This document shows positions 1-20,000 of a stretch of 20,000 nucleotides of DNA, piece by piece. The stretch comes from Folioceros fuciformis (Eukaryota). How positions within the stretch are numbered: position 1 is the stretch's first letter; the number at the start of each line of letters is the position of its first letter. Under the pieces are notes generated by a model that was not told the DNA's origin, did not search any database, and saw nothing but the letters and a program-made list of their open reading frames with translations. Both the position numbers and the translations under genes were made by a program. The DNA lies in assembly GCA_049999805.1 (NCBI GenBank), contig JBNGIO010006348.1:571402-591401 (forward strand), in the 5' to 3' direction.

Positions 1-1349
1 ATGTCGTACTTAAATGCTCTACATGCACCATGGCATGCCTACTAGAAGTCTAATCTACTTCTCGTGGAGCCCCACTTCTTGTGGTGCAACATGTACGTTA
101 GTTACTTAGTTTACACAAATTTGTTTGTAAGGGACTATCAAGTGAGGTAGCAAATTGTACAAGTTTGCTAGGTTCACCCTCATCTCGAACGAGTTTGAAT
201 CTCTCGGGCAGCGTTGAAGGCACTTACAAAGCGCGCATAGCTTTTGGCATTTTGACACTTCATAAGCGGTCGATGTAAGTATGCGTTACCTGAATCTCAC
301 CGCAGCAAATGAACAAGGACCCGCATCACCAATCTAGACGCTCGTCGTGTTGTGGCTTGTATCCTCTCCTCCCTTTCCCTATCACGCTTGCGTGTGCACA
401 CAAGCCGTTTGGTGAGTAGGCGAATTTATTTCTACGAGTTTGGAACCAAAAGCCCTCTTGTGTAAAGGTGAATGTTACCTAGGCTTGGAGAACATGAACA
501 TGAAACCATTGTAGCAGCGAATCCACCAAAGCATAAAAACAAGAACGTTTTAGAAAATGGTAGCAAACAATGTGCGAAGCGCCTACATCATTGTTGGTAC
601 GGCATGGACAACAATATGTAACACATTGCAGAACCAAAAAATGTGGTAGCAACGCTCCTAATTCTTGGTCACCACCTCCTCCTACCGCTACTCTTGGTGG
701 TGCTGTTGTTGCTCTTGGTTCGACTCTTGGTCGACGGATCCGGAGGATGATGGAACGAGGGTACAAAGAGTGAGTTGCGTTTCAAGAGTTGAGCGAGGTC
801 GGCAAACTCAACACCACACTTTTGTTTTGGATGGTGCTCCAACTAGGTGGGGTGAGAAGGGATGTCCTACTACAACTAGGCTTTCACGTGCTTGTGACCG
901 TTGATGAGTTGCACTCCTATTGTAGAGTGCCCAACCATGTGGTGCGTGTAGGGGGTGTGCAACAGGCCAGGCAAGGAGAAGAAGGCCCTTGCCATGTCCT
1001 TGCAATCACCTCCAACCATTGTTCGTAAACGTCCAACGTATTTTTTTGGAAACATGGAAGAAATTACCATGAAAATAGAACAATAAATTAATAATGATAA
1101 TAATTCAATGATGCATAAAAATACTTGATTCTGCTCAACGGGAACCGTCTCTTGTTTACATAGAAATGTGCGCTTAGGATTGCTTTTTTGCCTCCGCCTT
1201 CGTCTTCATCTCATCTTGGAGAAGTGAGAGAAAGTTATCTCTTAATTCTCTCATGACCTTTGTTTCCACTTCCATTTTCATACCATATCGAACTTCTTCA
1301 AAAGTGAATTCGCTAGCTGCATAAACAGCTCCACCCACAATGTCACGTA

Positions 1350-2102
1350 TACAATACTTTCTTGCTAATTGTCTTGCTGATTCTGCGTGTTCCGAGCATC
1401 ACCCCGTTCTCGGAATGAGCCACGATCTCTGTGGCCTCTCCCACGCTGGTTCGAAAAGAAAACAGTGTCTCTCCCTTGAGACATACCTGAACCAGTGTTT
1501 AGACCAAGCTTAACTTCTCATGGAGCAACAAAGCAACCAATTCATCCCAACTTGGGGACTCAGCTCTCACAGAGATTGATGTGTCAAAGGACTTGTTCCT
1601 TGAGGACTTCGTTCAGAGTAGCTGCAACCATGTCATCTTCCGTCACACTTGCACCGATTGTAGCAAGCTGATCAGTTATGGTCTTCACCTCTGTTGTATA
1701 CACGAGCATGGTTGTGGTACCTCGTGACAAGTTGTTGAATTGCTGCTTCAACTAGATTTTCCTAGCATGTGTGACATTCCCATAGTTCCTCATGAGTATG
1801 TCCCATGCATCTTTCGGAGACTCACATCCCGTGATCTGTATGACCATAGCATCTCAAATACTTAAGGAGAGCTAGTGTAACACTTTACATGCTCTCTTAG
1901 TCCAATGCTTGTGAGCAGTCTTTTGCTCCTGTGATGGAGTACGATCCATCTCCGATTCACTCTCATCACCTATGTAGAGGTCCCAATAGCGTCTACCTAC
2001 CAAGAAGTTCTTCATCCTGAACTTCCACAAAGCAAAATTCTTGTTATCCAACTTCTCTCCCACAACCTGAGAGATATTGTTTGATCCCTGCACATTAACC
2101 AT
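1350..2102 (-). pseudogene. gag: Ty1/copia gag (UBN2/Retrotran_gag_2-like), disrupted and 3'-truncated
   Basis: Reads MVNVQGSNNISQVVGEKLDNKNFALWKFRMKNFLVGRRYWD..., the typical copia Gag start (KL..NF..W...M..FL). It continues through in-frame stops at 1872-74, 1854-56 and 1752-54 as ...GCESPKDAWDILMRNYG...LKQQFNNL...ITDQLATIGASVTEDDMVAATLN. After a frameshift near 1595 it reads SFDTSISVRAESPSWDELVALLLHE, then an RG-rich stretch. No zinc knuckle or pol was recognised further downstream. The left end is approximate. Confidence 0.88.
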
Positions 2103-2661
2103 GATTCAGGGTCCTTTACACGCCAACATTGTCCTGCACCTTAGGTCAGTTGCCTTCTCTTGCTTGCTGTGCCACCAAGTCCCTTGAGGACAGATTGTCA
2201 AAACAATTTCATGCGTCTTCCAACAAATGTTTTTGACAATCTTGAGTGCAACTTCTTGCACTGCTGTAGAGCTCCAACACTCCACAAGCCTCAATCAGAT
2301 CTCAACAATTCCTGAATGTGCAGCTGACTCTTCGCTAAGCAAAAATAGCCTTTGCTCAAGCTTTCAAAAAACAAAAAAAACAAAATACTGTTTGCCAAGT
2401 TCAGGCCTTCCTCCTCGCAAATCCTGGGCCTGCTGTGGCTTCCACGGCCTGGTTGCCTCCAGCAGTTGCTGCTCCTCCTGAGTCTCTTTCCCTCTCGCAC
2501 CTCTCGCGCCCTCTTGCGCCTGTGGCGCCTCTTACGGCTTCCTATGCCTACGCCGTTGTGCCTCCTGTGCCTCTCAATGGCTTGCATTGCCAGCCACCTT
2601 CACGGTCACAGCCATAGCCTCAAACCCCTGCCATAGCCACCATGGCTGCCGGCGCTCTCTT

Positions 2662-2675
2662 TGGCTCTGATACCA
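2662..2675 (-). promoter_or_regulatory. Primer binding site complementary to initiator tRNA-Met
   Basis: The + strand reads TGGCTCTGATACCA, so the minus strand reads TGGTATCAGAGCCA, the canonical plant retrotransposon iMet PBS. It lies directly next to the putative LTR end. Confidence 0.93.
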
Positions 2676-2903
2676 TATTGAAATAGCACTACTAGCTTAG
2701 ATGGACTCCACAGTACATTCCTTATGGTGCACAGGGTGCTACATATATAGCCTTTGGGTGGGGCAACCCTTGAGGCCTTAGTCTTGAGGGTGCAATATCT
2801 TGGTATATCCTGATATATCCTGATAACACTTAGGTGGTAGATAACTACGAGTTCAATATGGGATAATCTACATTATCCTAAGTGTTGTATGCTCTTAATA
2901 ACA
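2676..2903 (-). repeat. Putative 5' LTR (~225 bp) of the minus-strand copia element
   Basis: The minus strand starts TGTTA at 2903 and ends ...CA(ATA) just before the PBS (2679 or 2676). A TATA-like CTATATAT lies at 2750-2743. The outer boundary is inferred from the TG motif and the switch to unrelated gag sequence, since there is no partner LTR to confirm it. Confidence 0.65.
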
Positions 2904-3600
2904 ATTCAGATAGAGCTTGATTTCTAACAAGTCCGCTATTGACGCCTGGGTACGGCAAGACAGACAGGCTATGCATATGCTAATCTTCGGATTAGACGAG
3001 GTTACCTTACACCATACTGATGGTGCCATAACCTCTGCTGAAGCTTGGAAGCAACTCATAGATATCTATCAATCTACTAATGTGATGACTCTTGTTACGG
3101 TACGTTTGGAGTTCTACTCATTACGTATGCAACCTAACGACATTGTTGCTCAGCACATAAGCAAGTTTAGGTATCTGCGCGCTCAACTTGCAGCACTTGG
3201 AATGGTAATCTCCGAATTTGATGCTGCGGTCCAGCTCTTAGCTAGCCTCCCGGCTAGTTATCAAACCTTTGTCTCATCCCAGAATCAGATGGTGAGAAAT
3301 GCTCACCAAGCTGTTAGGTCGGGCCAAGTCCCGAATATAATTGTGTCAGAGATTGCTGGAGCTCTCTTGCAAGAGGAGGCTGCCAGGTTCAATGTTGGCA
3401 CATCTTAATACGGGGGAGAAAGGGTCATGTTCGTGACCAACGATAGGTCATAATAGAATAAGAACAGGAGCTCTCAGGGATCTTCGGGTTCTTCCAAGTC
3501 TCCTAAGCGAGAGGGGACATGTCATTGGTGCCAAATGACTAGCCATTGGGAGAGAGAGTGTCGGAAGAAACAGGCTGGTGAGGCCCGCTAGGAGCTAAGG
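2904..3600 (+). pseudogene. gag: Second Ty1/copia gag lacking its N-terminus, with CCHC zinc knuckle
   Basis: ORF 2917-3408 (W..QDRQAMHML...SAEAWKQLIDIY...LRLEFYSLRM-like...HISKF...QLAALG..ISE....QLLASLPASY) is UBN2-like. The same frame continues through stops at 3406, 3451 and 3454 to CHWCQMTSHWEREC (C-x2-C-x4-H-x4-C) at 3520-3561. Confidence 0.88.
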
Positions 3601-4900
3601 ATGGAGAATGCTGCCATCATCTCCAAGGCCAAGACCCAATATCTCGATCAACCCGACCTCGTGCTCTAACTGTGTGTTTGGTGGTTTTTATCTACAGGAT
3701 CTGTGGCTAATTGCTTTTGTGGCGTTAGTGCACGACTGTAGCCACAAACACATGTTCACATCATGGCGAAAGATATCGTCTTCGTATGACAAGTCTTGCA
3801 AGACAACACGTTCCGCTTGATTTCGGCCAGGGAGATTGTCTTCTCTACCCAATCTTGCATGCGGTCGTCCACGTCATGCCTTGTACATTTCGTGGGCAGA
3901 TCTATTCTTACATTTGTTGCCTCACTAATCTCGTGGCATCAATCTTGATAGATGGTCCATTTAGAGGGGGATCGTACAGTGGCGATGCTCTTCTCATACT
4001 TCCATGTTCTGGATGCTAGTTGCACTGCTCTTTATAATTGGCTTCTTCAACTCAAGCGTTTCCAATGTTCATAGTTTACGCTCGAGAGGGAGAAGATGAA
4101 CAAGCTATGGCGAGGAGTACCAGTGAACTTAATATCAGAATCATGGTGCTCCGTTACATTGGTGTGGTGCATGGCATTCCCAAGGCACCTATGGAATAGA
4201 AAAAAAAGGAGTTCAACAAGCCGACTTCACTACCTCTAAAGACATGCAGATTATCTTTGTTGCAAAGGGAGTTCTACTTATGCTTTCAAAGGGTTACAAT
4301 CCTGAAGCAGCTAAGTAGAGTTGTTGGCAATTGGTGATGAATATGATTATTTGGCTTTCTTAGAAAAGTGGTCATTGGAATGGTAGATTGTAGATACTGT
4401 ATGATGCTGTACGATTTAGGTCGCTCATTTGGTGGGGCTATCCGTTTTTGTTCCGTCACTAGGAGTTGTAAGATGTTGCAGAAAGCTTACTCTTTTCTGG
4501 TCACAAGAATGGTGTTTTTCTCCACGAGTTGCTGTACGCTACAAGCTCATTGTGAGGCAGTTTGACCGACTCTAGGTAATAGCCGAATTGAGCAAGGCTG
4601 GAAACTTGACTACAACAAGAGTGATCTCCTTTTGTTTAATGGAGCTCTTAGATAACAGCAACCCGCAACGTGTCTGAGAGGGAGAGTTAGAAGAAAAAGC
4701 AAACCACATTGGTTAGTCTAACTAGGCCTTGGCTTTAAATGTAGTTAGTTAACTAGCAAGCTAGTGAAAGGACACAATCCTTCGTAACCCTTTACAAGCG
4801 CACCTATGAACCTAAACCTTAGTTGATTGTTTATTCTTCTTAGTAAAGCATCTGCTTGATACAAGATGCTTCCGCATGGCATTTCTAACTTAAAGGCGCC
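2904..4900 (+). mobile_element. Highly decayed, internally deleted plus-strand copia remnant
   Basis: Contains gag and the zinc knuckle. A frameshifted relic at ~4295-4390 resembles the pre-RT motif (EA....W..AM..E...L..N.TW.LV). A polypurine tract GAGAGGGAG at 4676-4684 followed by AGTTAG resembles a PPT/3' LTR junction (GAGGGGGAG-TGTTAG). The right end is not defined. Confidence 0.5.
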
Positions 4901-5175
4901 ACACAACTACAAAAGGAGAGAGAGCAGGCCAAAGGTTGGACCAAATCAAGGTGAAACCTGATCATAGTAGAGAAAGTGGTTGGTGCGATTCAGAAAGCCT
5001 AGATGCTAGGTTGAGCCAAGAGCCAAGAGCTTGTGCCCTTTCCTGAGCATGAATAAAGTCGTGCCCAAACGAGCTTGGGGATAGAAGAATCCCGAAGAAT
5101 ATTAAGCTACAGCTGCTCGTAATCCTCCTCAAGAAGAGAATCTTGGAGTTAGAAGCTCATGGAGTTTGTGCAATA

Positions 5176-5244
5176 CATCCGAACTAGAACTTAAGAGAAT
5201 TAGGATGCAACGCATCTAAACTAGAAATTAAGAGAATTGCATCC
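5176..5244. repeat. Imperfect direct repeat (2 x 26 bp, 37-bp period) with an overlapping 8-bp inverted repeat
   Basis: CATCCGAACTAGAACTTAAGAGAATT (5176-5201) and CATCTAAACTAGAAATTAAGAGAATT (5213-5238). GGATGCAA (5203-5210) is the reverse complement of TTGCATCC (5237-5244). Confidence 0.75.
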
Positions 5245-5321
5245 CAAGTATCTAGGATAATACTATGATCGAGATCATGTTTATCCTCATCGACATATAG
5301 TAATGTTTGAAGACTATATAT

Positions 5322-5361
5322 GTATGCATGGACCATGAGTAGTATGCATGGACCATGAGTA
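5322..5361. repeat. Perfect 2 x 20-bp tandem duplication
   Basis: GTATGCATGGACCATGAGTA at 5322-5341 and 5342-5361. Confidence 0.95.
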
Positions 5362-5562
5362 GCGAACCATAGACTTGAACTTAGGATCCGCTGTTTTCCA
5401 ACATATTGAGTAGTGGACCAGAGATTGAACTTATGATCCGCTGTTTTCCAACAGATTGAGTAGTGGACCAGAGATTGAACTTATGATCCGTTATTTTCTA
5501 ACAGGTTGAGTAGTGTGGACAAGAGATTGAACTTGGGATCCGCTGTTTTCTAACAGATTGAG
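5356..5562. repeat. Tandem array of 4 x ~50-bp units
   Basis: Units start at 5356, 5407, 5457 and 5507. Consensus is approximately TGAGTAGTGGACCAGAGATTGAACTTATGATCCGCTGTTTTCYAACAGAT. The array ends 20 bp before the ATG at 5583. Confidence 0.95.
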
Positions 5563-5582
5563 CCGGGGAAAAGAAAATCAGA

Positions 5583-6905
5583 ATGGCCTCCAGCAGCCGC
5601 AGCGGTGGCAGCGTCGCGGAAGACAACAGCAGAGCGCTCCCGGAGGCTACCAGCACGGTCCCCGACAGCAGCGAGGTGGACGAGACGGAGGACCTCTGCT
5701 GCATGTGCCACAACGGAGGGTCTCTCATCTCGTGTGATGGCCCCTGCCGACGGGCCTTCCACGCTAACACGGATGAGATGGGAGTACTAGACAATTGCAA
5801 CACGTTGGACATATCTGACGAGGAGTTCGAATTCTATTGCAACTCTAGCGATTCCTTTTTTTGCAATAATTGCAGATACGGCAAGATGCAATGCCACAGG
5901 TGCAAGGGTCTCGGGTCATGGAACACTTCTGACAAGGGGCGGAAAGAATGTAAGCCACAAGTAAGCGCCGGATTTGAAGGCTGGAAAATTGCTTGTAGCT
6001 GAAGGTTGGAGCAACGTTGCCTGAAACTGGAAGAACTATTCGTTTCCTCTGCTGTAGGAGGTTTTCCGTTGCGTTGTGCCGGGCTGCAATAAGTTCTACC
6101 ACCGGCGCTGTTCTCCGGCACGCTGCAGGAGACATAAGTGCGCTGCTTGCGATGTCGAGACTAAGGATGAGAGCAATCCTCTTGTTCCCTGCCGGCTGTG
6201 CGACACGGCTTGGCACAAAGAGTGCCTGGATCCGTAGGTGTTTCGTATCCTGGTTTACTGACTTCCTTTGCTTGCGCACAGGATTTTGAATGCCCGGCAG
6301 CTGCATCCTGCATTTGCTGCTGCAGGATCAGGCTGCAGTTATGGTGCGAAGAGTTCTCATCCAACCTGCTCTCCCTCTTTGCAGTGATATCAATTTCGAC
6401 GAAGATTCCAAGAACCAGCGCGGATGGAAGATCATGGACCAGGATGACAAGAAAATATTACACATGTTTATCTTCTGCCGGTAAGCAATGCTTGCAATGG
6501 TGAAATCTCGCATGCAGTTTCCTCTTCCTCCGCGTTTGATTCTTGCAACTTCGCTGCTGCAGAGACCACCAGGCCAAATCCAGCACGGCCAAGTTCAATC
6601 CTTCGGACCTGATAGTTTTCCCTCCCGAGCACCCTCGTGAGAAAGCCGCTAGGAGATTGCGGATTCGTGAGAAGGTGTGGGAATGCGCAGTGTGCGGCAA
6701 AGTCGGTTCCCTGACGCTGCAAAACGAGTCTCAGGATTCAGTGCTCGCCGTGTGCAACATATGCCAAGGGGAATACCTGGTGAAAACCTCCGAATGCGAC
6801 CAAGGACTGCGGTCGCACCCGAGAAACGCGAGGTTCGGCGGCCGCGTGATTATCTTTGAGCGCGGGCCCTTGGCCTTACGCCCCGGTGGAACGTCTGGTT
6901 CATAG
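5583..6905 (+). CDS. EDM2-like composite PHD zinc-finger protein, ~330 aa; exons 5583-5960, 6058-6233, 6385-6480, 6563-6905
   Basis: Three GT-AG introns (97, 151, 82 nt) give an open 993-nt CDS. The motif order matches the EDM2 PHD region as I recall it: CCMCHNGGSLISCDGPCRRAFH...FFCNNCRYGKMQCHRCKGLGS...EVFRCVVPGCNKFYH..C...CRRHKCAAC...VPCRLCDTAWHKECL.PDINF...RGW...MFIFCRDH...VFP. Confidence 0.85.
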
Positions 6906-7255
6906 AGAAACCCATGATGGCGTTGCGAGCTGAGTAGAGATACATAGACATACATATTTATGTCCATACGTGCCTGGCTTAAGCGAACGGACCATTGTCT
7001 ACTGTGTTCCACTCTTTATGTTCGCTTCAATGCCCGGCACGATGATGTGTAATGCTTGTGGGATTGACCTACCAGCCTGCAGGACGGTGCAACAACAGGA
7101 CGAAAGGCAGGATTCCTTACAACTATGCGGCTGTGCCGCTTCCTGTTACTTGTTCTCCGCTGTTGCTGCATTCGTGGGCTTATTCACGGCCATCCACAAT
7201 GCATCGGCTGATTTAAATAAATGATTTCCTCCAAAATTTGCTGTTGCTGTGTCCG

Positions 7256-9754
7256 ATGGGGTCCGTCTCGGTACAGGGTGGATTGCACCTGCATGGCGGG
7301 ACGGCTGGGGGAGAGAAATGCCTGTCGGTGAGGCTGGTTGTTCGGATGGCTTCCTTGCCTGGACCTCGCAAGGGCTTGGCGGCCAGAAATTCGTCTGGCT
7401 GGAAGGCGGTCACAGTGCGCCCTAGTTGGGTTGGATTCGGGGGGGAATGTAGGAAAGGGAGGGGACTGTGCACTGCGGCTGTTCTGCGGAATCCCCGAAG
7501 TCAGCAGGCAGGAGTGACGGTGGAGGCGAAGGAGGAATTGGAGGAGAGGCAGGAGGTGGTGAGGGATGGGGAGCAAACGATTATACCCAACATTTTGAGG
7601 ATTCTTAGGCCTGGCAAGTGGGATTCCGAGGTGGAGAGGACCTTGGCGGAGCTGGACCCCGACTTGAAGCCCCACCATGTGCGGCTGGTGATGCAGAAGG
7701 TGCAGGATGTGGATACTGCGTGGGGATTCTTTAACTGGGCGGGGACATTGCCGGACTACCAGCACACGGAGAGCACGTATGAGCCCATGTTGAGGCACCT
7801 TGGCTACTGCCTGAGGTTTGAGGAGATTTGCGAGCTGCTCAAGGTGATGGATCGGAAAGGGGAGGACGTGCAGAATTACATCTTCCGGATTGTGTTGAGA
7901 TTCGACAGGGAGAAGAATCCTAGCGGGGCGTATAAGGCCTTTTTGGCCCTGACGGGTTGTGGCCTGCAGCCCAGCTCGGTGGTGTGCAATTTTTTGCTCG
8001 GCACTCTGTCCAGACACGGGCTGCATCAGGGGTGCATCGAGGTTTATCACCACATGCTGGCGCGTGGCTTTGTTTTGGACCAGAGAGCGTACAACCGTCT
8101 CATCTACAGCTCCTACAAAGTGGGGTTTATGGATGAGGCGTACAAGCTGTACTTGGAGATGCGGAGGCTGGGTCTGGCTGTTTCCAAGTGGACTTATGTT
8201 GCTCTAATCAATGGTCTTGTGAAGGCAGGTCTTGTCTCTGAAGGCTATGCGATCTTCAAAGAGATGGAGTTGCCTCCGAATCTCCTTGTTTTCAATGGGT
8301 TGATACACGGCCTGGGGAAGGCGGGGCAGTTCAATGAGGCGCTGAGGCTGTTCGGCACCATGGAGGAGTCTGGTGTTTTCCCTGATGTTATTACGTATTC
8401 TACGCTTATGGATCAGCTCTGCAAATCTGGGAAGATCGATGAGGCCTGCGAGCTCTTTGCCGATATGAGGCGGAAAGGGATTCCTCCCAATCTTTTCACG
8501 TACAATGTTATGATTGGAGGGCTGAACAAGGCTGGTCGCCTCCTGGAAGCCACAGGACATTTTGAAGACATGTGTAAGGCAGGTATCTCTCCTGATGTCA
8601 TTACTTACAACTCCCTCATAGATGCAAATGGTAAAGCTGGTCAAATGTTTGAGGCCATAAAACTTTTTGTTGCGATGAGAAAATCTGGAGTCACTCCAGA
8701 CATGGTCACGTACAACAGTGTCATAAGTGGATTTGCAAAAGCGGGGCAATTGGAGCAGTCGTTTCAAACACTGGACATGATGCAGGAGAATGGAATTTAC
8801 CCCAACGCCGTTACGTACAACATTCTAATCTCAGCGCTTGCTAGGACTGGACAGGTAGACCAAGCGCAAGTTATATTGGATGCTATGGCAGAAGCAGGGG
8901 TTCAGCCAAATGTTATCACTTACACGGCCTTGATCGATGGCTTGGGTAAGGCTGGTCAGCCCTCGACTGCTCTGGAGGTTTTCAACAGTCTAAAGGACAA
9001 ACCGATAGCCCCCAATGCAGTATGTTACAGTACAATCATTGGTGTGCTTTGCAAAGCAGGGCAGTATGAGGAGGCTCACAGCATTTTTGAAGACATGAAC
9101 AAGAATGGAGTTGTGCCTGATGCGGTTGCGTTTGGGACACTCATTGTTGGTTTTGGTAAAGGCGGTCAAGTAGATAAGGCTTGTTCTCTGTTTGATGAAA
9201 TGAGGCGAAGAGGTCTTGTTACAGGAGTATTTTCGTATAATGTACTCATTGGTGTGCTCAGCCGCGATGGGCAGATAGAGGAGGCTTTGAGCATTTTCAG
9301 GGATTTGGGTCAGCAAGGCTTACAACCAGATGCTATCACCTACAATACCCTGATAGATGGGCTTGGTAAGGTGGGGCGGTTAGACGAAGCTTGCAAGCTT
9401 TTGAACGAGATGAAGGAACAGAATATGTCAGGGGATGTGGTTTCGTACAGTTCTTTGATCGACAGTCTCGGCAAATTTGGCCAGATTGATAAGGCATACC
9501 AGTTGTTCAAGGATATGCAAGCCGAAGGTCTCAGCCCAAATGTGATAACGTTCTCGTCGCTGATAGATGCCTTTGCCAGGTCCGGACGATTGGATGAAGC
9601 TTGTGTTCTGTTTGAAGAGATGAAAGAGAAGGGGCTTCTTCCGAACGAGATCACGTATGCCAACATCATCAACGGGTTTAACAAGGCTGGTCAAACAAGG
9701 AAAGCGAAGGAGTTCACAGAACGGGAAATGAACCAAGATGTTTTCTTCGTATGA
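7256..9754 (+). CDS. P-class pentatricopeptide repeat protein (~832 aa, ~19 repeats), intronless, probable organellar transit peptide
   Basis: Long ORF with consecutive 35-aa repeats such as PDVITYNSLIDANGKAGQMFEAIKLFVAMRKSGVT, and no E/DYW or SMR domain. The first ATG is 7256 (the ORF-track start at 7238 is TTG). The N-terminus is R/S/G/A-rich with few acidic residues. An alternative ATG lies at 7346. Confidence 0.95.
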   Translation: MGSVSVQGGLHLHGGTAGGEKCLSVRLVVRMASLPGPRKGLAARNSSGWKAVTVRPSWVGFGGECRKGRGLCTAAVLRNPRSQQAGVTVEAKEELEERQEVVRDGEQTIIPNILRILRPGKWDSEVERTLAELDPDLKPHHVRLVMQKVQDVDTAWGFFNWAGTLPDYQHTESTYEPMLRHLGYCLRFEEICELLKVMDRKGEDVQNYIFRIVLRFDREKNPSGAYKAFLALTGCGLQPSSVVCNFLLGTLSRHGLHQGCIEVYHHMLARGFVLDQRAYNRLIYSSYKVGFMDEAYKLYLEMRRLGLAVSKWTYVALINGLVKAGLVSEGYAIFKEMELPPNLLVFNGLIHGLGKAGQFNEALRLFGTMEESGVFPDVITYSTLMDQLCKSGKIDEACELFADMRRKGIPPNLFTYNVMIGGLNKAGRLLEATGHFEDMCKAGISPDVITYNSLIDANGKAGQMFEAIKLFVAMRKSGVTPDMVTYNSVISGFAKAGQLEQSFQTLDMMQENGIYPNAVTYNILISALARTGQVDQAQVILDAMAEAGVQPNVITYTALIDGLGKAGQPSTALEVFNSLKDKPIAPNAVCYSTIIGVLCKAGQYEEAHSIFEDMNKNGVVPDAVAFGTLIVGFGKGGQVDKACSLFDEMRRRGLVTGVFSYNVLIGVLSRDGQIEEALSIFRDLGQQGLQPDAITYNTLIDGLGKVGRLDEACKLLNEMKEQNMSGDVVSYSSLIDSLGKFGQIDKAYQLFKDMQAEGLSPNVITFSSLIDAFARSGRLDEACVLFEEMKEKGLLPNEITYANIINGFNKAGQTRKAKEFTEREMNQDVFFV

Positions 9755-10412
9755 GATACAGCTCCGCTAAACATGTGGATGCGGATGTGTGGGAGTGAGC
9801 TGTTGATGCTCCAGGGGGTCTCTGATGCTTACTGCTGCGCAAGGCTCTCGATCACTGAACTAGAGTTTAGTCAGGTTGTCTTGCTAACTATCCCTCGGGC
9901 GGGGATCTTGTTCAGGGAAACCTGCATGGTATGTATATTAATCATCTCATTGTAGGCACGTGCTCTCTCGAGCACCTGCGTGGAGTGGAACCTGGTGAAT
10001 CTTAAATTCACTTTGTATCTTCTGTCGGGCTTTGAATGTGATCTACTACGAAGTAGCAGCTCACGTAGGGAGATACTCGAGGATGAGGCACACAGAGGCG
10101 ATGACGAAGTTTTGTGATTTCGGGTGAAGTTGAGGATACTCTCGGCATGCATCTGCTCTTAGAGAGTGTCGGCGTTATGTCCGAACCAACTCAAAGGTAT
10201 GAAGTATCTGGTCAATGACGAAGTCTGAGCGTGAAGAGCGTCCGCTCACATATTGGGTATTTCGTAGTCTGAAAAAAGTGTAACAGCCGGTGAACAGGCA
10301 CTTCTGAGAGGCCATGTTAATCTGAATGGCTCGATTCCAGTGCAATCCACATGAACGCCAAACAGCGTCATTCCCAGGCCCTGACATCCCGAGGAAGTGT
10401 AACGTAGCTGTC

Positions 10413-13400
10413 TTAATTGTCATCACCGCAAGAGCATGCCCCTTCTTTGAAATGATGGACACGGTGAGCATCCCTCACGATGATCTCTCGTTTTTCAATG
10501 CTAGAGATAATTTTGGTGCCGCTGTGGCAGTGAAGGCACATTTTGAGGTTCTTGGTCACCAGCAGAGTGCTGCCTTCAGGAGTGTTGAGAAGGCCGAAGG
10601 CTACAGCAAGTTTTTCAGCATGTCCACAAAGAGCATCTTCCTTCTCCTTCTCAGACAGCGATTCCAGGAATAAGTCCATTTGTGGGCCATGGCCGCCCAG
10701 TGTAAGCTGCTGATTCAGGCTCCTTAGCTTCGCTCCTGTATCATCCCTGTTTGATCCCACGGTGAATTCGTGCACCTGGTTATTGACTTCTATCGAAGCT
10801 GAGGCAAACTTCTTCTCGGCACCAGCCCATTTTCTCAAATTTTCTATGTCATCTACATCCTGCCACCTCCCTACCTCAGAATACATGTCAGACATGAGAG
10901 CATAGCACGAGGCATGCTGAGGTTCCATTTGCACAAGCCGGTCAAAGCACCGCCTTCCGACCTCGATGGTATGATATGTTCTGCTGGCGCTGAGCAAACA
11001 TCTCCAGCCGACGCTGTTTTGTGCAAATGGCATTGTTTCCAGCATTAGCTCAGCCTCGTCCAATCGGCCGGACCTGCCGAGGAGATCAACCATGCAGGTG
11101 TAGTGATCAACGCCTGGAACGAGGCCATAAGTCTCTACCATCATTCTGAAGTACTTCTGCCCCTTCTCCACCAGTCCCACATGACTGCACGCTACGAGAA
11201 GACATAGAAAGGTTGCTGCATCCGGGACAACTCCCTGTAGTTGCATTTTGTCAAAGCACTGCATTGCCTTGTCACACCTGTTGTGCTGTCCAAAGCCATT
11301 GATCAGGGCAGTCCAAGTCACCACGTCTCTCTTTGACATTCCGTCGAATACTGATTGAGCCTCCTCCAGGCTCCCACACTTTGCATACATGTCGACTAGG
11401 CTGTTTGCCACAATGAGATCTACTAGCAGCCCCTTCTCCACAACTTGTGTGTGTACCCGCTTGCCCTCCTGGATCGCCCCCACACTGCCACATGCCTTCA
11501 GAATATTCACAAACGTAGTCACATTGGGCACCACCCCTTCCTGCTGCATTCTTGCAAACAGTGTGAAGGCTTCCTGGCCAACACAATGCTGGGCATATCC
11601 TGCAATCATGCTGTTCCAAGTGATAACATCTTTGGACGTCATTGTATCAAACACTCTGCGGGCATCCTCCAGGCTCCCGCACTTCACAAACATTTCCAGG
11701 AGGCTATTCTTTATTAGCAAGTCTTCAACAAGTCCCAAATCCAAGAGCTGGGCATAGATCCGTTTGCCATCCTGCAGAGCACCTGTGTTGCCACATGCCT
11801 TCAGAATGCTTAAAAACGTTACGCTGTCAGGTCTGTTCCCATCCTCCTGCATGCTCGTGAGGAGTTGAAGAGCCGCAAGAGTATGTCCGTGCTGGGCATA
11901 GCCTGAAATCATGGCACTCCAGGTTACAGTATCTCTTGCTGGTAATCTATCAAACACTTTCCTGGCATCTACAAGGCTACCGCACTTGACGTACATGTCC
12001 ATTAAGGCACTGCCCACAAAACCATCAGTCTCAAGTCCTATTTCCACTATCTGAGCATGGATCTGTCTGCCTTCGTTTATGGCTCGGGCACTGGTACAAG
12101 CCTTCAACACGCTCAAAAACGTAGCTTTGTCTGGAGTTATTCTGTCTTCGCGCATCCCTGCAAACACCTTAAGGGCTTCTTCACCGAGCCCCTGACTAGC
12201 ATATCCTGTAATGATGGTGTTCCACGTTACTACGTTCTTGGAGGACATTCTGTCAAACATCCTTCGCGCATCCTCCAAGCTCCCACATTTTGCATACATG
12301 TTCAGGAGAGCACTCCCAACAAAAACGTTTGACTCAAACCCGTTATCAGTTACATCAGCATGCACTAGTTGTCCGGATTTCAGATCTATGGCCATGGTAC
12401 AGGCTTTAAGGACAGTCACATACAGGTACGAATCCGCTCGAATACCAGATTTTCGCATGCGGTCATAGAGCTTTATAGCATGCTCAGCTTGCCCATGCTC
12501 AGCATGCGCTGAGATGATTGAAGTCCATACAAATGCAGTTGGGGCGGCCAACTTCATAAACACTTCATCTGCCTCATTTAGGCTTCCCAATGTAGCGTAC
12601 ATACGAACGAGGTGATTTGCCAGAAACGTGTTGGTCTCATATCCACGTCTCACAGTAAGATTATGAACTCGCCGTCCGACTGGCAAATTCTTCTGTACTA
12701 TGCACCCCTTTATAAGACAGTATATCATCTCCCTGGTGATGAAAGTTCCTTCCTCAGCCATCAGATCCACAGCTTCAAAAGCCTTAAACACCTCGCCATC
12801 TTCACAAAGTTTTCTCCATGGAATAGAGCGCAAAGAATTGCACACATCCACGCTGCGAGGCAAGCAGGTTAGGACAAGGAAGTGCGGAGGCGGCTAAGTC
12901 AGAGAACCCGAAATCCCCCTGAAGAGTATTACTGCAAAACTGTCGAGAGCTGTAGAAGAAACTGCACCTCACAGGTTCAACCCCCGATGAAACACCAGAA
13001 GGCAATGGAACTGAATTTGGTACTCTAGATGGCTTCTGCTGCCGAAGGCCCATGTCCTTTACCCATCCAACTTCTAACTTAAACCGCTGGCCTTCGTCCA
13101 CGAAGGTCAGGTCCGCGAGGGGTCTCTGCAGAATTTCTCAGGCTCGTTACTAAGATCTCTATGCCATATAACCCACGTTCCATCAGCGAAGAACGAATCT
13201 TACCTTGCTCGGGCTATTTCCCCTCCATCCTCGCAATGCATTTTGATCATCTGGAAGCCAAACCAAGTTCCGAGGTCAGAAAATCAACGTGAGCTGGGCA
13301 AGCCAAATGAAAGCATACAGACCACTCACCCAGGGTGCTTCCAAGCTTCTGGCCTTCGGAATGATCTCGGAGACTGGAGAAGCTTAGGTACCCTTCTTCC

Positions 13401-13477
13401 TTGGGCAGGAAAGAACGGGATTTGATTAGCATTTGACAGGTTCCGGCCACATGGCGGAAGGACCCAACTATCCTCAT
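10413..13477 (-). CDS. PLS-class PPR with E1-E2-DYW:KP-type domain (candidate U-to-C RNA editing factor), ~930 aa; exons 13477-13330, 13250-13204, 13125-12968, 12852-10413
   Basis: The main exon encodes L-S-(P-L-S)x4-P2-L2-S2 (17 repeats), E1, E2, then KKFASASIEV...GHAEKLA...KNLKMCLHCH...HHFKEGACSCGDDN. The ORF-track start is TTG inside a CTAAC...CAG acceptor. Three upstream GT-AG introns (79, 78, 115 nt) join in frame to MRIVGSFRHVAGTCQMLIKSRSF. The main exon is near certain; the 5' exons are moderately supported. Confidence 0.9.
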
Positions 13478-13768
13478 TTGAGCAGCTCATTTGCGTTGCA
13501 ATCAGTGTCTGATACAATGGGCTGGACAGCTCCGGCTCAAAGAACGTAGAAATGGAACTCGCGCATACTGTCTGGAGCAGACGCAGCATTAGTGAGGCCA
13601 CCAGTTGCGGTGATGGAACCCGGATGGCGAGTTGAGCATCTTGGTCGGAACAGAACTCGTGCACTCTTGACACATCTCATCTTCTTCCAGCATGATCATT
13701 TCAGAAAGGATTCGGCTTCTTCATTTGCAGCGTGTTAACACTGCAGATGGTTTGGAGCGTTGTGACGA
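13478..13768. promoter_or_regulatory. Putative bidirectional promoter and 5'UTR interval between the divergent DYW:KP genes
   Basis: There are 291 bp between the predicted ATGs at 13477 (-) and 13769 (+). The call comes from gene geometry only; no convincing TATA box was seen. Confidence 0.45.
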
Positions 13769-16700
13769 ATGAAGACCTGTTTGAAGCAACGGAAATTCAT
13801 CGCTTGTCTTCCTGCGGAGGCATGGTGCAGGCGGCAATCAAGTATGCAGAGTCGCGTGAAGCGTAGGCAAATCTGTGGGCATTGATCCTCCGGTTGTTGC
13901 TCCTGTCGTAAATTCTTAGGACCTCACCGTTCCAGCTGGCTTGCAGATGACCTGGACAAGAACAACGCAGTTGTGAACATATCATTTGCTGATCCATCGC
14001 AGTTTTGGAACAGGAGGTCGGGCAAGGTGAATTGGTTTAGGTCTTAGCTGTCTCCCAATCTCTTTTGGAAGGTGTTGCCTGGTCGTTAGGTGGCAGTTGA
14101 CCCTGGGTGATCACCACAGACAGAGCTCAAGCATCTAGACTTCGTGCACAGGACAACAAACGATGGGTTGTGGCTGGACTCATTGTCAGTTCCCACCAGC
14201 AAATCGAGGAATACATTATCTGCTGGTGCGGCATCTATCCGAGAAGATGGAGGCCATGCTGGTGCAGCATCTATCCGGGAAGATGGAGGTCTTGCTGGAG
14301 ACCATCCGCATGCCGTCAGGTATGTTCACAGTGTGCACTCCTTTAGGTGTGGAGAGACTGAACTTCTAGCCTTCTTGCCACCACCGTTCCTAAATTGCGC
14401 TGTTTGATTTTGAATTTCAAGGAGGGCATGTAGGGGTGCAAGGGCTGAAGGTCCTTCAGGAGCTTGGAGCAGTTTTTATAAGACGGGACAGGTTGATGAG
14501 GTATTCCAAGCTTTGGACCTCATGCACCGGGAGGGCCTTGTGGTTTCTGTAGACTTGTTGTACCAGCTCCTCAAATGGTGCATTGCACAGAAGGACCAGG
14601 CTGCTGGGAGACGTGTCCATGCCATCACTGTGAGGAATGGGCATGAGGCAAACGCATTTCTGGGGAACCACATTATTCGCATGTATGCATCTCACGGGGA
14701 GTTGCAGAAAGCGAGTGAAGTCTTCCGCAAACTTCAACCCCCCAATGTATTTGCTTGGAGTGCAATTATCTCGGCCCATGTGGATCATGGGAAAGCAACG
14801 CGGGCTATAGAATTGTATAAGCAACTGCGGCAAACACCGGTGCCGCCTGATGACTATACCCTCGTTGCTGTTCTCAAAGCCTGTGCAAGTTCGTCGGATT
14901 TGACATCAGGAAAGCTAGTTCATGGTGATGTGGTGAAGAATGGATCCGAGTCTAATGTGTTCGTTGGTAACACATTAGTCGACATGTATTGTAAGTGTGG
15001 GAGTCTGGAGGATGCTCGCACAGTGTTTGATAAGCTCCAGACCAGAGATGTGGTGACATGGAATGCAATGATTGCTGGGTATTCTCTTCATGGGAATTGG
15101 CAGGAGGTCTTCAAGTTGTTTCAAGAAATGCAAGAGCAAAGTTTCACGCCAGATGATGTCACATTCGTCACCATTTTGAAAGCGTGTGCTAGCACGGGAA
15201 ATGTTCAGTTCGGCAGGCAAGCTCACAAGGACCTTGTGACTTGGGGAGCGGTGGCACATATCTCTGTGAGAAGTGCACTGGTGGACATGTATGCCAAGTG
15301 CCAGAGCCTTGAGGAGGCAAGAACAGTCTTTGATAGCATGCGAACAAAAGACGGTCCGATATGGAGTGCCATGATTGCAGGATATGCTCAGCATGGCTCG
15401 GGGGAAGAAGCCCTCAGGCTTTATTCAAAAATGCGGCAGGATGGCATAACTGCTAAAAAGGCCACTGTTGTCCACATCCTCAAAGTGTGTGGGACTTTGG
15501 GATGTATATTGGATGGCAAGGCTGTGCACTCCGACATCATGGAAATGAGACTAGAAGCCGATGTGTTCGTCGGGAGTGCTTTGATTGACATGTATTGTGA
15601 ATGTGGAGCCGTGGTGGATGCTCAAGCAGTGTTTGATGGACTCCCAACCAGAGATATAGCAGTTTGGAATACCCTGATCTCAGGATATGCGCACCAAGGA
15701 CTTGGTGAAGAGGCTCTCAATGTTTATCACAGGATGTTGCAAGAGGGCGTGACACCAGACAAGCTTACCTTTGTAAGCGTTCTCAACGCGTGCGCTTGTG
15801 TAGGAGCCATACATGAGGGCAAGTGGATCCATACCCAGGTGTTAAAACGTGGACTTCAGGTGGATCTCTTCGTTGCGAGCACCTTGATGGACATGTATGC
15901 CAAGTGCGGGAACCTGAACGATGCTCACAAAGTGTTCGAAAGTTTGCCCAGAAGAAATGTGGTAGCATGGAATATTATGATCGCAGCATACGGTCAACAA
16001 GGGTTGGGAGCCACGGCCCTCAAACTGTATACAACCATGCAACATGATGGTATCGTGCCAGACAAGGTCACGTTTGTTACCAGTCTTCGAGCGTGTGGCA
16101 GCACTAAGGCTGTTCAAATGGGCAAGCAAATTCACTCACAAATTGTGGAAAGAGGGCTAGAATCAGACATGTTTGTTGTAAGTGCCCTTATGGACATGTA
16201 CGGAAAATGCGGGTGTCCTAGGGATGCCCGCAAGGTGTTTGACAGCTTGCGGGCACGTGACGTTGTGGCATGGAACATAATCTGTGCAGCATACGCGCAA
16301 AATGGGCTTGGTCGGGATGCCATTCAACTTTTCAAAAGCATGCAGCTGGATAACATTACACCAGATCAGACCACGTTTGTGACAGTTCTCAAGGCATGTT
16401 CAAGCACTGGGGCGATACAGGAAGGGCAGCAAATTCATTCCCAGATTGTCGGAAGAGGACTTGAAGCTGATACCGTTGTCGGGAATGCCCTCATAGATAT
16501 GTACACCACCTTTGGGAGACTGGAGGAGGCTCGACAGGTCTTTGAAACAGTGCCAGCCAAGGATATAGTGACATGGAGTGTTATGATCGCTGGATATGCT
16601 CAACATGGCCTTGGTCAGGAGGCCCTTGCACTCAACAGGAAGATGCAGCGGAGTGGTGTGATCCCAAACAACAGTGTCATCTTTGCAGGCCTTCTGAAAG

Positions 16701-17791
16701 CATGTTGCAGCGTCGGCGCCTTACAGGAGGGAAGGCGGACACATGCGCAGATTCTTGAGCAGGGGATGGAAGAAGATTTGTTTGTTGCAAGCACCCTGGT
16801 AGACATGTATGTGAGGTGTGGGAATCTAGAGGATGCACAGACAGTTTTCGACCGTTTGCCATGTAAAGACGTTGTGGCATGGACTGCTCTGATCAATGGA
16901 TATGGCCGGCACCACGACTGGAAGACGGCATTGGGATTATTTGACAGGATGCAAGAACAGGACTTGGAGCCCGACTCTGCAACTTTCACATCGCTGCTCT
17001 CAAGCTGCAGCCATCTGGGCTTGGTTGCGGAGGGTCAGAAGTATTTCAGGATGATGGAGGATTGTCACTCCATCACGCAGACTGTAGAACATTACACGGC
17101 GATGGTGGATCTGCTTGGCAGGGCAGGTCTGTTTGATGAAGCTCAAAGTCTGTTAGGATATACCCCCTTGTCAGGGCTCGGTGCGGGATGGAGGGCTTTG
17201 CTAAGCGCTTGCAAGAAGTTCTGCAACGTGGAACTCGGAAGGTTGTGTTTTAATCGGCTCGTGGAAATGGAACCTGAACAGGCTGTTGCGTACGTGTTAA
17301 TGTCAAGCATCTATGAGAATGCAGACAGGTGGGAGGACGTTGATGTCATTAAGAAGATGAGAAAGCGGGCAGGTGCGAACAAAATGCCAGCACTGGCGTC
17401 CATTCAGGTGGATGGTAAGGTGCATGAGTTCGTTGTGGGCGATAAAGGATTCCAGCAAGCAGATGATGTTTACAGCAAGTTGATGAGTTTGAATGAGCGG
17501 ATGAAGGAGGAAGGGCATGTGGCCCATACCGGCCCGGTACTGGAACCAGTGTCTGAAGCTGAAAGAGAGGAGGCTCTGTGCGGGCATGCTGAGAAGCTAG
17601 CTATAGCTTATGGTCTTCTGAATACACGAGAAGGCACACCCTTGTTAGTCGTTAAGAATCTGAGGATGTGCCAGCATTGTCACGACGGCAGCAAGTTCAT
17701 CTCAAGGACTGAAGGGCGTGAAATAGTAGTTAGAGATGCTCATTGTGTGCACCATTTCAAGGACGGCTTTTGTTCTTGCGGAGATCAATAA
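13769..17791 (+). CDS. PLS-class PPR with E1-E2-DYW:KP-type domain (candidate U-to-C RNA editing factor), ~1240-1247 aa; exons 13769-13862 (or -13841), 13947-14026, 14120-14319, 14422-17791
   Basis: The main exon encodes L-S-(P-L-S)x7-P2-L2-S2 (26 repeats), E1, E2, then KMPALASIQV...GHAEKLA...KNLRMCQHCH...HHFKDGFCSCGDQ. The frame is open upstream of the TTG ORF start back to the acceptor at 14421. Three GT-AG introns join in frame to the basic leader MKTCLKQRKFIACLPAEAWCRRQSS. The main exon is near certain; the first exon is the least certain. Confidence 0.9.
14221..14298 (+). repeat. In-frame 36-bp tandem duplication in predicted exon 3 (AGAASIREDGGH / AGAASIREDGGL)
   Basis: Units at 14221-14256 and 14257-14292, plus a partial TGCTGG. 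Confidence 0.92.
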
Positions 17792-17861
17792 TCTTCTACC
17801 TTCCTGTGCTTGTGAGAGTAGTCCGGGATTGACTGTGTACCTGTGTTTCATGCCACCAACC

Positions 17862-20000
17862 TCAAGGAAACGGGCCTCGCAGCAAGCCATACGCAGACAC
17901 GTAGTGCTCCTTCTCCGCCTTCTCTTTGAGGAGGCGACGTGAAGGCTCTGCTGAGCCTTCCCCCGTCCGACCGCTGTGATCACTGTCGTCCGCAATGCGC
18001 ATGGGCGCTTGAAGGCGTGATTCCAGATTGCGAACAACTCCCTCCGGATTTCTGCTGAACGCCTGCCACACTACAAAGTTGGTGCGAAAATGGATGAAAA
18101 GACTTTGATTCCTTAGCTTCCAGAGCGAGGACTCACCGCGATATTTGCCGCATCCGACACTACTTTAAGGCGAGTATAGTCCATCAAATAGTTCTTCTTG
18201 CTGCGCGCTTCGTTCGCCATGCTGCTACTGGCCTCCATACTCTTGATCTTTATGTTGGCGGCTCCTAGTTCCGCTAATGCTGTCTGATGATCATCCCATC
18301 AAGACGGAAACATCTTCTTGCTGTGCTCAGGCGAGTCATGCCAAACACCTGACATACCATCAAATTACCTGCAGGCTGCTCTCCGCTATTTGCAGGCTAC
18401 GCACTTTTTGAGCGATGTCCATACCAAGTGCTTTGACAGTGACACTGTGACTGTTTCTCTCGGCTTGCAAGTTGTTCCTTTCTAGACATTCACCAGCAAT
18501 GTTATGTCTAAGCTCCATCCCACTTTGGAATACGTCAATACAAAACTGCTGTCAGTCAGGTGGGTTTGGGACCTCCGTACCAACCTGCACACACCCTTTT
18601 GTATGCTTCATGGCCCTGAGATAGAGCGTCTTCCAGCTTCCCAATTTGACGTTGTGAACGAGCTAGGTCTTCTTTCGTCCTTGCAGCGTCGAAAGCGTTG
18701 GCTTTCAATCTCTCCGCATCAGCCTCCAGTGCTCTTAATTTCTGCTGTAGTTTCGCCACCTCTTCTGAAGCCGCTTGCAGCTCTGCCGTCCTGCCAACTT
18801 ATTTGAAAACACCACAAGTTCAGCAAGTAGCATTTCAATTCATGCTGTAGCTGTGTCCAATCACGGAAACCAGCCATTCAAGGGTTTTCTGGTAATCACT
18901 CAGTTCCTCTGACGGCCGCTTGTTTGAATCCGTAGCGTCGTTAAGTTCCTTCAACAGTTGATTATACGACTACAGCACAATGACCTGCCCGTATCAGTCA
19001 CCTACCCGTTCAAAGAATCAAATGCGCAAGGCAGTTGTACGCACGCACCTGTCCGCCTTGACGACATACACTCACCTGTGTACACAGTTCCAAAAAGTTG
19101 AATAATGAACCTGAGCGTTTGCAGCCTCGTCTTCGGCATGCTTCGTTCTCAATCTAGCAAGCTCAGCCTCGGCTTCTTGGTCCTTTTTTATCAACTCCCC
19201 TTTGCAATTTCTATTTTCCTTCTCTAAAGCAGCAACACTAGCTTCCAGTGCTGACACTTTGCTGTTAGAAGCTTCTAACTCCTTCTGTAATTGTTCAGCT
19301 TTTTGGCGAAGGGCTTCAGCATCTTTGTGAAGTTGCTCAGCGGCTAGTTTCTGTCTCGCCGCGATTTCTTCTGAATCCTGTCGTGCTTTGTTCAGTTCAT
19401 CCTGCAGTTTTTGGATCGTAGCAGCATAGCTATCTGCTTTTTCTGATGCCTGCCTCAGAGCTTCCTTCATCTTTGCCAGATCTTCCTGGAGACGGGACCT
19501 TTCCTCAGCAGCAGAGCTGGCAGCCTTCTCCATTTGTTCCTTAAACTTAGCAAGCTCTTCCTGGAGGCGGGATCGTTCCTCGGCAGCAGTGCTAACAGAC
19601 TTCTGCAGCTGTTCAGCTAAATTCTTAAGCTTCTCCTCGAGGGCCGCGTTCTGTTCCTGAGCTTTGACCAATTCACCAGTGAACCTCCTCACTTCAGACT
19701 CGTCTTTGCTCCTTTGTTCTCCCATGCTCTCCTGGTTCTTCAATGCTTGTGCCAACTGGGACTTTCCATCTGCAACATCCGACAGCAGCTTATCTCTCTC
19801 GGTCACGAGCGCCTGCAGCTTGGCTTCCAATGAAGCAATTTGGCCCTTCGATTTGTTTAATTCATCAGACTCTTTGCCCCTTTGCTCCGCCAAGTTCTTC
19901 AATGCCTGTGTCAACTGGCTCTTCAGAGCCGCAATCTCCGCCTGCAGCTGGTTCCTCTCTGCCACAAGCGCCTGCGTCGCTGCTTCAGCTTCAGCCAACT
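17862..20000 (-). CDS. 3' part of a long coiled-coil protein gene, family not recognised; exons >20000-19111, 18969-~18871, ~18790-18585, 18481-18369, 18283-18137, 18062-17862
   Basis: E/K/Q/A/L-rich heptad sequence continues across GT-AG introns (ANAQ|SYNQLLKEL; YKRVCA|ERNNLQAE; ESSLQ|TALAEL; ANIA|AFSRNP...RGPFP*). The phase of the junction between ~18871 and ~18790 could not be resolved. The 5' end is outside the window. Confidence 0.8.
19461..19970 (-). repeat. Intragenic repeats in the coiled-coil exon (75-nt and 159-nt periods)
   Basis: S(T/S)AAEERSRLQE(E/D)LAKxKE occurs twice (TCTTCCTGGAG at 19481 and 19556). LVxER...KSQLxQALKN occurs twice (TTCTTCAATGC at 19736 and 19895). Confidence 0.85.

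Follow-up and report, generated by a model that had tools for sequence, protein, structure and literature searches.

The window, i.e. the whole 20,000-nucleotide stretch of Folioceros fuciformis DNA analyzed here, carries on its minus strand an uninterrupted open reading frame (ORF) of 816 codons (10413-12863), which encodes a PLS-type PPR protein whose C-terminus is a DYW-family deaminase domain (Table 1). Translation of minus-strand positions 10413-10814 returned the 133 residues quoted in an earlier sequence-only reading of this DNA, followed by a stop codon. As that reading had described, the domain begins with KKFASASIEV, contains VHEFTVGSNRDD, HAEKLA, CLHCH (CxxCH), HHF and CSC, and has GDDN as its last residues; its length is 132 residues if the count starts at the Lys of the K-F pair. 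Pfam recognized DYW_deaminase at residues 724-814 of the ORF (E=2.3e-33), E_motif (9.4e-12) and many PPR repeats, and these matches are far beyond chance. The gene has a divergently transcribed neighbor encoding a second PPR-DYW protein, its paralog, with a 5' intron that matches in phase and in approximate location.

The ORF list had been built with bacterial start codons and the single in-frame ATG within the 816 codons is codon 35, located inside the first PPR-like motif; the true start must thus lie upstream of the ORF. Contigs of four public runs (X1, X3, X4 and X10), whose nature as DNA or RNA is a guess, were aligned to positions 9800-18000. Those of X1, a presumed DNA run of the same organism, are collinear with the genomic sequence over 12272-12934 and 12921-13752. 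In run X3 (same organism, guessed to be RNA), a contig of 1100 nt (record 17) aligns with 0 mismatches as two pieces, 12272-12852 and 13330-13643, between which stand 205 letters of the contig with no listed alignment. Run X4 (record 25) shows the same pattern, with a break at 12851 and a resumption at 13330, and in run X10, which derives from another organism, record 12 joins 12851 straight to 12967-13125. The 205 letters of the X3 contig correspond to the sum of a 158-nt exon (12968-13125) and a 47-nt exon (13204-13250), the two middle boundaries being drawn from this arithmetic and from the splice sites. Each of the three skipped intervals has GT at its 5' end and AG at its 3' end, as checked on the dinucleotides themselves. 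In our view, these contigs, which skip GT..AG intervals carried by X1, point to transcription and splicing of the gene, and spliced contigs occur in the runs of three organisms (X3, X4 and X10). With the introns removed, the frame is open over 933 codons and encodes about 930 aa from the ATG at 13477. The RNA contig reaches upstream to at least 13643 and four short upstream ORFs precede this ATG. Regarding sequence variation, the contigs of organisms B and C differ at no fewer than three positions within 10404-10644, with 663 further differences in the comparison; one of the three, at 10419, is synonymous, in the last Asp codon.

Table 1. Features of the locus (positions in the window), with strand and basis of each assignment.
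Feature	Positions	Strand	Basis
Stop codon TAA, 3' of the final Asn codon	10413..10415	-	Translation
DYW:KP deaminase domain, 133 residues as first cut	10416..10814	-	Translation, Pfam, PDB, AF2, Foldseek
C93-L-H-C96-H97: two Zn1 ligands, one Zn2 ligand; His95 in place of the usual Asp	10524..10538	-	
AAG, Lys88 codon	10551..10553	-	DNA read
H-A-E: Zn1 ligand His65, Ala66 (Ser in the PG type), catalytic Glu67	10614..10622	-	
Gating domain H15-G64, with a 4-residue gap near its start relative to PG-type domains and the paralog	10623..10772	-	
TTT, Phe codon in place of the name-giving proline	10806..10808	-	DNA read
E1 (34 aa) and E2 (33 aa)	10815..11015	-	Pfam E_motif, residues 630-685; tiling
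PPR array P-L-S-(P-L-S)x4-P2-L2-S2, 18 motifs, gapless	11016..12839	-	Pfam PPR families; length tiling
Last and main exon	10413..12852	-	X3 piece ends at 12852; X4 and X10 pieces at 12851
Intron, 115 nt, GT..AG	12853..12967	-	X10 record 12 join; X1 collinear across
Exon, 158 nt, open frame	12968..13125	-	X10 record 12 piece; AG precedes 13125
Intron, 78 nt, GT..AG (inferred)	13126..13203	-	Arithmetic 205 = 158 + 47 nt
Exon, 47 nt (inferred)	13204..13250	-	Same 205-nt arithmetic and splice sites
Intron, 79 nt, GT..AG	13251..13329	-	Alignment resumes at 13330 (X3 record 17, X4 record 25)
First coding exon, first in-frame ATG at 13477-13475	13330..13477	-	Spliced frame
Paralog, DYW:KP type (HAE, Lys88, Met92), 1092 codons	14513..17791	+	

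Pfam and length tiling agree on a PLS array with E1, E2 and a DYW-family deaminase after it, which together tile residues 9 to 816 of the ORF. The motif boundaries were placed by hand from consensus lengths, and with 35/35/31 residues for P/L/S, 35/36/32 for P2/L2/S2 and 34/33 for E1/E2 the tiling of residues 9-683 is exact. In such arrays, the base that is bound is specified by two residues of each P or S motif, the fifth and the last. Read through this code, the predicted target would be, from position -19 to position -4 relative to the edited base, Y? G n A U n G G n U Y n U G n A, and the register adopted, with S2 at -4, agrees with PMC13324415.

The catalytic domain could be compared with several solved structures. 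Searching the PDB sequences gave the synthetic PPR-DYW protein 9kfx (2.8e-37), DYW1 (7w86, 1.1e-32) and OTP86 (7o4e, 2.6e-27), against which the domain shows a gap of four residues after VHEFTVGSNR; no KP-type structure was found in this search. An AlphaFold2 model built from 17 sequences has a mean pLDDT of 85.4 and was superimposed by Foldseek on the RNA-bound PPR-DYW structure 9kfx_A with a TMq of 0.89, the DYW:PG structures spanning 0.73 to 0.89. Past the gap, a position in the domain plus 827 gives the position in OTP86, whose zinc ligands, catalytic E894 and gating domain (H837-G891) have been described (PMC7611903). H65, C93 and C96 correspond to the OTP86 Zn1 ligands H892, C920 and C923, E67 to the catalytic E894 and K88 to K915, and H97, H120, C127 and C129 to the Zn2 ligands H924, H947, C954 and C956, while H15-G64 is the counterpart of the gating domain. 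All seven zinc ligands are thus kept, as the sequence-only reading had proposed, and the hallmarks of the cytidine-deaminase fold (HxE...CxxC, a second zinc site and a gating insertion) are present according to the alignment, the AlphaFold2 model and Foldseek. The fold and the zinc, Glu and Lys positions are the same in the DYW:PG structures (OTP86 7o4e/7o4f, DYW1 7w86 and 9kfx); the PG type differs by its P-G pair, HSE, a Val at the Met92 column, four more gating residues, a DYW ending and C-to-U activity.

In order to assign the domain to a class, sequences returned by protein searches were pooled (273), and 212 of them, including the domain and that of its paralog, were kept as covering both domain ends, 61 fragments or sequences with long tails being dropped. 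They were labeled by a rule of our own, which is not a curated one: HAE with Met92 for KP (44 rows), P-G with HSE for PG (136 rows) and other for the remaining 32. Home-made profiles, trained on 42 KP rows (the two from the window being excluded) and on the 136 PG rows, scored the domain at 215.3 bits for KP vs 159.2 bits for PG, and at 203.6 vs 156.3 bits after the five label positions had been set to X. An IQ-TREE phylogeny was computed on 139 columns from 114 of 198 rows (the 69 non-PG rows in full, plus 45 PG rows out of 129); its ultrafast bootstrap, given here before SH-aLRT in each pair of support values, had not fully settled. In this tree, the domain forms a clade with rows P0002 and P0005 (100/89), inside a group of 36 rows that are all KP (100/94), and the KP side is split from the PG side at 100/99. 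Its place is in a subgroup of 10 rows (93/84), apart from the rows ending in DRH or GRP, which belong to the same 29-row group; DRH and GRP are the two hornwort variants (PMC9478123), which would fit a hornwort source. Profile scoring and phylogeny, the two checks that had been suggested for a KP-type assignment, hence both favor KP, and clustering with PG or WW domains was not seen.

The residues that distinguish the two types lead in the same direction, with one exception. KP domains have Ala (or Cys) in place of the Ser that follows the zinc-binding His (PMC11845758), and HAE is found here instead of HSE. The segment K-N-L-K-M-C at positions 88-93 includes both Lys88 and Met92, the PG type having Val at 92; Lys88 occurs in 44 of 44 KP rows and also in 134 of 136 PG rows, so that only Met92 discriminates within this pair. 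The exception is the K-P region that defines the subclass (PMC11845758), in which the Lys is present and the Pro is replaced by Phe. As Pro is absent from 10 of 44 otherwise KP-type domains, we relied on clade and profile rather than on the motif and classify the domain as a DYW:KP clade member devoid of the proline, rather than as a textbook example of the KP type.

The sequence-only reading had singled out three traits as unusual, namely the shortened gating region, the DDN terminus and the substitution of the defining proline, and these fared differently once placed among the 44 KP rows. The gating segment is indeed four residues shorter than that of the paralog, the gap in BLASTP against 14513-17791 lying directly after VHEFTVG, within the gating domain. 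This length is, however, not peculiar to the domain: 27 of the 44 KP rows measure 132 (13 rows) or 133 residues (14 rows), compared with 136 residues in 99 of 136 PG rows. Domains of 132 and 133 residues were likewise used in section 4 of PMC11845758, and PMC9478123 reports the xHP residues to be missing from most KP domains. A short gating segment devoid of xHP is hence, as judged from these alignments, the norm in the family, and the paralog is the longer exception. The terminus is no more singular, with 32 kinds of final triplet among the 44 KP rows (DRH nine times, four others twice each and the remainder once), in line with the diversity of KP endings described in PMC11845758. DDL, DDS and DDT, which are close to DDN, also occur, and DDN follows the KP ending pattern, which is not D-Y-W, is variable and is usually led by Asp.

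The proline substitution is the trait for which the claim held in part. Phe is found in a single KP row out of 44; the loss of proline as such is less rare, the column containing P in 34 rows, A in 4, L in 2 and V, I, R and F in one each, and the two nearest relatives of the domain have Leu. Phe at this column also occurs in two PG-type rows, P0158 and P0215. The two Leu rows being exactly the sister rows of the domain, the proline was probably lost once, in the common ancestor of the domain, P0002 and P0005. Phe would then be a lineage-specific substitution, similar in kind to the Leu of the two nearest relatives, and we expect it to be tolerated. In the AlphaFold2 model, this position is located immediately before strand 1, and the PG box has been assigned to strands 1 and 2 of the deaminase fold (PMC7611903). 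Two further columns deserve mention. Column 95 contains Asp in 34 of the 44 KP rows, His, as here, in 7 and other residues in 3, and at column 91 the domain has Lys for Arg, a state found in 3 of 44 KP rows; Lys91 aligns with the interface residue R568 of a consensus PPR-DYW structure (PMC13324415).

Among the proteins searched, P0002 and P0005, both from public assemblies, are the nearest relatives, P0002 having 74% identity over the domain. Over E-DYW, P0002 and P0005 are 67% and 62% identical to the Folioceros protein, i.e., paralog-level relatives rather than orthologues. Both share with it the absence of the proline, a His at column 95 and an Asp-led non-DYW ending; they differ by their Leu in place of Phe and, for P0005, by an additional shortening of 4 residues. 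No orthologue above 70% identity was found among proteins of near length (104 matches from 958 candidates) or among shorter ones (21 from 277). The first named matches are more distant: a protein from a lycophyte (55% identity), to which our labels do not give the KP type, and one of KP type from a fern (48%). In the Protein Atlas, the corresponding clusters are DYW/E and 'Streptophyta'. The paralog within the window shares 49% identity over 785 residues; it has M-P where K-P is expected, ends one residue short with GDQ, contains a longer PPR array, and its four additional gating residues are located directly after the VHEFxVG strand.

DYW:KP editing factors have been found in hornworts, lycophytes and ferns (PMC13386178). 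The designer proteins KP2, KP3 and KP6 perform U-to-C editing (PMC9478123; PMC11845758); editing was obtained with three of seven designer KP proteins (PMC9478123). KP2 and KP3 are mainly built from the hornwort GRP variant (PMC9478123) and KP6 is of fern type. Compared by description, these three designs resemble the Folioceros protein by their HAE, Lys88 and Met92, their length of about 133 residues without xHP, their non-DYW ending and their P2-L2-S2-E1-E2-DYW architecture. They are consensus designs with K-P, in contrast to a natural gene with K-F, and the natural protein ends in DDN as opposed to the GRP variant that underlies KP2 and KP3. Designer KP proteins need Lys88 both to edit U to C and to form the RNA-protein crosslink (PMC11845758), and a chemistry has been proposed in which the lysine attacks C4 of uridine (PMC11332814). 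The activity of natural KP proteins is described as unknown in PMC11845758, and no assay of a natural KP protein was found in the literature searched.

Taken together, the gene is intact, transcribed and spliced, and its product belongs to the KP clade with catalytic and zinc residues conserved; we consider it fairly probable that this product is a nuclear-encoded PLS-class editing factor, made from a four-exon mRNA and involved in organelle U-to-C editing. According to this model, the protein would presumably be imported into an organelle, where its array of 18 PPR motifs would recognize a single RNA site. By analogy with the designer proteins, Lys88 would then attack C4 of the target uridine and the base would leave as cytidine. 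Points that weigh against this reading are the missing name-giving proline, the Lys that stands for the Arg aligned with R568, the success of only three of seven designer KP proteins and the additional C-to-U activity of KP6.

Alternative explanations have to be weighed against this assignment. That the domain is really a C-to-U deaminase of the PG or WW type, resembling KP proteins by chance, could draw on the high score obtained with the PG profile as well (159.2 bits) and on a fold and zinc sites that are common to both types. This is nevertheless hardly credible in view of the lead of the KP profile, by 56 bits, or 47 bits once the label positions are masked, and of a tree in which the domain is nested at 100/94 within an all-KP group and the PG side stands apart at 100/99; HAE, Met92, a length of 132 residues and a non-DYW ending likewise speak against it, and the PG/WW reading was rejected on the profiles and the tree. 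Direction is a more delicate matter, as a domain that is KP-type by descent might edit C-to-U, or both ways, in vivo. Designer KP6 also performs C-to-U editing and single substitutions reverse its direction (PMC11845758); E64G, L113V and F133H shift it toward C-to-U (PMC11845758, section 4). Anchored on Lys88, the positions that tune KP6 are Thr17, Gly64, Val113, Ala116 and Val119 in the Folioceros domain, all of them the family consensus. Gly64 and Val113 are C-to-U-favoring states in KP6, but they are also the KP family consensus toward which KP6 was mutated, and they are accompanied by Thr17, Ala116 and Val119, which favor U-to-C. Because these consensus states include both kinds, the KP6 data do not predict a direction. 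Lys88, needed for U-to-C editing, is present, and KP2 and KP3, mainly based on the hornwort GRP variant, had no C-to-U activity in bacteria according to PMC9478123. We thus regard C-to-U or bidirectional editing as unlikely for this protein.

Large PPR families have many redundant members. It could accordingly be argued that the domain is catalytically dead or decaying, either as part of a protein acting only as an RNA binder or as a redundant paralog being lost, Phe and Lys91 being symptoms of this decay. The loss of the name-giving Pro, the change of Arg91 to Lys seen in 3 of 44 rows, the lack of an orthologue above 70% identity in the protein databases searched and the redundancy common in such families would fit this picture. 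Against it stand an ORF intact over 816 codons with a frame kept across three introns, spliced contigs in the runs of three organisms, the retention of all zinc ligands, Glu67 and Lys88, and a short terminal branch in the tree (0.14 vs a median of 0.24), and we judge loss of activity to be quite unlikely. A pseudogene, in particular, is unlikely considering the intact ORF, the spliced contigs and the open spliced frame. An editing factor of the DYW:KP clade remains our preferred interpretation.

It is tempting to go one step further and to consider the domain and its nearest relatives as a third KP subtype of the hornwort-like group, beside DRH and GRP, a proposal that we hold to be very doubtful at present. 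In the 10-row group, several rows have His for Asp in the C-x-D-C-H zinc motif, the endings are Asp-led (including DDx, DHx, DKL, DNH and DSI) and the proline is lost in the innermost three rows. If such a subtype were real and functionally distinct, be it in neighbor-base preference, in direction or in how the Lys88-RNA intermediate is released, a natural enzyme with Phe or Leu for Pro would offer an informative comparison with the designer proteins.

Judged by comparison with its relatives, the gene is one of a large known family, and of the three traits that had drawn attention to it, two are ordinary. U-to-C editing has so far been demonstrated only with consensus-designed KP proteins, and a natural KP gene that is intact and transcribed, and whose PPR array is defined, is a usable test case for this reaction. 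The change of Pro to Phe would moreover probe whether the proline that gave its name to the KP clade matters.

Three PPR genes lie in a stretch of about 10.5 kb inside the window, and the first KP gene, which encodes a DYW:KP-type PPR protein on the minus strand, stands in the middle: tail to tail with an intact P-class PPR gene on one side and head to head with its own DYW:KP paralog on the other (see table). The deaminase domain of the paralog carries M-P where K-P is expected, has the longer form of the gating segment and ends in GDQ, short by one residue. Its intron is identical in phase and similar in place to the last intron of the first KP gene. As the exon upstream of this intron contains no in-frame ATG, at least one further 5' exon of the paralog must exist. 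The tandem repeat within the paralog's 5' exon codes for a duplicated 12-residue unit; a contig from organism C, one of the coded sources of the sequencing runs compared, shows small deletions relative to the window at 14203-14231.

Features of the paralog, its surroundings and the neighboring genes
Feature	Position	Strand	Remarks
Gag-like ORF	2917-3408	+	163 codons; Retrotran_gag_2, 4.5e-27
P-class PPR gene, intact	7238-9754	+	~15 PPR_2 repeats, E=4.7e-198 (Pfam); 838 codons, counted from the TTG start of the ORF list
His codon, domain position 95	10530-10532	-	first KP gene; C-x-D-C-H zinc motif, His for usual Asp
Pieces of X4 record 25 contig	12272-12851, 13330-13864, 14422-17871
Tandem repeat, 36-nt unit	14221-14298		2.2 copies, 90% matches
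Paralog intron	14320-14421	+	102 nt, GT..AG
Second DYW:KP gene (paralog)	14422-17791, plus upstream exon ending 14319	+
ORF rich in Ala, Glu, Lys, Gln	19072-19998	-	308 codons

Regarding the divergent pair, a single 5017-nt contig (record 25 of X4, a coded public run from another organism) spans 12272-17871 and connects the 5' parts of both KP genes. Either the transcripts of the two genes share sequence at their 5' ends, or the contig is an assembler join. Summed contig depth also rises 20- to 100-fold at 11170-11443, 12266-12539 and 15006-15279, regions linked by many joints, some of them between opposite strands. These spikes and joints reflect conserved PPR-motif words common to a large gene family, that is, assembly cross-talk, and are not a feature of the first KP gene.

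Among the other ORFs, the gag-like one resembles the gag polypeptide encoded by LTR retrotransposons of the copia type and is probably a retroelement fragment. The ORF close to the window end has in Pfam weak coiled-coil-type matches alone, every one under its cut-off.

Finally, the histidine at position 95 is shared by 7 of the 44 KP-type domains (those with HAE and Met92, as labelled by our own rule), namely the window's domain, its paralog and five relatives, and this residue may mark a subgroup.

Follow-up and report, generated by a model that had tools for sequence, protein, structure and literature searches.

Two divergent PPR-DYW:KP genes, separated by 291 bp between ATGs, resemble ordinary representatives of a large family more than a new two-enzyme system

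Our analysis of a 20,000-nt stretch of Folioceros fuciformis DNA (the window) showed two PLS-class PPR genes lying head to head, one on the minus strand at 10413-13477 and one on the plus strand at 13769-17791, both intact and with 291 bp between ATG 13477 (minus) and ATG 13769 (plus). The pair appear to be ordinary representatives of a known and very large family, placed side by side in a way that is common for genes. They do not look like a new two-enzyme system, and nothing suggests a two-enzyme module. Most probably, these are two independent editing factors of the known PLS-E1-E2-DYW:KP class that adjoin in a PPR-rich genome without forming a functional unit. A first-pass annotation of this DNA had described paralogous DYW:KP-type genes diverging from a 291-bp gap, and on this point the open reading frames, the Pfam matches and the ATG positions all agree with it.

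Both proteins match Pfam PPR families, E_motif and PF14432 DYW_deaminase (E = 2.4e-33 for the minus gene and 4.7e-33 for the plus gene for the last of these), and in both the PLS-class architecture consists of P1-L1-S1 triplets with a period of 101 aa, followed by P2-L2-S2 and then by E1 and E2. This order of parts, completed by a deaminase-like domain, is that of the PPR-DYW:KP proteins of hornworts, lycophytes and ferns, which are candidate natural U-to-C editing factors and the basis of the designer proteins KP1-KP6. The C-terminal domains (10416-10814 on the minus strand, 133 aa; 17381-17788 on the plus strand, 136 aa by segmentation) contain HxE(x)nCxxC, with HAE at 65 and 69 and CxxCH at 93 and 97 of the minus and plus domain, respectively, and in both the active-site triplet is HAE, not HSE, within HAEK. 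The lysine of KNL is found at 88 of the minus domain and the homologous lysine at 92 of the plus domain, and neither protein ends in DYW, the last residues being ..CSCGDDN (minus) and ..CSCGDQ (plus). An alanine in the active-site triplet has been described for the KP type (PMC9478123) and Lys88 is essential to the U-to-C activity of designer proteins (PMC11845758); the descriptions in these two papers match the KP features of both proteins, namely HAE for HSE, CxxCH, Lys88 and the absence of a DYW end, together with the 133-aa domain of the minus gene. In a quick tree, 51 rows not ending in DYW (both window proteins included) were split with support 100 from eight DYW-ending, PG-type rows, and a more careful tree confirmed the placement of both window rows.

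At the same time, the pair differ from described KP proteins in several details. The nearest relatives end in GDRH or GGRP, which correspond to the two hornwort KP variants DRH and GRP (PMC9478123), whereas the window proteins end in DDN and GDQ. At the position of the PG box, the minus protein reads KKFASA (no P) and the plus protein KMPALA (P kept, the preceding K replaced), so that PG is found in neither and, unlike in canonical KP, there is no K-P pair; the minus relatives P0021 and P0006 also have no P at this box (KKLAKA). KP domains typically have 132-133 aa and lack the xHP residues, as fits the 133 aa of the minus domain. The 136 aa of the plus domain, which include three extra residues that are not HP, equal the length of one KP type on record (PMC9478123), and among the designer KP proteins KP4 alone has this length, although its HP residues are absent in the plus protein. 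What the pair offer as they stand is modest: two natural DYW:KP genes that are well delimited and have 5' exons joined by splicing. With their unusual PG-box replacements, ends other than DRH or GRP and domains of 133 versus 136 aa, they could be used as natural material for testing which residues determine the direction of U-to-C editing.

To define the genes we used open reading frames together with contigs from sequencing runs (X1, X2 and X3), whose kind was presumed, by a guess, to be RNA. X1 comes from the same organism: over both genes, its contigs match the window with 0 other letters. Across the window, X1 cover is absent in seven of 30 bins, which we do not count as evidence. Neither large open reading frame has a start codon of its own. 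The ATGs of the first-pass annotation are not contiguous with the main frames, because stop codons intervene, and they are joined to them only via short 5' introns. For the minus gene, the stop-to-stop frame at 10413-12893 (826 aa) is brought into frame with ATG 13477 by three canonical GT-AG introns of 79, 78 and 115 nt, giving a model of 930 aa with no internal stops and with an in-frame stop upstream of the ATG at 13489. Reading from the 5' end on the minus strand, the coding part of exon 1 (13330-13477) is open from the ATG and its transcript extends upstream into the interval between the genes; it is followed by intron 1 (13251-13329, 79 nt, GTGAGT..CAG), exon 2 (13204-13250, 47 nt, placed from lengths), intron 2 (13126-13203, 78 nt, GTAAGA..CAG), exon 3 (12968-13125, 158 nt, frame open), intron 3 (12853-12967, 115 nt, GT..AG, phase 2, acceptor AG at 12854-12853) and the last and largest coding exon (10413-12852, stop codon at 10413-10415).

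These three introns are well supported by contigs from the runs of four studies, in which pieces end at the exon boundaries 12852, 13125 and 13330. Pieces of X1 record 5, X2 record 13 and X3 record 18 all end at 12851/12852, the boundary of the minus last exon; X3 record 18 joins 12851 to 12967 and continues as a piece 12967-13125, whose end at 13125 matches the 3' boundary of intron 2, and a piece of X2 record 13 starts exactly at 13330. Exons 2 and 3 together measure 205 nt. In X2 record 13 the pieces are separated by 206 unplaced letters, a matching length, and the model likewise places 205 letters of X1 record 5 between 12852 and 13330. An earlier candidate start codon for this gene, at 13053, was dropped once exons further upstream were found.

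The plus gene is somewhat less settled at its 5' end. Its stop-to-stop frame at 14414-17791 (1125 aa) can be joined to ATG 13769 in a model that preserves the frame, with exons 13769-13862, 14124-14319 and 14422-17791 and a product of 1219 aa. Enumeration of introns gave 494 GT-AG combinations that keep the frame open from this ATG, and therefore an open frame alone cannot pick the model; the two 5' introns are partly provisional and the middle exon is provisional. The coding part of exon 1 (13769-13862, plus strand) is given provisionally with a donor GTAGGC at 13863, close to the end of an X2 piece at 13864. Exon 2 (14124-14319) is supported at its 3' end, with a donor GTATGT at 14320, and provisional at its 5' end; it has 196 nt in the model, whereas X2 record 13 has 222 letters here. 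With an acceptor at 14096 the exon would measure 223 nt, near those 222 letters, but would include an in-frame TGA at 14108-14110, and the 196-nt form was provisionally preferred; a start codon at 14163 was dropped when upstream exons were found and the donor was placed at 14320. Exon 2 also contains a tandem repeat at 14221-14298 (36-nt unit, 2.2 copies, 90% matches, plus strand). The last intron (14320-14421, 102 nt, GT..AG, phase 2) has an acceptor at 14421 backed by two contigs, X1 record 6 running from 14420 and X2 record 13 from 14422, and the last and largest coding exon (14422-17791, stop codon at 17789-17791) is matched by X1 records 6 and 7 with 0 other letters.

We then considered the interval between the two ATGs (13478-13768, 291 bp), for which the first-pass annotation had proposed a bidirectional promoter, kept or gained. 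In the contigs this interval is largely transcribed leader, and a shared promoter is a hypothetical reading of it. X2 record 13, a contig of 5017 nt from a related organism, carries 12272-12851, 13330-13864 and 14422-17871 collinearly, and its middle piece covers 13330-13864 without a break and thus spans the whole interval. Because this contig bridges both genes, the interval is better seen as transcribed 5' leader sequence, presumably including both core promoters, than as a silent shared promoter. Spliced contigs of the minus gene also appear to enter the interval, by about 166 nt in the case of X1 record 5, which judging from its length should reach about 13643, upstream of the minus ATG (in X1 records 5 and 6 the part further upstream is placed from lengths, and positions are those among the pieces listed). 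The 5' leaders of the two genes probably overlap within the interval, as the extent of the contigs suggests.

The two PLS arrays differ in size and in predicted readout. On the minus strand, the array with E1 and E2 occupies 10815-12839 and was segmented, with a 101-aa period, into six triplets (18 motifs); on the plus strand it occupies 14444-17380 and has nine triplets (27 motifs). Leaving out a degenerate first motif gives 17 and 26, so the repeat numbers of the first-pass annotation, and the difference of three triplets between them, hold. It had also noted unlike code residues, which is borne out: with the arrays aligned in the C-terminal register, the PPR code predicts the same base at four of ten aligned P/S positions and different bases at five, while for one position the code makes no prediction in the plus protein. 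It is otherwise with the atypical first repeats, which the annotation saw as shared by the pair. They are indeed common to both genes, the motif Y.L.K.CI.QK....GRRVH..TVR.G.E.N.FL.NH..RMYA fitting both proteins exactly and the first motif W...G.V....A.DLM..EG being present in both (with dot counts slightly off as originally written), but they are found across the KP family, and other members match better: the first triplet of the minus protein is matched at 59% by P0039 and at 53% by P0021, compared with 48% by the plus protein, and the first triplet of the plus protein is matched at 54% by P0021, compared with 48% by the minus protein.

Taken together, these features point to two nuclear genes of the PLS-E1-E2-DYW:KP class, separate from each other, both intact and transcribed, each of which would act on its own. 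The N-terminal extensions, encoded by the small 5' exons, are basic with few acidic residues and may serve as organelle-targeting peptides. The PPR arrays, six triplets in the minus protein and nine in the plus protein, would according to the PPR code read different RNA upstream of different target uridines. At the C-terminus is the KP-type deaminase-like domain, which keeps the zinc and catalytic residues HAE..CxxCH and the active-site lysine in both. Designer proteins built from the KP class perform site-specific U-to-C editing, and a U-to-C activity of both proteins, like their organelle targeting and separate targets, is predicted here from sequence features. PPR editing factors act as site-specific single proteins, and we know of no requirement for paired PPR editing factors.

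The relationship between the two genes bears most directly on how they came to adjoin. As distant paralogues, their proteins share 49% identity across 785 aligned residues, with about 56% in the C-terminal 307; in the C-terminal region, 26 of 248 other proteins are closer to the minus gene than the plus gene is. In the tree the minus gene groups with P0021/P0006 (support 99/94) and the plus gene with P0132 (100/98), and exclusive sisterhood of the pair was rejected (AU p = 0.0045, C-terminal 310 residues), in a comparison made with database proteins, the other paralogues of this genome being absent from the tree. The first-pass annotation had pointed to a placement in distant KP subclades as evidence against its proposal; instead, both genes fall within one moderately supported subclade of 11 of the 59 rows (91/88). 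Moreover, both have a phase-2 intron 12-15 codons ahead of the first conserved W, and this, together with the shared subclade, is easier to reconcile with a common origin at this locus than with adjacency by pure chance. On the other hand, the N-terminal extensions showed no homology between the genes (best E 0.29), and no inverted DNA repeat was found outside the repeat-coding parts, the 5' extensions, flanks and interval being without homology. With unrelated N-terminal extensions and no inverted repeat, the old inverted duplication originally proposed is therefore no more than a possible origin, for copies that are not each other's closest relatives.

An explanation in which such an old local inverted duplication was retained by a shared bidirectional promoter, making the pair a co-regulated two-enzyme editing module, is in our view unlikely. 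It would account for two genes that diverge from ATGs only 291 bp apart, the common 11-row subclade, a last 5' intron that is similarly placed and in the same phase in both, and the presence of one contig in a related organism (X2 record 13) that holds both genes in the same head-to-head arrangement. The pair are, however, not sisters, each having closer relatives; their first repeats are a family-wide trait, their N-terminal extensions are without detectable homology, and transcription through the interval does not fit a clean shared promoter. The single-protein action of PPR editing factors also argues against it. In Arabidopsis, the average co-expression of bidirectional gene pairs exceeds that of random pairs, but significant co-expression was seen in only 170 of 1392 of them (PMC2648788). 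Were such a module real, it would give the first indication of functional units among nuclear editing factors, and its compact natural promoter could be used to express two KP editors.

Pure chance adjacency, in which dispersed duplication or rearrangement would have brought each gene here independently, in a genome with a large proportion of PPR genes, seems quite unlikely too, despite several points that favor it: the window has three PPR genes within 11 kb, the third being an unrelated P-class gene at 7238-9754; a copia gag fragment is nearby; dispersed duplication dominates hornwort PPR expansion (PMC13386178); and the AU test and the lack of homology in flanks and 5' exons are as this explanation would have it. 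Against it stand the 5' introns kept in both genes, which recent retrocopies would not have, the similar phase and position of the last introns, and the shared 11-row subclade among the 51 rows not ending in DYW. A conserved divergent unit is very unlikely. In it, first exons would overlap in antisense so that transcription of one gene modulates the other, or a shared element would drive both, coupling the supply of two U-to-C factors with related organellar targets. The kept arrangement in the related organism could reflect constraint, but the two organisms differ by only about 5-8% in the coding pieces compared, and it therefore says little.

Known gene numbers and arrangements form a background for reading the pair as independent editing factors. 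Hornwort genomes hold 1,583-2,308 PPR genes each (PMC13386178), and head-to-head pairs account for 13.3% of Arabidopsis genes (PMC2648788). A limited literature search found no head-to-head pairs of KP genes. Bidirectional pairs have been defined by a location on opposite strands and a distance of at most 1000 bp between TSSs (PMC2648788); the pair described here lies on opposite strands with starts, in this case ATGs and not TSSs, 291 bp apart and thus well under that distance, the contigs suggesting that leaders enter the interval. Its 5' ends possibly overlap, as they do in 67 of 2471 Arabidopsis bidirectional pairs in the same study. Unlike in most bidirectional pairs, both partners here are paralogues of one family. 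As adjoining paralogues with more than 40% similarity across more than 105 aa they resemble the 'tandem' PPR duplicates of PMC13386178, from which they differ in their inverted orientation and in not being mutual closest relatives among the sequences compared.

The window contains three large PPR reading frames: a P-class PPR gene on the plus strand (7238-9754; an 838-aa frame with 15 PPR_2 stretches) and two genes of the DYW:KP type, a candidate U-to-C editing class, whose stop-to-stop frames cover 826 aa on the minus strand (10413-12893) and 1125 aa on the plus strand (14414-17791). Both KP frames carry PPR repeats, an E motif and a match to the DYW deaminase family (Pfam; E 2.4e-33 for the minus gene, 4.7e-33 for the plus gene). 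Aligned in the C-terminal register, the two proteins are 49% identical over 785 residues; the N-terminal register gives 44% (BLASTP). The divergent KP pair described in the first-pass annotation is confirmed in its essentials. In neither large KP frame does an ATG precede the first repeat, and stop codons separate the start codons proposed earlier (13477, minus; 13769, plus) from the respective frames.

Gene models were built by aligning contigs from four public runs of four studies to the window. Contigs of run X1 differ from the window by 0 letters, indicating the same organism, while those of X2, X3 and X7 are roughly 5-8% different in coding pieces and so come from related organisms. That these runs are RNA is a guess, which applies to all contig-based models here; we took contigs that skip introns to be spliced RNA, since their skips fall at GT-AG sites. 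On the minus gene, X1 record 5 departs from the genome at 12852. X3 record 18, whose match stops at 13125, has 12851 and 12967 side by side, and X2 record 13 carries 206 letters between a piece ending at 12851 and the next one, which starts at 13330. The piece ends fall exactly on the borders of three canonical GT-AG introns (12853-12967, 13126-13203 and 13251-13329, minus), and the two small exons between the introns total 205 nt. Joining the four exons gives a 930-aa open frame from the ATG at 13477, with an in-frame stop directly upstream at 13489, and the model is well supported. The small exons and the upstream leader hold several ATGs that are out of frame (13051-13066, 13248-13250); one, at 13250, opens exon 2 and reaches a stop after the splice. 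None affects a model starting at 13477. On the plus gene, X1 record 6 and X2 record 13 both back an acceptor at 14421, whose intron begins with the donor GTATGT at 14320. Upstream of that donor, the model that preserves the ORF (13769-13862, 14124-14319 and 14422-17791, plus; 1219 aa) is provisional: 494 intron combinations keep the frame open, and the middle exon is 196 nt in the model versus 222 letters in X2. A 36-nt tandem repeat in the provisional second exon (14221-14298; 2.2 copies, 90% matches) encodes 12 residues that occur twice in the N-terminal extension.

The distance between the two ATGs is 291 bp (13478-13768), as claimed, and holds with the spliced models. Judging by its length, X1 record 5 (1100 nt) should reach about 13643, 166 nt past the ATG at 13477 and inside this interval. 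From a related organism, X2 record 13 (5017 nt) covers 13330-13864 without interruption, with the spliced exons of the minus gene on one side and the body of the plus gene on the other. Since one RNA cannot splice on both strands, this contig must merge two overlapping or abutting transcripts, which makes the interval a transcribed leader, and the 5' ends of the two genes probably overlap. A shared bidirectional promoter in the interval is unsupported. The same contig places the head-to-head linkage in the related organism too. Over the 535 nt of its 13330-13864 piece it has 63 other letters and 11 gaps relative to the window; divergence here exceeds that of the coding pieces, and the interval thus shows no unusual conservation. 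The predicted N-termini of both proteins are basic with few acidic residues, which would fit organelle presequences.

In both proteins a P motif starts every 101 residues, and the triplets are followed by E1, E2 and the deaminase-like domain. The arrays differ, as had been noted, by three P-L-S triplets, with 6 (18 motifs) in the minus protein and 9 (27 motifs) in the plus protein. Paired triplet by triplet, identity between the two proteins is 46% for the first triplets, 54% for the second, 54% for the last and 56% for the C-terminal tails; the central triplets of one match those of the other at 39-60%, so identities do not fix where the difference lies, with the C-terminal register fitting slightly better than the N-terminal one. 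Predicted from the fifth and the last residue of each P and S motif, the RNA strings of the two proteins differ, in line with the differing code residues reported: of 10 positions aligned in the C-terminal register, 4 share a predicted base, 5 differ and 1 has no prediction in the plus protein.

The relevant passages of PMC9478123 and PMC11845758 define DYW:KP by an altered PG box, HAE instead of HSE and a non-DYW end, give a usual domain length of 132-133 residues without xHP, and describe the conserved Lys88 as essential to U-to-C activity in designer proteins. The minus domain (10416-10814) has 133 residues, HAE at 65, Lys at 88, CxxCH at 93 and the end DDN; the plus domain has 136 by our segmentation, with HAE at 69, the homologous Lys at 92, CxxCH at 97 and the end GDQ. 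Each PG-box equivalent (KKFASA, minus; KMPALA, plus) lacks one of the two name-giving residues. The proline is lost both in the minus gene and in its nearest database relatives, P0021 and P0006 (KKLAKA), with HAE, CxxCH and Lys88 kept. On these residues the three may form a minor sub-variant of KP, suited to an activity comparison against canonical KP domains.

The best database matches are assembly proteins with about 50% identity over the full length, rising over the C-terminal ~310 residues to as much as 65% (minus gene) and 60% (plus gene); many end in GDRH or GGRP, which PMC9478123 gives as the two variants of KP in hornworts, pointing to a hornwort origin for the window. Among 250 proteins with a long C-terminal match (window pair included), 26 exceed the plus gene in similarity to the minus gene. 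A careful tree of 59 rows (all 51 non-DYW-ending rows of at least 47% identity, with the 8 DYW-ending rows of highest similarity serving as outgroup, leaving out the other 191) groups the minus gene with P0021 and P0006 (support 99/94) and the plus gene with another relative, P0132 (100/98); the smallest clade containing both has 11 rows (91/88), and an exclusive pair is rejected (AU test, log-likelihood difference 51, p = 0.0045). The first-triplet motif, proposed as an atypical signature of the pair, recurs at 44-59% identity in many KP proteins, GRP and DRH types among them, and in some the match beats that of the partner gene; a signature specific to the pair is unsupported. By sequence comparison, then, the two are old paralogues that belong to a single KP subgroup, and each has closer relatives than the other.

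Of the old inverted duplication proposed for the pair, paralogy and divergent arrangement stand, but a local event is no more than a possibility. Hints of an ancient one are the shared subclade and the phase-2 intron that each gene has 12-15 codons ahead of its first conserved W. Between the N-terminal extensions no similarity was seen (best E 0.29), and the inverted DNA repeats between the genes (4 pairs, 70-80%) are confined to repeat-coding parts. Independent arrival as neighbours is also plausible in a lineage whose genomes hold 1,583-2,308 PPR genes each, expanded mostly via dispersed duplication (PMC13386178); the window itself has three within 11 kb. Plants commonly have head-to-head pairs whose starts are close: the Arabidopsis figures in PMC2648788 are 2471 pairs (13.3% of genes), 67 of them with overlapping 5' ends, and significant co-expression in only 170 of 1392 tested. 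We regard these old paralogues as newly found members of a known family in an ordinary gene arrangement. Nothing in this analysis suggests cooperation between the proteins, which leaves the proposed two-enzyme module unsupported; to our knowledge, PPR editing factors work singly, each on its own sites.

The minus gene also lies tail to tail with the P-class gene across 9755-10412, and X1 record 2 (3672 nt) spans 6973-10644 unbroken, so transcribed sequence bridges the 3' ends of both. About 4 kb from the PPR genes, a 164-aa frame (2914-3408, plus) matching a copia-type LTR retrotransposon gag polypeptide (PF14223, E 4.4e-27) looks like a transposon remnant. A frame running off the window end (19072-19998, minus) has weak coiled-coil-type Pfam matches, all below cut-offs, and X1 record 8 covers 19172-19878 within it.

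Follow-up and report, generated by a model that had tools for sequence, protein, structure and literature searches.

Judged from its sequence, a PPR gene of Folioceros fuciformis whose C-terminal deaminase-like domain stops after Asp-Gln, one residue short, is an intact and ordinary member of the large hornwort KP family that carries a small derived truncation. It lies in a 20,000-nucleotide stretch of contig JBNGIO010006348.1, called the window below. The open frame, 14414-17791 on the plus strand, encodes 1125 aa, with the DYW:KP domain at its C-terminal end, and contains matches to PPR, the E motif, and DYW_deaminase (4e-33). The gene product (the DQ protein) has the layout of a PLS-class PPR-DYW protein, with a P-L-S array, P2-L2-S2, E1-E2, and DYW in order, and is most likely a U-to-C editor, perhaps weakened; its organelle import, target, activity, and editing direction are what we infer from these features. 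The features are as follows.

13928..14319, plus strand: predicted upstream exons (up to 14026, and 14120-14319; introns 14027-14119 and 14320-14421), by prediction, with the frame of the main open frame kept
14522..17179, plus strand: PLS-class PPR array, 8 P-type and 8 S1-type motifs located, terminal P2-L2-S2, by motif search
17180..17380, limits approximate, plus strand: E1-E2 motifs, by motif search
17381..17788, plus strand: DYW:KP deaminase-like domain of 136 residues with a D-Q end, by translation, domain match, alignment, and model
17381..17398, plus strand: KP box variant KMPALA (KKPALA in the orthologue P0002), by translation and alignment
17438..17458, plus strand: gate segment GDKGFQQ, full length, without SHP, by alignment
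17585..17593, plus strand: HAE, with His69 (Zn1 ligand), Glu71 (catalytic), and the KP-type Ala, by translation and alignment
17654..17656, plus strand: Lys92, equivalent of KP6 Lys88 and OTP86 Lys915, by alignment
17669..17683, plus strand: CQHCH, with the Zn1 cysteines and His101 (Zn2 ligand), by translation and alignment
17750..17779, plus strand: HHFKDGFCSC, with Zn2 ligands His124, Cys131, and Cys133, by translation and alignment
17780..17791, plus strand: G-D-Q-stop (TAA), Asp retained, Gln in the middle position, final residue absent, by translation and run X2
10413..12893, minus strand: neighboring divergent PLS-PPR DYW:KP gene with a DDN end, not a close paralogue of the DQ gene

Translation of 17381-17791 returned every motif quoted in the sequence-only reading (KMPALASIQV, GDKGFQQ, GHV, HAEKLA, CQHCH, and HHFKDGFCSCGDQ), with TAA at 17789-17791. 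The shortening by one residue (CSCGDQ-stop) was also as described, and domain positions 2-135 align to 9KFX without a gap. That the domain is a natural DYW:KP variant is upheld by its KP-type residues and its placement within the KP clade. The KP-type marks are HAE (Ala in HxE), a Met before CxxC, and the equivalent of Lys88, and the N-terminal box is of the KP type instead of PG, with the second Lys replaced by Met in KMPALA; the PG box, HSE, and terminal D-Y-W that define DYW:PG domains are absent. Sequence mapping on OTP86 numbering places Zn1 at H69/C97/C100 with E71, and Zn2 at H101/H124/C131/C133. Glu71, Lys92, Arg95, and the Asp135-Lys105 pair are all present, so that the equivalents of OTP86 Glu894, Lys915, Arg918, Asp958, and Lys928 and all ligands of both zinc sites are kept, while the equivalent of Trp960 is gone. 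An AlphaFold model of the domain (mean pLDDT 87.5; 76 in the last block) matched 9KFX with an E value of 1.9e-17 and a TM score of 0.89, and TM scores against 9KFX, OTP86, and DYW1 ranged from 0.73 to 0.89; the model contains no zinc and gives no measure of Zn2 stability.

The domain thus shares its fold, both zinc sites, and the Asp-Lys pair with the DYW:PG C-to-U editors OTP86 (7O4E/7O4F), DYW1 (7W86), and the consensus PPR-DYW protein (9KFX), but lacks their PG box and terminal Trp and has HAE for HSE. At the PPR interface the DQ protein has Cys-Val where canonical editors have Arg-Phe. With hornwort DYW:KP proteins, of which DRH and GRP ends are described variants (PMC9478123), it shares the PLS-E1-E2-DYW layout, the KP-type box, HAE, the Met before CxxC, Lys88, and GHV, and the domain is 57-68% identical to the DYW:KP paralogues in its genome; it differs from the DRH and GRP proteins in an end one residue shorter, a gate of canonical length, and a branch outside their clade. 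The catalytic set, including the lysine for U-to-C, is that of the designer U-to-C editors KP2, KP3, and KP6 (PMC9478123, PMC11845758, PMC11332814). The designer KPs discussed in these sources have three terminal residues (D-M-F in KP6, by primer), whereas the DQ protein is natural and known from sequence alone.

The gate segment was correctly described as full length yet without SHP: in the gapless alignment to 9KFX, GFQ takes the place of SHP. The stretch running from the HEF-motif Phe to the catalytic His has 52 residues, the same number that canonical enzymes have. A count by script over 146 KP domains of the same genome gave 52 residues in 2 and 48-49 in 121; a few longer counts are partly due to a misplaced anchor. 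The majority of KP paralogues lack 3-4 residues at this point, but the gate of P0002 is also full length (GEKRFSE), so that the long gate predates the short end. A KP domain of 136 residues is already known in the designer KP4, which is inactive (PMC9478123); it too has a full-length gate, with xHP where the DQ domain has GFQ.

Four of the 11 listed sequencing runs were compared with the window (X2, X4, X5, and X6). X2, from another sample and another study under the same species label, gave one contig that matches 16900-18061 letter for letter, with 0 differences and 0 gaps; since this independent run is identical, the stop is not an error of assembly or sequencing, and a sequencing error was rejected as its source. 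X4 covers 17352-17616 only, short of the stop. None of the listed matching runs is recorded as RNA. No joint with splice-site ends was found near the stop in the four runs compared, and splicing past it was set aside for lack of a supporting joint there. In related organism C (X5 and X6, one sample), one contig per run spans the region, differing at 112 and 81 letters, respectively. Nine insertions listed at 17803-17828, all 3' of the stop, account for all 17 of the gap letters in the X6 contig; hence no coding indel separates 16900-17791 from organism C. Among the differences listed there is no substitution at 17685-17800, and organism C likely has the same stop. The 38 listed coding differences (of 81) between the window and organism C affect 17 codons synonymously and 16 non-synonymously, which hints, if roughly, at purifying selection. 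TAA is followed by TCT, which is no stop codon, so that the short end may have arisen by codon loss or by a nonsense mutation with later decay.

P0002, a protein of a public assembly and the top match of a C-terminal search (66% over the region), is in register with the DQ protein and collinear, with 456/834 residues identical (55%) and 90/136 in the DYW domain. In a reciprocal search P0002 best matched the DQ gene within the genome, at 1029 versus 910 bits (54 of 2070 candidates scored). It shares five of the last six proximal P/S code pairs with the DQ gene, the sixth being ND versus NN; the 55 other fully aligned KP proteins share 0-3. Read by the rules quoted in PMC6397227, the array of the DQ protein predicts the target C G n Y U n G R n G U n A U n G Y n Y A n G G at positions -28 to -6. 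A 40-row tree, which omits the terminal residues and is rooted on 3 canonical DYW rows, joined the two as sisters at 99/97, with the paralogue L002 next at 98/98; support for the pair was 87 in a FastTree on 209 rows. The DQ gene is nested in a 36-row KP clade at 100/99 in the 40-row tree, with KP placement also in the 209-row FastTree, where it falls outside a 151-row DRH/GRP clade (support 97); its own end is neither DRH nor GRP. P0002 thus resembles the DQ protein in array register, proximal PPR code, and gate length and differs in its normal tripeptide, DYV. L002, the nearest paralogue in the genome, ends in DHR, and together these two ends indicate that the short D-Q end was derived on this lineage. 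The end of only one orthologue was read, that of P0002, whose cluster has 1 member; a search at shorter length (61 matches) and a profile search (best 120 of 7741) yielded no further orthologue. The sequence-only reading had proposed that a normal tripeptide in orthologues would mark the stop as a private mutation or a sequencing error. The outcome is divided: the orthologue does have the normal tripeptide, but the stop recurs in X2, which excludes a sequencing error and a change confined to one sample.

Other loci in the genome depart from the common pattern in different ways. L080 (C6303, about 72525-72950, minus strand) combines HAE, as in KP domains, with an SHP gate, NLRVC, and a DQW end, as in canonical enzymes, and sits on a long branch between the PG rows and the KP clade. 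Branching outside the KP clade, it was discarded as a source of the D-Q end; on its sequence it is a better candidate intermediate than the DQ gene. L036, L041, and L044 have canonical HSE/DYW domains with the PG box and gate swapped for unrelated charged sequence, and are possible stand-alone or donor DYW proteins.

The expectation that comparison with the DDN neighbor would separate the determinants of editing direction did not hold. The two domains are identical at 80/132 aligned residues and differ at 52/132, and the DDN gene groups with P0008 and P0017 (97 in the 209-row FastTree; 91/90 in the 40-row tree), in a clade other than that of the DQ gene. Its gate is shorter, and 3/6 proximal PPR codes are common to both. 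With that many differences and another clade, the DDN gene cannot isolate an effect of the terminus; trees, identity, and PPR codes excluded it as a sister or control. A P-class PPR gene (7217-9754, plus strand) lies tail to tail with it, and about 10 kb holds three PPR genes (7217-12893 for the first two).

Downstream lies a convergent coiled-coil gene on the minus strand, with a 74-base CT..AC intron within 18061-18136. This intron is skipped in the same X2 contig that carries the D-Q stop; since that contig spans both, overlapping 3' ends are suggested, and the skip fits an RNA origin of the contig. The genome assembly (87 Mb, 7240 contigs) is fragmented and has 606 DYW candidates, with numerous DRH and GRP ends. 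It gave 0 matches to rbcL and one fragment of cox1, with a stop, and hence holds no organelle genome; the cox1 fragment (L185 on C1915) carries an in-frame TAG and is probably a nuclear copy of mitochondrial DNA.

The DQ gene probably begins with a PDF-like motif, encoded by the predicted upstream exons with their two GT-AG introns. The motif is degenerate (35 bits against a profile from paralogues), and several first-exon models are possible. By its Pro-Asp-Phe signature it may be of the OSB type. That signature is described for OSB single-stranded-DNA-binding proteins (PMC6963530). Degenerate and, by prediction, intron-split in the DQ gene, the motif is intact and unsplit in many paralogues (e.g., L186-L215). 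Querying the genome with the corresponding part of P0007 brought up 398 candidates, 150 of which were scored as matches; about 40 of the 150, matched by eye, share contig, strand, and frame length with DYW:KP matches. In 30 fetched loci, all 15 motif hits picked up by pattern lie upstream of PLS repeats. The motif is also N-terminal to canonical DYW proteins of the moss Ceratodon and the clubmoss Diphasiastrum, and a link with U-to-C editing was rejected on that ground. An ESM Atlas search with the segment returned no usable match, and literature searches found no paper on a fusion of the PDF motif with PLS-PPR proteins.

How unusual the short end is was assessed within the genome's own family. 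For this, 145 of 150 scored DYW matches (606 candidates) were fetched together with the window; after identical domains were collapsed and L088, which lacks the last zinc Cys, was dropped, 142 distinct HAE domains remained. Of these KP domains from a ranked search, 138 have the normal length, 1 is one residue short (the DQ gene), 1 is two short (L019), and 2 are extended (L024 and L150 carry such tails). Length at the KP C terminus thus seems constrained. The 138 normal-length domains carry 53 different tripeptides (DRH in 42, GRP in 27) and 18 different last residues, among them Gly, Ala, Ser, Asp, Glu, and Lys. Matching for D-x-x-stop, a pattern that TGG can satisfy as well, found 171 cases, of which 100 were listed, compared with 5 in the control. 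For ends lacking one residue the corresponding figures were 59 and 23; among these 59 the DQ gene is the sole G-D-x-stop, and L042 (KSR) and L081 (GSL) are further short DYW ends. Aberrant KP ends elsewhere in the genome are thus CGV-stop in L019, GSL-stop in L081, and KSR-stop in L042. Outside it, P0024 of Adiantum nelumboides ends in CSCD and P0135, which may be cut off, in GDR. In these sequences the short end is uncommon but recurrent, the identity of the last residue appearing weakly constrained and its presence mostly kept. Gerke et al. 2020 and Gutmann et al. 2020 are reported to be the first descriptions of hornwort DYW:KP proteins and may already list short KP ends; among the titles and abstracts listed in our literature searches, none dealt with a natural KP protein lacking one residue.

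The statement that the terminal residues matter in canonical DYW enzymes agrees with PMC7611903 and PMC6397227. The terminal Trp960 of OTP86 stacks on a Zn2 His, and its change to Ala reduced editing (PMC7611903); the same change abolished editing by PPR65 (PMC6397227). The terminal Trp is part of the PPR-DYW interface, where its carbonyl may contact Arg13 of S2 (PMC13324415), a residue retained in the DQ protein. The middle terminal position, occupied here by Gln136, tolerates change in OTP86 (PMC7611903) and 9KFX (PMC13324415) but not in PPR65 (PMC6397227). KP termini are known to be diverse (PMC11845758). Four of seven designer KPs showed no editing, a DRH type and the 136-residue KP4 among them (PMC9478123), and PMC11845758 gives the activity of natural KP proteins as unknown, with none shown active.

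We think it reasonably likely that the DQ protein is an organelle U-to-C editor using the Lys88 route, in which the loss of one residue, specific to its lineage, is tolerated. The nuclear gene would encode a PLS-PPR DYW:KP factor for RNA editing in an organelle, whose PPR array would bind one organellar transcript and set the domain on a uridine. Conversion to cytidine would use zinc, Glu, and Lys88 in the way put forward for the designer KPs (PMC11332814, PMC11845758), in which Lys88 is needed for U-to-C (PMC11845758). The last codon would have been lost after the split from the P0002 lineage, removing a residue that packs on a Zn2 histidine and no metal ligand, as tolerated drift at a loosely constrained position. 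With every metal ligand in place, activity is most likely retained, though perhaps at a reduced level.

An assembly error, a private allele, or splicing around the stop is a hardly credible account of the short end: the assembly is fragmented and the end stands alone as G-D-x-stop among the pattern matches, but X2 is identical across the region and no splice-ended joint lies near the stop in the four runs. Loss of the last residue may instead have crippled catalysis, the protein being kept for RNA binding or recruiting, or decaying after loss of its target site. The stacking and interface roles of the canonical Trp, whose mutation reduces or abolishes editing, speak for this, as do the normal length of 138/142 paralogues, the Met in the KP box, and the short-ended L042, which looks damaged elsewhere as well. 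We nevertheless regard it as unlikely, given that all catalytic and metal residues and the entire frame are intact, that the listed changes against organism C lean synonymous with no coding indel in 16900-17791, and that residues as different as Gly, Ala, Ser, Asp, Glu, or Lys occupy the last position in KP paralogues.

The protein could also edit C-to-U or both ways, as part of an early-branching hornwort KP lineage that keeps the gate at its canonical length and, in P0002, ends almost canonically in DYV. The position outside the large DRH/GRP clade and a PG-like gate length found in 2/146 KP domains of the genome point in this direction, and so does designer KP6, which works both ways and is pushed toward C-to-U by single changes, the last residue included (PMC11845758). 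Countering this are the KP marks (HAE, Met at CxxC-1, and Lys88), the nesting in the KP clade, and the small effects of single gate substitutions reported in PMC7611903 and PMC13324415; we judge it unlikely. More ambitiously, the DQ and DYV orthologues might be a natural pair acting on the same organellar site, the DQ protein fully active without the Trp960 position and its lineage, unlike DRH/GRP, editing C-to-U or both ways and so bridging the two kinds of editor as a natural intermediate. This we hold to be improbable.

Among these readings, the U-to-C editor with a tolerated loss is the one we favor. That the terminus may tune the direction of DYW:KP enzymes is an idea already in print through KP6 F133H, where a change of the last residue gave C-to-U at 38-40% against U-to-C at 7-14% (PMC11845758). 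A useful by-product is the pair of DQ and DYV orthologues, which share a predicted target and make a better comparison than the DDN gene. In a family that already varies widely at this position, and with a one-codon deletion of KP6 testing the same thing, the wider point is a modest one: if the DQ protein is active, the last residue, needed in canonical enzymes, would be dispensable in KP enzymes.
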